From the NCBI GenBank assembly GCA_944326795.1, contig CALVFJ010000001.1, positions 16,795 through 80,794 of the forward strand: 64,000 nt of DNA. Reading direction: 5' to 3'. Source of the DNA: an uncultured Erysipelotrichaceae bacterium. Its GTDB lineage: Bacteria > Bacillota_I > Bacilli_A > Erysipelotrichales > Erysipelotrichaceae. The translations under genes were made by a program, and so were the position numbers. Below the pieces are notes generated by a model. It searched no databases. It was not told the origin of the DNA and was given only the letters and a program-made list of their open reading frames with translations. Shown here piece after piece: positions 1 through 64,000 of the stretch. How positions within the stretch are numbered: the first letter of the stretch is position 1; each line of letters begins with the position of its first letter.

Positions 1-1
1 T

Positions 2-232
2 TATCAAGCTTTTGCTAATCGCAGTGATATGCGTGGCGGTTCAACCTTAGGAAATATTTCGAATGCTCAGGTTTCGCTGCATTGTGTAGATGTTGGCATC
101 GCGCAATTAGCTATGCATTCTAGCTATGAATGTGCAGGGGCAAAAGATAGCGATCATATGCTGAAAGTTATTACTTTATATTATAATAGCGAGCTACAGC
201 TTAATGGCAGCGACGAGTTCGTGATAAGATAG
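2..232 (+). CDS. M18-family aminopeptidase, C-terminal fragment (5' end outside window)
   Basis: The frame is open from the window edge. GSTLGNIS...VDVGIAQLAMHSSYE resembles the conserved C-terminal GST(I/L)G / D(I/V)G.PQL.MHS block of M18 aminopeptidases. Stop at 230-232. Confidence 0.55.
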   Translation, partial: YQAFANRSDMRGGSTLGNISNAQVSLHCVDVGIAQLAMHSSYECAGAKDSDHMLKVITLYYNSELQLNGSDEFVIR

Positions 233-260
233 GTTCCCGTTATAAAGGGAATCTTTTTTT
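232..260. terminator. Hairpin plus T-run between convergent genes
   Basis: GGTTCCC-N8-GGGAATC stem (one G.U pair) followed by T7 at 254-260. Confidence 0.5.
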
Positions 261-261
261 A

Positions 262-1026
262 TTATTCTATTGCGCCGATATCACATTCTATACAAATGTA
301 TATTTGATCGCTGGCACTGTCTTTGCAGGCAATTTGGTAGAGCATGATATCCCCGCAAAGGGCATATCCTTCATCATTCATTTGCGCAAGGATAGGCTTT
401 AATTCTTGGTAATTGATGATGTGATTATTGCTGACGACTTTTATCGTTTGCCAATATCTATGTTTAGGAATGGTAATTACTTCAATGTCTGGATCATCAA
501 GCTTTTTGGTTGAATGCATTCCTTGATTCTTGGGATAATGTTCAAGCATAAGTTGATCGTGGGGAATCAAAAAAACGGTCTTTGCGGCTCCGGAAGAATG
601 GTATAACAATTTGTATAAGCTCATAGCATTCTCGTCATGACGAGGATAAAAATAGGAGCGTGGACAAATGCCAATCGATGATTTTTGATTATCGTTCATC
701 ATTTTGATCAATTTTTCAAAATGCATGGCATTGTCTAAACGGGCCATGGCCCATTCTGCTTCCATCTTAAGCTTATTGACAGCTTGATCAATTTCTTTAA
801 GTGCTAATTGGGGGTTTTCTTCTTTTATCAAAGCAGAAAGGGTTTTTAAAGACAAGCCGAGTTCGTTGTATTGTTTTACCATGACGATGGTATTGATGTC
901 GCTTTCAGAATATTCACGATAATTGTTTATGGAGTTTCTTTGTGGTTTGATAATTCCTAATTTTTCATAATAGCGCAGCATTTGATCGCTAACGCCGGTT
1001 AATAAACTTGCTTTTTTTATGTTCAT
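262..1026 (-). CDS. MerR-family transcriptional regulator with a C-terminal GyrI-like (BmrR-type) effector domain
   Basis: The N-terminal HTH MNIKKASLLTGVSDQMLRYYEKLGIIKP is classic MerR and is followed by a coiled-coil linker. The C-terminal ~150 aa (ITIPKHRYW...GYALCGDIMLYQI) look like a GyrI-like ligand-binding fold. I chose the ATG at 1026 (MNIKK) rather than the ORF-track start at 1083. Confidence 0.8.
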   Translation of the reverse strand: MNIKKASLLTGVSDQMLRYYEKLGIIKPQRNSINNYREYSESDINTIVMVKQYNELGLSLKTLSALIKEENPQLALKEIDQAVNKLKMEAEWAMARLDNAMHFEKLIKMMNDNQKSSIGICPRSYFYPRHDENAMSLYKLLYHSSGAAKTVFLIPHDQLMLEHYPKNQGMHSTKKLDDPDIEVITIPKHRYWQTIKVVSNNHIINYQELKPILAQMNDEGYALCGDIMLYQIACKDSASDQIYICIECDIGAIE

Positions 1027-1030
1027 GCTC

Positions 1031-1061
1031 TTGACCTTATAATAATTATAAGGTTTATTAT
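1031..1061 (+). promoter_or_regulatory. MerR-type promoter: TTGACC - 19 bp spacer - TATTAT, with a perfect dyad operator in the spacer
   Basis: -35 TTGACC at 1031-1036 and -10 TATTAT at 1056-1061, separated by 19 bp. ACCTTATAAT-A-ATTATAAGGT (1034-1054) is a perfect 10+1+10 palindrome. It lies between the divergent MerR gene and the reductase gene. Confidence 0.65.
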
Positions 1062-1101
1062 ATGACATAGTGATAAAAATCACAAGTAAAGAGGATTGAA
1101 A

Positions 1102-3318
1102 ATGAAGAAAGGAATGATTTTATTACTTTCTGCGGTATTGATGATTTCAATGACAGCTTGTTCATCACAAGATGATTCAAATACTTCGGCAATTTATACC
1201 GCAGGAACTTATACTGGTTCTTCTGCGGGGCATAGCGGTGATGTTATGGTAGAAGCGGTGTTTAGTGATTCTGCAATCGAAGCAGTTAAGATCGATGCCA
1301 GCAATGAAACCGAAAGTTATGGTGGAGCTGCTGTAGAAGAGCTTACTACCCAATTTTTAGATGCCCAAAGCGCAGATATCGATGGAGTTACCGGGGCTAC
1401 TGAGACTTCAGAAGCAGCTAAGCGTGCGATGCAGCAAGCCATCGATCAAGCGTTGGGAACTCAAAAGGAAACAGCTGAACTAACGGATGGAACATATACA
1501 GCTAAGGCATCTTCTTATGGTACTAAAGGACAGATGGAAGGCGAAGTTACGATCGAAGATGGCAAGATCAAAGATATCGTCATTACGTCAGAATCAGATT
1601 CGCAAACCGGTCAATGGTTCGGAGTTGCTCAAGAAAAATTGATTCCACGTATCATCGAAGCACAAAGCTTGGGCGTAGATTCGATCACAGGCGCTACAAC
1701 TTCCTCAGGTGCTATCAAATCGATCGTATCGCAAGCCATTGAGCAAGCAGGAGGAAATCCTGATGATTGGTATGGTAAGGTGGAAAAAGCTAGCGATAAG
1801 GTTACTTTGGAAGGCTACGATGTCATCGTTGTAGGTCTAGGTGGTTCGGGAATCTTATCTTATGCTGCTGCAGCTGATGAAGGTGCTGCGGTGTTTGGCA
1901 TTGAAGCAGCGGGAGAAATTGGTGGAAATTCTGTTTCGACCTATGGACCAATGGTAGTTAATTCTAAGAATTTAAACGAACTATATAATAATGGTGAAAA
2001 TAATATCGACGCTGATGAAGTATATCAAACCTGGATCGACTATGTTGAAAGTGAAGAAAAAGCTGATGTTATCTATCGCACGGTTTATGAAAACGGTGAG
2101 ATCATGGATTATTATATGGATAATTTTGATTTCTCTTTTGACGGAAAAGCATTTGGCGGAGAATCTGGCTTCTTGCCTTCATTTGTAAAACCTGAATGGG
2201 ATAAAGAATGGATCGTCTTTACTGCTGATGAAGATAATACCAAATGGTACGATCTTGGACCAGATAAATTATGGCAGTTCCAAAATGCTTTAGATAAGGC
2301 AAAAGCTATGAATGAAAAGAACGATTATATGGTAGAACTTACCGCTGATGAATTGATCTTTGATGAAGATGGCAATGTTGTTGGGGTTCATGCCGTTTAT
2401 CATGATGGTACGGAATATGAAATCTATGGTAAGACAGTTATCTTAGCAACCGGAGGTTTCTTAGGCAATGATGAAATGATGGAAGAAGTGTTTGGCAGCA
2501 CGATCCATGCGATTGGCGATACCGTAAATAAAGGTACGGGCATCGAAATGGGCCTTTCTGCTGGAGGCACGACCTATGCTTTGGATACTTTACCAATGAC
2601 CCATATTTCACAAATTCCTAATTTGATCAAAGATGATTCTTTAACGGCTGATGAAAAGACGGTCTTGACATCAATGGCTTTGACAACAGATGTCAGCGCC
2701 TTGAAAGAAGATGGATCTTTCTATCAAAACTTGGATGATACCGGAACTAGTGAAGGAGATAGCTCAGAGCTGACCGTAGGAATCGTATATGCACCGGGTT
2801 TCCATTATTATAATATTTATTCTCAGGAAGATATCGATAATATTCGAACCAATGGCTTAAGCGAAACGCAGGCAGCATCTGCACCGATTGCTTTGACATC
2901 AGGAGGTACAGTTCAAGCAGGGGAACCAATTGAAACGATCGATCATATCATGGAAGTCGGCATTGAAACCAAAAATGTTTATAAAGGAACAGCCTCAGAG
3001 CTTGCAGAACAGTTAGGCATGGATAAAGAAACGACAATTGCTTCATTGGGTGACGATGAAACGGTATATTATCTGGTAGAGTGTGCAGGTTATGCATATG
3101 GCACCGTTGGCGGATTAGATGTTGATGTTAACTGCAATGTTCTAAGAGAAGATGGCACGCCGATCGAAAATCTATTTGCAGTTGGCCAAGATTCAGAAGG
3201 TGTTGAAAATGTAGGTGGCAAGCCTTATACTCCTTGGGCTGGCCAAGCTCAGATGTGGATGTTCGTATCTGGCAAGATAGCTGGAGAAACAGCGGCTAAT
3301 GTTGCTTTGAACAATTAG
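1102..3318 (+). CDS. Extracytoplasmic lipoprotein flavoenzyme: 2x FMN_bind domains plus an FAD-dependent (fumarate/urocanate-reductase-like) reductase domain
   Basis: ATG at 1102 follows RBS AAAGAGGA. A lipoprotein-type signal ends in ..ISMTAC. There are two FMN_bind-like repeats with flavinylation-type motifs: DGVTGAT (1381-1401) and DSITGAT (1678-1698). These are followed by the Rossmann motif DVIVVGLGGSG and a C-terminal GGLDVD...LFAVGQD typical of FAD_binding_2 reductases. Confidence 0.8.
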   Translation: MKKGMILLLSAVLMISMTACSSQDDSNTSAIYTAGTYTGSSAGHSGDVMVEAVFSDSAIEAVKIDASNETESYGGAAVEELTTQFLDAQSADIDGVTGATETSEAAKRAMQQAIDQALGTQKETAELTDGTYTAKASSYGTKGQMEGEVTIEDGKIKDIVITSESDSQTGQWFGVAQEKLIPRIIEAQSLGVDSITGATTSSGAIKSIVSQAIEQAGGNPDDWYGKVEKASDKVTLEGYDVIVVGLGGSGILSYAAAADEGAAVFGIEAAGEIGGNSVSTYGPMVVNSKNLNELYNNGENNIDADEVYQTWIDYVESEEKADVIYRTVYENGEIMDYYMDNFDFSFDGKAFGGESGFLPSFVKPEWDKEWIVFTADEDNTKWYDLGPDKLWQFQNALDKAKAMNEKNDYMVELTADELIFDEDGNVVGVHAVYHDGTEYEIYGKTVILATGGFLGNDEMMEEVFGSTIHAIGDTVNKGTGIEMGLSAGGTTYALDTLPMTHISQIPNLIKDDSLTADEKTVLTSMALTTDVSALKEDGSFYQNLDDTGTSEGDSSELTVGIVYAPGFHYYNIYSQEDIDNIRTNGLSETQAASAPIALTSGGTVQAGEPIETIDHIMEVGIETKNVYKGTASELAEQLGMDKETTIASLGDDETVYYLVECAGYAYGTVGGLDVDVNCNVLREDGTPIENLFAVGQDSEGVENVGGKPYTPWAGQAQMWMFVSGKIAGETAANVALNN

Positions 3319-3327
3319 TTTCAAATT

Positions 3328-3366
3328 AAAAGATCTTTAAGTTTATTTGCTTAAAGATCTTTTTTA
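3328..3366. terminator. Bidirectional terminator (14-bp stem)
   Basis: AAAAGATCTTTAAG (3328-3341) pairs with CTTAAAGATCTTTT (3350-3363) and a T-run follows. It overlaps the 3' end of the convergent rlmA-like gene. Confidence 0.6.
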
Positions 3367-4133
3367 AATATATGGATGTTAAAATCATAAGTTACGATCA
3401 TCTGGGAAATATTATCTAGCTTTGCTGCATCATGACGGCTGGTTTTTAGATAATAAGGGGTCATCGTAAATAAATTTTTGATATCTTCGTTGGTTTCAAG
3501 GTTGATTTTGCCTTGAACCTTTTTTATTTCAAGCAAGTTTAGATGTTCAAAGTTAAATGTCGTTTCTTCGTTTTTGTATGGATCTTCATAAACAGCTTGT
3601 TTCAGCTCATATAAGTGATCGATACCGGGATTTATTAGGATAAAGATTCCGCCAGGTCTTAATAAGCGATTTATTTCATCGATGGCTACTGGAGCAAAGA
3701 TGGTCGTTATGCAATCGATCGTATGATCGTATAACGGAGCTTTAAAGATCGAAGCGATGATATATTGGGTTGCTTTATCTTGCTTGGCGGCGATGGTGAT
3801 CGCTTTTTTAGAAAGGTCGATACCACATTTATCGTTGATTGGAAAGTCTTTGGTATAGTAACCTTCACCACAGGCTAGGTCAACTAGATTCTGGGGGTTG
3901 TGGTCGCTTATTGTGTTGATGATGGCTTGTTTTAATGGCTGGTAATAACCTTTGTTCAAGAAATCACGGCGAGCTCTTGCCATCAGATCATTATCACCGT
4001 GATTGGTAGAATTAGTTATGAAAAGATTAAAATAACCGCTTTTGGCACGGTCAAAAGAATGATTGTTAGCACAAACCATCGTTTTATCTTTGATCACTAA
4101 TTCTTCGCTGCATATCGGACATTTGTATTTCAT
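3351..4133 (-). CDS. rlmA: 23S rRNA (guanine-N1)-methyltransferase, RlmA/RrmA family
   Basis: MKYKCPICSEEL...CANNHSFDRAKSGYFNL is the RlmA zinc-ribbon N-terminus. A SAM-binding motif LVDLACGEGYY is present. Start chosen at MKYKCP. Confidence 0.7.
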   Translation of the reverse strand: MKYKCPICSEELVIKDKTMVCANNHSFDRAKSGYFNLFITNSTNHGDNDLMARARRDFLNKGYYQPLKQAIINTISDHNPQNLVDLACGEGYYTKDFPINDKCGIDLSKKAITIAAKQDKATQYIIASIFKAPLYDHTIDCITTIFAPVAIDEINRLLRPGGIFILINPGIDHLYELKQAVYEDPYKNEETTFNFEHLNLLEIKKVQGKINLETNEDIKNLFTMTPYYLKTSRHDAAKLDNISQMIVTYDFNIHIFKKDL

Positions 4134-4182
4134 GGCAATATTATAAACTATTTTATGTATTTCTACCATGAAATATTATTGA

Positions 4183-4211
4183 TTGACAATCAGTCAGTCG
4201 TGTGCTAAATT
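4183..4211 (+). promoter_or_regulatory. Sigma-A-type promoter with overlapping dyads (candidate TetR autoregulatory operator)
   Basis: TTGACA (4183-4188), 17 bp, TAAATT (4206-4211). TGATTG-A-CAATCA and TGAC-N5-GTCA dyads overlap the -35 and spacer. Confidence 0.45.
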
Positions 4212-4239
4212 AAAGATACGATATAAGGTGGTGAATGAT

Positions 4240-4794
4240 TTGCGGGTAACAAAGGATAGTGAGGTAAGAAAAAATGAATTAATTGCTGCTGCTGAAAAGT
4301 TATTTAGTGCAAATGGCATCGCTAACACGGCAGTAAGTGCGATCGTCAAAGAAGTAAACGTTGCGCAAGGTTTATTTTATTACTATTTTAAATCAAAAGA
4401 TGATGTCATCGATGCCATCGTTGAAAAGTATGAAAAACAGTTTGCTCAGACCTTGAATAAAGATCTGATGATGAATTCATACGAAGAGGATCTGGATAAA
4501 TTTATTGCCAATGTTACCAAAGCCTTTAATGATCTATGGACTAATTTTGATGAAGATAAATTAGAAACCATCATCAACAAAAGCTTGAAGCAAACCAAAC
4601 AAGAAGCCAGTAAGATCTTTCAAGCTATCCTAGAAGAAGGGGTTGCGGAGGAAAAGATCGAACTGCAAGATCCTAAGATCTATGCTGATATCATCATCAG
4701 TGGGATCAGCGATCTGATCTACCAAGGTTTGACCCAAGCTAATCAGATCAAAGATGTAGTAGAAGAATTATTAGCTAATAAAAGGAGAGATTAA
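4240..4794 (+). CDS. TetR/AcrR-family transcriptional regulator
   Basis: The HTH region AAAEKLFSANGIANTAVSAIVKEVNVAQGLFYYYFKSKDDV is typical of TetR. The start is uncertain. I placed it at TTG 4240, 8 nt after AAGGTGG, because the ORF-track start 4183 lies inside the predicted -35. Confidence 0.7.
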   Translation: MRVTKDSEVRKNELIAAAEKLFSANGIANTAVSAIVKEVNVAQGLFYYYFKSKDDVIDAIVEKYEKQFAQTLNKDLMMNSYEEDLDKFIANVTKAFNDLWTNFDEDKLETIINKSLKQTKQEASKIFQAILEEGVAEEKIELQDPKIYADIIISGISDLIYQGLTQANQIKDVVEELLANKRRD

Positions 4795-4798
4795 AATT

Positions 4799-5095
4799 AT
4801 GGATGATCTACAAAAACAAATAGAAGAATTATTAGGGAAAACAGCTAAAGCGGTAAATGAAAGCGTAAATTATGTAGCCAATAAGGTTGATATCGAGAAA
4901 AATAAGATCGATATCAAATCGCAGATCGGCTATCATGAAAGAACTTTGCGTAAAGCGTATACCCGCTTAGGAGAAGCTTATTATCAAAGCTTAGAAGCAG
5001 GTGTTCCAATGGTTAATAATGAAGATCTATTGGAAGTAATCAAAACCAATAAAAAGGTCATACATTTATTGGAAGAACAGCTTAAGAACCTATAA
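4799..5095 (+). CDS. Small coiled-coil protein, function unknown
   Basis: 98-aa ORF with heptad-like charged sequence, tightly following the TetR gene (4-nt gap). I recognise no family. Confidence 0.5.
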   Translation: MDDLQKQIEELLGKTAKAVNESVNYVANKVDIEKNKIDIKSQIGYHERTLRKAYTRLGEAYYQSLEAGVPMVNNEDLLEVIKTNKKVIHLLEEQLKNL

Positions 5096-5103
5096 TCTGT
5101 TTA

Positions 5104-5139
5104 AACAGCTTTTGGATTTATTCAAAAGTTGTTTTTTTT
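5104..5139 (+). terminator. Rho-independent terminator
   Basis: AACAGCTTTTG / CAAAAGTTGTT stem (one G.U pair) followed by a T-run. Confidence 0.55.
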
Positions 5140-5173
5140 ATGCTAAAATAGGAAAGGAATTGAGGTAAGGAAT

Positions 5174-5857
5174 ATGTTTGAAATTAAGGATCTATATGAT
5201 TTGAGCCATACATTGGCAGCAAGTTATCTTGAGCAATTTACTTATCCTTGGGAAGCCTTAAAAGGAATCAAGGATATGATCATTGCTTTGCAACAAACTT
5301 TAGATTTGAATGAATATGAAGAAATCAGTGAGCAGGTATATGTGCATAAAACAGCCAAGATCGCACCTACGGCATTTATCGATAAGCCAACGATCATCGG
5401 AGCTAATACGGAAGTTAGGCATTGTGCGTTTATTCGCGGTGCTGCTTTGGTAGGAGAAAATTGTGTCATTGGCAATTCGGTAGAATTGAAGAATACGATC
5501 ATTTTTGATAATGTGCAGGTTCCGCATTATAACTATGTAGGAGATAGCATCCTAGGTTATAAGTCACATATGGGAGCTGGATCGATCACTTCTAATTTAA
5601 AATCTGATCGTTCACTGGTCGTATTGAAATATGAAGAAAATGGCATAAAAAAAGAAATGGCAACCAACGTCAAAAAATTTGGCGCAATGTTAGGCGATCA
5701 TGTTGAGGTTGGATGTAATGCGGTACTAAATCCTGGAACGGTCATTGGTCGTCATTCTAATGTTTATCCAACATCTTGTGTAAGAGGATTTATACCAGCT
5801 AACTCGATCGTAAAGGCTGCTAAAACAACGGTTGTAGCAAAAAAGGAGGAAAATTAA
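5174..5857 (+). CDS. Left-handed beta-helix (hexapeptide-repeat) protein, nucleotidyl/acyltransferase C-domain-like
   Basis: Repeated [LIV]G hexapeptide pattern (IIGANTEVRHCAFIRGAALVGENCVIGNSVELKNTIIFDNVQV...). No N-terminal nucleotidyltransferase domain. Confidence 0.6.
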   Translation: MFEIKDLYDLSHTLAASYLEQFTYPWEALKGIKDMIIALQQTLDLNEYEEISEQVYVHKTAKIAPTAFIDKPTIIGANTEVRHCAFIRGAALVGENCVIGNSVELKNTIIFDNVQVPHYNYVGDSILGYKSHMGAGSITSNLKSDRSLVVLKYEENGIKKEMATNVKKFGAMLGDHVEVGCNAVLNPGTVIGRHSNVYPTSCVRGFIPANSIVKAAKTTVVAKKEEN

Positions 5858-5859
5858 AG

Positions 5860-6303
5860 ATGAGCGAGATCAAAGGAAAGATTACCATGGAAAACGGAGC
5901 TGAAATTCCGTTTGTATTATATCCAGATGAAGCACCAATTACGGTAGCTAATTTTGTAAAACTAGTTAAGGAAGGCTACTATGACGGTAAGACCTTTCAC
6001 CGAGTGATCCCGGGCTTTGTTAGCCAAGGCGGTTGTCCTTATGGTAATGGTACGGGAGATCTTGGTTATACTATCAAGTGTGAATGTGATAAAAATGTTC
6101 ATAAGCATGTAGTGGGAACGATGAGCATGGCGCATCGCGGAAAAGATACCGGCTGCTGCCAATTTTTCATCTGTCATGAACCGCAGCCACATCTTGATGG
6201 CGTTCATACCGTTTTTGGTCAGGTAACAGACAATATGGGAGCTGTTAGAAACATGCATAATGGCGATGTGATGACCAAGGTGGAAATCTTAGATGAAGCA
6301 TAA
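5860..6303 (+). CDS. ppiB: Peptidyl-prolyl cis-trans isomerase, cyclophilin type
   Basis: FHRVIPGFVSQGG...GTMSMAH...QFFI...LDG.HTVFGQV cyclophilin signature blocks. Confidence 0.9.
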   Translation: MSEIKGKITMENGAEIPFVLYPDEAPITVANFVKLVKEGYYDGKTFHRVIPGFVSQGGCPYGNGTGDLGYTIKCECDKNVHKHVVGTMSMAHRGKDTGCCQFFICHEPQPHLDGVHTVFGQVTDNMGAVRNMHNGDVMTKVEILDEA

Positions 6304-7162
6304 TTTTTATAGTCCCAAGCAAATAATTGGTATCGTTTTAGGCTCTATTATCTTTGCTGCCAGCGTTAATCTTTTTATTACTCCTATGGGGCTGTATAAC
6401 GGTGGATTTATCGGCATATCACAGATCATTAGATCATGCTTGAGCATGTTTGCGGGTATATCTTTTAATTTTGATATTGCAGGTATCATCAATGTTTTTC
6501 TGAATATTCCATTATTTATCTTAAGTTATAACAAGATCAGCAAACGTTTTTTATTTGGAACCTTTTTGTCTTTGATCGTGCAGTCGTTGGCATTTTCTTT
6601 GGTGCCAATCCCAGTGATACCTTTGATCGAAGATATCATTGCGTCAATCGTTATCGGGGGGATCATTGGCGGTTTTGGCGTTGGGATGATCTTGTCTAGC
6701 AATGCAAGTGGAGGCGGACCAGATATCATTGGGGTCTATGCTGCTAGCAATTGGAAAAATTTTTCAGTGGGCAAGGTATTTTTGATCTTAAATGTCTTTG
6801 TTTATAGCTTGTGTGCTTATTTGTTTAATTTTGAAACAGCAGCTTATTCGATCATCTATGTAGCGATCTTTTCATATTTTACTGATAAGTGTCATAAACA
6901 AAATATCGATATGAACATGATGATCTTTACCAAGCATCCGGAAGTTAAAAAGATGGTAATGACCAAATATGGCCGTGGAGTAACATATTGGAAAGGACTG
7001 GGAGCCTATACTGACAGTGAAACGGAAGTATTGGTCATCGTATGTAATAAATTTGAAGTAGAAAGCATCCGCAAGGATATTGCGCAATGTGATGAACATG
7101 CCTTTATCATCGTTAATGAGGGAACTAAGGTCACCGGCGGATATGAGAAGAGGTTAGTCTGA
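6293..7162 (+). CDS. YitT-family membrane protein (DUF161 plus C-terminal DUF2179)
   Basis: Multiple TM helices with GGGPDIIG-type motifs. The C-terminal soluble domain reads GRGVTYWKGLGAYT...AFIIV. Confidence 0.8.
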   Translation: MKHNFYSPKQIIGIVLGSIIFAASVNLFITPMGLYNGGFIGISQIIRSCLSMFAGISFNFDIAGIINVFLNIPLFILSYNKISKRFLFGTFLSLIVQSLAFSLVPIPVIPLIEDIIASIVIGGIIGGFGVGMILSSNASGGGPDIIGVYAASNWKNFSVGKVFLILNVFVYSLCAYLFNFETAAYSIIYVAIFSYFTDKCHKQNIDMNMMIFTKHPEVKKMVMTKYGRGVTYWKGLGAYTDSETEVLVIVCNKFEVESIRKDIAQCDEHAFIIVNEGTKVTGGYEKRLV

Positions 7163-7866
7163 TGAAAACAGTATTATTGGATCTTGATGGAACATTATTA
7201 AAGATGGATGTCGAGCAATTTACTCGTTACTATTTTGGGTTATTGGCAAATTATTTTGCGGATGAATTTGATCCGAAGACCTTGGTGGAAGCTGTTACCA
7301 AAGGTACATATGCCATGATCAAAAATGATGGAACGATGAGCAATGCTGAACGTTTTGCTACTGTATTTAGACAGTATTTTGATGCAGATCCGGAAAATGA
7401 TAAATTTCATGAGTTTTATCGTACAGAATTTAAAAAAAGCATCAAGGCATGTATGATCGATGATGATGGTCGTCGCTTGGTCGATGCTTTGAAAGCCAGA
7501 GGATATCGCTTGATCTTGGCAACAAATCCTTTGTTTCCGCAAGAAGGAACCAAACAGCGCATGGGCTTTGTGAATTTAAAGTTAGATGATTTTGCAATGG
7601 TAACGACATATGAAAATTGTTGCTATTGTAAGCCGAACATTGCTTATTATCAAGAAATATTGGCTAAGATCGATGAAAAACCTGAAAACTGTGTTATGAT
7701 CGGCAACGATGTTGATGAAGATATGGTCGTTAAGCAATTAGGGATGAAAACGGTATTGCTTACGGATTGTTTGCTGAATAGGCACGATAAACCTTTGGGG
7801 TTTGATCATGTCATGACGATCAAAGAACTAATCGCTAAGCTTGAACAAACTGATTTTATATTATAA
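7162..7866 (+). CDS. HAD-superfamily hydrolase
   Basis: Motif I is LLDLDGTLL, with a later LATNP and a C-terminal GNDVDEDM motif. The start overlaps the upstream stop (ATGA). Confidence 0.75.
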   Translation: MKTVLLDLDGTLLKMDVEQFTRYYFGLLANYFADEFDPKTLVEAVTKGTYAMIKNDGTMSNAERFATVFRQYFDADPENDKFHEFYRTEFKKSIKACMIDDDGRRLVDALKARGYRLILATNPLFPQEGTKQRMGFVNLKLDDFAMVTTYENCCYCKPNIAYYQEILAKIDEKPENCVMIGNDVDEDMVVKQLGMKTVLLTDCLLNRHDKPLGFDHVMTIKELIAKLEQTDFIL

Positions 7867-7895
7867 AAAAGCACTGTGGCAACAGTGCTTTTGAT
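7867..7895. terminator. Bidirectional terminator
   Basis: AAAAGCACTGT-GGCA-ACAGTGCTTTT with flanking A and T runs, between convergent genes. Confidence 0.65.
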
Positions 7896-7902
7896 TTATA
7901 GT

Positions 7903-8814
7903 TTACTTGTCCTGAGGTGCTTTTACTACTTCAGCTAATGAGGCGATCGTACCAGCGATATCTTGGATGTTTGAAGGGATGATCAGCTTGGTAGCTTTGC
8001 CATCAGCAACTTTATTCAAGGTTTCAAAACCTTTGATCGTTAAGTAAGCTTTTGATGGATCAGCATCATTGATCATTTCGATACCACGAGCTTGGGCTTC
8101 AAATAATCTTTCCATTGCTTGTGCTTGACCTTCAGCTTCAGCGATCATCGCTTCTTTCTTAGCGGTCGCTCTTAGGATCATAGCTTCTTTCTCACCTTCA
8201 GCTGTTAAGATGGCTGAACGTTTTTCACCTTCGGCACGCAAGATAGATTCACGGCGTTCACGTTCGGCACGCATTTGTTTTTCCATTGATTCTTGGATGT
8301 CAGTAGGTGGAATGATGTTTTTTACTTCGACCCGTCCAACTTTGATGCCCCAAGGATCGGTGGCTTCATCCAAGATCGAACGCATCTTAGAATTGATGAT
8401 ATCTCTTGAGGTCAAGGTTTCATCCAATTCCAGATCACCGATGATGTTTCTTAAGGTCGTTGCCGTTAGGTTTTCTAAGGCAGCAATTGGTGATTCTACG
8501 CCATAAGTATATAATTTAGGATCGGTAATTTGAAAATATACGACCGTATCGATCTGCATCGTAACATTGTCTTCGGTAATAACAGGCTGCGGAGCAAAAT
8601 CTAAGACGATTTCTTTTAATGATACCTTACAGGCAACCCTATCGATAAAAGGTATCTTAAAATGAACGCCAACGCTCCAGGTCTTGTGATAGGCACCAAG
8701 TCTTTCGACGACATAGGCTTTGGCTTGTGGAACGATCTTGATACAGCTGGCAACGATGCCTAGTATCAAGGCGATGATGATGATCGTTAAGACAAAATTA
8801 AAGATATTTAACAT
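7903..8814 (-). CDS. SPFH/Band-7 (stomatin/prohibitin-like) membrane protein
   Basis: An N-terminal TM helix is followed by the SPFH core (VVERLG.YHKT...TEDNVTMQIDTVVYFQI) and a long Ala/Glu-rich coiled coil. Confidence 0.85.
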   Translation of the reverse strand: MLNIFNFVLTIIIIALILGIVASCIKIVPQAKAYVVERLGAYHKTWSVGVHFKIPFIDRVACKVSLKEIVLDFAPQPVITEDNVTMQIDTVVYFQITDPKLYTYGVESPIAALENLTATTLRNIIGDLELDETLTSRDIINSKMRSILDEATDPWGIKVGRVEVKNIIPPTDIQESMEKQMRAERERRESILRAEGEKRSAILTAEGEKEAMILRATAKKEAMIAEAEGQAQAMERLFEAQARGIEMINDADPSKAYLTIKGFETLNKVADGKATKLIIPSNIQDIAGTIASLAEVVKAPQDK

Positions 8815-8828
8815 TTTCTAATCCTCCA

Positions 8829-9254
8829 TTAAATTCTTTCAACTATCAGCTTTGCTCCTTCGATTGCTAATACCTTGATCGTGGTGCCTTTGGCGATCGG
8901 TTTATTATCAACAGAAATGCAATGCCATAGTACATTGTTTACTTTGACTTCACCCCAAGCGTCATTGGTTATTTCCTTGATCAACACGGCTTTTTTTCCA
9001 ATGGCGCGATCCGCGTTGGTGCTGATGATGTTTCCACGTAAATAATTGCTAGCTAGCGGTCTAACCATCATGATACAAATGATCGAAACGATGATAAAGA
9101 CGATCAGCTGAATGATATAGCTAGCATGCAGCTGATTGGCAATCAAGGCTGCAACAGCGCCAATGGCAAACCAGATGCTGACCAATTGGACTGCGGTTAA
9201 AAATTCTACAATTAGGCTAATAGCGAAAATGATGATCCATAGCCAGAAATACAT
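8829..9254 (-). CDS. NfeD-family membrane protein
   Basis: Three N-terminal TM helices plus a C-terminal OB-fold-like GEVKVNN..W...G..IKVLAIEGAKLIV. It shows the classic NfeD-upstream-of-SPFH pairing. Confidence 0.75.
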   Translation of the reverse strand: MYFWLWIIIFAISLIVEFLTAVQLVSIWFAIGAVAALIANQLHASYIIQLIVFIIVSIICIMMVRPLASNYLRGNIISTNADRAIGKKAVLIKEITNDAWGEVKVNNVLWHCISVDNKPIAKGTTIKVLAIEGAKLIVERI

Positions 9255-9266
9255 TATTTTATCCTC

Positions 9267-9632
9267 CTATAATTGATTGTTGAGATCGATGATCAGCATT
9301 TCATCATGCTGGTCATAATCACAAGAAAATTTTTGCCCATTACATTCTTGACCAAGCAACAGGCTGATCTCGTTGATAACTGATTTATTGCTGATACGGG
9401 CATATCCTTTACCAATGAAAACTTTATGCAAATTTTCTAAAGGATAAATGTTTGAATCGATTTGTTGCTTATTTATTGGCTTGATAGCTACTTTTTTATT
9501 TGTTTTATCGATACCGATCATGCACCATTTGCTTTCTTTAAAGTATTGCATGGCGCAATTATTCAAAGTGAAGTTATTATTATAGATCGTAACGATCTGT
9601 GAGAATGCATTGCCTTTTGACCATTCAAACAT
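9267..9632 (-). CDS. Hypothetical protein (first gene of the NfeD-SPFH operon)
   Basis: 121-aa ORF, 12 nt upstream of nfeD on the same strand. No family recognised. The sequence loosely suggests two AbrB/SpoVT-like halves, which is speculative. Confidence 0.45.
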   Translation of the reverse strand: MFEWSKGNAFSQIVTIYNNNFTLNNCAMQYFKESKWCMIGIDKTNKKVAIKPINKQQIDSNIYPLENLHKVFIGKGYARISNKSVINEISLLLGQECNGQKFSCDYDQHDEMLIIDLNNQL

Positions 9633-9762
9633 GCTACACTTCCTTTCTTGATGATATTTTAACTAATTTTACAGAAATTTACAATATTTATTTTTCTTAT
9701 TTTTTATATCGTTTAAAATAATTATTAGTTATAGTACAATAAACTAGATAAAGGGAGACATT

Positions 9763-10506
9763 ATGGCACATATTGTAATAAATAATATCGATATATGTTA
9801 CAAACTTTGCGGTGAAGGTCAAGCGGTCGTTTTGCTGCATGGTTGGGGACAGAAGATGATCATGATGGATTTCATCCAAGAACATCTGGCAAAGCGCTTT
9901 AAGGTACTTAATATCGATCTGCCAGGTCATGGGGAAAGTCAGGATCCAGATCGCGCCTATAGCGTAGAGGATTATTGTCAATTGTTAAAACAAATGCTTG
10001 ATGCTTTATCAATTACTGATCCGATCTTGATTGGTCATTCCTTCGGGTGTAGGATAGCTTTTCATTATGCTGCACAATATCCAACCAATAAGATGGTCAT
10101 GTGTGGAGCTGCTGGTTTATTGCCAAAAAGAGGATGGGAATATCAACTTAAGACCAAAAGCTTTAAATTAGCTAAAAAGATCGTAAGCTTAAGTGGAGAA
10201 AAGAATCTTGAGAAATTTAAGCAGCACTATGGTTCTGCTGATTATAAAAATGTGTCTGGGGTAATGCGAGAGACCTTTGTTAAGGTCGTCAATGATGATG
10301 TCAAACCTTTGCTAGCAAAGATCAAATGCCCGGTCATCTTGATCTTTGGAGAAAATGATGATGCTACACCGCTGTGGATGGGCAAAGAGCTGGAAAGCAA
10401 TTTGGCAGATGGAGCTTTGATCGTTTTTGAAAATGATGATCATTATGCTTATTTTCATCAGCCGCAGCGTTTATTGGCTATCGTAGATAGCTTTTTGGGG
10501 GATTAA
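9763..10506 (+). CDS. Alpha/beta-fold hydrolase
   Basis: HGWG oxyanion motif, nucleophile elbow GHSFGC, and a C-terminal D...H (ENDDHYAYFHQP). Confidence 0.8.
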   Translation: MAHIVINNIDICYKLCGEGQAVVLLHGWGQKMIMMDFIQEHLAKRFKVLNIDLPGHGESQDPDRAYSVEDYCQLLKQMLDALSITDPILIGHSFGCRIAFHYAAQYPTNKMVMCGAAGLLPKRGWEYQLKTKSFKLAKKIVSLSGEKNLEKFKQHYGSADYKNVSGVMRETFVKVVNDDVKPLLAKIKCPVILIFGENDDATPLWMGKELESNLADGALIVFENDDHYAYFHQPQRLLAIVDSFLGD

Positions 10507-10507
10507 T

Positions 10508-12076
10508 ATGTTATTAAAGTTAATATTTTTATTGCTGATCATATTGATGATGCTGATACCTACCAAACATGCCTTGCATATGTTTCAGCAAAATCGTTAT
10601 GAATTACGAAGATATGGCAAGTGGCTTAATGATAATGTTGGCAAGAATGTTTTGTTGGGCTTGATTATTGCTTTGGTGCTTGTGATCATCTATTATATGG
10701 TATTACGTAGTATTGTGCCGTATTTAAGCTATTTTATAATTGCTGCCATAACGGTATATGACTATTTGAAGGAAAAAAAGAAGAGCTATATCAAGCCTTT
10801 GGTTTATACCGCTAGGGTAAAAAGACAGATCGTGGTCATTGTCTTGCTTGATTTACTTATTTTGGGCAGTGTCATATGGTTTACAGCGATCGAAGATCTA
10901 ATGGGCTTGGTCGTTATCGCTTATGTTATGAATTGGCTGATGATCTACCCGATGGGAATCATTACCATGCCGCTAGAAAAAGGCGTTCAGTTGTATTTTA
11001 TCAATGATGCGAAAAAGATCTTGCGTAAACATGATGATTTGATCAAGATCGGGATTACCGGTAGCTATGGTAAGACATCTAGCAAGAATATCGTTCAAGC
11101 GATCATCTCTGATCGTTATCGCTCATTGATGACCCCTGCTTCTTTTAATACGCCTATGGGCATAACGATTACCATCAGAGAACATTTAAAACCTACCGAT
11201 CAGGTCTTCGTGTGTGAAATGGGAGCAGACAAAGTAAATGATATTAGTTATCTGTGTAAATTTGTCAAGCCACAGATCGGACTAGTAACATCGATCGGTC
11301 CGCAGCATTTACAAACTTTTAAGACCTTGGATAATATCATCAAAGAGAAGATGCAGATGATCGAATGTTTGCCAAAAGATGGCTTGGGCATCATTAATGT
11401 TGATAATGAACATATTAGAAATTATCAGGTTAAGAATAGTTGTAAGTTAGTGACTTATGGCATCTATCATGATGCTGATTACCAAGCGGTAGATATTCAA
11501 TATGGTCCTGATGGCAGCAGCTTTAATGTTTTATTTGAAAATGAGAAGCATGCCTTCAAGACTAAATTATTAGGTGAGCATAACATCATGAATATCTTGG
11601 CATCTATCGCTATTGCCCGTCATCTTGGAATCGGTTGGCAGGAATTGATGAAAAGCGTGCGGCAGGTTGATTATGTTGAGCATCGCTTGCAGGTTAAAAA
11701 GATCAATGGTTATACTTTCATCGATAATGCCTTTAATTCAAACCCAGAAGGAGCGGCGATGTCGTTGAAGGTCATGAGCATGATGCCTAACAAGCGTTTT
11801 ATCGTAACACCGGGGCTGATCGATCTGGGCCCCCAGCAATATGCGATGAACTATGATCTGGGCAAGAAGATGCTAGGTATGGTTGATGTGGTGATCTTGG
11901 TTGGTCCAAGTCAAACCTTGCCGATCTTTAATGGTTTGCAGGATAGTGGATTTGATATGGAAAATGTTTATGTCGTGCAAAACGTAAAAGAAGCCTTTAG
12001 CAAGGTTTATGCCATGGCTTCTTTACAAGATGTCATCTTGTTGGAAAATGATCTTCCAGATGCTTTTAATAAGTAA
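10508..12076 (+). CDS. murF: Mur-ligase family protein, MurF-like (UDP-MurNAc-tripeptide--D-Ala-D-Ala ligase) with an N-terminal multi-TM extension
   Basis: GITGSYGKTSSK P-loop, and GEHNIMNILASIAIARHLG and FIDNAFNSNPEGA blocks as in MurF. Residues 1 to ~165 are 4-5 hydrophobic helices instead of the soluble MurF N-domain. The gene symbol is tentative. Confidence 0.6.
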   Translation: MLLKLIFLLLIILMMLIPTKHALHMFQQNRYELRRYGKWLNDNVGKNVLLGLIIALVLVIIYYMVLRSIVPYLSYFIIAAITVYDYLKEKKKSYIKPLVYTARVKRQIVVIVLLDLLILGSVIWFTAIEDLMGLVVIAYVMNWLMIYPMGIITMPLEKGVQLYFINDAKKILRKHDDLIKIGITGSYGKTSSKNIVQAIISDRYRSLMTPASFNTPMGITITIREHLKPTDQVFVCEMGADKVNDISYLCKFVKPQIGLVTSIGPQHLQTFKTLDNIIKEKMQMIECLPKDGLGIINVDNEHIRNYQVKNSCKLVTYGIYHDADYQAVDIQYGPDGSSFNVLFENEKHAFKTKLLGEHNIMNILASIAIARHLGIGWQELMKSVRQVDYVEHRLQVKKINGYTFIDNAFNSNPEGAAMSLKVMSMMPNKRFIVTPGLIDLGPQQYAMNYDLGKKMLGMVDVVILVGPSQTLPIFNGLQDSGFDMENVYVVQNVKEAFSKVYAMASLQDVILLENDLPDAFNK

Positions 12077-12941
12077 AATTTAAACATTCATCGATAAATG
12101 CTTGTAAGTTCTTAGTTATATATTTTCGACGATGATGGATGATGTTCAATTGCCTTAAGATAGGTCGATCTAGAGGAATTTGCGCAACTTTGGCGCACTC
12201 TAGATCTTTTTTTATTAATTTATATGGTAAGATCGCAATGCCTAAGTCTTGTTCGATTGCTTTGATCAAAGCTTGGTTGCTAGAACTTTCCCATATCGGT
12301 TTGACATTTAGCTGCAAGGCAGCAAAATGGGAATCTATCAACTTACGGGTAACGCTATTTTTTTCTCTTGTCAGTAAAGTGTAGGCGGCAACTTGCGTCA
12401 AGGATACGCTAGGATATGCACAAAGCGGATGACCTTGGGGCACGATTACTTCCATTGGATCGTCTAAGAAAGGTTTGCAGATGATATCGTTAAGTTTTAT
12501 CTGCCCTTCGATCAAAGCTATATCTAAGGTATTATCTAAGATACCGTTGATGATGGCTGCGGTATTATCGACATTTACATAGGTGGATAGCTGAGGATAG
12601 CGAGAACGATAGCTGTTGATCAATGAAGGTAAAAGATGGGTGCCGATCGTGATGCTTGAACCGATGTGGATGGTGCCTATTTGATCCCATTGTTTGATGT
12701 TTGTTTCCATTTCACTGTAAAGGGAGATGATATGTAAGGCGTAGCTATATAGCTGTTTTCCACTTTCGGTGGGATAGATCTTTTTGCCAAGGCGATCAAA
12801 AAATTTAGTGCCATAATAGTTTTCTAGTTCTTTGATCGCTAAGCTGATCGAAGGCTGAGCAATGTGTAATTTTTGCGCTGCTTTGGTGATGCTTTGTAGT
12901 TGGTATACTTCGATAAAGATCGTTAGATGGCGAATGGTCAT
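12066..12941 (-). CDS. LysR-family transcriptional regulator
   Basis: MTIRHLTIFIEVYQLQSITKAAQKLHIAQPSISLAIKELE is a LysR HTH, followed by a substrate-binding domain. It is divergent from the chromate-transporter pair. Confidence 0.85.
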   Translation of the reverse strand: MTIRHLTIFIEVYQLQSITKAAQKLHIAQPSISLAIKELENYYGTKFFDRLGKKIYPTESGKQLYSYALHIISLYSEMETNIKQWDQIGTIHIGSSITIGTHLLPSLINSYRSRYPQLSTYVNVDNTAAIINGILDNTLDIALIEGQIKLNDIICKPFLDDPMEVIVPQGHPLCAYPSVSLTQVAAYTLLTREKNSVTRKLIDSHFAALQLNVKPIWESSSNQALIKAIEQDLGIAILPYKLIKKDLECAKVAQIPLDRPILRQLNIIHHRRKYITKNLQAFIDECLNFTY

Positions 12942-13040
12942 GATAAGCTCCTTATATAACAAAAATATTATATATAATATATATAAATACTATTATCATT
13001 ATATTATAAAATAAGCTAAAATAATAGCTGGAGGAAAGAT

Positions 13041-13598
13041 ATGGGGAAGAAAAAAGAGGTTTTGCTGAAATTATTTGTTTCGACATTATATTTAAGCGCT
13101 TTTACCTTTGGCGGCGGGTATGTCATCGTTAGCTTGATGAAGAAAAAGTTTGTCGATGAGCTGCATTGGATCGATAATGAAGAAATGTTAAATTTGGTTG
13201 CAATCGCTCAAAGCGCACCAGGAGCAATCGCGGTGAATGGTGCTATTGTTATTGGCTATCGCTTGGCAGGCTTTGTTGGTTCACTGGTTGCTATCGTTGC
13301 TACGGTATTGCCGCCTTTTGTGATCATTACGCTGATTTCCATGTGTTATGACATATTTATTCAAAATCAGATCGTTGCCTTGATGCTGCAAGGAATGCAG
13401 GTAGGGGTAGCAGCGGTCATTGCTGGGGTAGTTATCGATATGTCTAAACAGATCAAAGGATATTTTTCATGGACTATCATGATTTTGGCATTTATCGCTT
13501 CGTTTGTATTTGGCATTAATGTTGCTTATATTGTTATCGTTTGCATTATTATCGGTATCGTTCAGTCGTTCATGGGGGTAAAAGATGATTTATCTTAA
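13041..13598 (+). CDS. chrA: Chromate transporter (CHR family), short-chain half 1
   Basis: FTFGGGYV...AQSAPGAIAVN signature of CHR family monodomain proteins. Confidence 0.8.
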   Translation: MGKKKEVLLKLFVSTLYLSAFTFGGGYVIVSLMKKKFVDELHWIDNEEMLNLVAIAQSAPGAIAVNGAIVIGYRLAGFVGSLVAIVATVLPPFVIITLISMCYDIFIQNQIVALMLQGMQVGVAAVIAGVVIDMSKQIKGYFSWTIMILAFIASFVFGINVAYIVIVCIIIGIVQSFMGVKDDLS

Positions 13599-14124
13599 AT
13601 TATTATTAGCTTTTTTTCAGATTGGGCTATTTAGTTTTGGTGGTGGCTATGCATCGATTGCCTTGATCCAACAACAAGTGGTCGATGTTCATCAATGGCT
13701 TTCAATGAGCGAATTTACCGACTTGATCACGATTTCGCAGATGACCCCAGGGCCTATTGCGATAAATGGTGCAACTTTTGTTGGTACCAAAATTGCGGGA
13801 ATATTAGGGTCGGTAGTTGCAACGGTCGGATGTATCCTGCCATCATCGATCATCGTAGGTATCATCACGATCATTTATATGAAATATCATGATCTAAAAA
13901 GCGTACAAAGCGTTTTGCATAGTTTGCGTCCTGCTATCGTTGCAATGGTTGCATCTAGCGGTATTTCGATCTTATTAAGTGCGATCTATCCAGCTAATAA
14001 TATCAATATTAGCATGATCTTGATCTTCGTGATCGTTTTGCTTGTGCAGAAATTTAGCAAGCTAGGACCTATTGCAATCATGTTACTGGCAGGAATCATA
14101 AATTTAGTATTGCATTTATTTTAA
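13585..14124 (+). CDS. chrA: Chromate transporter (CHR family), short-chain half 2
   Basis: FSFGGGYASI...SQMTPGPIAIN. It overlaps half 1 by 14 nt, as in paired short CHR genes. Confidence 0.8.
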   Translation: MIYLKLLLAFFQIGLFSFGGGYASIALIQQQVVDVHQWLSMSEFTDLITISQMTPGPIAINGATFVGTKIAGILGSVVATVGCILPSSIIVGIITIIYMKYHDLKSVQSVLHSLRPAIVAMVASSGISILLSAIYPANNINISMILIFVIVLLVQKFSKLGPIAIMLLAGIINLVLHLF

Positions 14125-14200
14125 ATATCGTGTAAAATATAAAAGCTTTTGATAAGAGCTTATATAAAAAATAAGTGAGAAAAAAAGTTCAAAAAGAATA

Positions 14201-14229
14201 TTGACACTAATGCTTGCTTATGATATATT
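14201..14229 (+). promoter_or_regulatory. Strong sigma-A-type promoter of the tRNA cluster
   Basis: TTGACA (14201-14206), 17 bp, TGaTATATT extended -10 (14221-14229). The first tRNA starts 34 nt downstream. Confidence 0.6.
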
Positions 14230-14262
14230 ATATAGGCGCTAGTTAATAGCGACACGATAGTT

Positions 14263-14338
14263 GGAGGTTTAGCTCAGTTGGGAGAGCATCTGCCTTACAA
14301 GCAGAGGGTCAGCGGTTCGAGCCCGTTAACCTCCACCA
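14263..14338 (+). tRNA. tRNA-Val (anticodon TAC)
   Basis: Acceptor GGAGGTT/AACCTCC, D-arm GCTCAGTTGGGAGAGC, anticodon loop CTTACAA, T-loop GGTTCGAGC, encoded CCA. Confidence 0.9.
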
Positions 14339-14352
14339 TTTTTTTTCTAAAT

Positions 14353-14428
14353 GCCGACTTAGCTCAATTGGCAGAGCAATTGATTTGTAATCAATAGGTT
14401 GTAGGTTCGATTCCTATAGTCGGCACCA
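14353..14428 (+). tRNA. tRNA-Thr (anticodon TGT)
   Basis: Acceptor GCCGACT/AGTCGGC, anticodon stem ATTGA/TCAAT with loop TTTGTAA, T-loop GGTTCGATTCC, encoded CCA. Confidence 0.9.
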
Positions 14429-14434
14429 TGATTT

Positions 14435-14519
14435 GGAGAAGTAGCGAAGTGGCTAAACGCGTCTGACTGTAAATCAGATCCCTATGGGTTCGGTGGTTCG
14501 AAACCGCCCTTCTCCACCA
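14435..14519 (+). tRNA. tRNA-Tyr (anticodon GTA), long variable arm
   Basis: Acceptor GGAGAAG/CTTCTCC, anticodon stem TCTGA/TCAGA with loop CTGTAAA, extended variable arm, T-loop GGTTCGAAACC, CCA. Confidence 0.9.
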
Positions 14520-14528
14520 TCTTCTGAT

Positions 14529-14604
14529 TGGGGCATAGCCAAGCGGTAAGGCAACAGACTTTGACTCTGTCATTTCCCTGGTTCAAATCCAGGTGCCCCA
14601 GCCA
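14529..14604 (+). tRNA. tRNA-Gln (anticodon TTG)
   Basis: Acceptor TGGGGCA/TGCCCCA, anticodon stem ACAGA/TCTGT with loop CTTTGAC, T-loop GGTTCAAATCC, CCA. Confidence 0.9.
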
Positions 14605-14615
14605 ATTAATTTTGC

Positions 14616-14691
14616 GTCCCGGTAGCTCAGGTGGTAGAGCAACTGACTTTTAATCAGTGGGTCGGAGGTTCGATTCCTCTCCGGGACACCA
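14616..14691 (+). tRNA. tRNA-Lys (anticodon TTT)
   Basis: Acceptor GTCCCGG/CCGGGAC, anticodon stem ACTGA/TCAGT with loop CTTTTAA, T-loop GGTTCGATTCC, CCA. Confidence 0.9.
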
Positions 14692-14697
14692 TCTTAT

Positions 14698-14771
14698 GCG
14701 GATGTAGTTCAATGGTAGAACTTCAGCCTTCCAAGCTGACTACGTGGGTTCGATTCCCATCATCCGCTCCA
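14698..14771 (+). tRNA. tRNA-Gly (anticodon TCC)
   Basis: Acceptor GCGGATG/CATCCGC, anticodon stem TCAGC/GCTGA with loop CTTCCAA, T-loop GGTTCGATTCC, CCA. Confidence 0.9.
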
Positions 14772-14783
14772 TTTTATTTTTAT

Positions 14784-14813
14784 CGCTTTTACTTTAGTAA
14801 AGGCGTTTTTTTT
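14784..14813 (+). terminator. Terminator of the tRNA cluster
   Basis: CGCTTTTACT / AGTAAAGGCG stem (one mismatch) followed by T8. Confidence 0.55.
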
Positions 14814-14900
14814 ATGAAAACAATTATTATGACAAATTATTTACTAATAATATTAAATAGTTTATCTATGATAGAAATAATTTATCATGCACAATGGAAG

Positions 14901-14924
14901 AAAAAAAGTAGCCTTTTGGCTACT
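14901..14924 (-). terminator. Candidate terminator of the kinase-less kdpD-like gene
   Basis: AGTAGCC-TTTT-GGCTACT hairpin. On the minus strand it is followed by T7. It lies ~80 nt past the stop at 15004. Confidence 0.4.
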
Positions 14925-15003
14925 GCTAAGATTTAATCAATAAAAGCTTGGACATTGATATGTTTTCATCCTCGAAAGATATCCAGCTATTTTTTTTATA
15001 GGA

Positions 15004-16968
15004 TCAGGTATCTTCGCCTTCAACATTGGATTGCCAGTTCATTTTTATGATCGTTTCATTATGAAGTTCTTGTTGTTTCATTGCATCTAAAGCCAACGCA
15101 ATTTCATTGAGCATAGCTTTTAATAAACTTTTTTCATATTGTGGTAATTCTTCTTTTTGAGCAAGAGCGATGCCAATGACAGCAAAGATCGTTTCTTTTT
15201 TTCTGATTGCTAAGTATAGAGCTTTGGCATTTGGAAGGGTGCTTGTTGAAGCTCCTGCATTTTTATTATTTTCTAATACCCATTGAGCAACGATTTTTTC
15301 ATTTTTTGATAGATAGACATTATTATCAAATGAATTTGCGGCATTTTCTGTGTATATAGTGGGATCTTGCAATTCATCGTTTTTGACAGGATATAGAATT
15401 ATCGTTCTTTTAAGCATTTTATATAGTTGAAAGCAGCATTCATTTATGATCTCATCATATGTGTTGCATAATTGTAATTTTTGGCTTGTTTCCAACAATA
15501 CATCCATGCTGTGTGCATGCAAGCTTGCTAAGATATTTTCTTTTTTTAATTGTCTTGTCAGCGCTGAAATGGAATAAGAAACGGTTATCATGCAGATAAA
15601 TATGATGGTATATTGTGAAGAGTGGATATTAAAGGAAAATCTAGGCTCTACAAACAGGAAGTTTATTGCCAAGATACTATATATTGCTGCTAATATGCTA
15701 TAAATAGGACATATCGTTTTCAAGCCAATAACACAAGCAGCCAAGATAAATACTAAAATAGTATTGGTCGTAATAGGATTGATTTGATATAACAATAAAC
15801 ATAAAAGCGTGGTGATCATTAAGATGATAGCAGTTATAAATGTTTCTTTAGGATCTGTTTGCAGATAATTATTAATGTTCAAAGATTGTTTTTGATGCTC
15901 GGTTCTTGTATCGGGAATGATATATATCTCTAAATCTGGAGCAATGCTGCTTAACCTATCAACAATGGTTGTTTTTTTTAAAAGTGAAGGTTTTTGATAA
16001 GAACGGCCTATGACCAATTTTGAAACACTGCTTGTTTTGGCATATTGAGATATTTGATATGGAATATCATTTCCATACGTAGAAACGATATCAGCGCCTA
16101 GATGCTTTGCTAAGCGTAAATTAGCTTGGAGCTGCAGTAGAGTTTTTTGAGGTAAGCTAGACTGGGCTTTCGTTTCTACGAACAAAGCAGTAAATTCAGC
16201 GTGAAAAGCTTGAGCCATACGGTAAGCTGTTCTAATTACTTTTTCATTGGTTGGTGAAGTTCCTAAGCAAACTAATATATGTTCCTTGGTAAAAGCTTTT
16301 TTCTTGGCATCAGCAATCAAATTGATCCTTTCAGCGCAACGACGTAGGGCAATTGATCGTAAAGCAATTAGATTATCTGTGTTAAAAAAATTCTCTAGGG
16401 CTGTTTTGATCTTATTTTTTGAATAAATTTTTCCATCTTTCAATCTATTGATTAGGTCGTCGATTTCGATATCAATTAATTGTATTTCATCTGCATTATC
16501 AAAAATATGATCGGGAATCCTTTCGTTTACTTTGACTCTGGTAATGCTTTCGACGATATCATGAAGACTTTCTAGATGCTGAACATTTAGGGTCGTGTAT
16601 ACATCAATACCAGCTCTTAAAAGTTCTTCGACATCGGAGTATCTTTTTTTATGCCTTGATCCTGGAACGTTGCTATGCGCTAATTCATCAACAAGAATTA
16701 ACTGGGGATGTCTAGCTAATGCTGCATCTATATCAAATTCAGTTAAGACATGATTTCGATATTTGATTGATTTAGTAGGTATTTGTTCAAGACCTACTAC
16801 CAGATCCATTGTTTCTTTACGATCATGAGGTTCGATGTACCCGATAACAACATCAACATTTTCTACATATTTTTGATGGGCGTGATTAAGCATGGTATAG
16901 GTTTTACCTACGCCCGCACAATAACCAAAGAAGATCGTTAATTTTCCTTTTTTCTTAGTGTTTTCCAT
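15004..16968 (-). CDS. KdpD-family sensor protein lacking the histidine-kinase module (KdpD N-domain + USP + 4 TM + GAF-like)
   Basis: The N-terminus GKLTIFFGYCAGVGKTYTML is the KdpD P-loop domain. It is followed by a USP-like region, four hydrophobic helices and a GAF-like C-terminus. The ORF stops exactly where the neighbouring paralogues begin their H-box. No HisKA or HATPase motifs. Confidence 0.85.
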   Translation of the reverse strand: MENTKKKGKLTIFFGYCAGVGKTYTMLNHAHQKYVENVDVVIGYIEPHDRKETMDLVVGLEQIPTKSIKYRNHVLTEFDIDAALARHPQLILVDELAHSNVPGSRHKKRYSDVEELLRAGIDVYTTLNVQHLESLHDIVESITRVKVNERIPDHIFDNADEIQLIDIEIDDLINRLKDGKIYSKNKIKTALENFFNTDNLIALRSIALRRCAERINLIADAKKKAFTKEHILVCLGTSPTNEKVIRTAYRMAQAFHAEFTALFVETKAQSSLPQKTLLQLQANLRLAKHLGADIVSTYGNDIPYQISQYAKTSSVSKLVIGRSYQKPSLLKKTTIVDRLSSIAPDLEIYIIPDTRTEHQKQSLNINNYLQTDPKETFITAIILMITTLLCLLLYQINPITTNTILVFILAACVIGLKTICPIYSILAAIYSILAINFLFVEPRFSFNIHSSQYTIIFICMITVSYSISALTRQLKKENILASLHAHSMDVLLETSQKLQLCNTYDEIINECCFQLYKMLKRTIILYPVKNDELQDPTIYTENAANSFDNNVYLSKNEKIVAQWVLENNKNAGASTSTLPNAKALYLAIRKKETIFAVIGIALAQKEELPQYEKSLLKAMLNEIALALDAMKQQELHNETIIKMNWQSNVEGEDT

Positions 16969-17100
16969 ATGCATATCCTTTTCTGTTTAAATTTTACTAC
17001 AATATTATATGGCTGTGTTTATCCTGGCTATTTTTTAATATAATTTTAATATTATTATCCTTATATGCGATAATATAATATACATGGCAGGATAGGACAG

Positions 17101-18990
17101 ATGAGAAAGAATATATTGTTGTGTTTTTCAGCAAACATTTCATTAAATGTATTTAAGAAAGTGCTTAAAGTTGTACGAGAAAACCAAGCTAGCTTGATCA
17201 TTTTATATTCAAAACGAAAACAAGAGTTTGCATATGATGAATTAGATGAGGAAACGAAAAAGATGATTGAAACAATTGATATTCGTTTCATTGGATGTGA
17301 TAGGATACACAACCACATATTATTTGACTATATTAATAAAAATAATATTGATTGTTTGATCTTCGGCAACACAAAGCATAGTTGGTATGATAAGTATCTG
17401 AAATATGGCATTTCAAAAAAGCTAAAAGGATTAGAAGTTTATTTATATGTTGATGATAAAAGGTTGCTAAGTAGTTTTAATGATGAAAGAAGCATTAATA
17501 AGAAGCTTATCGATTTTTTGATAATGATGTTTTTTTTGGTGTGTGCAACATTCGTAGGTATCATTATCCAAAAACTAGGTTTTAAAGATATCGATATCAT
17601 AATGATATATATGATAGGCGTATTATTTACTTGTTTTTTTGCCTATGGTTCGGTTGTTTGTTATGGTTATGCAGCTTTAACGGTATTCATATATAATTAT
17701 TTTTTTACTGAGCCGCTATATACGTTTAGAGTATATGATAAACAGTATTTTAGCAGCTTTATCATCATGATTATTACTTCAAGCATCATTTCATTTGTTA
17801 CCTATCGTAGCAAGCGTATAACATATGAAACTTCAAGAAAAGCGTATAGGACCGAATTATTATTACAAACAAGCCAAAAATTGCAAAAAGCAATAAATAA
17901 AGATGATATCATGAACAAATTGATGCAGCAAATAGGTAAGCTTTTAGAAAGAAATGTCATATATTTCTTTAAAGATATTGATAAATTTGTTGGATATACA
18001 TACAGCGGAAATGAGATTTTGCCTCTTGCAGAAACTGATAAAGCAGCGGCGGGTCAAGCAATGAAATTGAATAGATATACGGGATATTCTACTAATATCA
18101 TGCCTGAAGCAAATTATTTATTTATGACCGTTCGCAATGGTGAGAAAATTTTTGCAATCGTAGGAATTGACATGAAAGGAAAAGCTTTAGGAAAATTTGA
18201 GGAAAGCATATTGATCGCTATGCTAGCAGAATGCGCGTTAGCATTAGAAAAAGAAGAATTTGTAATTAGTCAGAATGAAGCATTTAATAAATTAAAGAAT
18301 GAACAGTTTAGAGCAAACCTTTTGCGCTCTATTTCCCATGATCTTCGAACGCCATTGACCAGCATATCAGGCAATGCTTCGGCTTTATTGCTTAATAAAG
18401 ATAAAATGAATGATGAACAAAAAATTCATATGTATAAAGATATACAAGAGGATAGCTTATGGCTTATCGGATTGGTAGAAAATATCCTATCAATAACAAG
18501 AATGGAAAATGGTGAAATAAATGTTGAAAAAAATACCGAGGTTGTTTCGGAAATAATTGAAGAAGCAATAAGCCATGTTCGAAAAAAGGAGAATCAAAAA
18601 ATAATTTTTGAAGATTGTGATGATATCATCTTGGTAAAGATGGATGCTAGCTTGATGATCCAAGTAATAGTAAATCTTTTGAATAATGCAATTAAATATT
18701 CATATCAAGATTCAACGATTAAAATAATCTTAAAAGAAAACGAAGATGATTGTATCATTGAAATTCAAGATGATGGTCCAGGTATTAAGCCAGAAGAAAA
18801 AATGCATGTATTTGATATGTTTTATTCAGCACATCGCAAAGTTGTCGATAGTCATCGAGGAATTGGAATTGGTCTTTCATTATGCAAATCAATCGTTTTG
18901 TCGCATGATGGTAACATCAGTGTTGATGATAATATCCCACATGGATCAATTTTTACGATAAAATTAAAAAAGGAGACAATTAATATATGA
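17101..18990 (+). CDS. KdpD-like sensor histidine kinase (USP-like + DUF4118-type TM + GAF-like + HisKA + HATPase), lacking the KdpD N-domain
   Basis: H-box RSISHDLRTPL, N-box NLLNNAIKYS, G-boxes DDGPGI and GIGIGLSLC. Four TM helices resemble the KdpD membrane core. Confidence 0.85.
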   Translation: MRKNILLCFSANISLNVFKKVLKVVRENQASLIILYSKRKQEFAYDELDEETKKMIETIDIRFIGCDRIHNHILFDYINKNNIDCLIFGNTKHSWYDKYLKYGISKKLKGLEVYLYVDDKRLLSSFNDERSINKKLIDFLIMMFFLVCATFVGIIIQKLGFKDIDIIMIYMIGVLFTCFFAYGSVVCYGYAALTVFIYNYFFTEPLYTFRVYDKQYFSSFIIMIITSSIISFVTYRSKRITYETSRKAYRTELLLQTSQKLQKAINKDDIMNKLMQQIGKLLERNVIYFFKDIDKFVGYTYSGNEILPLAETDKAAAGQAMKLNRYTGYSTNIMPEANYLFMTVRNGEKIFAIVGIDMKGKALGKFEESILIAMLAECALALEKEEFVISQNEAFNKLKNEQFRANLLRSISHDLRTPLTSISGNASALLLNKDKMNDEQKIHMYKDIQEDSLWLIGLVENILSITRMENGEINVEKNTEVVSEIIEEAISHVRKKENQKIIFEDCDDIILVKMDASLMIQVIVNLLNNAIKYSYQDSTIKIILKENEDDCIIEIQDDGPGIKPEEKMHVFDMFYSAHRKVVDSHRGIGIGLSLCKSIVLSHDGNISVDDNIPHGSIFTIKLKKETINI

Positions 18991-19697
18991 AAATAGATAG
19001 CATTAATATTTTGATCGTTGAAGATGATGCTCCAATTAGAAATCTTATTTCAACTACATTAATGGCTAATAAATATAATTATGAACTTGCAATAAATGGA
19101 AATGAGGCATTACGAAAGGTAACTAGTTCTAAAGTTGATATTGTTTTGTTAGATTTAGGTCTTCCCGATATGGATGGCGTAGATGTGATTACACAAATAA
19201 GAGGTTTTTCGATGCTTCCGATCATTGTTATTTCAGCTCGGACTGATGATGAAGATAAAATAGAAGCTTTGGATGCAGGAGCTGATGATTACTTAACAAA
19301 ACCTTTTTCAGTAGAAGAGTTATTAGCGCGGTTAAGATCAACTATCCGTAGATTAGATTATTTAAATACGGTAAAAGAAAGTGAAAGCTCAAATTTTATC
19401 AATGGTGAATTGCGGATCGAATATGAAAGCGCAACGGTCTTCGTAAATGATGAAGAGATCCACCTCATGCCTATAGAGTATAGTTTGCTATGCTTGTTGG
19501 CTAAAAATGTTGGTAAGGTATTAACTTATCAATATATCTTAGATAAGGTTTGGGTAAATACAATTGAAAGCGATCTTTCATCGTTGCGAGTATATATGGC
19601 TTCATTAAGAAAAAAAATTGAAAAAAGAAGTAGTCTAGTAAATAAATATATTCAAACCCATATTGGCATTGGATATAGGATGATAAAGGTTAAATAG
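18987..19697 (+). CDS. OmpR-family response regulator, KdpE-like
   Basis: Receiver (VEDD...LLDLGLPDMDG...TKPF) plus a winged-helix output. ARTDDEDKIEALDAGADDYLTKPF is KdpE-like. It overlaps the kinase by 4 nt. Confidence 0.85.
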   Translation: MKIDSINILIVEDDAPIRNLISTTLMANKYNYELAINGNEALRKVTSSKVDIVLLDLGLPDMDGVDVITQIRGFSMLPIIVISARTDDEDKIEALDAGADDYLTKPFSVEELLARLRSTIRRLDYLNTVKESESSNFINGELRIEYESATVFVNDEEIHLMPIEYSLLCLLAKNVGKVLTYQYILDKVWVNTIESDLSSLRVYMASLRKKIEKRSSLVNKYIQTHIGIGYRMIKVK

Positions 19698-19708
19698 GTA
19701 TTAAAGAT

Positions 19709-20443
19709 GTGGAAAAAAGAAAAGAATTTATTCTATCTATTTTGATCGTAATTATATTATTGTTTTTATCATCATGTATTGGGTTAATATTTAAATATTG
19801 GAAGTTTAATGAGTCTAATATAATAATCGTTTATGTCTTAGGGGTTATTATTAGTGCAAAATATACTTATGGATATGCGCCTAGTTTTATCATGGCATTT
19901 TTGGTGTCATTTTGTTTTAACTATTTTTTTACCGCGCCATATTATACTTTTCGCGTAGCTGATCCTAATTACTTTATCGTATTTGCAGTGATGACTTCAG
20001 TTTCGTTATTAACTAGCGGTATTGCCAATAAGATGAAGGAAAAAGAGAAACAGGCAAAAGAAAATGCTGGTGAAAAAGATCTTTTGCTTGAATTAACCAG
20101 AGATTTAAATAATGCGAGAGAAATGATCGATGTTGCAAAAATTTCGATCAACGCGTTCAACAAGTACTTGGGTATCGATGTTGGCTGCGCATATTTAGAT
20201 AATGATGAAAGACTAGAGCGTTATTACTTGCATGGTCATGATAATGTTTTTAGCAAAAATGAATTAGAAGCTTATGATGAATTGATGATGATGAAAAACT
20301 ACAGCAAAGATTATATCATTACTGATACCTACTATGATTTTTTAATTAGGAATGGAGAAGGAAAGATCCTTGGGATCATTCAGATTTCAAAAGAAAATAG
20401 TGAAGTTTTAGATGCTGATAAAATAAATTTCTATATTCTATGA
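19709..20443 (+). CDS. Second KdpD-like kinase, N-terminal half (DUF4118-type TM + GAF-like); a split gene or frameshift fragment
   Basis: GTG start. The TM core (FFTAPYYTFRVADPNYF) is paralogous to 17101..18990. The ORF ends FYIL-stop, just before the point where the H-box helix should start. Confidence 0.6.
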   Translation: MEKRKEFILSILIVIILLFLSSCIGLIFKYWKFNESNIIIVYVLGVIISAKYTYGYAPSFIMAFLVSFCFNYFFTAPYYTFRVADPNYFIVFAVMTSVSLLTSGIANKMKEKEKQAKENAGEKDLLLELTRDLNNAREMIDVAKISINAFNKYLGIDVGCAYLDNDERLERYYLHGHDNVFSKNELEAYDELMMMKNYSKDYIITDTYYDFLIRNGEGKILGIIQISKENSEVLDADKINFYIL

Positions 20444-21204
20444 TAGATTGTACGGCTATGGCCATGGAGCGAATATTAGCTGATATAAAACACTTACAAT
20501 TTAAAGAAGAGGCTAATTTACAGCGCTATCGTGCAGATTTATTACGCGCAATATCTCATGATCTTAGGACACCTTTGAGCGGAATAATGGGCAGCTGTGA
20601 AATGCTTGTTTCTTTGCTTGATGCTAATAGCAAAGAATATGCACTTACCAAGGATATATATGAAGATTCTCAATGGCTTTATACCTTAGTAGAAAATATC
20701 CTAAGTCTTACAAAACTGCAAGAAGGAAAGATGCTATTAAATTGGCAATTTGAGACATTAGATGAAATAATAGGAACGGCAGTTACCGTTTTTGAAAGAA
20801 GATATGGGATCGATGTACAAGTTAGCTTACCACAGCAAATTGTCATCGTTAAAGTTGACGCAAAATTGATTGAGCAAGTTATAATTAATTTATTGGATAA
20901 TGCCAAAAAACATAGTGAAAGTACGGATATCAGGATATATGCACAAATTTGTGATAACATCATTGACATTAATGTTGAGGATTTTGGCAAAGGCATTGAT
21001 GATGATGAAATTAATAAAATATTTGATATGTTCTATACTGGCGGTAAAAAGCATGCAGATGCCAAAACGGGAATCGGCTTAGGGCTAACGATTGCAAAAT
21101 CAATAGTTGAAGCACATGGCGGAACGATAAAAGCCAAAAATAAAACTAGTGGTTCTGGAGCGGTGTTTACTATTGCTTTACCAATTGAGAAAATTGAAGA
21201 ATAA
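20440..21204 (+). CDS. Second KdpD-like kinase, C-terminal half (HisKA + HATPase)
   Basis: H-box RAISHDLRTPL, N-box NLLDNAKKHS, G-boxes DFGKGI and GIGLGLTIA. Its ATG overlaps the upstream stop (ATGA at 20440-20443). Confidence 0.7.
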   Translation: MIDCTAMAMERILADIKHLQFKEEANLQRYRADLLRAISHDLRTPLSGIMGSCEMLVSLLDANSKEYALTKDIYEDSQWLYTLVENILSLTKLQEGKMLLNWQFETLDEIIGTAVTVFERRYGIDVQVSLPQQIVIVKVDAKLIEQVIINLLDNAKKHSESTDIRIYAQICDNIIDINVEDFGKGIDDDEINKIFDMFYTGGKKHADAKTGIGLGLTIAKSIVEAHGGTIKAKNKTSGSGAVFTIALPIEKIEE

Positions 21205-21218
21205 GATGAGAGGTTTGT

Positions 21219-21914
21219 ATGAATAATGATATTTTGAATACAACGATATTGACTGTTGAAGATGATATCCAGATTAGAAATTTTATTAAATTTGTTTTAG
21301 AATCTAACGATTATAATATCGTAACAGCAGGAAGCTATCATGAAGCAATTGAACAATATTTAGCTAATCATATCGATATGATCTTGCTAGATTTAGGATT
21401 ACCAGATGTTGATGGGTTTGAACTAATTAGAAAAGTTCGTGAATTCTCAAATATCCCGATTATCGTAGTTTCTGCCCGTGATCAAGATAAAGAAAAAGTA
21501 AAAGCTTTGGATAATGGTGCAGATGATTATTTAATAAAACCATTTTCAGCTGCTGAATTGCTTGCTAGGATGAGATTAGCATTTAGGCATTGCAAAGTTA
21601 AAGAAATAAATGAAAAATATAAAGTAAAAGATCTAGAGATAGATTTAACCAAGCACCTTGTTTATCTAAATGATAAAGAATTACATGTAACGCCTATGGA
21701 ATATCGGCTTTTAGCAGTATTTTTTAAAAATGTTGGCAAGGTATTAACGACAAGCTATATAATCAAAGAAATATATGGGGCAAATTATGGCAGCGATACC
21801 CAAGCGCTGCGTACCTTAATTGCATCTTTACGCAGAAAGATAGAGGAAAATCCGGTAAAGCCAAAATATATTCTTACAGAAGTTGGAGTGGGATATCGCT
21901 TGATGGATGAATAG
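21219..21914 (+). CDS. OmpR-family response regulator, KdpE-like (second copy)
   Basis: Receiver plus winged helix. ARDQDKEKVKALDNGADDYLIKPF is paralogous to 18987..19697. Confidence 0.85.
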   Translation: MNNDILNTTILTVEDDIQIRNFIKFVLESNDYNIVTAGSYHEAIEQYLANHIDMILLDLGLPDVDGFELIRKVREFSNIPIIVVSARDQDKEKVKALDNGADDYLIKPFSAAELLARMRLAFRHCKVKEINEKYKVKDLEIDLTKHLVYLNDKELHVTPMEYRLLAVFFKNVGKVLTTSYIIKEIYGANYGSDTQALRTLIASLRRKIEENPVKPKYILTEVGVGYRLMDE

Positions 21915-21940
21915 AGCATCAGTAATGATGCTTTTATTTT
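21915..21940 (+). terminator. Rho-independent terminator after the regulator genes
   Basis: AGCATCA-GTAA-TGATGCT followed by TTTATTTT. Confidence 0.65.
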
Positions 21941-21941
21941 G

Positions 21942-22007
21942 CTCACACAATTCTCACATCGATGCCTATTAATCTCACAACTATCTTATGCATAATTTAA
22001 ATATAAT
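21942..22007 (+). promoter_or_regulatory. Candidate activator-dependent promoter: three phased CTCACA repeats upstream of TATAAT
   Basis: CTCACA at 21942, 21953 and 21973 (offsets of 11 and 20 bp). TATAAT at 22002-22007 has no good -35. This layout is typical of OmpR-type direct-repeat sites replacing the -35. Confidence 0.35.
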
Positions 22008-22263
22008 AAAAATGTACCAAAGAGATGTGTAAATATCAAGTCGCGAGGATAATTATGCAAATTCTCTATTGATCCACGATAAGAGATTATAAAACTACAT
22101 TCGACGGACCATTAGCCTGAGGTAACCAATCCACGAATAACAGAGTGGTTAACTGTCGATGATTTGTTTAGAAAGCTCCTGTATGTCATTGATCTACAAT
22201 TGAATATTTTAATTGTGATCGTTTTTACTTGACAAAGGTCACTTTATAACAGGAGATATTATT

Positions 22264-22635
22264 ATGAGCAATATAAATAATTTATCTTTATTATGTGTCA
22301 ATATAAAGCATATCATTGAAAGCAATGATAGCAATAAGTATCAATTGGCGGCAAATATGATTTCGAGATCTATGGCAGAATATCCTGACTCAGCCAAGCC
22401 ACATAACTTGATGGGCATATTAAAAGAATTAACAGGAGATCATGCAGGAGCAATGAAACATTTTAGAGCAGCATATGCTTTAGATCCTCAAGATCAAGCG
22501 GTCAAACATAATTTTGAAATCTTATGTTCGTTTAATACTTTAGGAAAGACATTTGAATATGGTGATGAAAATGATTGCCAAAACATTCATAAAAATGTTA
22601 CAGCACTTCGGACTTTTAAAAAATTGACATTATAG
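22264..22635 (+). CDS. Small TPR-like protein, function unknown
   Basis: 123-aa ORF with RBS AGGAGA. AKPHNLMGILKELTGDHAGAMKHFRAAYALDPQD resembles a TPR helix pair. Confidence 0.5.
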   Translation: MSNINNLSLLCVNIKHIIESNDSNKYQLAANMISRSMAEYPDSAKPHNLMGILKELTGDHAGAMKHFRAAYALDPQDQAVKHNFEILCSFNTLGKTFEYGDENDCQNIHKNVTALRTFKKLTL

Positions 22636-22872
22636 ATTTGTAATTTATTTTAGTCATGTTTTCAATGCTAAATGTTAGCTTAATATCAATAAGAAATCTA
22701 TCAAGTTTGGTAGCGGTTGTATATTTGAAAAAGTAATGAAATAGATGGCAAAAATGTTAGCCATTTTTGATATTTTAATATGATTTTAATTTTAGCTAAA
22801 GATATTTAATCCGTTTTTAATTTTGCGTGTGATAGGATAATCGTGTCAAATAATGATAATAGGAGGATTTTT

Positions 22873-22968
22873 ATGCTATTAGATGTCATTATGATTAGTA
22901 TGTTAATTGGTGGGTTTGGTTTAATCAGGCTATTTGTAAATTGGACTGAAAGTCAAATCAATAAATAA
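22873..22968 (+). CDS. 31-aa hydrophobic micro-protein upstream of kdpF (not in the ORF track)
   Basis: AGGAGG lies 6 nt before the ATG. MLLDVIMISMLIGGFGLIRLFVNWTESQINK forms one TM helix. It ends 15 nt before kdpF. Confidence 0.4.
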   Translation: MLLDVIMISMLIGGFGLIRLFVNWTESQINK

Positions 22969-22983
22969 AAGGAGAAGTTTACG

Positions 22984-23061
22984 ATGTGGATATTAGCTTT
23001 GATTATTATTGGATTAGCAGGATATTTGCTTTATGCATTGATATATCCTGAAAAATTTTAG
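22984..23061 (+). CDS. kdpF: K+-transporting ATPase subunit F
   Basis: 25 aa, MWILALIIIGLAGYLLYALIYPEKF: a single helix ending in the KdpF-type YAL.xPE(K/R)F motif. GGAGA lies 8 nt upstream, and the gene ends 16 nt before kdpA. Confidence 0.75.
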   Translation: MWILALIIIGLAGYLLYALIYPEKF

Positions 23062-23077
23062 TTAGGGAGAAAAGATC

Positions 23078-24817
23078 ATGTTACAAATCGTATGTACATT
23101 ATTATTATCTATGGTTATTATTATGCCGTTTGCCCTTTATATTTATAACATTACCACAAAGAAAAAGAGCTTTGTTGATCCGGTCATGGATAAAGTGGAT
23201 GATGGTATTTATCGCTTATTTAAAATTGATACCTCTGACATGGATTGGAAAAAATATGTTTGTACATTGCTTTTAGTAAATGCCTGCATGGTTTTGGTTG
23301 GCTATCTAATCCTTAGGGTGCAATCAATACTGTTTTTTAACCCAAATGGTATTGGAAACATGGACCAATCATTGTCCTTCAATACGATCATTTCGTTCAT
23401 GACCAATACGAACTTACAGCATTATTCCGGAGAATCTAGCTTATCATATCTGTCGCAGATGCTAGTGATCATCATGATGATGTTTACTTCTGCTGCTACT
23501 GGATATGCCGCATGTGCAGCCATGATAAGAGGATTTTTAGGAAAAAAGATGGGGAATTTTTATGTGGACTTTACCAGGATCATTACTAGATTTTTACTGC
23601 CTATGTCATTTATTGTTGGCTTGATCCTTGTATGGCAAGGGGTTCCTCAAACCTTGTATCCCAATTATACGGTATTTACTATTGAAGGAAAATTGCAAGA
23701 TATCGCAAGCGGTCCAATTGCTGCATTAGAATCTATAAAGCATTTAGGAACAAATGGTGGAGGTTTCTTAGGAGCTAATTCTTCGACCCCGCTTGAGAAT
23801 CCGACGATTATAACCAATATCTTGGAACTGTTTGCAATGATGATCTTACCAGCATCATGCGTATTTACTTTTGGACATATGGCTTATGATAAATACCATG
23901 AAAAGAAAATACAAGCAGGTAATGATCTTTCAACGATCAAAGATAACAAGCACGTATGGCTAGGATCAGAAGGCAGAAGCCTCTTTACAGCGATGGCTGT
24001 TTTATTTCTAATTGGTTTGATCCTATGCTTTTGGGCGGAGTCACAAGGGAATAGTGCTGTTGCCGCAAATGGAATCGTGCAAACATTAGGAAATATGGAA
24101 GGTAAAGAGGTTAGATTTGGTATAGCTCAATCTTCTTTGTTCACGACAGTAACAACTTCTTTTACGACTGGTACCGTAAATAATATGCATGATACCTTGA
24201 CACCTTTAGGCGGAATGGTTCCATTATTGCATATGATGTTAAATGTGGTCTTCGGTGGGGCAGGCGTTGGATTGATGAATATGTTGATCTATGCGATTAT
24301 CGCCGTATTTATTTGTGGATTGATGATTGGTAGAACACCAGAATATTTGAGCAAAAAAATTGAAGGAAAAGAAATGAAGCTTGCTGCTTTGTGCATCATC
24401 ATCCATCCATTGTTGATTTTAGGATTCAGCGCAATTAGCGTTATTGTTCCTGCAGGACTTGAGGGAATTACAAATCCGGGATTCCATGGGCTATCCCAGG
24501 TCTTATATGAATTTTCTTCATCTGCAGCTAATAATGGATCAGGGTTTGAAGGCTTAGCTGATAATACATTATTTTGGAACATTACGACAGGTATTGCTAT
24601 GTTCTTTGGACGTTATTTATCTATTGTGATCCAGCTGGCGATTGCTAACAGCTTAATGAAAAAGATCGATATTAATGAATCGGTTGGAACGCTAAAAACC
24701 AATACATGGACATTTGCAATTGTCTTGGTGTTTGTAGTTTATATTTTTGCTGCTTTGACTTTCTTGCCAGCATTGGCTTTAGGACCAATTGCCGAAGCAT
24801 TGACATTAGGAATATAA
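23078..24817 (+). CDS. kdpA: K+-transporting ATPase subunit A
   Basis: 579 aa, polytopic. The selectivity-filter-like blocks NTNLQHYSGES, GTNGGGF, TTGTVN and SAANNGSGF are characteristic of KdpA. Confidence 0.95.
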   Translation: MLQIVCTLLLSMVIIMPFALYIYNITTKKKSFVDPVMDKVDDGIYRLFKIDTSDMDWKKYVCTLLLVNACMVLVGYLILRVQSILFFNPNGIGNMDQSLSFNTIISFMTNTNLQHYSGESSLSYLSQMLVIIMMMFTSAATGYAACAAMIRGFLGKKMGNFYVDFTRIITRFLLPMSFIVGLILVWQGVPQTLYPNYTVFTIEGKLQDIASGPIAALESIKHLGTNGGGFLGANSSTPLENPTIITNILELFAMMILPASCVFTFGHMAYDKYHEKKIQAGNDLSTIKDNKHVWLGSEGRSLFTAMAVLFLIGLILCFWAESQGNSAVAANGIVQTLGNMEGKEVRFGIAQSSLFTTVTTSFTTGTVNNMHDTLTPLGGMVPLLHMMLNVVFGGAGVGLMNMLIYAIIAVFICGLMIGRTPEYLSKKIEGKEMKLAALCIIIHPLLILGFSAISVIVPAGLEGITNPGFHGLSQVLYEFSSSAANNGSGFEGLADNTLFWNITTGIAMFFGRYLSIVIQLAIANSLMKKIDINESVGTLKTNTWTFAIVLVFVVYIFAALTFLPALALGPIAEALTLGI

Positions 24818-24830
24818 AAGGTGATTTGAA

Positions 24831-26885
24831 ATGAGTAAGAAAAAAAAGAATAAGTTTATTACTAAAGATATTTTGTTATCAAGCATAAAGGAATCATTTG
24901 TTAAATTGAATCCTGTTTATATGATTAAAAATCCTGTAATGTTTGTTGTAGAAATTGGCTTTTTCATTAGTTTGGTCTTAGTTTTTTTTCCTCATCTATT
25001 TAATGATGAAGGAAATAATTTGAGTTTATATAATGCAATAGTGGCATTTGTGTTATTTTTTACCATTCTATTTGCAAACTTTGCTGAAGCTGTTGCAGAA
25101 GGTCGAGGCAAAGCCCAAGCTGAGACATTAAAGAAAACAAAAAAAGATACTCAAGCTCGCTTGATATTAGATGATGGAAGCGAAAAGATGATCTCAGCTT
25201 CCGAATTGAAAAAAGGAGATATCGTATTAATAAATGCAGGTGAGATTATTCCAAATGATGGCGAAATCATTGAGGGCATTGCCAGTATTGATGAATCCGC
25301 AATTACGGGTGAATCTGCTCCGGTATTAAAAGAAAGCGGGGGAGATTTTGCTTCAGTAACAGGAGGAACAACGGTTGTATCTGATTGGATCAAAGTTGAA
25401 ATTACTTCTGAGCCTGGAAATTCATTCTTGGATAAGATGATTGCTTTGGTTGAAGGTGCATCAAGGCAAAAGACCCCAAATGAAATTGCCTTGAACACAT
25501 TGTTGGTTTCATTAACTATCATCTTTTTGATCGTGATCGTTACATTATATCCATTTGCAATCTATTCAGGTGTTAAATTACAAATTTCAACTTTAGTAGC
25601 TTTGATGGTTTGCTTGATCCCTACGACGATCGGAGCACTGTTAAGCGCGATTGGTATAGCCGGTATGGATAGGGTTACAAGATTTAATGTCATTGCAATG
25701 AGCGGTAAAGCAGTTGAGGCTTGCGGTGATGTTGATACGATGATCCTAGACAAAACAGGTACCATTACTTTCGGAAATCGCTTGGCTAGTGACTTCATAG
25801 CTGTTGATGGCGTTGAAAAAGCAAAATTGATTGATAATGCATTTTTAGCTTCTTTTAAAGATGATACGCCAGAAGGAAAATCAACGGTTGATCTTGCACG
25901 GAAATTAGGCTGTAAAATAGATGCTGAACAATATCCGGACGTTGAATTTATTGAGTTTAGCGCTGCAACTAAGATGAGCGGCATTAATTATAATGGCCAT
26001 AAAATCAGAAAGGGAGCAGGTGATGCTATTGCTAAATATATCAAAGAACGGCAAGGAAAGATTCCTGCTGATCTAAGGGCTAAGGTTGATGAAATTTCAA
26101 AATTAGGAGGCACACCGCTAATTGTATGCTTAGATAATATGATCTTAGGTGTTATTTATTTAAAAGATACTGTAAAACCTGGATTGGTAGAAAGATTTGA
26201 AAGGTTAAGAGCTATTGGTATCAAAACAATCATGTGTACTGGTGATAATCCTTTAACTGCTGCAACGATTGCTGCGGAAGCTGGGGTTGACGGATATATT
26301 GCTGAATGTAAACCTGAAGATAAGATCAAGGCAATCAAAAAAGAACAATCAGAAGGTAAGATAGTTGCCATGACCGGCGATGGTACAAACGATGCTCCAG
26401 CTTTGGCGCAAGCTGATGTTGGTTTAGCGATGAATTCAGGAACATCTGCAGCCAAGGAAGCCGCTAATATGGTTGATTTAGATAGTGATCCAACAAAGAT
26501 TCTGGAAGTAGTAGAAATTGGTAAACAATTACTAATCACGCGTGGATCGTTAACAACATTTTCTATTGCAAATGATGTTGCAAAATATTTTGCAATCATT
26601 CCAGCCATGTTCACCGTGGCGATTCCACAGATCAAAGTATTAAATATCATGAATTTATCTACTCCTTCAAGCGCTATCTTATCCGCATTGATCTTTAACG
26701 CTCTTATCATTCCTTGCTTGATCCCTTTAGCAATGAGAGGCGTAAAATATAAACCTATGAGCGCAAGCAAGATGTTGGGAAGAAATATGCTGATTTATGG
26801 ATTAGGCGGTGTTATTTGTCCATTTATCGGAATTAAATTAATTGATCTGATCATTGCGCCAATCTTGATCATGTTAGGCATATAG
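24831..26885 (+). CDS. kdpB: K+-transporting P-type ATPase subunit B
   Basis: DKTGTIT phosphorylation site, [22 protein letters not shown]. The length and N-terminus are typical of KdpB. Confidence 0.95.
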
Positions 26886-26894
26886 GAGAAAATT

Positions 26895-27518
26895 ATGAAA
26901 GATTTTTTGAAAAGATTTAAAACGGCATTTATCTTTACCATAGGCATGTGTGTTATATGCGGCTTTGTATATCCAATGTTTTTAACTGCAACATCACAAA
27001 TTTTTTTCCATGATCAAGCTAATGGTAGCAAGATCGAAGTTAATGGAGAGGTTGTTGCTAGTGAATTCGTTGGTCAAGATTTTACTGATGAAAGATTATT
27101 CCATTGTCGACCTTCAGCATATAACTATAATACTTATACGTTAGAACAGCTTGAAAGTGGTGAATATGCAGGGTTAAGCAGTGGAAGCAATAACTATGCT
27201 CCAAGCAATCCTGCTTTAGAAAAAAGAATTTCTGATGAAGTAAAAACATTTATGGATGAAAATCCTACTGTTAAATTAGACGATATTCCAAGCGATATCG
27301 TTACGGCTTCGGGATCTGGCTTGGATCCACATATTTCTGTTGAAGCAGCCATGGTTCAGGTTGATCGCATCGTAGCTAATACTGATTTAACAAATGAAGA
27401 AGTTATTTCTTTGATTGAAAAAAATACCGAGCATAAAATATTAGGTATCTTTGGTGAGGATAAAGTGAATATTGTATTATTAAATTTAGATTTGGCAAAG
27501 GAAATTGGAATGATCTAA
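26895..27518 (+). CDS. kdpC: K+-transporting ATPase subunit C
   Basis: N-terminal TM helix, with ASGSGLDPHIS and LNLDL motifs typical of KdpC. Confidence 0.9.
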   Translation: MKDFLKRFKTAFIFTIGMCVICGFVYPMFLTATSQIFFHDQANGSKIEVNGEVVASEFVGQDFTDERLFHCRPSAYNYNTYTLEQLESGEYAGLSSGSNNYAPSNPALEKRISDEVKTFMDENPTVKLDDIPSDIVTASGSGLDPHISVEAAMVQVDRIVANTDLTNEEVISLIEKNTEHKILGIFGEDKVNIVLLNLDLAKEIGMI

Positions 27519-27796
27519 TCATCTAAAAGCTTATTGCTTGCATGATATACAGATAATTAATATTTTTGATATTATTTATGTTATGATCCTAAGCAAAATA
27601 TCCATGAAAATGTATTAAAAATATATCGGATATGCATCATATGCACTATAAATATCATTATCCATGCCTTACAAAATGATTGCCTAATATAAAATTGTAG
27701 ATGAATGATCTTGTTGGTAAAAAAGTTCATGTAATATCTAGGCTTTCAATGATTTTTGGATATGAAGCTCAGAAAATTTTCTTGGAGGTAAATGGT

Positions 27797-28155
27797 ATGA
27801 GATTTAATAGCTTGAATCCTGAGCTAACCGTAAAAGATATAAATGTTACAAAAAGATCCTATTTGGAACTGTTAGGTTTTAAATTAGAATATGAAAAAAA
27901 GAAGATAAATCTATTTTTGTATTATTTGAAGGTTTGCAAATGATGTTTGAACAGTTGCATGCTGAGGAATGGAACTATCCATATGGGCGTGGAGTTAACT
28001 TTTCTATTACAACAGCTAATATTGATGGCTTATACCAACGCTTGCTTGCATATGATCATCCCTTATATCGTCTATTGATGGTCAATAGCTATGAGGCTGA
28101 TGGTAGCATGATCATCCAGAAAGAATTTCTTGTTCAGGATCCCGATACCTTTTAA
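27797..28155 (+). pseudogene. VOC (glyoxalase/bleomycin-resistance) family gene disrupted by a frameshift in an A7 run
   Basis: Frame 1 reads MRFNSLNPELTVKDINVTKRSYLELLGFKLEYEKK, then becomes junk and stops at 27943. The other frame is open from 27895 and continues KKEDKSIFVLFEGLQMMFEQLHAEEW...FLVQDPD, a continuous VOC-fold sequence. The switch point is the A7 run at 27894-27900. Confidence 0.65.
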
Positions 28156-28204
28156 GATTTACAGAATAGTATTAAAAAATGTTCATGATTTTATATGTGA
28201 TAAA

Positions 28205-28234
28205 AAGCAGGTTATTTAACATAACTTGCTTTTT
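28205..28234 (+). terminator. Terminator downstream of the VOC pseudogene
   Basis: AAGCAGGTTAT-TTAAC-ATAACTTGCTT (one G.U pair) followed by TTTT. Confidence 0.5.
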
Positions 28235-28300
28235 GTGGTTTAGGAAAAGTAAAAGATGCTTATTGTATTTATCAAGAAGCATCTTTGTAAAAGAAAAATT

Positions 28301-29353
28301 TTAAATTATTTGTTTGTTAGTATCGATGATCTCTTGATATTTAAATTTAGAAGGTAAGATATCAAAGAGAGTTTCCGTCAAGCGATAACAAAATGCAGGT
28401 GCTAAGATCAAGGTAATGCTAAGCATAGCAGCTGACAATAATCGATATGCACCATGGCGCTTATGACTGATGATAAATTCTACTCTTTTGATGATATTTG
28501 TTTTATTGTTATCAGAAAAAGAGATTAGATCGATGTCGGGAGCTTGTTGGATATTTTTTAAGCAATAGCGCATTAATTTGATAAGCGCTATTTTTTCAGC
28601 TTTGGACATCGTGGTGGTCATTCTTTCGTCGTTTGCAAGTTCACATGAAAATAATAAGGTATCAGCATATGTTTTGATAAAAGGGTTGTACCAAAAGATC
28701 AGCTTGTAGAAATTTGCAAGTTTGATGAAAAACAAATCGTGATATTTATAATGATATAATTCATGTTCGATCAAAAGTAACAATTGATCTTTGGTGTAAT
28801 CATGTTCAGGTATAAGGATTGTTGGATATTCTAATTGTACTAGACATGGTTTTTGGATATAGCTGTTGCGACAGATAGTGATGCGTGCTTGAATGTTTAG
28901 TTTTGTCTTAACTTTTTTTAACAAGTAAAATAATTCTTTGGGATAGCGGTTAGCTCTTTCGATCTTATTTAAAAGATCATTTGATTTATAGTAATGATAA
29001 AGCGTTAACAGCAAACATGAAAAGAATAAAACAAATAGCAAAGCATATACCGATAAACGCAAATATGGATCGCTTAGCTCCTGTAAGAAGTGATTGGTCA
29101 AACGAACATTATATTTAGCGTAGATTAGCTTATTTTTGAATAATTCACCATAGAGATAATCTTTTCCGATAAAAATGAGGATAAAAAATAAGGGAAAGGT
29201 AAAAAAGGTACCGATGAATTTTAAGATATTGCAATATGTGATTGCAGAAAAAGCAATAAGGTATCTTTGCAAGATCTTGATGCTAAGAAATAAAACGCTA
29301 ATGATTATATTTAAGATCAATAAAATGTAGATTGGTGCTAGATTATTCAGCAT
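28301..29353 (-). CDS. BlaR1/MecR1-type M56 membrane metalloprotease without an extracellular sensor domain
   Basis: Polytopic N-terminus. The HEXXH motif HELYH (28751-28765) sits in the IEHELYHYKYHD context typical of M56. The protein is only 350 aa and ends shortly after the last TM helix, so it has no PBP/beta-lactam sensor domain. Confidence 0.8.
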   Translation of the reverse strand: MLNNLAPIYILLILNIIISVLFLSIKILQRYLIAFSAITYCNILKFIGTFFTFPLFFILIFIGKDYLYGELFKNKLIYAKYNVRLTNHFLQELSDPYLRLSVYALLFVLFFSCLLLTLYHYYKSNDLLNKIERANRYPKELFYLLKKVKTKLNIQARITICRNSYIQKPCLVQLEYPTILIPEHDYTKDQLLLLIEHELYHYKYHDLFFIKLANFYKLIFWYNPFIKTYADTLLFSCELANDERMTTTMSKAEKIALIKLMRYCLKNIQQAPDIDLISFSDNNKTNIIKRVEFIISHKRHGAYRLLSAAMLSITLILAPAFCYRLTETLFDILPSKFKYQEIIDTNKQII

Positions 29354-29720
29354 CTTCGTATTTTTTAATCAAGGCATCGATCTCATCAGCAGCTTCATTT
29401 CGGGTTTTTTCATCATCGATAAATCCCAAAAGGATATCGGTATAGGTCTTGTTTTCATGCTTTAAAAGGATATTGTTTAAATATTGTTTCAAGTATTCGC
29501 TTTTGCTTATAGATAACCAATACATCGTGCCGTCGATATTTTGCTTGGATATCAAACCTTTTGCTTCTAAACGCATTAGAAAAACGGAGATCGAACTATT
29601 TTTCCATTGATTTGGGTATGCATCTTGAATAGTAGTGAAGATGGCTTTTTTATTGATCTTATTATGATGCTTCCAAAATAGTTGTAATATCATTGATTCT
29701 GAATGGGAAACGCTTTTCAT
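29343..29720 (-). CDS. BlaI/MecI/CopY-family transcriptional repressor
   Basis: 125 aa. The winged-helix N-terminus SESMILQLFW...NSSISVFLMRLEAKGLI matches the family. It overlaps the downstream M56 gene by 11 nt. Confidence 0.85.
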   Translation of the reverse strand: MKSVSHSESMILQLFWKHHNKINKKAIFTTIQDAYPNQWKNSSISVFLMRLEAKGLISKQNIDGTMYWLSISKSEYLKQYLNNILLKHENKTYTDILLGFIDDEKTRNEAADEIDALIKKYEDAE

Positions 29721-29840
29721 GTTATAACCTCCTTATACTACAATAATACAACATATATGTAGAAATATCAATTTATGCCAATTAAATTAAGGATAAAGGA
29801 AAAAATTGGACTATTTATATCGTGAAAATAGGAGGCCAAG

Positions 29841-31667
29841 ATGCGAAAGATCAGAAAATTAGTATTATTGCTGATGGTGGTATTGATGATGACATGCGTG
29901 ATTAATGCTGAAGATAATCAAGAAAATGATGTAAGAACAGGAAGCATTACATTATATAAATTAGTATCTAAGGATGGAGCATTTAAAGATGGCAATGGAT
30001 ATGAACAAGATATAAGCGATGTTGGAAATGAACCATTAGCAGGTGTAACTTTTAAATACCTAAAAGTAGGTGAAATGAAACAAGTGGATAATGATGATCG
30101 TGATATTAGTGGGCTATATTATCTTTTAAATGCGGATTTTAAAGCTTGGCTATCTCAGCACAACATAACGACTGAGTATACGACGATCGATAAGGTTGAT
30201 TATGTTAGCGCTGAAGCAGCTAATAAGATCATGAAAGATCTAAATACGTTAACGGTTGCATATGGGCAAGATGATGGAAGTCAAAGCGGAAATGAATTGT
30301 TAAAAGCCTATGTTGATGCCAAAGGAACAGCGATGCCTGTGACTGATGATCAAGGCAAAACACAAGTAGATAACTTAGAAGTTGGTTTATATCTAATTGT
30401 CGAGATGGATATTCCTGCAAAGGTTAGTGATGGAATTGGCGCTAATGTTGCTAAGGAAAGCCGACCTTTTTTTATTAGCTTACCAATGACCAATCTGACG
30501 ATGATCGATGGACATCCTGCTGGATCGATGTGGCAGTATGATGTTATTGCTTATCCCAAAAATGAAATGATCACGATCCGTAAGGATATCATTGCTAACG
30601 GTAATGATGTTTTAGATGGGGCAGATGCCAACGGATTGGTGCAAAAAACTGATAAGAATGTAGGAGATAATATTTCATTCTTGCTTAGTATAGATGTACC
30701 GATGTTGCAGCCGATGGCCGATGGTGTTCCTAATACTAATCGAAAATTTATTGTTAAGGATAATTTGAGTGATGGATTAATAATTGATGATCATAGCGCT
30801 AATAATTTTGAAGTTTCATTAGGAACGGATAATTACAATGGAGATGGGAATACAATGCTGGAATATGGCACTCATTATGTAATAGAAGGTAAGGATACTA
30901 GTTTCGTATTGACCCTGACCGAAGTTGGATTGGATAAATTGAATCAGATCAGTGCGGATTCAAAGTTATATGTAAGATATCAAGCAAGATTAACTAAAGA
31001 TGCTGTTAAAGATAATGGTGCTATTAAAGAAGAAAGCAATGCTTTTACCTTGACTTATGGGACCAGTGTTTCAGCGGATAAGGAATTTGCTTCTAACCAA
31101 GATATCAGGGTTTATACCTATGAGATCGATATCAAAAAGAGCTTTAGTCATGAAGTAGATGATATCAGTCAGGTTAGCTTTAAAGTAGCATATCAACAAA
31201 ATGATGGAATTTATCAACCATTGCGTTTTGTCAAAGAAACAGCAGGTATCTATCATCTACAAGACAAGGCTGAAACAGGTGTTGATACGATCAATCCTGA
31301 TGCTCAAGGCAATCTTATCATCAAAGGTTTGGATGATGGCACATATGAATTTAAAGAAGCATCGACTATTCCTGGTTTTAATCTATTGCGTGACCCTATC
31401 TATGTAACACTGAAAAAAGCTTATCCTGAAGACGGTACCTTGCAGCAAGCATCAGTGCAAAGCAAAAATAGCGAAAAGATGATGCTTGAGGAAGGATTAG
31501 CACAGGGGATAGCCAGATTTGAAATTCGTAATAATGAAACGATTGCCATCTTGCATACAGGCGGCGATGGAAGGGATATCTTTGCAGCAATATTAGGGGT
31601 AATGATGATCTTTGGTGGGACGGTGATCATCTTGAATAAGAAAACTTATGAAAAAAAGAAGGATTAA
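29841..31667 (+). CDS. Major pilin (backbone) subunit with YPKN pilin motif, E-box and C-terminal sorting signal
   Basis: Signal peptide. WQYDVIAYPKN pilin motif (YPKN at 30552-30563). E-box-like YEFKEASTIPGF. The C-terminus is ILHTGG (31548-31565) followed by a hydrophobic helix and a KK-rich tail. Confidence 0.8.
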   Translation: MRKIRKLVLLLMVVLMMTCVINAEDNQENDVRTGSITLYKLVSKDGAFKDGNGYEQDISDVGNEPLAGVTFKYLKVGEMKQVDNDDRDISGLYYLLNADFKAWLSQHNITTEYTTIDKVDYVSAEAANKIMKDLNTLTVAYGQDDGSQSGNELLKAYVDAKGTAMPVTDDQGKTQVDNLEVGLYLIVEMDIPAKVSDGIGANVAKESRPFFISLPMTNLTMIDGHPAGSMWQYDVIAYPKNEMITIRKDIIANGNDVLDGADANGLVQKTDKNVGDNISFLLSIDVPMLQPMADGVPNTNRKFIVKDNLSDGLIIDDHSANNFEVSLGTDNYNGDGNTMLEYGTHYVIEGKDTSFVLTLTEVGLDKLNQISADSKLYVRYQARLTKDAVKDNGAIKEESNAFTLTYGTSVSADKEFASNQDIRVYTYEIDIKKSFSHEVDDISQVSFKVAYQQNDGIYQPLRFVKETAGIYHLQDKAETGVDTINPDAQGNLIIKGLDDGTYEFKEASTIPGFNLLRDPIYVTLKKAYPEDGTLQQASVQSKNSEKMMLEEGLAQGIARFEIRNNETIAILHTGGDGRDIFAAILGVMMIFGGTVIILNKKTYEKKKD

Positions 31668-32496
31668 GAAAAAAGTGTGGCTGATCATAGGTTCGTTAGG
31701 GATATATCTAGGATACCTATTGCTGGTATGGCCTTATATCTGTGATCAATATGCTCGGATCTTTCAAACTTCTTGGCTTGCTGCATATGATGAACATTTA
31801 AATATTGTCGATAACGCTGAGCTAAATGAAATTAAGGAACGTTGTCAAAAATATAATGAAAAGATCTATCTTCAGCAGCAAGATAATCAATATCGTTATA
31901 GTTCTGCCTTAGGCTATGATCAAGAATATCTATCATTGCCTTGGAACGGTGAAAAGGTTTTAGCTGCAATCATCATTCCTAAGATCAATGTTAATTTGCC
32001 GATAGGACATGGAACAGCGGATGATACGCTACAAGTTATGGCTGGACATTTATATGGCACCTCATTGCCAAGCGGTGGCAAAGACACACATGCCGTAGTT
32101 GCTGCACATTCTGGACTGCGTAGCAGTGAACTTTTTTCGCGCTTGGATGAACTTACCATCGGCGATGAAATTCAGATCAAGATATTTGATGAGCTTCATT
32201 TTTATAAAGTTGAACAGATAAAAGTGGTGTTGCCAGATGAGTGCGATCAATATCTGCAGATCATCCCTCATGAAGATCTTATAACTTTATATACCTGTAC
32301 CCCATATGGAATCAATAGTCATCGCTTATTGATAAGAGCAAAACGAAGCTTTGGGAATGATAAGGAACTAGTAAACAACATCACGCTAGCAAATGACAAA
32401 TGGAAACATTTGTTGATCATTGGAGCAATCGTTTCGCTTCCGCTAGGCGGTATGTTAGTTTTTGTTATGAGGAAAAGGAGGATGGGTGATGCTTAA
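31648..32496 (+). CDS. srtC: Class C (pilin-polymerising) sortase
   Basis: VVAAHSG catalytic His block and TLYTCTPYGINSHRLLIRAKR (TLxTC...R), plus N- and C-terminal TM helices. It overlaps the pilin stop by 20 nt. Confidence 0.9.
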   Translation: MKKRRIKKKVWLIIGSLGIYLGYLLLVWPYICDQYARIFQTSWLAAYDEHLNIVDNAELNEIKERCQKYNEKIYLQQQDNQYRYSSALGYDQEYLSLPWNGEKVLAAIIIPKINVNLPIGHGTADDTLQVMAGHLYGTSLPSGGKDTHAVVAAHSGLRSSELFSRLDELTIGDEIQIKIFDELHFYKVEQIKVVLPDECDQYLQIIPHEDLITLYTCTPYGINSHRLLIRAKRSFGNDKELVNNITLANDKWKHLLIIGAIVSLPLGGMLVFVMRKRRMGDA

Positions 32497-33457
32497 GCTA
32501 CTATTGGTTTGTTTTTGGCTATTAAGGCCGATGGTATCTGAAACATTAGCCATAAATGATGAAAAAGCCCAGATCGTCATTAATTATTTTGATGATAATG
32601 CGCAAAAGGTTCCAGTTAGTGGTTCAAGCTGGATCTTGGTTAAAGTAGCGCGGATCGTTACTGAAGCGGATGATAAGATCGATGGTTTGAAGATCATTTC
32701 ATTGGTTGATGGCTTAAAGATCGATAAAAATAGTGAGATTGAGGAAATTTTACAACATCTTGAACTTACCAAGCAGGATGAATCTCATCAAAAAGTGATG
32801 AATATCAAGGGCCTTGAAGTGTATGAAAAGATAACAAATGACCAAGGTCAGATCATTTTTGATGATCTAGAACCAGGCGTATATCTGGGGCTTGAGCAAA
32901 GCGCAGCAGCTTATCATTTATGTGCTGAACCATTTTTGCTCAGTGTGCCAGCAACCAAAGATGGCGTAGAAAGTGATATGGATCAAACGGTAGAACCTAA
33001 AGCTGTTTTGGGTGGTAATTTGCGTATCAGCAAAAAAGCTAGCGGTAATGCAGTTGATCGTCAAGAAAGATTTGCCATGATGATCGAGATCCCATCAGGG
33101 ACATATCGTTATCGCTTTGCTGATGGTCAAACAGGATATATCAGCGCTCATCAGCAATTATTAGTAAATGTTGATAATGATGTCATCATTTATGATGTCT
33201 TAGCTAACCAAGAATACAAGGTTTATGAAGTAAAGGCAAATCAAGATGGTTATAAGACCATCTATCAGCAAAATGAAGGAATGATCATGGCGAAGCAGGA
33301 GGTATCAGCAACGATCATCAATGAGCGCAGTTACCACGATGAGGTAGATACCAAGGTAGCAAGCATGATCGATCTTGCTTTGGGTTTGTGGGTGTTATCG
33401 ATCATAGTTATCTTAGGCTTGGGTTTTTTGGATAAAAGCAAGGAGCATAAACGATGA
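32489..33457 (+). CDS. Small pilin-like subunit (candidate minor/basal pilin) with a C-terminal TM anchor
   Basis: Signal peptide. E-box-like LEPGVYLGLEQSAAAYHL, an Ig-like repeat character, and a C-terminal hydrophobic helix with a KSKEHKR tail. I see no LPXTG-like motif. ATG at 32489 lies 7 nt after AAAAGGAGG. Confidence 0.55.
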   Translation: MLKLLLVCFWLLRPMVSETLAINDEKAQIVINYFDDNAQKVPVSGSSWILVKVARIVTEADDKIDGLKIISLVDGLKIDKNSEIEEILQHLELTKQDESHQKVMNIKGLEVYEKITNDQGQIIFDDLEPGVYLGLEQSAAAYHLCAEPFLLSVPATKDGVESDMDQTVEPKAVLGGNLRISKKASGNAVDRQERFAMMIEIPSGTYRYRFADGQTGYISAHQQLLVNVDNDVIIYDVLANQEYKVYEVKANQDGYKTIYQQNEGMIMAKQEVSATIINERSYHDEVDTKVASMIDLALGLWVLSIIVILGLGFLDKSKEHKR

Positions 33458-36400
33458 AAAAATGGATTATCTTTATATTAACGCTGATATTGGGGCTTAG
33501 CTTAGATATCATGAAGCCATGGGCACAAATTAGCGAAGAATCCTTTGCGCCTGCCGTTGCGACAGTGGAAACGCAAGATATATTGGCAAGAATTGCTTGT
33601 AATGAAAATATGATGATCTTGATCGGAAATGAACAGGATCAAGATTTTCAGCAATTGTTAGATGCATTTACTGATGTGTTAGCGCAAAGTGATCAAAACG
33701 TTGCATCACATATTGTAAAGATAACTAAGATAGATGATGAAGCATTGATCAAAAAATTTATTGATCATGCATATGATGAAAATGATAAGCAGTTGATCAT
33801 GGAAGCTTTTGCTGATATTTTACAAGGATCTACCGGAAACTTTGCTATTGTTGATGTATTTAATGCCACGATAACAAAAGTTACGTCATATAGCTTAAAA
33901 TTAGCTGATGGATTGACGATAGCGGATGTTGCTAGCATAGAGCTAGGGCTGATGTATCATAAACTGATAAATCAGCTACGACCTGAAATTTCTTTGATGG
34001 CGGTTAATGGTGCCAACGAAGGGGATCAGTGGAATTTTAATGCCAAAGCGCGTATCCAGGAATTTACCGCCCCTGTTAATGGCAATTATTTGGTCAAGCT
34101 TTGGGGTGCCGATGGTGATTCGGATATGGGATCTAAAACATATGGAGTCAATGAGCAAAGTGTTCCGCATACTACAGGAATCGGTGGCGGTGGGGGATAT
34201 ACCCAAGGGATCATCCATTTAGAACAAGGACAAACCATCTATCTAGCTTTAGGTTTCCGTAATGATATGTCAGGCAAAAGATCATATAATGGCGGTGGCA
34301 AAGGCTTAGGTGCCAGTTATGGTTATCGTTCAGGCGGTGGCGGAGCTGCATCTGCTTATTTGAGCGAACAAGGCAATGGCGAAATAAATGCTTATCAAAA
34401 TGCTCAAGATCAGATCATCATGATCGCAGGTGGTGGAGGCGGAGCTGAAGATTTCTTCGCGCCTTCTTGGCAAAATTATTATTGTAATTTTAATGTGTGT
34501 ATCACATCGATCGGTGGAAGCGGTGGAAGTAATCCTACCAGTGGAACAAGCAGTGGTGGTATAGGAAGTGGAGGAAACTATCAGTTTGGAATTGGTGAAG
34601 ATTATGCTTCTTATGAGAATTCGTCATCAGGTGGTGGCGGCGGTGGTCTATATGGTGGTCGTTCAGCAAATAATACAAGTTTAGTATTACGTGGCGGAAC
34701 AGGTGGCGGTGGTTTAAGCTATATTAATGAAGCTATCGTTAAAGATGGACATATGACAAACGGCGAATCGGTTAATTATCAATGGGTAGGTGATGCCTAC
34801 GGCTTTGATGATGGCGAAAATGCCAAGGCTAGCATTGAATTGATCTCAATTGATAAATATCAGCTTACCATCAATTATTTAGATAAATATACCGATCAAG
34901 CTATTCATGAAACATACCAAGAAATGATAACTTTGGGTAGTGATTATCAAGTACCTTCACCAGATATTGATGGTTATGGCGTCAGTGATGAAGATCAAAT
35001 AATAATTGAGGGAGTCATGCCAGATCATGATGTAGTAATTGATGTTTATTATGATTATGCAACTTTAAAGATATATTACCTAGATCATGAAACGCATGAA
35101 GATCTTGCAGAACCATATATCGTGCATCTTAAAAGTGGTACAGAGTATGAAAAGCAATCACCAGATATTGATGGCTATGTAAGATTTGATGGTGATCATG
35201 ATGTCATCAAAGGCATAAAAAATTTAAAAGAGGAAATTTATCATGTTTACTATGTTCCATCATTTGAACCTATTAAAGATATCATCATGGTCAATGATGA
35301 AGTTATTGATAAAGAAACAAGTGATCATGGTGTACAATTAAAAGCTGGTGATATCGTAACCTATCAAATCTCATATGAAAATAAACGAGGCGTTGAGGTC
35401 AAGGAAACGATCGAGGATGAATTAAGCGATAGTTTGGAATATATGGAATACATCAAAGATCATGAGCCAATAATTACTGATAAGAAACTTACTTGGAATT
35501 TAGAGATTGCCCCTCAAAGTAGTGGCAGCGTAAGCTTTAAAGCTAAGGTCAAAGATACGGATGAAAAGACGATCGATAACTGGTCAAGAAAAGATCCTTA
35601 TATCAGCTATTCGATAGTAAAGGATAGTGATCCCCGACCTGGTGAGCAAGTAGGCTATGATCAAGAAGTAACGTATTATTTAAAAGTAAAAAATAATGGT
35701 TCAAATACCGTTAATAATTTATTAGTAGTGGATAAGATACCGGAAAATACTGCGTTTAGCTGGGTCGATCATGATTACCATGGACAGTATATAGCTGATG
35801 CTAATTATGTACGTTTTGTCATAGATGAATTATTACCTGATCAAACTGCGCTTTTATCCTTTAAAGTAAAAGTAACAGCTAAGATCATGGACGATAGTTT
35901 TTTGCTCATAGAAAATAAGGCTCATTATGATAATTTTGCAGGCAAAATTGATGATCTAACAAAAGATGAACAAGTTATGCAAAATAACAATATTACCAAT
36001 ACCATTAAACATGAGGTAGTTGGTGTTAAGATCGATGCCTTAAAGACCAGCGATCCAATTGATGGTATGATGGTTAATGCCGGGCAGATCATTACTTACA
36101 ATGTAAGCTTGATAAATAATGGAACCGTAAAATCCAATTATTTAAGGGTTCAAGATGAAATTCCTGCTGGTACTAGTTTTGTTGATGGCAGTTTAAATTT
36201 AATAACGGATAATCCTGCATCAGATCAAAAATATGCTTTTTCACATGGCGAATCATTTGATATTCATTATGATCTAAATAATAAGCAATATTATTTATCG
36301 AATATTGGAGAAATTAAAACGACTAGTGGTAACGCAGCACAAGCATTTCAAATTTCATGGAAGGGTGATATTTCATTAGTCGCTGAAGAAGTTCCAAGTG

Positions 36401-38688
36401 GCTGGAACAAATTTAATGTTAATGGTAATGTGCGATATTTTAATGTTTCAAAAAATAATACCCAAGAAGCAATCAAAGAATATTTAAGTTCATTACGTTT
36501 TAGCGGTGAATATGGAACGGTTGGCGAAATAGTGCTAAATGTATTTGATACTTCTTCAATGATAGGACGTTTTGATGATGAAGGCGTCATTCATTTTTAT
36601 CAATATGTCAGCGGAGCATATAATTGGAATAGTGCTAATAGTAAAGCAAGTTCTTCGTGGTTTGCTGGGTTGCAAGGTTATCTAGCGACCATTACTTCTG
36701 CTGATGAAATGAATTTTTTGCAAACTTCGGTTGCGACGAAAGAAGGATGGATCGGCTCAAGATATACTGGCGGATATTGGAAATGGGTCACTGGTCCGGA
36801 AAAGGGAGAAGCTTGGTGGAAAGGAACCAATCGAGGCTCAGCAATAGGAAAATATTCTCACTGGAATAGTGGCGAGCCAAATAATTCTGGCGGCAATGAA
36901 GATTGTGTCGTGGCTTATTATTCCACGCAGGCATGGTGGAATGACTGGGCTGCTTCACAGACGACCGGCTATTATGTCGAGTATTCTGATGGTTATAATG
37001 GGTACTATATGCCAAAATCTAAATACGCTACTGAACTTCCTACGCCTAGCAATTCTGGAGGTTGTAAATATATTGCAGCTAATGACAAGTATTTTGTCGA
37101 ATGTGTTACATCGGATATTGAACCGGATAAAAAGGTCACAATGACATTTAAGGTCAAAGTGAATGATCCTTTAAGCACTGGCATAAATGAAATCGTAAAT
37201 ACGGCATATTTTGAAAATAGTTTTGAAGATCTAGGATATGCAGGCACTAAAGATGAAGCACCTGATAAACCATCTAATACGACCATTCATCCGTTGGAAG
37301 GAAAACAGCCGATCATTACGGCTGTTAAAGATTCTGATCCCAAAAGCGGCAGCGTCGTTGATATCTTAGACACGATCATCTATAAGATACATGTAGAAAA
37401 TAAAGGCAATAGTCAAGCTAAATATATATTGGTTCGTGAATACTTGCCAGAACATACAGCATATATACCACAAAGTATTTCTCATGATGGCACATATCAG
37501 CTAAATGCGGATAGACCATATGTTCAATGGCTGATTCAGGATCTTCCGTCAAAAGGCGATGTTGATCTATATTATGGGGTTCAAGTTAATAAAGATGCCC
37601 CATATGATGCTAAAATCGAAAGAGCTGCACTTTATGAAGCCTTTACTCTAGAACCAGACGAAGCAATACTGGCTAAAGATCCAATAGAACAAACCAACAA
37701 GACCGTTCATTATCTTCATGAAGTAGATCAAGAAGATGAGAAAATGGTTGTTTTAAACAAGCAAGCTGAGCCCCAAAACGATAGCTATGTCCATCGTGAA
37801 GAAACGATACGCTATGATCTGCAAGTCAAAAATACTGCAAAGACGACCGTAAGATATATCATCGTTCATGATAAGATCCCTGCTTCAACTTCACTGGTTG
37901 AAATTGCACAGATCGAAAAGGCCACCAGTAAACAAATAGGCGATGATATTTATTGGGAGATAACAGATTTGCCGCCAGATACGGCATTAACATTATCTTT
38001 TGTGGTCAAAGTGGATAAAGAAAGCTTAAGTTCTCAGATCATCAATTATGCTTCATATGGCACATCGACTCGTAAAGATCTTTCAGATGAAGAAAAACAA
38101 GATTTGTTGACCAATAAAAGCAATTTGGTCATCCATAATATCTATGAAGCACAAGTTGAAGTAGTAAAAAATGCCGATATCGAAGCAGGTAGCCTTGTTG
38201 GGCGAGGACGCAAGATCACCTATACTTTAGCGATAACCAATTCTTCGCAAACAACAGCTAACTATGTGGCATTAGCTGATGCGATACCTCAAGGAACGAT
38301 GCTTGATGCTCATAGCATAAGATATGATGACAAAAATGATTTGTGCCAGCTTGATAGCACTAAGAATCATCTATATTTTGTATTGCATGATCTAAAACCA
38401 AAGGAAACCAGAAGCGTCAGCTTTAGCGTGATCGTCAGTGATGAATGTCGCGATGGTCAAATTATCGAAAATCAAGCTTTTTATGAGTTGTCAAATGTAA
38501 GACCTGCAGCTATCGATAGCGAAGATTTCCATCATCCGCAGCAGCCGACCAATAAGATCATTCATTATGTAGCAATCGGTACCGATGTTTTACCGACTGG
38601 TGGTAAAGGCTTTAGCAGATCATATTATGGTGTAGTTATTTTGTTGATATGGGTTGGTGCATGGATAATAAACAAAAAAAGTCGTTGA
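33454..38688 (+). CDS. Giant cell-surface adhesin (candidate pilus tip). Order: signal, N-domain, glycine-rich (ALK-GRD-like) domain, 2x MucBP, ~6 DUF11/CARDB-like repeats with a nested C-type lectin domain, LPTGG sorting signal
   Basis: 1,744 aa. Gly-rich blocks GGGGGYTQG, GGGGAASAY and GGGGGGLYGG at 34030-34850. MucBP-like repeats (YQLTINYLDKY..., LKIYYLDHE...) at 34855-35250. Repeats of the form DSDP..G..V....I.Y.I.V.N.G...A....V.D.IP. The C-terminus is VLPTGG (38587-38604) followed by a hydrophobic helix and KKSR. Confidence 0.85.
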   Translation: MKKWIIFILTLILGLSLDIMKPWAQISEESFAPAVATVETQDILARIACNENMMILIGNEQDQDFQQLLDAFTDVLAQSDQNVASHIVKITKIDDEALIKKFIDHAYDENDKQLIMEAFADILQGSTGNFAIVDVFNATITKVTSYSLKLADGLTIADVASIELGLMYHKLINQLRPEISLMAVNGANEGDQWNFNAKARIQEFTAPVNGNYLVKLWGADGDSDMGSKTYGVNEQSVPHTTGIGGGGGYTQGIIHLEQGQTIYLALGFRNDMSGKRSYNGGGKGLGASYGYRSGGGGAASAYLSEQGNGEINAYQNAQDQIIMIAGGGGGAEDFFAPSWQNYYCNFNVCITSIGGSGGSNPTSGTSSGGIGSGGNYQFGIGEDYASYENSSSGGGGGGLYGGRSANNTSLVLRGGTGGGGLSYINEAIVKDGHMTNGESVNYQWVGDAYGFDDGENAKASIELISIDKYQLTINYLDKYTDQAIHETYQEMITLGSDYQVPSPDIDGYGVSDEDQIIIEGVMPDHDVVIDVYYDYATLKIYYLDHETHEDLAEPYIVHLKSGTEYEKQSPDIDGYVRFDGDHDVIKGIKNLKEEIYHVYYVPSFEPIKDIIMVNDEVIDKETSDHGVQLKAGDIVTYQISYENKRGVEVKETIEDELSDSLEYMEYIKDHEPIITDKKLTWNLEIAPQSSGSVSFKAKVKDTDEKTIDNWSRKDPYISYSIVKDSDPRPGEQVGYDQEVTYYLKVKNNGSNTVNNLLVVDKIPENTAFSWVDHDYHGQYIADANYVRFVIDELLPDQTALLSFKVKVTAKIMDDSFLLIENKAHYDNFAGKIDDLTKDEQVMQNNNITNTIKHEVVGVKIDALKTSDPIDGMMVNAGQIITYNVSLINNGTVKSNYLRVQDEIPAGTSFVDGSLNLITDNPASDQKYAFSHGESFDIHYDLNNKQYYLSNIGEIKTTSGNAAQAFQISWKGDISLVAEEVPSGWNKFNVNGNVRYFNVSKNNTQEAIKEYLSSLRFSGEYGTVGEIVLNVFDTSSMIGRFDDEGVIHFYQYVSGAYNWNSANSKASSSWFAGLQGYLATITSADEMNFLQTSVATKEGWIGSRYTGGYWKWVTGPEKGEAWWKGTNRGSAIGKYSHWNSGEPNNSGGNEDCVVAYYSTQAWWNDWAASQTTGYYVEYSDGYNGYYMPKSKYATELPTPSNSGGCKYIAANDKYFVECVTSDIEPDKKVTMTFKVKVNDPLSTGINEIVNTAYFENSFEDLGYAGTKDEAPDKPSNTTIHPLEGKQPIITAVKDSDPKSGSVVDILDTIIYKIHVENKGNSQAKYILVREYLPEHTAYIPQSISHDGTYQLNADRPYVQWLIQDLPSKGDVDLYYGVQVNKDAPYDAKIERAALYEAFTLEPDEAILAKDPIEQTNKTVHYLHEVDQEDEKMVVLNKQAEPQNDSYVHREETIRYDLQVKNTAKTTVRYIIVHDKIPASTSLVEIAQIEKATSKQIGDDIYWEITDLPPDTALTLSFVVKVDKESLSSQIINYASYGTSTRKDLSDEEKQDLLTNKSNLVIHNIYEAQVEVVKNADIEAGSLVGRGRKITYTLAITNSSQTTANYVALADAIPQGTMLDAHSIRYDDKNDLCQLDSTKNHLYFVLHDLKPKETRSVSFSVIVSDECRDGQIIENQAFYELSNVRPAAIDSEDFHHPQQPTNKIIHYVAIGTDVLPTGGKGFSRSYYGVVILLIWVGAWIINKKSR

Positions 38689-39374
38689 TAAAACTAATGA
38701 TGATCATGGCTTGGATGCTTCTGATATCAACTTCCACATATCTCATCAATGAACAAAAACGGATATATCAAGAAAAAAATAAGGAACAAAGCATCAAAAA
38801 AATGATCGATGAAAATGAACATGCTTTTGATATGTTGGCGAAGATCAATCCTGACCTACTTGCTATTCTAAATTTTGATGATGCTTTTATCTCTTTACCA
38901 ATCGTTAAAGGAACAGATAATGCATATTATCTTCAGCACGCTTTTGATGGTAGCTATAGTTCACAAGGCACGGCTTTTGTTGATGTTAGGTATCAAAATA
39001 CTGATCAGATCATGTTTATATATGGGCATAATGTTTATTATGATCCAAACGCAATGTTTTCGCCATTGGCATCGTTGTTAGATCAAGATGAATTTGAACG
39101 TCATGATAAATTTGAACTGATCTATCAAGATCATAAAGAAAGCTATGGTATCTGCATGAGCTTGCTGGTAGATGTTGAAGATCAACAGGTCATGCAGACC
39201 CAATTTGCATCGTTAATAGCTTGGCAAACATGGTATGAGCGATTGAAAAGTTATGCAATGCTTGAATCGTCATATCATGTGCCAAGCTTTGCAGATAAAA
39301 TGGTCATCTTGCAGACTTGTTATGAGCGCGACGTGAATAAACGCATTTGGATTGTTGCAAAAAAGATTTCCTGA
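38661..39374 (+). CDS. srtB: Class B sortase
   Basis: INPDLLAILNF...LPIVKGTDNAYYL, IYGHNVYYDPNAMF and MVILQTCYERDVNKRIWIVAKKI parallel S. aureus SrtB blocks (INKDIVGWI, LYGHHV..NTMF, MTLSTC...KRIVVVAKII). The start is uncertain (38649, 38661 or 38697) and overlaps the end of the adhesin gene. Confidence 0.8.
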   Translation: MDNKQKKSLIKLMMIMAWMLLISTSTYLINEQKRIYQEKNKEQSIKKMIDENEHAFDMLAKINPDLLAILNFDDAFISLPIVKGTDNAYYLQHAFDGSYSSQGTAFVDVRYQNTDQIMFIYGHNVYYDPNAMFSPLASLLDQDEFERHDKFELIYQDHKESYGICMSLLVDVEDQQVMQTQFASLIAWQTWYERLKSYAMLESSYHVPSFADKMVILQTCYERDVNKRIWIVAKKIS

Positions 39375-39403
39375 TAGAATTAAATAAGAAAGGTGAATAG
39401 GCA

Positions 39404-40063
39404 ATGAAGATTTATCCGATATATCATAGCGGTTTTTTGGTTGAATTAACAAATCATTATTTATTATTTGATCTTTGGCAACGTCAGCTGCCTTTGCTGG
39501 ATGTTGCTAAGCCCATGTTTGTTTTTGTATCACATGCCCATCATGATCACTATGATCCTAGGATCAAGCAATTAGCGAATTACTATCAAGAATGTCATTT
39601 TGTTGTCAATGGTATCGATGATCCTGATTATTTACAGGCACAGCCAGATAAGGAATACAACATCGATGATGTAATCATCAAGACCATAGGATCTACGGAT
39701 GAAGGGGTAGCATATCTGGTCGAAGCGGAAGGTAAGAAGATCTTTCATGCTGGCGATCTTCATTTGTGGTATTGGGATGATGATACCGAAGAAGAACATT
39801 TAACCATGTATCAGGCATACCGCAGGGAAATAAGCAAGTTGGAAGGAACGAAGATCGATATTGCTTTTTTGGTTTGTGATAATCGGCAGGATGATAAAGA
39901 TGCTTTAGCTGGCATCGAGCTTTTTGCTCAATTGGTCAAGCCAGCCTTGATCATTCCGATGCATGGTGGATTTGGGATTGACAAGACCAAAGAGCGAATA
40001 GCTAAGCTTGATAAAAGGATAAATATCATTTATCTAAGGGAGCATGAAGTATATGAAATTTAA
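39404..40063 (+). CDS. MBL-fold metallo-hydrolase
   Basis: The SHAHHDH motif (HxHxDH) plus downstream His/Asp ligands. 219 aa. Confidence 0.75.
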   Translation: MKIYPIYHSGFLVELTNHYLLFDLWQRQLPLLDVAKPMFVFVSHAHHDHYDPRIKQLANYYQECHFVVNGIDDPDYLQAQPDKEYNIDDVIIKTIGSTDEGVAYLVEAEGKKIFHAGDLHLWYWDDDTEEEHLTMYQAYRREISKLEGTKIDIAFLVCDNRQDDKDALAGIELFAQLVKPALIIPMHGGFGIDKTKERIAKLDKRINIIYLREHEVYEI

Positions 40064-40415
40064 GATGATCCATGAAAATTACAATGTCAGCAATTTGGCA
40101 GCTTCTTTAGCTTTTTATGAAGAAGCTTTAGGCCTAAAAGAAACCCGAAGAAAGACCAGCGATGATTTTATCATCGTATATCTAAAAAATGAAAATAGTC
40201 CATTTGAATTAGAACTAACTTGGTTAAAAGATCATCCGCAAAAATATGATCTAGGTGAAACAGAATTTCATCTAGCGTTTGAGGTCGATGATTATGCGGC
40301 AGCCTATGATAAGCATCAACAAATGGGCTGTGTATGTTTTGTTAACGAGGCTATGGGCATCTATTTTATTGAAGATCCCGATGGCTATTGGCTGGAGATC
40401 GTTCCGGCCAAATAA
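40053..40415 (+). CDS. VOC-family protein, glyoxalase I-like
   Basis: HENYNVSNLAASLAFYEEALGLK...FELELTW...HLAFEVDD...IEDPDGYWLEIV is the typical lactoylglutathione-lyase-like pattern. The start could be 40044, 40053 or 40065. Confidence 0.75.
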   Translation: MKFKMIHENYNVSNLAASLAFYEEALGLKETRRKTSDDFIIVYLKNENSPFELELTWLKDHPQKYDLGETEFHLAFEVDDYAAAYDKHQQMGCVCFVNEAMGIYFIEDPDGYWLEIVPAK

Positions 40416-40416
40416 A

Positions 40417-40445
40417 AAACCAGCTTATTGCTGGTTTATTTTTTG
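40417..40445. terminator. Bidirectional terminator between the glyoxalase-like gene and ddl
   Basis: AAACCAGC-TTATT-GCTGGTTT flanked by A6 and T6 runs. Confidence 0.65.
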
Positions 40446-41644
40446 GCATATGTTGCTAGAACGTTAGTATCAAATGAGAAGGTCATCTTATTTTTGCGGC
40501 GATCTAGATCTAAGGCGTCATTGATCATATCATCCAATAGTTGGGTGAATGAAACGCCTAACGGGCTCCATAGATAATAAGCTAATGAACCAGGAATGGT
40601 ATTTATCTCGGTGATGTAGATCTCATCGTTATCAGTGTTCAACATGAAATCGATACGGCAGATCCCGCTAGCTTGCAAGATTTCAAAAGTCTTTAAAGCT
40701 AAGGATTTGATCTTAGCGGTTTGCTCATCAGCAATCGGAGCGGGAACCAAGCGAGCGGCACTAGCCATTCCTTTTGAAGGACCGCTTTTGGTATAAGCTA
40801 CCTTGTTAGGGGTTTTTCCTTTACCTAGTTTATTGCCTTGTGGCAGATATTTTTCTTGGAAATCTAAGATCTTGCCATCTTTGGTTTCGTTGGTTAGTTC
40901 AAGTTCACTAGCTTTATGATCAAAGTGGGTTCCTCTTACGGAACAATTGACTTCTTTAAAGTTTTTGATAAGTTTCTCGATGATGATCTTAAAATCATAT
41001 TTGCCAGTTTCTTCAATGGCTTTAATTAATTCTTCTTGGTCATGAGCAATTTCGATCCCGATGCTTGATCCAAGACAGGCAGGTTTTAGGATCACCGGAT
41101 ATCCTAATTTGTTAACTTTAGCAATAACGTTTTCAGGATCTTTATCGTATTCATCAGCGTATATCCATGTCCAATCTGCAAGTGGCAAGCCATGATGAGC
41201 AAGGATGCTTTTCATGAATATCTTATCTTGTCCCACACCGGCAGGGATCGTTGAACAGCCGGTATATGGTACTTTAAGCATTTCTAAGAAACCTTGTAGG
41301 CTACCATCTTCACCATTGGTGCCATGAACGATCGGCATGACGACATCGATGGTATTGATGGTCTTGGAAAATAAACCTTTATTTACCGGTTCGATATATA
41401 CCTTGCCTTTTTTCTTGATCAAGGATACTTGTGTACATTTATTTAAAAGATCATTTAAATTTACGAAGTTGGCAATGTCGCTCAAAGCTTCACCAACATA
41501 GAAATCACGTTGTTTAGAAATGTAGATAGGAATGATCTCGTACTTGTTTTTATCTAAGTTTTCGATGGCCTGCGAAGCGGAGATAATGCTGATTTCATGT
41601 TCAACGCTTTCGCCGCCAAACATAACGGCAACCTTTAATTTCAT
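40436..41644 (-). CDS. ddl: D-alanine--D-alanine ligase (long form with an expanded omega-loop region)
   Basis: MKLKVAVMFGGESVEHEISIISA, HGTNGEDGSLQGFLE, GYPVILKPA..GSSIG and EINTIPG are Ddl hallmarks. Start at 41644 with GGAGGA upstream. Confidence 0.9.
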   Translation of the reverse strand: MKLKVAVMFGGESVEHEISIISASQAIENLDKNKYEIIPIYISKQRDFYVGEALSDIANFVNLNDLLNKCTQVSLIKKKGKVYIEPVNKGLFSKTINTIDVVMPIVHGTNGEDGSLQGFLEMLKVPYTGCSTIPAGVGQDKIFMKSILAHHGLPLADWTWIYADEYDKDPENVIAKVNKLGYPVILKPACLGSSIGIEIAHDQEELIKAIEETGKYDFKIIIEKLIKNFKEVNCSVRGTHFDHKASELELTNETKDGKILDFQEKYLPQGNKLGKGKTPNKVAYTKSGPSKGMASAARLVPAPIADEQTAKIKSLALKTFEILQASGICRIDFMLNTDNDEIYITEINTIPGSLAYYLWSPLGVSFTQLLDDMINDALDLDRRKNKMTFSFDTNVLATYAKK

Positions 41645-41736
41645 CTTTTTCCTCCAATAGTCATCAATTATTTTAAACCTTTCTTGAATTTTAAACAATA
41701 TGCTTTACAATTAATGTATATAGAAAAGGAATATTT

Positions 41737-42963
41737 ATGAAATATAGAGATGATATAAAAAAGATCAAGCCATTATTGATTGCGATAACTTACTTTGTGT
41801 TCTTGATCTTTATGGTAGTAAATTTTAATACGATAGCGGGATGGATCTCTAAATTTTTGCGCTTGCTGACACCATTTTTTTATGGGGTAGGTATTGCCTT
41901 TGTTTTGAATATCCCGATGCGCCGCTGTGAGGAATTCATTGTTAAACATACCAAGCCAACAAATTTAATCTATAAGAAAAAAAGAGGTATAGCGATCATA
42001 TTCGCGATTATCGTCATGTTTGCTGTCATAGGTTTATTTATGTCGATCATTATTCCTCAGCTTTTCATTACAATTGTGAATCTTATCAATAACTTAGCGA
42101 GGTATGCTAATAGTTTGTTAGGCAATATCAACCAAGTGTTTGAATTTTTACATTTAGATCCTTTGGAATTTACTGTTAACGGTGATCTGATCAACGAGAT
42201 CATGAAAAGCTTTGGTATCGATATGACCAATCTGTCAACGACGATCAACAATGTTGTTTCGGGTATTTCTAGCGCTGGGTTTTCCATCGTAAATAATATT
42301 GGTAAAGTTATCGGTGAATTAGGAAATTGGTTCATGGGCTTCATGCTTAGCATTTATTTGCTTGGTTCCAAAGAAACTTTTATTCGTCAGATCAAGAAGG
42401 TAGTTGCTTCGATTTTTAGATATGATGTTTGTCAAGATATTTTGGCGGTTAGCTCAAAGATCAATGAGATCTTTAATAATTTTATATCTGGTCAGCTTTT
42501 AGAGGCTTTGATCATCGGTGGTTTGATCTATGTTGCGTTATTGCTATTTAAAATGCCATTTGCGATCTTGATCGGGGCGGTTGCCAGCGTGATGGCATTG
42601 GTTCCGGTCTTTGGACCAACCTTAGCGTGTTTTATTGGCTTTATTTTGATACTGTCCGTAAATCCGTTGCAGGCAGTATTGTTTGTTATCGTGTATCAAA
42701 CCGTGCAGCAAATCGAGAATACAGTAATTTATCCTAAAGTAGTAGGTAGTTCTGTAGGTCTTCCGGGCATTTGGACCTTATTATCAATCGTAGTTTTTGG
42801 TGGCTTATTTGGCGTGATCGGTATGTTGCTGGCAGTACCATTTACAGCTTGCGTCTATACTTTTGGTTCAATGTTGGTCAATCAGTCATTGCGCCGCAAA
42901 CGTTTGAATGTTAGCAGTGAAAAAGTTGAAGTAGTTACTGCTCATGAAGATAATGAGCATTAA
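41737..42963 (+). CDS. AI-2E family (PerM/YdiK-like) transporter
   Basis: 408 aa with ~8 TM helices. The conserved C-terminal QQIENTVIYPKVVG block is present. Confidence 0.85.
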   Translation: MKYRDDIKKIKPLLIAITYFVFLIFMVVNFNTIAGWISKFLRLLTPFFYGVGIAFVLNIPMRRCEEFIVKHTKPTNLIYKKKRGIAIIFAIIVMFAVIGLFMSIIIPQLFITIVNLINNLARYANSLLGNINQVFEFLHLDPLEFTVNGDLINEIMKSFGIDMTNLSTTINNVVSGISSAGFSIVNNIGKVIGELGNWFMGFMLSIYLLGSKETFIRQIKKVVASIFRYDVCQDILAVSSKINEIFNNFISGQLLEALIIGGLIYVALLLFKMPFAILIGAVASVMALVPVFGPTLACFIGFILILSVNPLQAVLFVIVYQTVQQIENTVIYPKVVGSSVGLPGIWTLLSIVVFGGLFGVIGMLLAVPFTACVYTFGSMLVNQSLRRKRLNVSSEKVEVVTAHEDNEH

Positions 42964-43113
42964 GGGTGAGATAACTTATTAAGCTTTAAGTAATGTCATG
43001 TTCATTGATCTAATGATGGTGAATGTCGTTAGCGTCTTGATAATCTATGTCTTCTTTTATCTATGTTATCGTTTGACCGTTGTTGTATATAAGCGTACTG
43101 GTAACTTAAAATA

Positions 43114-43136
43114 AAAAAGCACATTTTGTGCTTTTT
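43114..43136 (-). terminator. Terminator after the HMA/deoD operon
   Basis: AAAAAGCAC-ATTTT-GTGCTTTTT perfect stem with flanking A and T runs, immediately past the stop at 43140. Confidence 0.6.
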
Positions 43137-43139
43137 TAT

Positions 43140-43313
43140 TTATTCAACATTATAACCGGCAGCGCTGATTAATTCTCTTGCTGTTTTTTCATCAGCTGCA
43201 TTGATCTCAACTTCTTTGCGTTCTAGATCGATCTTATGTTCGATAGCTGCTAGCGCTTTATCGATGGTCTTTACGCAATGTTGACACATCATATCGTTAA
43301 CTTTAAGCTTCAT
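43140..43313 (-). CDS. Small heavy-metal-associated (HMA, CopZ-like) domain protein
   Basis: 57 aa, MKLKVNDMMCQHCVKTIDKAL..., with an MxCxxC metal-binding motif. Its ATG overlaps the deoD 3' end by 11 nt. Confidence 0.6.
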   Translation of the reverse strand: MKLKVNDMMCQHCVKTIDKALAAIEHKIDLERKEVEINAADEKTARELISAAGYNVE

Positions 43314-44022
43314 AAGTTGCTGCCTCAAGTGCAATTTTCATCATATTGGTAAAAGATTGTTCTCTTTCTTGGGCGGTAGTGATCTCAGGAGAAACGAAGC
43401 TATCTGAGATGGTCAATAAGCATGCGGCATTTTTGCCAGTTACCTTTGCATTATGGAATAGTGCAAAGCTTTCCATTTCTACGCATTTGCAGCCATGGAC
43501 ATTGACAAGATCATTTACATAATCGGTATTTCCTTCACGATAGAAAACATCAGAGCTATGGATCGTAGCTACGGTCAAAGGAATTTCAACACGTTTAGCA
43601 GCTGCGATGATCTTTTCGTTTAGCTCAGCTGAAGGATAGGTCTTTGCTTCTTCATATCCAGATTGTGTTTTTGCAAAGCTGCTTTCGGAAAAAGCGGAAT
43701 CTGCTAATACGACATCAAATATCTTTAATTCAGGACTATATGAACCTGCTGATCCGATACGAATGATATTTTCGACATCATATTGGGTAAATAATTCATA
43801 TGAGTAGATGCCAATGCTTGGCATGCCCATACCTGAACCCATGACCGATACTTTCTTGCCGTTATAATATCCGGTATAGCCAAACATATTACGCACGGTA
43901 TTAAATTGTACGATATCAGTTAAAAATGTTTCCGCAATGAACTTTGCACGCAAAGGATCTCCCGGCATCAATACGGTCTTAGCAATATCACCTTTATTAG
44001 CGCTGTTGTGTGGTGTAGACAT
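43303..44022 (-). CDS. deoD: Purine nucleoside phosphorylase, DeoD type
   Basis: TPH....GDIA..VLMPGDPLRAK, SVMGSGMGMPS and CVEMES motifs. Confidence 0.9.
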   Translation of the reverse strand: MSTPHNSANKGDIAKTVLMPGDPLRAKFIAETFLTDIVQFNTVRNMFGYTGYYNGKKVSVMGSGMGMPSIGIYSYELFTQYDVENIIRIGSAGSYSPELKIFDVVLADSAFSESSFAKTQSGYEEAKTYPSAELNEKIIAAAKRVEIPLTVATIHSSDVFYREGNTDYVNDLVNVHGCKCVEMESFALFHNAKVTGKNAACLLTISDSFVSPEITTAQEREQSFTNMMKIALEAATYEA

Positions 44023-44058
44023 AAATTACCTCCTAAATTCGTTTTAATTATATCATAT

Positions 44059-44790
44059 TTATCTAAATTGATACATACATATGCCAGCGGCGACAGCTAC
44101 ATTTAATGATTCAAAATTATGCATCTCGATGATGATATTTTGATCACATGCTTGCATTATTTCAGATGATACGCCATTGCCTTCATTGCCAAAAACAAGC
44201 GCCAAGGGATAGATAGGCTTGATAGTGCTTAAAGGGGCAGCCTCTTTTAAGCTGGTAGCATAAATCGTAAAACCTTGCTTATGCAAGTCATCGATCAAGG
44301 GCAGCAAAGGAACTTGGATGACATTTAAATGAAACAAGGCTCCTTGCGTAGAGCGGATGAGCTTATCGTTATATAGATCGGTAGCGTTTGGGGACATAAT
44401 GATCGTATCAAAGCCAAAGCTATAAGCGCTGCGAATGATTGTGCCGATATTGCCAGGATCTTGCAGATCATCGAGGATGATTATCTTGTTAGTGCTTAGA
44501 TCTAGCTTTTTAGAAGGCATACGGCAGATTGCCATGATCTTTTCGACAGATTCATGCATGCTTATTTTTTCCATGATCGCTGGAGTTACGCTATATTCTT
44601 CATATTGACCATGATAGGGATTGAATGTTCCTTCTTTGATGATGATGGCTTCGATCAGGTTGGCTTTGTGGGCTTCTTCGATCAAATGCAAACCTTCGAT
44701 CAAAAAACGTTGATCTTGGGTACGGTATTTTTTTTGGTGATATTTATGCCATTGTTTTACCTTGGCATTGGTTAAAGATGTTATCTGCAT
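44059..44790 (-). CDS. TrmH/SpoU-family RNA 2'-O-methyltransferase
   Basis: An N-terminal substrate-binding domain (FLIEGLHLIEEA) is followed by SPOUT motifs DDLQDPGNIGTIIRSA, VFGNEGNGVS and SLNVAVAAGI. Confidence 0.8.
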   Translation of the reverse strand: MQITSLTNAKVKQWHKYHQKKYRTQDQRFLIEGLHLIEEAHKANLIEAIIIKEGTFNPYHGQYEEYSVTPAIMEKISMHESVEKIMAICRMPSKKLDLSTNKIIILDDLQDPGNIGTIIRSAYSFGFDTIIMSPNATDLYNDKLIRSTQGALFHLNVIQVPLLPLIDDLHKQGFTIYATSLKEAAPLSTIKPIYPLALVFGNEGNGVSSEIMQACDQNIIIEMHNFESLNVAVAAGICMYQFR

Positions 44791-44907
44791 ATAAATTACC
44801 TCGATAATATTATACTTTATTTTTCTAAAATTATAGATTTGAATATCGAATATCGGACGGTAAATGTTTATTGTGCTATACTATATAGGAAAAGGTGGAA
44901 TTTTCCT

Positions 44908-45336
44908 ATGTATAAGATTTTTAATACGAATGCAATTACGAAGAAACAACGCTTTAATCGCGCTTTGTTATGTGGGAGCATAGCCGCAGTGGCATTAGGT
45001 TTGGTTTATGGCATTTTTTCTTCGCTGATCCATATTGAGTTTTCGATCGTATATCTAGCGATAGGCTATGCGATCGCTAAGGTGGTGTTGGAGTATGGCA
45101 AAGGGGTGCAGGTGCGTTTTAGCGTGCTGGCGGCAGTGTTATGTGTTATCAGCATCTTTATCGGTGATATGATCTCGATGTTTGGGTTTAGATTTTTATT
45201 GATTCCTCAGCTTTATGGTACGATCTTGAGCGTTTATCTACGCAGTTTGTTGGCAATGGATATCAGCTCGCTTTTAGGCTTGCTGTTTAGAGCTGGCGGA
45301 GTCTATATGGCATATATTTATGCAAGGGTGGTGTAG
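44908..45336 (+). CDS. Membrane protein, function unknown
   Basis: ATG follows AAAGGTGG. 142 aa with ~4 TM helices. It ends 4 nt before alr. Confidence 0.5.
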   Translation: MYKIFNTNAITKKQRFNRALLCGSIAAVALGLVYGIFSSLIHIEFSIVYLAIGYAIAKVVLEYGKGVQVRFSVLAAVLCVISIFIGDMISMFGFRFLLIPQLYGTILSVYLRSLLAMDISSLLGLLFRAGGVYMAYIYARVV

Positions 45337-45339
45337 ATA

Positions 45340-46434
45340 ATGTTAAGAAAAACCTGGATGGAGATCAATCTTGATAATCTTCATCATAATTGCCGATACT
45401 TTATCGAACATACACACAAAAAATTAATTGCGGTAATCAAAGCAAATGGCTATGGCTGTGGTGATGAACAGGTAGCTAAGGTGGCTTTGGAAGCTGGAGC
45501 TTGCATGTTGGCGGTTTCTAGCCTTGATGAAGCTATGGCCTTGCGTAATTGTGGGATCACTGCGCCGATCTTGATCTTAGGTTATGTGGAGCCGCAGGAT
45601 GCTTCGTTATTGATAGCCCATGATATTGCTACAAGTGCGGTAAGTTTGGAGTGGGTCAAGGAATTGGTCAAGCAAGATGTTGCTCAGCTAAAGGTTCATT
45701 TAAAAGTTGATACGGGGATGAATCGTATTGGTATCAAAGATATCGAAGAGCTTAAAACGGCTTATGCATTGCTTAAGGATGCAAAGGTCGAGGTGGAAGG
45801 AATCTTTACCCATTATGCCTGCAGCGATCAACAGCCACAGTTCAAGACCGATGCTCAATTTGCTGCTTTTAAAGCAGCATATGACGCGTTAGGCGTTAAT
45901 TTTACTTATGTGCATTGTGATAATTCCGATGCTGCTTTGACTTATCCGGAAGATCTTACCAATACGATAAGAGCTGGGATCGGCATTTATGGTTATAGCA
46001 GCTATCCTAGCGGCTTAAAAGGGGTAGTTAGCTTATACACCACGATCATCAATGTTAAGACAGTACATCCTGATGAAACGATCGGCTATGGTGCAACCTA
46101 TACCTGTAATGAGGAAGAAATCATCGCAACTTTGCCGATTGGCTACGCTGATGGTTTTATCAGACGCAACAGTGGACGTAAGGTATATGTAGATGGATAT
46201 TATGTACCGATCGTAGGTAGGATATGCATGGATCAATGTATGATAAAGCTGCCATTAAAATTACCGGTAGGAACAATCGTAGAACTTATCGGTGAAAATG
46301 TATCGATCGAAGAAATGGCCAATGATCTGGATACCATCATTCATGAGATCATTACTAATTTTAATGAGCGCTTGACCAGACGCTATATCAAAAATGGTCA
46401 GGAATATTTGATCGTTAATAAGAGGGTCTTTTGA
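45340..46434 (+). CDS. alr: Alanine racemase
   Basis: The AVIKANGYGCG PLP-lysine motif, HLKVDTGMNRIG and GYADG...R..V...G....G.ICMDQ.M blocks. Confidence 0.9.
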   Translation: MLRKTWMEINLDNLHHNCRYFIEHTHKKLIAVIKANGYGCGDEQVAKVALEAGACMLAVSSLDEAMALRNCGITAPILILGYVEPQDASLLIAHDIATSAVSLEWVKELVKQDVAQLKVHLKVDTGMNRIGIKDIEELKTAYALLKDAKVEVEGIFTHYACSDQQPQFKTDAQFAAFKAAYDALGVNFTYVHCDNSDAALTYPEDLTNTIRAGIGIYGYSSYPSGLKGVVSLYTTIINVKTVHPDETIGYGATYTCNEEEIIATLPIGYADGFIRRNSGRKVYVDGYYVPIVGRICMDQCMIKLPLKLPVGTIVELIGENVSIEEMANDLDTIIHEIITNFNERLTRRYIKNGQEYLIVNKRVF

Positions 46435-46445
46435 TCCTCTTTTTG
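46421..46445 (+). terminator. Candidate alr terminator overlapping the stop codon
   Basis: AGAGGGTC-TTTT-GATCCTCT (one G.U pair) followed by TTTT. Confidence 0.45.
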
Positions 46446-46450
46446 TTAGC

Positions 46451-46480
46451 ATAAAAAAACCATGATGTCTTATCATGGTT
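46451..46480 (-). terminator. Terminator of the minus-strand phosphoesterase gene
   Basis: AACCATGAT-N5-ATCATGGTT. On the minus strand it is followed by T7. It overlaps the gene's stop codon. Confidence 0.55.
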
Positions 46481-47012
46481 AATCAAGCTTAGTTTGCATA
46501 TATAGATGATGATCGGTATCATAGATGGAAAAATGATCATCATCGATGATCGCATAGGTGTTAGGATGACCGTTTTTGGCTAAAGCGATCGATCCTGGAT
46601 TCAACATGTGATCAGTAGTTGTTGGAACATGGGTATGTCCTGATAACAAATAATCATTTGCTTCCATGGTCGGCTTAGCTTGAGGGCCATAGTGATGGCC
46701 GTGGGTCAAGAAAAACTTGCGTTCATTGATAAATAAGATGTTGTAATCTGCCAAGATGGGAAATTCTAGGACCATTTGATCAACTTCAGCATCACAATTG
46801 CCTCTAACGGCAATGATCTTATCTTTTAAAGGATTTAATAATTTGATGACTTCTTTTGGGGCATAGGTTGATGGCAGATCATTGCGGGGACCATGATATA
46901 AGATATCGCCTAAACAGATGATCATGTCACAATGATGAAGCTGAAAGGCTTCGATCGCACATAACGCTCCGCTTTTGGCGCCATGGATATCCGATATAAC
47001 TAAATATTTCAT
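46479..47012 (-). CDS. YfcE/MJ0936-family metallophosphoesterase
   Basis: ISDIHG, GDILYHGPRN, VRGNCD and THGH motifs of calcineurin-like phosphoesterases. Confidence 0.8.
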   Translation of the reverse strand: MKYLVISDIHGAKSGALCAIEAFQLHHCDMIICLGDILYHGPRNDLPSTYAPKEVIKLLNPLKDKIIAVRGNCDAEVDQMVLEFPILADYNILFINERKFFLTHGHHYGPQAKPTMEANDYLLSGHTHVPTTTDHMLNPGSIALAKNGHPNTYAIIDDDHFSIYDTDHHLYMQTKLD

Positions 47013-47050
47013 TGCAGCGTGCTCCTTATTTCTATGCTATAATTTATACC

Positions 47051-48286
47051 ATGAAAAAGATTATGATGACAATAATAGTTTGCTTTTTTTTATTTTTCGG
47101 GCAAACATTTAGATTACAAGCAGCTGAGATACCATTTGCGTTGGAAGCTGAATATGTGTATATGATCAATATCGATACGAAAGAAGTAATGTATGAAAAG
47201 AATGCTTATGCGAAGATGTATCCAGCCAGCATGACCAAGATCATGACTGCGATCGTCGCTATTGAAGCAATTGATGATCTAGATGAAACGATAACAATCA
47301 CAGCGCAGATGATGGCTGGCCTATATGAAGCTAATGCCAGCATGGCAGGATTTCAGATCGGCAACATCGTTACTTACCGTGATCTTTTATATGGCGTATT
47401 ATTGCCTAGTGGCGCTGAATGTACGCAAGCCTTGGCTTATAGCTTGTTTGGCAATGTTGAAAGCTTTGTTGCCAAGATGAATGAAAAAGCTAAAGAACTG
47501 GGCATGAATGATACGCACTTCGTTAATACGACCGGGCTTCATGATGAAGACCATTATTCGACCTGTTATGATCTAAGCTTATTGCTAAGTTATGCTATCG
47601 AAGATCCAACTTTTTATGAGATCTTTACCAGCAAAGAATATACTAGTACCAATGGCTTGAAGATGCAAAGCAGCAGTTTGAGCTATTTAGGCCAGGGTGC
47701 GCATATGATCGGAGCCAAGACCGGATTCACCAATCCGGCTGGTCGCTGCTTAGCATCTATTAGCGACGGAAATGAGCGCTATATGATCATCCTAGGGAAA
47801 GCACCAAATGATGCTGCGATTTCTAAGGCCTTGGTCGAAAGCAATCAGTTATACGATTATTTTTATGATAATTATCATTATCAAACGATCTATGCGCAAG
47901 ATGAACTGATCAAAAAAATCAAGATCCGCTACAGCATCAGCGATCATGACTACGATATCAGGTCAGACCGCCCGATAGCGTTAACCACTTATAATGAGTA
48001 TGAGGTAACCATAGATATCCCAGATGAATTGATCGCACCGATCTTCAAAGGCGATATTTTAGGACAAGTAGTAGTTAAAGGAGCAGATGATACGATCACT
48101 TCGTTTGATATCATTGCCCAAAAGGATATCAAGACCAATTTTTTGCTTATAACTTTTTGGGGAATAATTGCTTTTTGTCTAGAAAATACCCATGCTGCCA
48201 TCAATATCACGATCATCATCATTTTGTTGTTGATCATCATCAAGTTAGCGCTTGGCTTTAAGACCAAGAAAAAACAAAGCAGCTAA
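47051..48286 (+). CDS. D-alanyl-D-alanine carboxypeptidase (S11, PBP5-type) with a C-terminal membrane anchor
   Basis: Signal peptide, SxxK motif PASMTKIM, SGA (SxN-like) and KTGFT (KTG) motifs, and a hydrophobic C-terminal helix. Confidence 0.85.
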   Translation: MKKIMMTIIVCFFLFFGQTFRLQAAEIPFALEAEYVYMINIDTKEVMYEKNAYAKMYPASMTKIMTAIVAIEAIDDLDETITITAQMMAGLYEANASMAGFQIGNIVTYRDLLYGVLLPSGAECTQALAYSLFGNVESFVAKMNEKAKELGMNDTHFVNTTGLHDEDHYSTCYDLSLLLSYAIEDPTFYEIFTSKEYTSTNGLKMQSSSLSYLGQGAHMIGAKTGFTNPAGRCLASISDGNERYMIILGKAPNDAAISKALVESNQLYDYFYDNYHYQTIYAQDELIKKIKIRYSISDHDYDIRSDRPIALTTYNEYEVTIDIPDELIAPIFKGDILGQVVVKGADDTITSFDIIAQKDIKTNFLLITFWGIIAFCLENTHAAINITIIIILLLIIIKLALGFKTKKKQSS

Positions 48287-48295
48287 AAGAACAAG

Positions 48296-48338
48296 AAAGC
48301 CTTTACTAGCATGATAAAGCTGATGAAAAGGCTTTTTT
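48296..48338 (+). terminator. Terminator after the carboxypeptidase gene
   Basis: AAAGCCTTT ... AAAGGCTTT stem with a ~22-nt loop, followed by T6. Confidence 0.5.
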
Positions 48339-48429
48339 AGGTTATATGATAAGAGAAAATCAATAAATAATATTGTTTTTTATGCCTAAAAAAGCTATAA
48401 TAAACGACGTTTGAAAGGACCTTTTGCCT

Positions 48430-50262
48430 ATGGAATATACGAAAATTTTAAACATTGCCGTAATAGCCCATGTTGATGCTGGAAAATCAACATTGGTAGA
48501 TGCTTTTTTAAATCAAAGTCATGTTTTTAGAGATAATGAAGAAGTAGTAGACTGCGTGATGGATAGCAACGATCTAGAACGTGAAAGAGGAATTACGATC
48601 TATTCTAAAAACTGTAGCGTTACATATAAAGATTATAAGATCAATATCGTCGATACCCCAGGACATGCTGACTTCTCAAGTGAGGTTGAACGTATCATCA
48701 AGACCGTAGATACGGTTATCTTATTGGTAGATTCAAGCGAAGGACCAATGCCCCAAACACGTTTTGTCTTGCAAAAATCATTGGAAAGCGGTTTGCGCCC
48801 AATTTTGTTGATCAATAAGATCGATAAGAAAGATGCTCGGGTAAACGAAGTTATCGATGAAGTTTATGAGTTGTTTTTAGATCTAAATGCCAATGATGAA
48901 CAATTGGATTTCCCGATCCTTTACGGTATAGCCCGCGAAGGTATCGTTCGCTATGATATGGAAGATACCAATACCGATATCGTACCATTATTCGAAACGA
49001 TCTTAAAACACTGTCAGCCATATCCTAATTTGCTAGATGAGCCAGCACAGATGCAGGTATCAGCTTTAGCATATGATGATTATATCGGCCGTTTAGGTAT
49101 CGGTAGGGTATATCGTGGAACCTTAAAAGCGAATACGACCTATACGGTATGCGATCCAGATCAAAAAAATAAGAAATGCAAGGTCGGACAGATCTTTGTT
49201 TATAAAGGATTGAGCCGAATTTCGGTCGATGAAGCTCAATGCGGAGAAATCGTTATTGTCAGCGGTATCAGCGATATCGGTATCGGTGAAACGATCTGTG
49301 ATGTAAACATGGTAGATCCATTGCCATCGATCGATATCGAAGAACCAACATTATCAATGAACTTCATGGTCAACAGCTCACCATTTGCTGGTCAAACTGG
49401 TAAATATGTTACCAGTCGTAATATCCGTGAACGATTAGAAAAAGAATTAGAAGTAAACGTTGGATTGCGAGTCGAAGAAACGGATTCAACAGATTGCTTC
49501 AAGGTTTCTGGCCGTGGAGAACTGCATCTATCGATCTTATTAGAAAACATGCGACGTGAAGGCTATGAGGTAGCCGTATCGAAACCACAGGTAATCTTTA
49601 AGAAAATCGATGGTGCCTTGTGTGAACCAGTAGAAGAGGTCGTATGTTCAGTGCCAAACGAATACTCAGGAACGGTTATTAATAAGCTGAATCTGCGCAA
49701 AGGGCAAATGGTAAATATCGAAGATGAAGGAAGCTATACACGCATAACTTATCTGGTCGCAACCAGGGCCTTGTTAGGTTATCGTGGTGAATTTATCAAT
49801 GATACCCGTGGAGAAGGAACGATGGTCAAACGTTTATCAGGATATGAACCATATAAAGGTGAGATCCCGCAGCGTGAAAATGGTGCTTTGATCTCCACCG
49901 AAACTGGCAACGCCATGACTTATGCATTATGGAATATCCAAGAGCGTGGGCAGCTGTTCATTTCGCCACAAACCCCAGTTTATGAAGGTATGATCATTGG
50001 TCGGGCTAGCCGCAATATGGATATGGAAGTAAATCCGATCAAAAATAAGAAGATGACAGCCGTAAGATCGACGGGAAATGATGAAGCGATGAAATTGGTT
50101 CCGCCAAAGATCATGTCGTTGGAAGAAGCTATCGAATTCATCAATGATGAGGAGCTGGTGGAATTAACGCCAACAGATATCCGTATCCGCAAAAAATATC
50201 TAACCAATCTGGAAAGAAGACAACATTTAAGAGCGATCAAAGCTCAAGAAGAACAAGACTAG
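48430..50262 (+). CDS. typA: Translational GTPase TypA/BipA
   Basis: NIAVIAHVDAGKSTLVD G1 motif, DTPGHADF, NKIDK. The domain order and length (610 aa) are typical of BipA. Confidence 0.95.
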   Translation: MEYTKILNIAVIAHVDAGKSTLVDAFLNQSHVFRDNEEVVDCVMDSNDLERERGITIYSKNCSVTYKDYKINIVDTPGHADFSSEVERIIKTVDTVILLVDSSEGPMPQTRFVLQKSLESGLRPILLINKIDKKDARVNEVIDEVYELFLDLNANDEQLDFPILYGIAREGIVRYDMEDTNTDIVPLFETILKHCQPYPNLLDEPAQMQVSALAYDDYIGRLGIGRVYRGTLKANTTYTVCDPDQKNKKCKVGQIFVYKGLSRISVDEAQCGEIVIVSGISDIGIGETICDVNMVDPLPSIDIEEPTLSMNFMVNSSPFAGQTGKYVTSRNIRERLEKELEVNVGLRVEETDSTDCFKVSGRGELHLSILLENMRREGYEVAVSKPQVIFKKIDGALCEPVEEVVCSVPNEYSGTVINKLNLRKGQMVNIEDEGSYTRITYLVATRALLGYRGEFINDTRGEGTMVKRLSGYEPYKGEIPQRENGALISTETGNAMTYALWNIQERGQLFISPQTPVYEGMIIGRASRNMDMEVNPIKNKKMTAVRSTGNDEAMKLVPPKIMSLEEAIEFINDEELVELTPTDIRIRKKYLTNLERRQHLRAIKAQEEQD

Positions 50263-50291
50263 AAACATCGTATGATGTTTCTTTTTCTTTT
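50261..50291 (+). terminator. typA terminator
   Basis: AGAAACATC-GTAT-GATGTTTCT perfect 9-bp stem followed by TTTTCTTTT. Confidence 0.7.
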
Positions 50292-50343
50292 ATTCCTGCT
50301 AATTTTGCGTTATCCTTATGGTAGAAGAAAAAGAGGTACAACA

Positions 50344-51282
50344 ATGTTGAATATCGGACTGATCGGAATCGGACAGATTGCCAAGCGGGCAGCCAATGGC
50401 ATAAATTTAGCCGCCAATGCTCAGCTTTATGCGGTTGCTTCACGCAGCATGGCAAAAGCTCAAGCATTTGCGCAAGAGCATCATGCCATAAAGGTCTATG
50501 ATGACTATGAAAAGTTATGTCAGGATCCTTTGGTAGCAATGGTATATATCTGTACGCCTAATGTTTATCATAAAGAACATATCATGATGGCCTTGGACCA
50601 TCATAAACATGTTATCTGTGAAAAGCCTATGCTGATGAATATCGAAGATCTTGAAGCATGTTTCGAACATGCTAAAAAGCAGGGCTGTTTTTTGATGGAA
50701 GCTCATAAAACGGTGTTCACACCGTTGAACCATCATTTATTCAATTTGATTTCTGAAGGGATCATTGGCAAGGTGCATTTTATTGAAGGACAGTATGCTA
50801 GTGAGGTCTTGCCATCTAAGAAAAGCATTGCTGATTGGCATTTTCAAAGCGAAGGCGGAGGGTGCTTGTATGATATTGGGGTATATCCGTTGGCGTTTGC
50901 TAATTATTTTGCCAACAGCAAGATCATCGAACATCAAACGATGATCCATAAGGTTGATGGTATCTTCTGCGATCAGGCTCAAGCTATGATCCGCTATGAA
51001 AATGGGATCATGGCGCATATTGCAACCAGCTGGCAGTGTGACATGGTCAACATGGGCTATATCTATGGTGAACTAGGTTATATCGAGTATAAGAATTTTT
51101 GGAAGAATACCCAGGCATATCTGGTCAAAAACGGACAAAGGACCTTGATCGAAGTAAAGATGAAAAGCGATTTTACCGGGGAGATAGAACATGCGGTAGA
51201 ATGTGTTGAAAAAGGCTGGCTGCAAAGCAATGTCATGGGTTTTGTGCAATCAGCTGCGATCTTAGATATCATCAATAAATGA
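50344..51282 (+). CDS. Gfo/Idh/MocA-family NAD(P)-dependent oxidoreductase
   Basis: MLNIGLIGIGQIA Rossmann start and the EKP motif (VICEKPM). I chose ATG 50344 because the ORF-track start 50272 lies inside the typA terminator. Confidence 0.85.
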   Translation: MLNIGLIGIGQIAKRAANGINLAANAQLYAVASRSMAKAQAFAQEHHAIKVYDDYEKLCQDPLVAMVYICTPNVYHKEHIMMALDHHKHVICEKPMLMNIEDLEACFEHAKKQGCFLMEAHKTVFTPLNHHLFNLISEGIIGKVHFIEGQYASEVLPSKKSIADWHFQSEGGGCLYDIGVYPLAFANYFANSKIIEHQTMIHKVDGIFCDQAQAMIRYENGIMAHIATSWQCDMVNMGYIYGELGYIEYKNFWKNTQAYLVKNGQRTLIEVKMKSDFTGEIEHAVECVEKGWLQSNVMGFVQSAAILDIINK

Positions 51283-51632
51283 TAAACGTTAGTTTTTATC
51301 ATTTATATCTTCATCCATATGAAAAGATACAAAATTAATAATCGCTTATAGGCTACTTTTTATCAAGCGCATAAAAAAACTGTAAAAGTCAAGGATATAT
51401 CAATACAACTTAACTTATTACAGTTTTTTTTCTTTTAGAAACTTAGCTGCTAAAAACATCAGAAGATAGGCAATGCGCTTTAATAGATGTATTAATTAAG
51501 CTTATGATCAATACCTTTAATGACCTGTTTTTATTACTATTATATCAAAGGATAAATAAAGCAGCTTTCATAGTTGAACAGCAAAATAGATTATTTATGG
51601 ATTATCATCTTAAGGTTAGTTTGTTACGAGCA

Positions 51633-52097
51633 TTAGCAGTTGTCTCTTGTTTTAAATAGTTTCGCATTCATTTTTTTTACGTTGCTCTTACCTACAACAT
51701 ACATCGTTATCCAGGAAATGGCAAAAATAAATACGAAAATTCCAAAATAGATTAAAAATCCTCTTACACTATGTTCCATCCAATATGCAAGATAAGCGAT
51801 TGGTAGCATTATTATTGAAATGATCGAAAAGTATATTCCTGTTTGCTTAACGATGCTCCAATTATCTATATCCCATATTACTGAGCTTGCGGCAAATCCC
51901 GTTCCGATTATTCCGCTAAGAAGGGTTTGTAAAATTACCGCGTTGATTTCGTTTCCCGTAGCTGATATAAGTTCCGGTACACAAGGTACATAATATCCAT
52001 TTGCCCACCCAAGAGAAATAAATATCGTAATTATATAACCCAATGTAATTCCTAGTGGAAATCCCCAAAGGCTACGCTTGATAATTTGTTTTTTCAT
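51633..52097 (-). CDS. DUF3021-like small membrane protein (4 TM), partner of the LytTR regulator
   Basis: 154 aa with four hydrophobic helices. The gene starts ~10 nt after the LytTR gene stop. The family assignment is from memory of the LytTR/DUF3021 gene pairing. Confidence 0.6.
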   Translation of the reverse strand: MKKQIIKRSLWGFPLGITLGYIITIFISLGWANGYYVPCVPELISATGNEINAVILQTLLSGIIGTGFAASSVIWDIDNWSIVKQTGIYFSIISIIMLPIAYLAYWMEHSVRGFLIYFGIFVFIFAISWITMYVVGKSNVKKMNAKLFKTRDNC

Positions 52098-52107
52098 GAT
52101 ATTCACC

Positions 52108-52548
52108 TCATATTCCTAATATCTTTTTTAGTTTTGGAACATAGCGCCTAGATACATATGTTGTCGTTCCATTTGATAGTTTAACGCAAATTGTACCGGT
52201 AAAACTCAAATCAAAGTTATTGACTTTTCTTAAGTTAATAATTTCTGAATTTGATATACGAATAAATTCATTAAATGGCAAACGACTTTCTATTTCATAC
52301 AATCTAAAACGAAGAATATATTCTCCTTTATTAGTAACTGCATAAACTTTTCCAGCATTTGCATAAATACGAATCAAATCTGACTGCTCTATTATTTCAA
52401 TTTTTTCATCTTTTTGACCAGAAATTATTTGTGATGTATCTTCTGAGAGCTTTTTTACAATGTTGTTCACATCTTCGGTCATTGATGCAGTTAGAATGAT
52501 TATTTTGGGCTTGATATATGAACTATCAATCTTAATTTCGACCTGCAT
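52108..52548 (-). CDS. Stand-alone LytTR-domain DNA-binding protein (no receiver domain)
   Basis: The C-terminal FIRISNSEIINLRKVNNFDLSFTGTICVKLSNGTTTYVSRRYVPKLKK is a LytTR signature. Start at MQVEIK with GAGGTGA upstream. Confidence 0.75.
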   Translation of the reverse strand: MQVEIKIDSSYIKPKIIILTASMTEDVNNIVKKLSEDTSQIISGQKDEKIEIIEQSDLIRIYANAGKVYAVTNKGEYILRFRLYEIESRLPFNEFIRISNSEIINLRKVNNFDLSFTGTICVKLSNGTTTYVSRRYVPKLKKILGI

Positions 52549-52891
52549 GATGATCACCTCTTTTTTTGTGCTGTTATTATAAATAAAACGGATAATAGTT
52601 TCAATGAATTTTCGATAGTTGGTTGATTTCAAAATATAACTGGTCAATAATCGTGTGGAGGTTCTTTAGGCTTAGAATTATTTGTGTTATGTCCAAAAAT
52701 GTTTTTTATCACCATATATTTGTCCATGGTGATATCAATCGTGCGTATCTATCTTAGTACCTTGAATGTTATAGGTTCTGCTTATTTGGCTTTTTTAAAG
52801 GATAAGATGAAGATATTTTTTAAGACTATGGAAAACATTATTAAAATACGGTAACCACTGTTAAAAGATCGACATTTTGATGCTTTTAGGA

Positions 52892-52928
52892 CAAAAAAAC
52901 GGTAATCTAGTGATTACCGTAATTTTTT
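52892..52928. terminator. adhE terminator (bidirectional)
   Basis: ACGGTAATC-TAGT-GATTACCGT perfect stem flanked by A7 and T6 runs. Confidence 0.65.
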
Positions 52929-52929
52929 A

Positions 52930-55578
52930 TTAATAGCTTTTGGTATAACCGTTATAAGCTTTTACCAAGATTTCTTTCATTTCTTCGACCATTGGAACAC
53001 GAGGATTAGCAGGTGAACATTGGTCTTCATAAGCTAGATAAGCAATCTTATCAAGGTTATTCATGAAGGTTGTTTCATCTAAGCCTTGTGCTTTGAAGCT
53101 CATTTGGATACCGCAATCGATAGCTAGATCGCCACAAGCACGAGCATACATTTCAACGCCTTCAGCAATGGTATTTGGTTTTAAACCGATTGCTAATGCT
53201 AGTTCGAAATATTTTTCATCAGCTTTATAGTAGTTATATTTTGGCCAGATACCAGGTTTTTCTGGTTTGGTACCATTGTAGCGAATGACATGAGGCATCA
53301 AGATAGCGTTAGCTCTACCATGAGGAACATGATATTCACCACCGATCTTGTGAGCTAAAGAGTGGTTAACACCTAAGAAGGCATTAGCGAAAGCCATACC
53401 AGCTAGACATGAAGCGTTATGCATCTTTTCACGAGCTTCAGGATCGTTTTTGCCATTGTTTACCGCACGAGGCAGATATTCAAAGACCATCTTAACAGCT
53501 TGTAATGCTAAACCATCAGTAAAGTCACTAGCTAAGGTACTAACGAAAGCTTCAGTAGCATGGGTCAAGACATCCATACCGGTATCTGCCGTGATGCTTT
53601 TTGGTAGGCTCATCGTTAAGCTTGGATCAACGATAGCAACGGTTGGTGTCAAAGAGTAGTCGGTCAATGGATATTTCTTGTTTTCTTCCTTATCGGTGAT
53701 AACAGCGAATGGGGTTACTTCCGAACCGGTACCACTGGTCGTTGGGATACATACCAATTTAGACTTTTTGCCTAGTTCAGGATAACGGAAAGCACGCTTA
53801 CGGATATCCATGAATTTTTGTTTTAGATCATCAAAGTTAACATCAGGTTGTTCATAGAATAACCACATACCTTTAGCAGCATCCATGCTTGAACCACCAC
53901 CGATCGCGATGATCGTATCTGGACGGAAAGCTTCCATCAAGCTCAGACCACGTTTAACGGTTTGAATGCTTGGATCTGGTTCAACATCACAGAATAATTG
54001 AACTTGAACCTTGTTTCTTCTTCTTTCTAATTGATCAGTAACCCTTGTTACATAGCCTAGATCGACCATTGATCTATCGGTAACGATGAATACACGTTCC
54101 ATTTCGCGCATGTCGTGCAGATATTCGATTGAGTCTTTTTCGAAGTAGATCTTGCTTGGAACTTTGAACCATTGCATATTGTTTCTCCTTTTACCGATTT
54201 TCTTGATATTTAATAAGTTGATCGCACTTACGTTGTCTGATACCGAGTTATGTCCGTAAGATCCGCATCCTAATGTTAATGAAGGGATGAAAGAATTATA
54301 GACATTACCGATACCGCCAAAAGTACTAGGAGAGTTCCAAATGATACGGCAGGCTTTTAAACGTACGCCAAAGCGTTTAGCTAATTCTTCATTAGAAGTA
54401 TGGATGGCAGCAGAGTGACCTACACCATTGAACATTACCATTTGTTCTGATTTGTTCAAGCCATCTTCTACCGAATCAGCTTTTAGCATTGCTAGAACTG
54501 GTGATAATTTTTCGCGGGTCAATGGTTCGTTTACACCAACTTCGCTGCATTCAGCGATGATGATGCTGGTCTTAGCTGGGACTTCAAAGCCAGCATTTTT
54601 AGCGATCCAGCTTGCGCTTTTTCCTACGATATCTGGATTTAATACGGCTTTGGCGCAATCTTCTTTAGATGCGACATTGAACATATATTTTTCTAATAAT
54701 TTCTTTTCTTTTTCGTTGGCAAAGTATACATTGTAGTCTTCAAAGATTACCTTGACATCATCATATACTTCTTTATCAACGATAACAGCTTGTTCGCTGG
54801 CACAGATCATACCATTATCGAAAGCTTTTGATAAGCAGATATCATTAACTGCTTGTCTTAAATTAGCTGTTGTTTCGATATAGGCAGGGACGTTTCCGGC
54901 ACCAACGCCTAATGCTGGTTTTCCGCATGAATAAGCGGCTTTTACCATGGCGTTACCACCAGTAGCTAAGATCGTAGCGACCCCAGGATGGTTCATCAAG
55001 CAGCTGGTTGCATCCATGCTTGGAGCTTCGATCCATTGGATACAGTTTTCAGGAGCGCCAGCTTTGATTGCGGCTTCATATACGACCTTAGCTGCAGCGA
55101 TCGAACATTGCTGAGCTTTTGGATGGAAAGCAAAGATGATAGGGTTTCTGGTTTTTAAACAAATCAATGATTTGAAGATCGCGGTTGAAGTAGGATTGGT
55201 TACGGGGGTAATACCAGCGACGACACCTACTGGTTCGGCGACATAGGTCAAACCTTTGACGACATCTTCTTCAATAACGCCGACAGTTTTTAAATGACGC
55301 ATATGGTTAACGACATATTCGCAAGCAAATAGATTTTTGGTAGCTTTGTCTTCAAAGACGCCACGTTGAGTTTCTTCGATAGCTAATTTAGCTAGCTCAC
55401 CATGTTTATCTAGGGCAGCTACTGAACATTTTGCGACGATATAATCGATTTTTTCTTGATCGAAGTAATAAAATTCATCCAAGGCTTTTTGAGCTTTTGC
55501 TACCTTGATGTTAACTTCTTCGTTGTTAGTAGGTCCACTAACTTTTGCTTCTGTTTCTTGAACTTTCTTTGTTGCCAT
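52930..55578 (-). CDS. adhE: Bifunctional acetaldehyde-CoA/alcohol dehydrogenase
   Basis: 882 aa. An N-terminal ALDH domain (catalytic Cys context GMICASEQ) is fused to a C-terminal Fe-ADH domain (GGGSSMDAAK, HSLAHKIG). Start at MATKKVQ with AGGAGGA upstream. Confidence 0.95.
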   Translation of the reverse strand: MATKKVQETEAKVSGPTNNEEVNIKVAKAQKALDEFYYFDQEKIDYIVAKCSVAALDKHGELAKLAIEETQRGVFEDKATKNLFACEYVVNHMRHLKTVGVIEEDVVKGLTYVAEPVGVVAGITPVTNPTSTAIFKSLICLKTRNPIIFAFHPKAQQCSIAAAKVVYEAAIKAGAPENCIQWIEAPSMDATSCLMNHPGVATILATGGNAMVKAAYSCGKPALGVGAGNVPAYIETTANLRQAVNDICLSKAFDNGMICASEQAVIVDKEVYDDVKVIFEDYNVYFANEKEKKLLEKYMFNVASKEDCAKAVLNPDIVGKSASWIAKNAGFEVPAKTSIIIAECSEVGVNEPLTREKLSPVLAMLKADSVEDGLNKSEQMVMFNGVGHSAAIHTSNEELAKRFGVRLKACRIIWNSPSTFGGIGNVYNSFIPSLTLGCGSYGHNSVSDNVSAINLLNIKKIGKRRNNMQWFKVPSKIYFEKDSIEYLHDMREMERVFIVTDRSMVDLGYVTRVTDQLERRRNKVQVQLFCDVEPDPSIQTVKRGLSLMEAFRPDTIIAIGGGSSMDAAKGMWLFYEQPDVNFDDLKQKFMDIRKRAFRYPELGKKSKLVCIPTTSGTGSEVTPFAVITDKEENKKYPLTDYSLTPTVAIVDPSLTMSLPKSITADTGMDVLTHATEAFVSTLASDFTDGLALQAVKMVFEYLPRAVNNGKNDPEAREKMHNASCLAGMAFANAFLGVNHSLAHKIGGEYHVPHGRANAILMPHVIRYNGTKPEKPGIWPKYNYYKADEKYFELALAIGLKPNTIAEGVEMYARACGDLAIDCGIQMSFKAQGLDETTFMNNLDKIAYLAYEDQCSPANPRVPMVEEMKEILVKAYNGYTKSY

Positions 55579-55588
55579 ATATCCTCCT

Positions 55589-55606
55589 TTGTGAAGCATT
55601 TCACTT
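55589..55606. promoter_or_regulatory. Rex (redox repressor) operator-like site 1 upstream of adhE
   Basis: TTGTGAAGCATTTCACTT versus the Rex consensus TTGTGAAnnnnTTCACAA: 12 of 14 specified positions match. Confidence 0.5.
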
Positions 55607-55652
55607 ATGACATCAGTAATATATCACTGAAAAAAGAGGGTTGCAAGCACTT

Positions 55653-55670
55653 TTGTTAGCAAATTCACAA
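55653..55670. promoter_or_regulatory. Rex operator-like site 2 upstream of adhE
   Basis: TTGTTAGCAAATTCACAA: 12 of 14 specified positions of the Rex consensus match. Confidence 0.4.
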
Positions 55671-55770
55671 GTAACCGTTTACATTTGAGAAAAAATTTTT
55701 TGTAAGCGTTTCCTTGGAAAAACTAGCAAAAAAATATATCTTCAGGTAAAATAAAACAAAGGAGATCTTC

Positions 55771-56589
55771 ATGATGATCAAACAAAATTTACATACGCAT
55801 TCGATATATTGTGATGGACAAGATACGATCGATGAAATGGTTGAAATGGCCATTGCTAAAAAATTTGCGGTTCTTGGTTTTTCTAGCCATGGACCAAATG
55901 AACCTAATGATGATTATTCGTTGCCTGCTGAATTCTTGGCATCTTATATTCAGGATGTACATAGAGCAAAACAAAAGTATGCTGACAAGATCAAGATCTA
56001 TCTTGGTATCGAGCAGGATGCCTTGGGACAAAGATTTGATCATAGTATCTTTGACTATATCATTGGCAGCGTACATATGGTTAGTGATGGTAAAAATTAT
56101 CTGCCGATAGATAGTAGCAAGCAATTGACCTTAAAGATCATCGCTGAAGGCTATGGTGGCGATTTTTTAGCTTTTACGCAAAGCTATCTTAAAGAAATGC
56201 AAAAATTGATCGATGATCCGCAGGTTGATATCATTGGGCATTTTGATCTTATCCAAAAGTTCAATGAAGATCAAAGCATGATCGCCTTTGATGATCCTAT
56301 ATATCTAAAGATGTGCTATGATGCACTGGATTTGATCATTGCTAATGATAAGATCATTGAAATAAATACGGGGGCTATAGCTAGGGGATATCGCAAGTCG
56401 CCATATCCTGATGTTAACCTTTTACGCTATATTGCTAAGAAAAAGGGCATGATATGTTTGAACAGTGATTGTCATGATCGCCATTATCTGGATTGTTATT
56501 ATGATGAAAGCTTGGAATTGATCAAAGAGTGTGGCTTTACGCATCTGATGATCATGCATGATGATGGGTTTAAAAAAACAGCTATCTAG
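55771..56589 (+). CDS. PHP-domain phosphatase, HisJ (histidinol-phosphatase) family
   Basis: The N-terminal NLHTHSIYCDG motif, later GSVH and GHFD metal-ligand blocks, and a C-terminal SDCH. Confidence 0.8.
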   Translation: MMIKQNLHTHSIYCDGQDTIDEMVEMAIAKKFAVLGFSSHGPNEPNDDYSLPAEFLASYIQDVHRAKQKYADKIKIYLGIEQDALGQRFDHSIFDYIIGSVHMVSDGKNYLPIDSSKQLTLKIIAEGYGGDFLAFTQSYLKEMQKLIDDPQVDIIGHFDLIQKFNEDQSMIAFDDPIYLKMCYDALDLIIANDKIIEINTGAIARGYRKSPYPDVNLLRYIAKKKGMICLNSDCHDRHYLDCYYDESLELIKECGFTHLMIMHDDGFKKTAI

Positions 56590-56592
56590 CTG

Positions 56593-56865
56593 TTAATAAT
56601 TATATTGGAATTTCTTTTCGCTAGGGTCGATGGGTAGCGCTTTAAGCGTATAGTCTTCGACCTTGATGAACATGTTTCCGGCTTTGATGATAGCGATGAA
56701 CTGATCGATTGTAGCTTCATCCCCTTGAACGAAGATCTCGACCATGCCATTTTCCATGTTGCGGACCGAACCGCTCAAGCCTAACTGTTGAGCATTCATG
56801 ACACAAAAATAACGGAAACCTACGCCTTGTACCCGTCCGGATACGATCATATGATATCTTTTCAT
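56593..56865 (-). CDS. acyP: Acylphosphatase
   Basis: 90 aa, with the acylphosphatase signature VSGRVQGVGFRYF...GSVRN..NG.VEI in MKRYHMIVSGRVQGVGFRYF...GSVRNMENGMVEIFVQG. Confidence 0.85.
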   Translation of the reverse strand: MKRYHMIVSGRVQGVGFRYFCVMNAQQLGLSGSVRNMENGMVEIFVQGDEATIDQFIAIIKAGNMFIKVEDYTLKALPIDPSEKKFQYNY

Positions 56866-56928
56866 TAATAGTTTCTCCTTGTAATAATTATAAATGAATA
56901 TTTTAGACAAAACAAATGATTTGTTTGG

Positions 56929-56957
56929 TAGACAATCAGCTAAAAGTACATTATACT
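56929..56957 (+). promoter_or_regulatory. Candidate promoter of the riboswitch-ATPase transcript
   Basis: TAGACA (56929-56934), 17 bp, TATACT (56952-56957). Confidence 0.45.
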
Positions 56958-56965
56958 TAAGCATG

Positions 56966-57076
56966 TAATAGGGGAGTAGCTCTAGACATGTATTCGTCAG
57001 CACGGAATATCCCGGATACAAATCTTTGTTTTATATGAAGAAGCAAGACCTATGACATAATAGGCTTTTTTTATGC
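56966..57076 (+). promoter_or_regulatory. yybP-ykoY-class (Mn2+) riboswitch-like leader with a terminator/anti-terminator platform
   Basis: AUAGGGGAGUAGC (56968-56980) and AGCAAGACCUAU (57042-57053) match the two most conserved blocks of the Mn2+ riboswitch as I recall it from Lactococcus (AAAGGGGAGUAGC ... AGCAAGACCUUU). CCUAU (57049-57053) can pair either with the 5' AUAGG (the P1 helix) or with the downstream AUAGG (57060-57064), which is followed by a U7 run (the terminator). Confidence 0.65.
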
Positions 57077-57091
57077 CTTAGGAGGTTATAT

Positions 57092-59695
57092 ATGTATTTT
57101 AATGAATCCGCTCAAGATGTCTTAAAACAGCTTGAAAGTGATGAAAACAAGGGGCTGAGCCAACAACAAGCCCAAAAGAATTTAGCTAGATATGGCTATA
57201 ATGAATTGGTAGAACAAAAAAAGCAGCCTTTATGGTTACGCTTTTTATTGCAATTTAGCGATCCGCTGATCATCTTATTGATCATTGCTGCTGTCGTTTC
57301 GATCATTGTTGATCCTGCGGAATGGGTAGAAAGCTTGATCATCTTTATCGTAGTGATGCTGAATGCTGCACTAGGAACCTTTCAGGAGTACAGCGCTGAA
57401 AAGTCTTTAGAATCTTTGAAAAAATTAAGTGCACCAAATGCTAAGATAATTCGTGATGGTGAACGTTTGACGATACCTAGCCGGGAGCTAACGGTTGGCG
57501 ATGTGGTGATCATTGAAGCCGGAGATTATGTTCCAAGCGATGGGCGTATCATCGAATCGTTTAATTTACAGATCGATGAATCGAGCTTGACCGGTGAATC
57601 GGTGCCAGTCAATAAGAAAACCCTTAAGATCGATGCTGATGATGTAGCTTTAGGCGATCGCAAGAACATGGCTTATGCCAGCACGGTATGTACATATGGC
57701 CGAGGCAAGATGGTCGTTACTAGCGTGGGCATGAACAATGAAGTAGGAAAGATCGCTACGATGTTACAAGCTTCAAGCAATGAGATGACCCCACTGCAGA
57801 TCCGTTTGAATCAATTGTCAAAGATCATCGGTATCATGTGCGTGGTTATCTGTATCATCGTTTTTGGCTTAGAATGGATGGAAGGCCAAGATATGTTAGA
57901 AGCCTTCAAGACCGCGGTTGCTTTAGCGGTTGCCGCTATTCCTGAAGGTTTGGCAACGGTAGTAACGATCGTCCTGTCGATCGGAGTTACCAAGATGGTC
58001 AAACAAAATGCCATCATTCGTAAGCTGCCAGCTGTTGAGACCTTAGGCTGTGCCAGCGTCGTATGTTCAGATAAGACCGGTACCTTGACCCAAAATAAGA
58101 TGACGGTCGTTGAAACTTATTTGCCAAACCAAGGCTTAAGATCATTTGATGAAAAAACGCCAAAAGATCAATCATTGGTTGAGCTATTGCGTTATTTTAC
58201 CCTTTGTACCGATGCTGAATTAAAAGTTAGCGACGGCAAGATCGAGCTATTTGGCGATCCAACCGAAACGGCCATGGTCGCTGCTAGCTATATCTTACAA
58301 GAAACCAAAGAAGAATTAGCTTTAAGATATAAACGTACCAAAGAATTAGCTTTTGATTCTGATCGTAAGATGATGACCGTTTTCTATGAGTGTGAGGATG
58401 GCATTTATTCCTTTACCAAAGGCGCACCTGATGCGATCTTCAAACGCAGCACCAACGTAGTTCCTGCAGATAATGAAGCTTATGAAAAGATGGCTGATAA
58501 GGCGCTGCGGGTCTTAGCAGTAGGTGTTAGGAAGTGGGAAAGCTATCCTGTAGATATTACCAGTGACACGGTTGAACAAGATCTAACTTTTATGGGCTTG
58601 ATCGGTATGATCGATCCTCCGCGCTTAGAAGTAAAAGATGCCATCGTACAAGCTAAAAAAGGTGGTATCCGAACGATCATGATCACGGGTGACCATGTGA
58701 CAACGGCTAAAGCCATTGCCCGCGATCTAGGGATCCTAGAAGATGGTCATATAGCTATTACTGGTCAGATGTTAAACGAAATGGATGATCAAGCTTTGGA
58801 TCAACAGATCGAAAAGATCAGCGTATATGCTAGGGTTTCACCTGAGCATAAGGTCCGCATCGTCAAGGCATGGCAAAGAAAAGGCCAGGTCGTTGCGATG
58901 ACCGGCGATGGGGTAAATGATAGCCCGGCTTTAAAAACTGCTGATATCGGTTGTGCCATGGGCATTACGGGTACGGATGTCAGCAAAAATGCTTCTGATA
59001 TGATCCTTACCGATGATAATTTTGCGACGATCATCCATGCGGTAAAACAAGGCCGTGGGGTCTATCGTAATATCAAAAAAGATGTTCAGTTTCTATTGTC
59101 GAGCAATATCGGAGAAGTGCTTACCATTTTCTTGGCTAGCTTGATGGGCTTATTTGGCCATACGGTAGGCGTACCTTTGGCTTCGATCCATCTATTGTGG
59201 GTCAATCTGATAACGGATACCTTACCAGCATTTGCTTTGGGAATGGAACCGGTTGATGATGATATCATGTTAGAAAAACCACGCCCTAAAGATGAAGGCT
59301 TTTTCGCGCATGGTTTAGGCTTGACCATTGGCTGGCAGGGTGTCATGATCGGTTTGCTGACCCTTGCTTCTTACTTGTATGGTAATGCGCATAGCCATGA
59401 GCTAGGACAAACGATGGCATTCTTTACATTGTCGATGTCACAGCTGTTTCATGCTTTTAATATCAAGAGCGAACATAGCATTCTGCATCGTACGATCGTA
59501 AATAATAAATACTTGCTTGGTTCCTTTGTTGTCGGAGCATTATTAAATGTTATCGTAATGTATACTCCAATGAACCAGATCTTTAACCTAGTGCCATTGT
59601 ATGGCAATTATCTGATCGTTGCTTTGAGCTTAAGCTTTGCACCGATCGTTATCGTTGAAATTGCGAAAGTAATCAAAAGGACCTTGGCTAAATAG
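57092..59695 (+). CDS. P-type IIA cation-transporting ATPase (Ca2+/Mn2+-type)
   Basis: 867 aa. It has the TGES actuator motif, the SDKTGTLT phosphorylation site, ITGDH and MTGDGVNDSPALKTADIG. The topology is SERCA/YloB-like. Confidence 0.9.
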   Translation: MYFNESAQDVLKQLESDENKGLSQQQAQKNLARYGYNELVEQKKQPLWLRFLLQFSDPLIILLIIAAVVSIIVDPAEWVESLIIFIVVMLNAALGTFQEYSAEKSLESLKKLSAPNAKIIRDGERLTIPSRELTVGDVVIIEAGDYVPSDGRIIESFNLQIDESSLTGESVPVNKKTLKIDADDVALGDRKNMAYASTVCTYGRGKMVVTSVGMNNEVGKIATMLQASSNEMTPLQIRLNQLSKIIGIMCVVICIIVFGLEWMEGQDMLEAFKTAVALAVAAIPEGLATVVTIVLSIGVTKMVKQNAIIRKLPAVETLGCASVVCSDKTGTLTQNKMTVVETYLPNQGLRSFDEKTPKDQSLVELLRYFTLCTDAELKVSDGKIELFGDPTETAMVAASYILQETKEELALRYKRTKELAFDSDRKMMTVFYECEDGIYSFTKGAPDAIFKRSTNVVPADNEAYEKMADKALRVLAVGVRKWESYPVDITSDTVEQDLTFMGLIGMIDPPRLEVKDAIVQAKKGGIRTIMITGDHVTTAKAIARDLGILEDGHIAITGQMLNEMDDQALDQQIEKISVYARVSPEHKVRIVKAWQRKGQVVAMTGDGVNDSPALKTADIGCAMGITGTDVSKNASDMILTDDNFATIIHAVKQGRGVYRNIKKDVQFLLSSNIGEVLTIFLASLMGLFGHTVGVPLASIHLLWVNLITDTLPAFALGMEPVDDDIMLEKPRPKDEGFFAHGLGLTIGWQGVMIGLLTLASYLYGNAHSHELGQTMAFFTLSMSQLFHAFNIKSEHSILHRTIVNNKYLLGSFVVGALLNVIVMYTPMNQIFNLVPLYGNYLIVALSLSFAPIVIVEIAKVIKRTLAK

Positions 59696-59705
59696 TCAAG
59701 GCCCT

Positions 59706-60302
59706 TTATTTTGTGGCGCAAAACGCTGCTAGTTCTTTTTTGCCCTTTGCGGTAAGATAGGGATACAAAACGTCCCAATGGATCCGCATGAATACTTCTT
59801 TGGGCACCAAAGGATAATTGGTATCATGATCTAATTCACGGACCCATTCCAGATGCGCTAGCATGATCATCGTGATAAGCGAAACGATGATATCATGGGA
59901 TAGTTCTAAAGTAAAATAATCATCTTGCTGCAAGGATTCGATAGCTGCGATCAAAAGCTGTTTTTGTCTTAAAACATTTTTTTGATTATCTTGAGCTAGC
60001 AAATTATCGATCGTAGCTAGTTCGCTGTTGGTAAAGAAAAAGCGATTATCGATCAAGCTATTCAGCATTTCGTTGAAGATGCTATCAAGATCTTTGATCG
60101 AAGATACAGATATGGCCGTATGCAAAAGCTTATTATCATTTAATAAAGCCTTGAAGATATCTTCTTTTTTCTTGAAATGATAAGTAAGATTGCCAACGCT
60201 GATATCAAGCTTAGCAGCAAGGCTGCGCATGGAAACCTGCTGATAACCTTTTTCGTTGAACATGGTCCTAGCACAATTCAAGATTTCTTGTTTAGTGATC
60301 AT
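59706..60302 (-). CDS. TetR/AcrR-family transcriptional regulator
   Basis: The HTH region ARTMFNEKGYQQVSMRSLAAKLDISVGNLTYHFKKKEDI is typical of TetR. Confidence 0.8.
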   Translation of the reverse strand: MITKQEILNCARTMFNEKGYQQVSMRSLAAKLDISVGNLTYHFKKKEDIFKALLNDNKLLHTAISVSSIKDLDSIFNEMLNSLIDNRFFFTNSELATIDNLLAQDNQKNVLRQKQLLIAAIESLQQDDYFTLELSHDIIVSLITMIMLAHLEWVRELDHDTNYPLVPKEVFMRIHWDVLYPYLTAKGKKELAAFCATK

Positions 60303-60334
60303 CTTGTTTCCTCCTTAGATTATCATACTAAATA

Positions 60335-60390
60335 TTGACAAATAGTACAAGTGTGCTAAAATATGAGCGTAAAATAGTACAAATGTACTA
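60335..60390 (+). promoter_or_regulatory. Promoter of the lipoprotein gene with two TetR-type palindromic operators
   Basis: TTGACA (60335-60340), 16 bp, TAAAAT (60357-60362). O1 is TAGTACAAGTGTGCTA (60343-60358, one arm mismatch) and O2 is TAGTACA-AA-TGTACTA (60375-60390, perfect 7-bp arms). Confidence 0.55.
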
Positions 60391-60401
60391 ACGGAGGGAA
60401 A

Positions 60402-61043
60402 ATGAAAAAATTATTTGCTTTATGCTTAAGCGTTTTATTATTGGCAGAATGCAGCAATACAACTGATGCAACCGAAGAACAAATAAGTGCTCCTACAAGT
60501 ACGGCACCGCAAACTACTGCTGCTAGCGAAGAGGTCATCGTTGCTGATACATTTACATCTGCTAGCTTGACCAGAACCGTGCTTAGCGATGCTGATCTAA
60601 GTGCAGCTTATGAAAATTTGGCCGCTATTTCCAATGATCTAGCAACTTTAGCTATTTCACAAGAAGAAGGATATGCTGAACCTGAAAGCAAGCTAGCACA
60701 AGTAATGAGCGTTAATCCTGATGGTTCGATCGCCATGAGCACGATCCATGCTTGGAAAGTAGATCCTGAAACGCAAACGATTACCGTGGTAATGACCGAT
60801 GGACAGACTATTTCTAACTTAGTTGAACTAGGTAAACGCGGTTCGATCTTGGTACATGGTGATATGTACTACAATATGCATGTCGAAACAGCCGATATCA
60901 TCAAATTAGATTATAGCGATGAAGCTTATGAAAACGGTGAATTCAATATGTCATATTCAGGCAAGGATAATCAGCTATGTGAATATACCGTTACTTTTGA
61001 TATCTTAACGATCGAAAGCACTCCATTATACGTATTTGACTAA
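60402..61043 (+). CDS. Lipoprotein, function unknown
   Basis: Signal peptide with a lipobox-like LLLAEC, then a Thr/Ala/Glu-rich linker and a ~150-aa domain with no recognisable family. Confidence 0.6.
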   Translation: MKKLFALCLSVLLLAECSNTTDATEEQISAPTSTAPQTTAASEEVIVADTFTSASLTRTVLSDADLSAAYENLAAISNDLATLAISQEEGYAEPESKLAQVMSVNPDGSIAMSTIHAWKVDPETQTITVVMTDGQTISNLVELGKRGSILVHGDMYYNMHVETADIIKLDYSDEAYENGEFNMSYSGKDNQLCEYTVTFDILTIESTPLYVFD

Positions 61044-61049
61044 ATGCAG

Positions 61050-61082
61050 AAAATGACCTTTAATGGTCATTTTTGCTTTTTT
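61050..61082 (+). terminator. Rho-independent terminator
   Basis: AAATGACC-N5-GGTCATTT stem followed by TTGCTTTTTT. Confidence 0.65.
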
Positions 61083-61121
61083 AAATTGAATTTTATGCGG
61101 TTAAGATGATATAATACCAAA

Positions 61122-61367
61122 GTAAAGCGTTATAACTAAAGAAGTAGTAGTAAGCAATTTCTGACATATCAGCGAAAGATACATCATGGTGCAAGTATCT
61201 ATGTTCATATGCTTATGAATTCATCTTTATAGTGGGACCAATCATCCTCGGCTACTGCCGTTATCCAGTTAATTAAGGTGTATCTTCAGCATGCTGAAGA
61301 TAAATCAGGATGGTACCGCGTAATTTAGTTATCATTGCGTTCCTGTAGATAGGAACGCATTTTTTTA
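61122..61367 (+). promoter_or_regulatory. T-box leader (Phe specifier) controlling pheST
   Basis: Candidate UUC specifier at 61159-61161. F-box CCGTTA at ~61257-61264. T-box AATCAGGATGGTACCGCG at 61303-61320. Terminator GCGTTCCT...AGGAACGC plus T7 at 61337-61367. An upstream TTGAAT-18-TATAAT promoter lies at 61086-61115. Confidence 0.8.
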
Positions 61368-61379
61368 TGGGAGGATAAG

Positions 61380-62414
61380 ATGGAAAAAGTTCAGCAAGTT
61401 AAAAATGAAGGCTTAACGGCCATCGAAGCCTGTGAAAGCTTGGAACAGCTAAATCAGGTAAGAATTGATTATTTAAGCAAAAAAGGTCATGTTCAAGGCT
61501 TGATGTCCTTGATGAAAGATCTATCAAAAGAAGAAAAACCAGCTTTTGGTCAAGAAGTAAATGATTGTAAGCAAGCTTTGACGCAAGCTTTGGAACAAAA
61601 GATGGGCGTGCTGCAAGAATCTGCTTTAAAAGCCAAATTAGCTCAAGAAAAAATTGATATCAGCGTTGCTGGTCATAAACCTATCATCGGAACGGTGCAT
61701 CCATTGATGATGATCCAGCAAGAACTAGAAGACTTATTTGTAGGAATGGGCTATAGCGTAGCTGAAGGCCCAGAAATGGAATTAGATCTGTATAACTTTG
61801 AAAGGGCCAATCTGCCTAAGGATCACCCTGCAAGGGATATGCAGGATACCTTCTATATCACGCCAACGACCTTGTTGCGTACCCATACTACCGCTATTCA
61901 GATGCGGGTATTGGAACAAGCCAAAGGTCAGCTGCCAATCAAATTGATCTGTCCAGGTAAAGTTTATCGCCGCGATGATGATGATGCGACCCATTCACAT
62001 CAATTCATGCAGATGGAAGGCTTGGTCGTAGGTGAAAATATTACCTTGACCGATCTAAAAGGAACCTTAAGCTTCTTTGCGAAAAAAATGTTCGGCGAAG
62101 ATCGTGAAATCAGATTTAGACCAAGCTATTTCCCATTTACAGAACCAAGCGTTGAAGTTGATGTAACCTGCCATATGTGCGGGGGCAAAGGCTGCAATGT
62201 ATGTAAGCAAACGGGCTGGATCGAGATCTTAGGAGCAGGAATGGTACATCCAAATGTGTTGGAAATGTCAGGCTTTGATAGAAGCAAGTGCAGTGGTTTT
62301 GCGTTTGGCATCGGTCTGGAGAGAGTTGCAATGCTTAAATATGGCATTGATGATATCCGCAACTTCTATACCAATGATGTTCGATTCTTAAAGAACTTTA
62401 ATCGTTTTGACTAG
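61380..62414 (+). CDS. pheS: Phenylalanine--tRNA ligase alpha subunit
   Basis: [11 protein letters not shown], class II aaRS motifs 2 and 3 ([29 protein letters not shown]). Confidence 0.95.
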
Positions 62415-62426
62415 GAGGCAATAAAA

Positions 62427-64000
62427 CATGAAGATAAGTTATAACTGGCTAAAGCAATATATCAATTTAGATGATGTCACGCCCAATGAATTGGCTCAAA
62501 AGCTGACAACGGCAGGCATCGAGATCGAGGCAGTAGAACCGTTTGTTAAAGGAACGAATCTTGTGATTGCCAAGGTCGAAGCATGTGAAGATCATCCGGA
62601 TAGCGATCATTTGCATATAACAAAGGTCAATGATGGCACGAATGTATATCAGGTCGTCTGCGGAGCACCAAATGTCAAAGCAGGCATCAAGGTCATCTTT
62701 GCGCGCAGCGGAGCAAAATTACCAGGCGGAACGATCAAGAAAACAACGGTCCGCGGTGCCGAATCCAATGGCATGATCTGTGCTTTATTTGAATTAGGCG
62801 TAGATAAAAAGTTTCTGCGAGAAGATCAGATAAATGGTATCGAGATCTTAGGCGATGATGCCGTTGTTGGTGAAGATCCTATTAAATATCTTGGCTTGGA
62901 TGATGTGGTCCTTGATGCTTCATTGACCCCAAATCGTGCTGATCTTTTGGGAATGTGGGCCTTAGCTAAAGAAGTTGGCGCTGTTTTACGTAAAGAGGTC
63001 CATCTTCCTAAGTGTCCAGACTCAGCTTTGATCAATGAACCAACACACTTTCATCTAGCAAGTGAAACGACTAAATGTCCATACTTTTTAGGAAAGGTCG
63101 TTAATAAGGTCGTAGTAAAACCTAGTCCAAAGTGGATGCAGGATCAGCTGCATGCTGCAGGTATCAAGGCTATCAACAATGTTGTCGATATCAGTAACTA
63201 TGTCATGCTAGAAACCGGTCAGCCTTTGCATTTTTATAATTTAGCAAAATTAGCTAATCAAGATATCGTGGTGAAAGATAATATCGAAATGTCTTTAACG
63301 GCCTTAGATGGCATCAGCTATGATGTACATAAAGATGATATCGTTATCACGACCAACGGGGTGCCTACCGGACTAGCAGGGATCATGGGCGGCGACGACA
63401 GCAAGATCGACGAAGAAACGACCAGTATCTTTATCGAAGCTGCGCATTTCAATGATGTAGCTATCCGTAATACGGCAAGACGCCTTGGCCTATCTACCGA
63501 AGCAGCAACACGTTTTATCAAAGGCATCGAACCAATGGCAGCTAAAAAAGCTGTTGATCGTTGCGTACAGCTGTTAAGTGAATTAGCGGATGCTGAAGGT
63601 TTTGAAGCCAATGTTGAAGCCGGAAGCAACGACTATGAACCAATCATCGTAAAAGAAACCTTACAGCACTGCAATCAACTTTTAGGAACGAATTTTACCG
63701 CTCAGCAAGTTGAAGAGGTCTTAAACGCGCTAGACTTTAAGGTAAAAAGAGAAGATGATGAATTCATATGTCATATTCCAAGCTATCGAACAGATATCAA
63801 GATCGCTCAAGATATCGATGAAGAAGTTATCCGTTTATTAGGTTATGATGATCTAAAAGAAACCTTACCGCAAATGAGCGCAACCGTAGGTGCATTAGAT
63901 CCACGTCAAAAACTACGTCGTATGATCAAGGATATCTTGGTTGGTATGGGCTTAAATGAAATCGTGACTTATACCTTGACCAAAAGTGAACATATGGAAG
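62427..64000 (+). CDS. pheT: Phenylalanine--tRNA ligase beta subunit (3' end outside window)
   Basis: ATG at 62427. MKISYNWLKQYINLDDVTPNELAQKLTTAGIEIEAVEP is the typical PheT N-terminus. The frame stays open to the window end and is absent from the ORF track because it lacks a stop. Confidence 0.95.

Follow-up and report, generated by a model that had tools for sequence, protein, structure and literature searches.

A C-type lectin-like domain in a bacterial surface protein

One gene in the 64-kb stretch of DNA analysed here (the window) encodes a large surface protein of an uncultured Erysipelotrichaceae-like Firmicute, a segment of which reads like the carbohydrate-recognition domain (CRD) of an animal lectin. 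This raises the questions of whether the segment is a true C-type lectin-like domain (CTLD), whether it is likely to bind sugars, where it came from and how it is presented on a Gram-positive pilus adhesin. An earlier note on the locus had proposed such a domain from the order and spacing of its motifs, and the translation of positions 36595–36987 (+ strand) is exactly the peptide quoted there. The domain and the open reading frame that contains it are as follows.

36586..36993, + strand: C-type lectin-like domain, residues 1045–1180 (Pfam, PDB sequence and profile matches, AlphaFold2 (AF2) model, Foldseek)
33454..38688, + strand: adhesin, 1,744 aa (open reading frame; Pfam; own-repeat HMM)

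Pfam Lectin_C (PF00059) matched the whole protein with 31.7 bits (E 2.7e-7) and the excised lectin region with 34.8 bits (E 2.9e-8), in both cases above the curated gathering cut-off of 22.6 bits. The stretch matched no other Pfam family, even with the threshold relaxed to E<=10. When PDB sequences were searched with phmmer, 127 animal C-type lectin chains were recovered at E<=1, the best match being codakine (2e-7, 34 bits), and a profile built from the microbial relatives described below matched single animal CRDs at 1e-14 to 1e-20. The AF2 model of the domain has a mean pLDDT of 91.8 and a pTM of 0.88, with its secondary-structure elements in the canonical CTLD order (two helices, beta strands 1–5 and the long loop). 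Foldseek comparison of this model with the PDB gave 352 matches at E<=0.001, led by CD23, CEL-I, MGL and CL-K1 (probability 1.00; target-normalised TM 0.61–0.77), and the identity of the domain to the best animal structural matches is 21–26%. The Pfam search that the earlier note had suggested came out in its favour, as did the predicted fold. It had also remarked on the missing disulfides, and the domain indeed contains a single cysteine (C1151, at the beta3/C2 position), so that the two conserved bridges (alpha1–beta5, and beta3 to the loop after beta4) are absent. These disulfides define animal CTLDs and not the Pfam family. At the level of sequence matches and predicted fold, the results confirm that the stretch encodes a genuine Lectin_C/CTLD domain and not a chance match.

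The predicted Ca2+/sugar site

Three short segments bear on the binding site.

36874..36906, + strand: E1141-P-N1143-N1144 ... E1149-D1150-C1151, the EPN triplet and the Glu before beta3, then the lone Cys
36937..36945, + strand: W1162-N1163-D1164 (WND), strand beta4 (alignment and model; strand at model residues 124–128)
36760..36771, + strand: R1103 to G1106, the segment in which the Asp and Glu of auxiliary Ca2+ site 1 have been lost

The EPN (36874–36882; E1141–N1143) and WND (W1162–D1164) triplets and the one cysteine lie where they had been reported. All five principal-site ligands (E1141, N1143, E1149, N1163 and D1164) are present in canonical spacing and align residue for residue with those of mannose-binding protein C, CD23 and DC-SIGNR. 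The site string aligns with 'EPNNVGSGENC' of mannose-binding protein C and is a letter-for-letter match to 'EPNNSGGNEDC' of codakine. In the AF2 model the five ligands occupy the long loop, the position preceding beta3 and strand beta4, with pLDDT values of 92–94, and of 93–94 along 36874–36906; this placement is topological and not one of distances. They are unchanged in seven within-species variants and in a 65%-identical ortholog. The HMM, the model and the ligands agree with the proposal of a C-type lectin domain in canonical order and spacing.

The auxiliary Ca2+ site has lost two of its four ligands, the Asp and the Glu of the loop after WIG, and has kept the Asn and Asp beside EPN and E1149 (N1144 and D1150). 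Most relatives have the missing pair: across 290 domains of the microbial family the two columns are Asp in 88% and Glu in 74%, compared with R1103 and G1106 here; the WND columns in the family are W in 100%, N in 70% and D in 96%. Selectins and human CD23 also lack the auxiliary site, which is not obligatory. The lack of disulfides and the loss of two auxiliary ligands could mean that loop stability and Ca2+ affinity differ from those of animal domains. Judged from the ligand pattern, the domain would most probably bind glycans of the mannose/GlcNAc/fucose type in a Ca2+-dependent manner.

Relationship to microbial and animal domains

An exhaustive search for relatives returned 5,724 cluster representatives of a microbial Lectin_C clade, including 1,728 at E<=1e-10. 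The top matches that were named and checked for architecture are almost exclusively surface proteins of bacteria, with one archaeon and two protists in addition, and the bacterial architectures in the clade include RTX, PEP-CTERM, TIG, MBG_2, Laminin_G_3, Flg_new, GLUG and a prepilin leader. Sortase-type signals were found in only four of the top 150 representatives. Clade members already carry the NCBI name "lectin-like protein", and CDD has a subgroup of bacterial CTLDs, CLECT_VCBS, described as functionally uncharacterised; no biochemical data on members of the clade were found among PDB sequences or in the searchable literature. The earlier note had started from familiar bacterial CTLDs that lack a Ca2+/sugar site. 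As a premise for bacterial CTLDs in general this is mistaken, as EPN is present in 62% and WND in 66% of 282 sampled microbial domains, with QPD in a further 13%.

The closest relatives of the lectin are microbial, at 40–52% identity and 100–110 bits in single-domain matches; no animal structure exceeded 34 bits. The clade is characterized by an HFY..V start, GYLATITS, W.W.TGPE and a GY.VEY end, and 61% of its domains are free of cysteine. By sequence, the lectin belongs to this large, mostly Cys-free clade and is no oddity. It shares the clade motifs, the paucity of cysteine and the EPN/WND pair that about two thirds of members keep, but differs in that most members occur in Gram-negative, cyanobacterial or planctomycete proteins, often as tandem copies, whereas here a single copy that has lost the usual auxiliary-site Asp/Glu is nested in a stalk domain. 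With animal C-type CRDs (mannose-binding proteins A and C, DC-SIGN/DC-SIGNR, CD23, CEL-I and codakine) the lectin has in common the Pfam family, the double-loop alpha/beta fold, the WIG and W.W core motifs, and the identical spacing of E-P-N, a second E eight residues on and W-N-D. Unlike them it has no disulfides and has lost the auxiliary Ca2+ site, and it is a domain nested inside another domain of a Gram-positive bacterial gene product.

The lectin is nested in a split stalk domain

The adhesin comprises a hydrophobic N-terminal leader, a variable N-terminal region, a glycine-rich domain, MucBP, a CLIPPER stalk that contains the nested pedestal and lectin, and a sorting signal. An identical protein (P0161) is encoded on a metagenome contig of 105 kb, where it is flanked by the same genes. 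The parts of the adhesin outside the lectin are listed below; the own-repeat HMM was built from its four intact CLIPPER repeats.

34078..34737, + strand: ALK/LTK-type glycine-rich domain, residues 209–428 (Pfam PF12810, 62.3 bits; cut-off 24.5)
34864..35052, + strand: MucBP domain, residues 471–533 (Pfam PF06458, 26.9 bits; cut-off 23)
35590..35967, + strand: intact CLIPPER/DUF11 repeat, residues 713–838 (Pfam, NCBIfam, own-repeat HMM)
36031..36213, + strand: split CLIPPER/DUF11, N-terminal half, residues 860–920 (own-repeat HMM positions 5–65, E 2.3e-12)
36214..36585, + strand: module X pedestal, residues 921–1044 (precedes the variable head; recurs in the family)
36994..37077, + strand: return linker, residues 1181–1208, ending 'LPTPSNSGG' (motif conserved across the adhesin family)
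37078..37221, + strand: split CLIPPER/DUF11, C-terminal half, residues 1209–1256 (own-repeat HMM positions 68–114, E 1.4e-6)
37303..38523, + strand: three intact CLIPPER/DUF11 repeats, residues 1284–1405, 1430–1546 and 1564–1690 (Pfam, NCBIfam, own-repeat HMM)
38587..38604, + strand: sorting motif V-L-P-T-G-G, then a hydrophobic segment and a basic tail (sequence)

The stalk repeats are also matched by Pfam DUF11 and TIGR01451. A 288-residue insertion made up of module X and the lectin follows the fourth strand of the third CLIPPER domain and splits this domain in two. K864 and D901 in the N-terminal half and N1249 in the C-terminal half align with the isopeptide Lys, the catalytic acid and the isopeptide Asn, respectively, of the triad described for CLIPPER/DUF11 stalks (PMC12617251). 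Module X (about 125 aa) has no Pfam match and was modelled as beta strands and one helix with pLDDT values of about 70–88; confidence in the multi-domain model is low (pLDDT 68.9; CLIPPER halves 50–68). Following the return linker, a C.[YF]...EC anchor is, like the linker motif, conserved across the adhesin family. The sorting signal reads V-L-P-T-G-G-KGFSRSYYGVVILLIWVGAWIINKKSR, a variant of LPXTG and not the classic form. Reading by eye, we noted a second MucBP-like repeat after the first.

The pilus operon

The genes around the adhesin are as follows.

29841..31667, + strand: major pilin, SpaH/EbpB family, 608 aa (NF033902, 141.9 bits, cut-off 95; GramPos_pilinD1, GramPos_pilinBB, SpaA)
31648..32496, + strand: class C (pilus-polymerising) sortase (NF033745, 211.8 bits, cut-off 160; catalytic motif TLYTC)
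32486..33457, + strand: small pilin-like protein, 323 aa (Pfam DUF7601, SpaA)
38649..39374, + strand: second sortase, class-B-like (Pfam Sortase, 28.1 bits; cut-off 26.6)

The major pilin carries the YPKN pilin motif (30552–30563) and a C-terminal sorting signal, I-L-H-T-G-G, and the class C sortase gene overlaps both flanking genes. The 323-aa pilin-like protein is probably a minor or basal pilin. The adhesin gene shares its 3' end with the second sortase gene, whose product scores 106.9 bits against TIGR03064, under the cut-off of 153.75. The same four-gene cassette is found within a different neighbourhood at the distant locus of P0285 (L005), and it is also conserved in L001. At L005 no sortase gene follows the adhesin, and for the 230-aa open reading frame that follows it in L002 no Pfam match was recorded. 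The sorting signal, the YPKN major pilin and the class C sortase, in overlapping genes, bear out the earlier description of the host protein as sortase-anchored and pilus-linked. Its further description as a tip lectin is imprecise: the protein has a sortase signal and belongs to a pilus operon, but the domain is internal (residues 1045–1180 of 1,744) and, together with the pedestal, nested within a loop that belongs to the third of the CLIPPER/DUF11 stalk domains. A position of the adhesin itself at the pilus tip is suggested by gene order only. The MucBP domain would fit a mucosal habitat; the contigs are metagenomic and carry no host label.

Interchangeable heads and sequence constraint

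Counting this protein, 22 of 23 homologous adhesins carry an insert of 265–688 aa at the same site, and module X is found there in one or two copies in 12 of the 22 family proteins with a delimited insert. Lectin_C heads occur in five of the 23 adhesins. ALK_LTK_GRD heads were detected in three by Pfam (32–92 bits) and in three more by phmmer. A Pfam scan of eight inserts gave F5/8-type-C-like (discoidin-like) matches in three, below the Pfam cut-off, and no match in two. One relative, P0283, is 100% identical to the adhesin over residues 209–1040, up to the pedestal/lectin junction, and then falls to 58% in the lectin. Among the CTLD heads of related adhesins WND is kept in four of four, with EPN in three and QPN in one. 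On these comparisons the lectin is one allele of an interchangeable, putatively ligand-binding head in this adhesin family.

The lectin is also the most constrained segment of the adhesin. Its identity between the two species is 90%, as against 42–82% in other segments, its dN/dS is about 0.026 compared with 0.07–0.28 elsewhere, and 3.7% of its positions vary within the species, compared with 10–21% outside the insert.

Alternative explanations

The earlier note had suggested that the domain arose by convergence with eukaryotic lectins or was taken over from them. Convergence on the animal motifs is not the explanation, because the significant HMM match and the fold show homology. Recent acquisition from an animal host or prey is suggested by the 11 residues (EPNNSGGNEDC) shared with the bivalve lectin codakine and by a GC3 of 0.36 in the lectin segment compared with 0.28 for the gene; however, that shift is about two standard errors and the neighbouring pedestal deviates in the opposite direction (0.16), while 'EPNNSGGNED' is also found in PEP-CTERM bacterial proteins. 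The far higher scores of the microbial relatives than of codakine, and the HFY..V, GYLATITS and GY.VEY motifs and Cys-free habit common to their clade, make a recent animal-to-bacterium transfer unlikely, and taken together we regard recent acquisition or convergence as highly improbable. The best-known bacterial CTLD folds belong to the intimin/invasin C-terminal domains and the variable proteins of diversity-generating retroelements (DGRs; Mtd, TvpA), which, with FGE-type folds, share the general CTLD superfamily fold. These are not known to have a long-loop Ca2+/sugar site or a PF00059 match, whereas PF00059 is the sole match here. Within the protein, variation is lowest, not highest, in the lectin, and a blastn comparison (word size 7) of the insert with the 64-kb window revealed no template repeat, the longest chance match being 33 bp. 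That the lectin is a DGR variable protein or a Ca2+ site-free CTLD of the intimin/invasin type is barely conceivable.

Alternatives that accept the fold and concern the ligand carry more weight. Proteins, not sugars, are the ligands of many animal CTLDs whose fold is intact, and the top structural match, CD23, binds the IgE protein besides sugars. The CTLD here might likewise serve a non-carbohydrate ligand (a host protein, another pilin or a mineral surface) or be a Ca2+-independent module, EPN and WND being kept for loop stability or through ancestry; the lost auxiliary site and the presence, among alternative heads, of a glycine-rich domain without known lectin activity would be compatible with this. 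We nevertheless consider it quite unlikely, given five principal-site ligands that are intact, exactly spaced and invariant across variants and orthologs, the retention of WND in all four related CTLD heads (with EPN or QPN), and an EPN/QPD dichotomy in the wider clade that is typical of sugar-specificity switching. It is also possible, though still rather unlikely, that the lectin acts mainly in bacterium–bacterium or matrix cohesion through microbial exopolysaccharide rather than in host attachment. Many of its relatives are small PEP-CTERM proteins, with a sorting signal tied to exopolysaccharide production in the cited literature, and a bacterial C-type lectin domain protein is reported to be extremely highly transcribed in a methanotroph biofilm (PMC8788690), but MucBP in the same protein and the pilus operon are typical of mucosal adhesins. 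Cohesion and glycan-mediated host attachment would involve the same mechanism and differ in the source of the ligand alone.

Discussion

We consider it reasonably probable that the adhesin presents a true, swappable C-type lectin-like head, a predicted Ca2+-dependent glycan binder, on a sortase-dependent protein of a pilus operon. In the mechanism that we propose, the two CLIPPER halves would refold into one beta-sandwich, probably stapled by a K864–N1249 isopeptide bond whose formation D901 would catalyse, and the lectin would project sideways from this covalently closed scaffold. One Ca2+ ion would be bound by E1141, N1143, E1149, N1163 and D1164, and the ion and the same side chains would ligate two adjacent equatorial hydroxyls of a sugar, which the EPN signature predicts to be of the mannose, GlcNAc, fucose or glucose type. 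Stacking surfaces may come from W1161, W1165 and the W1121–W1122 pair. The ligands would most likely be mucin or epithelial glycans, or mannose- or fucose-rich polysaccharides of yeasts or bacteria, and recombination that replaces the head may vary binding specificity across the adhesin family.

Sortase-assembled Gram-positive adhesins with isopeptide-stabilised stalks include SpaC, RrgA and Cpa, and the locus resembles such pilus and fibrillar systems in its YPKN pilin and class C sortase operon, its large terminal adhesin with a sorting signal and its CnaA-like CLIPPER repeats. In the tip adhesins described so far, the heads lie at or close to the N-terminus and are of the vWFA, thioester or collagen-binding type; in this protein, by contrast, an internal stalk loop displays a C-type lectin, and the head varies between homologs. 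We tentatively suggest that the isopeptide-stapled CLIPPER loop and module X may form a dedicated display socket, which takes C-type lectin, ALK/LTK-type glycine-rich, discoidin-like and other heads by recombination, and that the C-type head might be a working Ca2+-dependent lectin for host or fungal mannose/fucose/GlcNAc glycans, employing the same chemistry as the DC-SIGN or mannose-binding lectin of the host. If this is true, a functional C-type lectin would be shown for the first time on a pilus of a Gram-positive bacterium.

Identification of a C-type lectin domain in the adhesin

The peptide quoted in the earlier note is the exact translation of window positions 36595-36987 (+), inside the 1,744-aa ORF 33454..38688. 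Pfam Lectin_C (PF00059) scored 31.7 bits on the whole adhesin and 34.8 bits on the excised region, both exceeding the 22.6-bit gathering score. At E<=10 the lectin region matched nothing else in Pfam, and no NCBIfam model matched the lectin segment. The EPN and WND motifs are located as follows.

36874-36882, +, EPN triplet of the lectin
36937-36945, +, WND motif of the lectin

When PDB sequences were searched with phmmer, 127 animal C-type lectin chains were matched, with codakine, CD23, mannose-binding protein C and DC-SIGNR in the lead. The adhesin segment 'GEPNNSGGNEDCVV...WND' aligned on 'GEPNNVGSGENCVV...WND' of mannose-binding protein C, and in the phmmer alignments EPN's Glu and Asn, a second Glu eight residues past the first, and WND's Asn-Asp coincide. 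An AlphaFold2 model of the lectin, made with an alignment of 41 sequences, has a mean pLDDT of 91.8 and a pTM of 0.88, with its elements in the canonical order. EPN lies in the long loop, E1149 directly before strand beta3 and WND on beta4 (pLDDT 92-94). Foldseek returned 352 PDB matches at E<=0.001; the top 50 were all animal carbohydrate-recognition domains (CD23, CEL-I, MGL and CL-K1 among them), and the top matches had a probability of 1.0 and target-normalised TM scores of 0.61-0.77. Pfam, phmmer, AlphaFold2 and Foldseek thus agree that the match to C-type lectins is not due to chance. The domain is a real C-type lectin-like domain with an intact principal-site motif set, as the earlier note had proposed, and C1151 is its single Cys, also as claimed.

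The adhesin gene lies in a pilus operon

The adhesin gene is the fourth of five overlapping genes, listed here in order.

First gene: SpaH/EbpB-type major pilin (NF033902) with a YPKN pilin motif; sorting motif I-L-H-T-G-G at approximately 31530-31560
Second gene: class C sortase (NF033745) with a TLYTC motif
Third gene: small pilin-like protein
Fourth gene: 33454..38688, +, adhesin; sorting motif V-L-P-T-G-G at 38587-38604
Fifth gene: 38649-39374, class-B-like sortase, overlapping the adhesin 3' end by 40 nt; its score of 106.9 is below the NCBIfam class B cut-off of 153.75

The adhesin C-terminus consists of V-L-P-T-G-G, a hydrophobic span and a basic tail. Neither sorting motif is a classic LPXTG, and no recognisable sorting motif was found ahead of the hydrophobic tail of the small pilin-like protein. 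Homologous adhesins carry VLPTGG, VIQTGG, VIETGG, IILTGG or LQTGG. Besides the lectin, the adhesin contains an ALK/LTK-type glycine-rich domain (residues 209-428), MucBP and CLIPPER/DUF11 repeats. Since it is the largest subunit and has no pilin motif, it is probably the tip subunit of the pilus.

A metagenome contig of 105 kb encodes a sequence-identical protein flanked by the same genes, and downstream synteny is kept around a 65%-identical ortholog (P0013) in an Erysipelotrichaceae MAG. A single-protein scan found close relatives in only two species-representative genomes, an 'uncultured Firmicutes bacterium' (99%) and an Erysipelotrichaceae MAG (79%). The four-gene pilus cassette also surrounds P0285, a distant homologous adhesin, in a different neighbourhood; no sortase gene follows the adhesin at that locus. 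Directly upstream of the window operon and divergent from it lies a BlaR1/BlaI-like pair (Peptidase_M56 sensor and Penicillinase_R repressor, 28301-29720, -), which could regulate the pilus genes. Ordinary kdpABC potassium-transport genes (23078-27518) are also found upstream of the pilus locus.

The lectin sits inside a split CLIPPER domain

CLIPPER is the recent new name of DUF11, which was shown to be a stalk domain of fibrillar adhesins that resembles CnaA and carries an isopeptide bond (PMC12617251). An HMM made from the adhesin's four intact CLIPPER repeats matched residues 860-920 with its positions 5-65 (E 2.3e-12) and residues 1209-1256 with its positions 68-114 (E 1.4e-6). The third CLIPPER domain is therefore split by a 288-residue insertion, composed of the following parts.

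Residues 921-1044: module X, a pedestal without a Pfam match
Residues 1045-1180: the lectin
Remainder: a short return linker

The residues found where CLIPPER domains have their isopeptide triad are K864, D901 and N1249. A second AlphaFold2 model, covering residues 860-1290, gave pLDDT values of 84-95 for the lectin, 70-88 for module X (beta strands and one helix) and 50-68 for the CLIPPER halves. In the composite alignment of this region MAFFT set CLIPPER repeats, whole or halved, on lectin columns, and because of this misplacement the repeats were dropped. Because this second model reaches high confidence for the lectin alone, the nested arrangement is based on the HMM matches, which place the lectin within the stalk and not in a terminal position. 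For such a domain the earlier description 'tip lectin' is imprecise.

We considered whether module X corresponds to a module of about 100 aa that precedes 99 of 268 microbial lectin domain instances (for example, residues 60-172 of P0010, a microbial Lectin_C protein). This was rejected: the HMM of that module reached at best -3.1 bits on the adhesin, and module X alone as query found only orthologs. The two modules have no detectable relation at the sequence level.

Homologous adhesins bear different heads at the same site

A protein search recovered about 30 cluster representatives of homologous adhesins (1,750-2,330 aa) in which a glycine-rich domain occurs together with CLIPPER repeats and a sortase signal. 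In 22 of the 23 examined, window protein included, an insert of 265-688 aa occupies one common site, bounded by the anchors D.IP.GT.[FY]V..S upstream and C.[YF]...EC downstream. Twelve of these 22 proteins have module X, either once or twice. The lectin lies at a site where homologs bear other heads.

Table. Heads at the common insertion site (the Pfam scan left out seven further inserts)
Lectin_C: window protein; ortholog P0013; P0283; P0285 (cluster of 240 sequences); P0291 (QPN, two pedestals)
ALK_LTK_GRD by Pfam: P0286 (92 bits), P0287, P0294
ALK_LTK_GRD by phmmer: P0289, P0290, P0293
F5/8-type-C-like, below the Pfam cut-off: P0292, P0301, P0310
Without Pfam match: P0284, P0298

The homolog P0283 is identical to the window protein over residues 209-1040 (100%), falls to 58% identity in the lectin and to 37-57% downstream, and has a different, longer N-terminus. 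The drop past residue 1040 places a recombination junction at the pedestal/lectin boundary, and P0283 is a mosaic allele. Its lectin keeps EPN, WND and both the Asp and the Glu of the auxiliary Ca2+ site.

The ALK/LTK-type glycine-rich domain of the window protein (PF12810, 62 bits; window 34078-34737, adhesin residues 209-428) is another animal-named domain in this family, and it occurs a second time, as the nested head, in P0286, P0287 and P0294.

The lectin is strongly constrained

The lectin is the most conserved segment of the adhesin, with 90% identity to the ortholog versus 42-82% for other segments. Its dN/dS is approximately 0.026 (dN 0.050) versus 0.07-0.28 elsewhere, with synonymous sites near saturation. 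Among seven within-species variants the variable positions amounted to 3.7% in the lectin, 4.0% in module X, 10.5% in the C-terminal part, 18.8% in residues 713-920 and 20.8% in the N-terminal 712 residues, and the metal- and sugar-ligand positions were unchanged. The lectin is under strong purifying selection. Within the species, polymorphism is highest in the N-terminal third (residues 1-712, window 33454-35589) and lowest in pedestal and lectin.

Across window 36214-36993 third-position GC changes from 0.16 (module X) to 0.36 (lectin), the whole-gene value being 0.28. This sharp contrast, marginal statistically, is consistent with a mosaic history. A recent horizontal transfer was rejected on composition, since the GC3 shifts are marginal and point opposite ways in neighbouring segments. 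The 64-kb window contains no repeat of the insert DNA outside the insert itself, which excludes a diversity-generating retroelement (DGR) template there, and we rejected the lectin as a DGR target.

The lectin belongs to a large microbial clade

Against 1.84 billion cluster representatives, an exhaustive HMMER search gave 5,724 protein matches at E<=1e-3, of which 1,728 reached E<=1e-10; many of the matched proteins are giant, with 2-27 domain copies. Hits with a name or a checked architecture were microbial. Judged by protein names, from which the taxonomic breadth is taken, members include an Acidimicrobiales protein with a prepilin leader, a Nitrosopumilus archaeon and two protists, Diplonema papillatum and Apiculatamorpha. 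Bacterial partner domains are PEP-CTERM, RTX repeats, TIG, MBG_2, Laminin_G_3, Listeria-Bacteroides repeats and GLUG. The D. papillatum protein (P0021) has 6,674 aa and 27 matched stretches; the Apiculatamorpha protein (P0011) has 8 and that of Nitrosopumilus (P0019/P0280) 7. The first domain copy of P0011 has Cys in helix alpha1 and strand beta5.

Among 282 non-orthologous clade domain instances, EPN occurs in 62%, QPD in 13% and WND in 66%; 61% lack Cys, the beta3-loop disulfide pair is kept in 12%, and a lone Cys at the beta3 position, as in the window lectin, occurs in one. Over 290 instances, P1142 and W1162 are conserved in 100%, D1164 in 96% and E1149 in 79%; the E1141 column holds E in 72% and Q in 21%, and the N1143 column N in 70% and D in 16%. 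The auxiliary-site residues that follow WIG are retained in most members (Asp in 88%, Glu in 74%); the window protein and its ortholog have R1103 and G1106 in their place.

These results alter the evolutionary reading given initially, in which bacterial domains of this fold lack the Ca2+/sugar site and the window lectin is unique, either convergent with or acquired from eukaryotic lectins. The premise is incorrect because the EPN/WND site is common in the microbial clade; sugar-site-bearing bacterial C-type lectin domains are common, and the window lectin is one member of a known, annotated group. Convergence is excluded by the homology of the lectin to C-type lectins. A recent animal origin is unlikely from sequence comparison, as single-domain microbial relatives score 100-110 bits (40-52% identity) versus 34 bits for the best animal structure. 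With the clade profile, the best single-domain PDB match was CD23 (77 bits) against 100-166 bits for clade members, and no PDB chain reached a clade-member score.

Neither PDB sequences nor the literature yielded a solved structure or binding study of any clade member, and no experimental work on a canonical bacterial C-type lectin came up in our literature search. The term 'bacterial C-type lectins' is used in one paper for the unrelated Burkholderia BclA/LecB-type Ca2+ lectins. A protein with a 'C-type lectin domain' is reported to be highly transcribed in a methanotroph biofilm (PMC8788690).

Discussion

In the mechanism that we propose, one Ca2+ ion would be held by E1141, N1143, E1149, N1163 and D1164 and would bridge a sugar's two adjacent equatorial hydroxyls; the EPN rule known for animal domains predicts a sugar of the mannose, GlcNAc, fucose or glucose type. 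Extra stacking surfaces may come from W1161, W1165 and the pair W1121-W1122. An isopeptide bond would staple the two CLIPPER halves, and this scaffold, probably so stapled, would hold the head out sideways from the stalk. From the pilus context, host or microbial glycans are suggested as the attachment target; the MucBP domain hints at host mucin glycans, and microbial or fungal polysaccharides may be bound instead.

In textbooks and most reviews, Ca2+-dependent C-type lectins are presented as proteins of animals. A large microbial Lectin_C clade is already known and is labelled by annotation pipelines. The finding is real, and what is new is its context and architecture: sortase-type anchoring, rare in the clade (4 of 150 top representatives), insertion inside a CLIPPER domain, an auxiliary Ca2+ site that has been lost, and membership of a head-swapping adhesin family. 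The locus is a good entry point, having a single-copy, strongly constrained domain with its principal site intact, and natural allelic heads to compare on a scaffold that is otherwise the same (a lectin allele of 58% identity whose auxiliary site is intact, and glycine-rich and discoidin-like alternatives). If binding proves true, commensal Firmicutes and host innate receptors would share homologous chemistry on the same glycans, and domain swapping at a nested site would be documented as a route of adhesin diversification.
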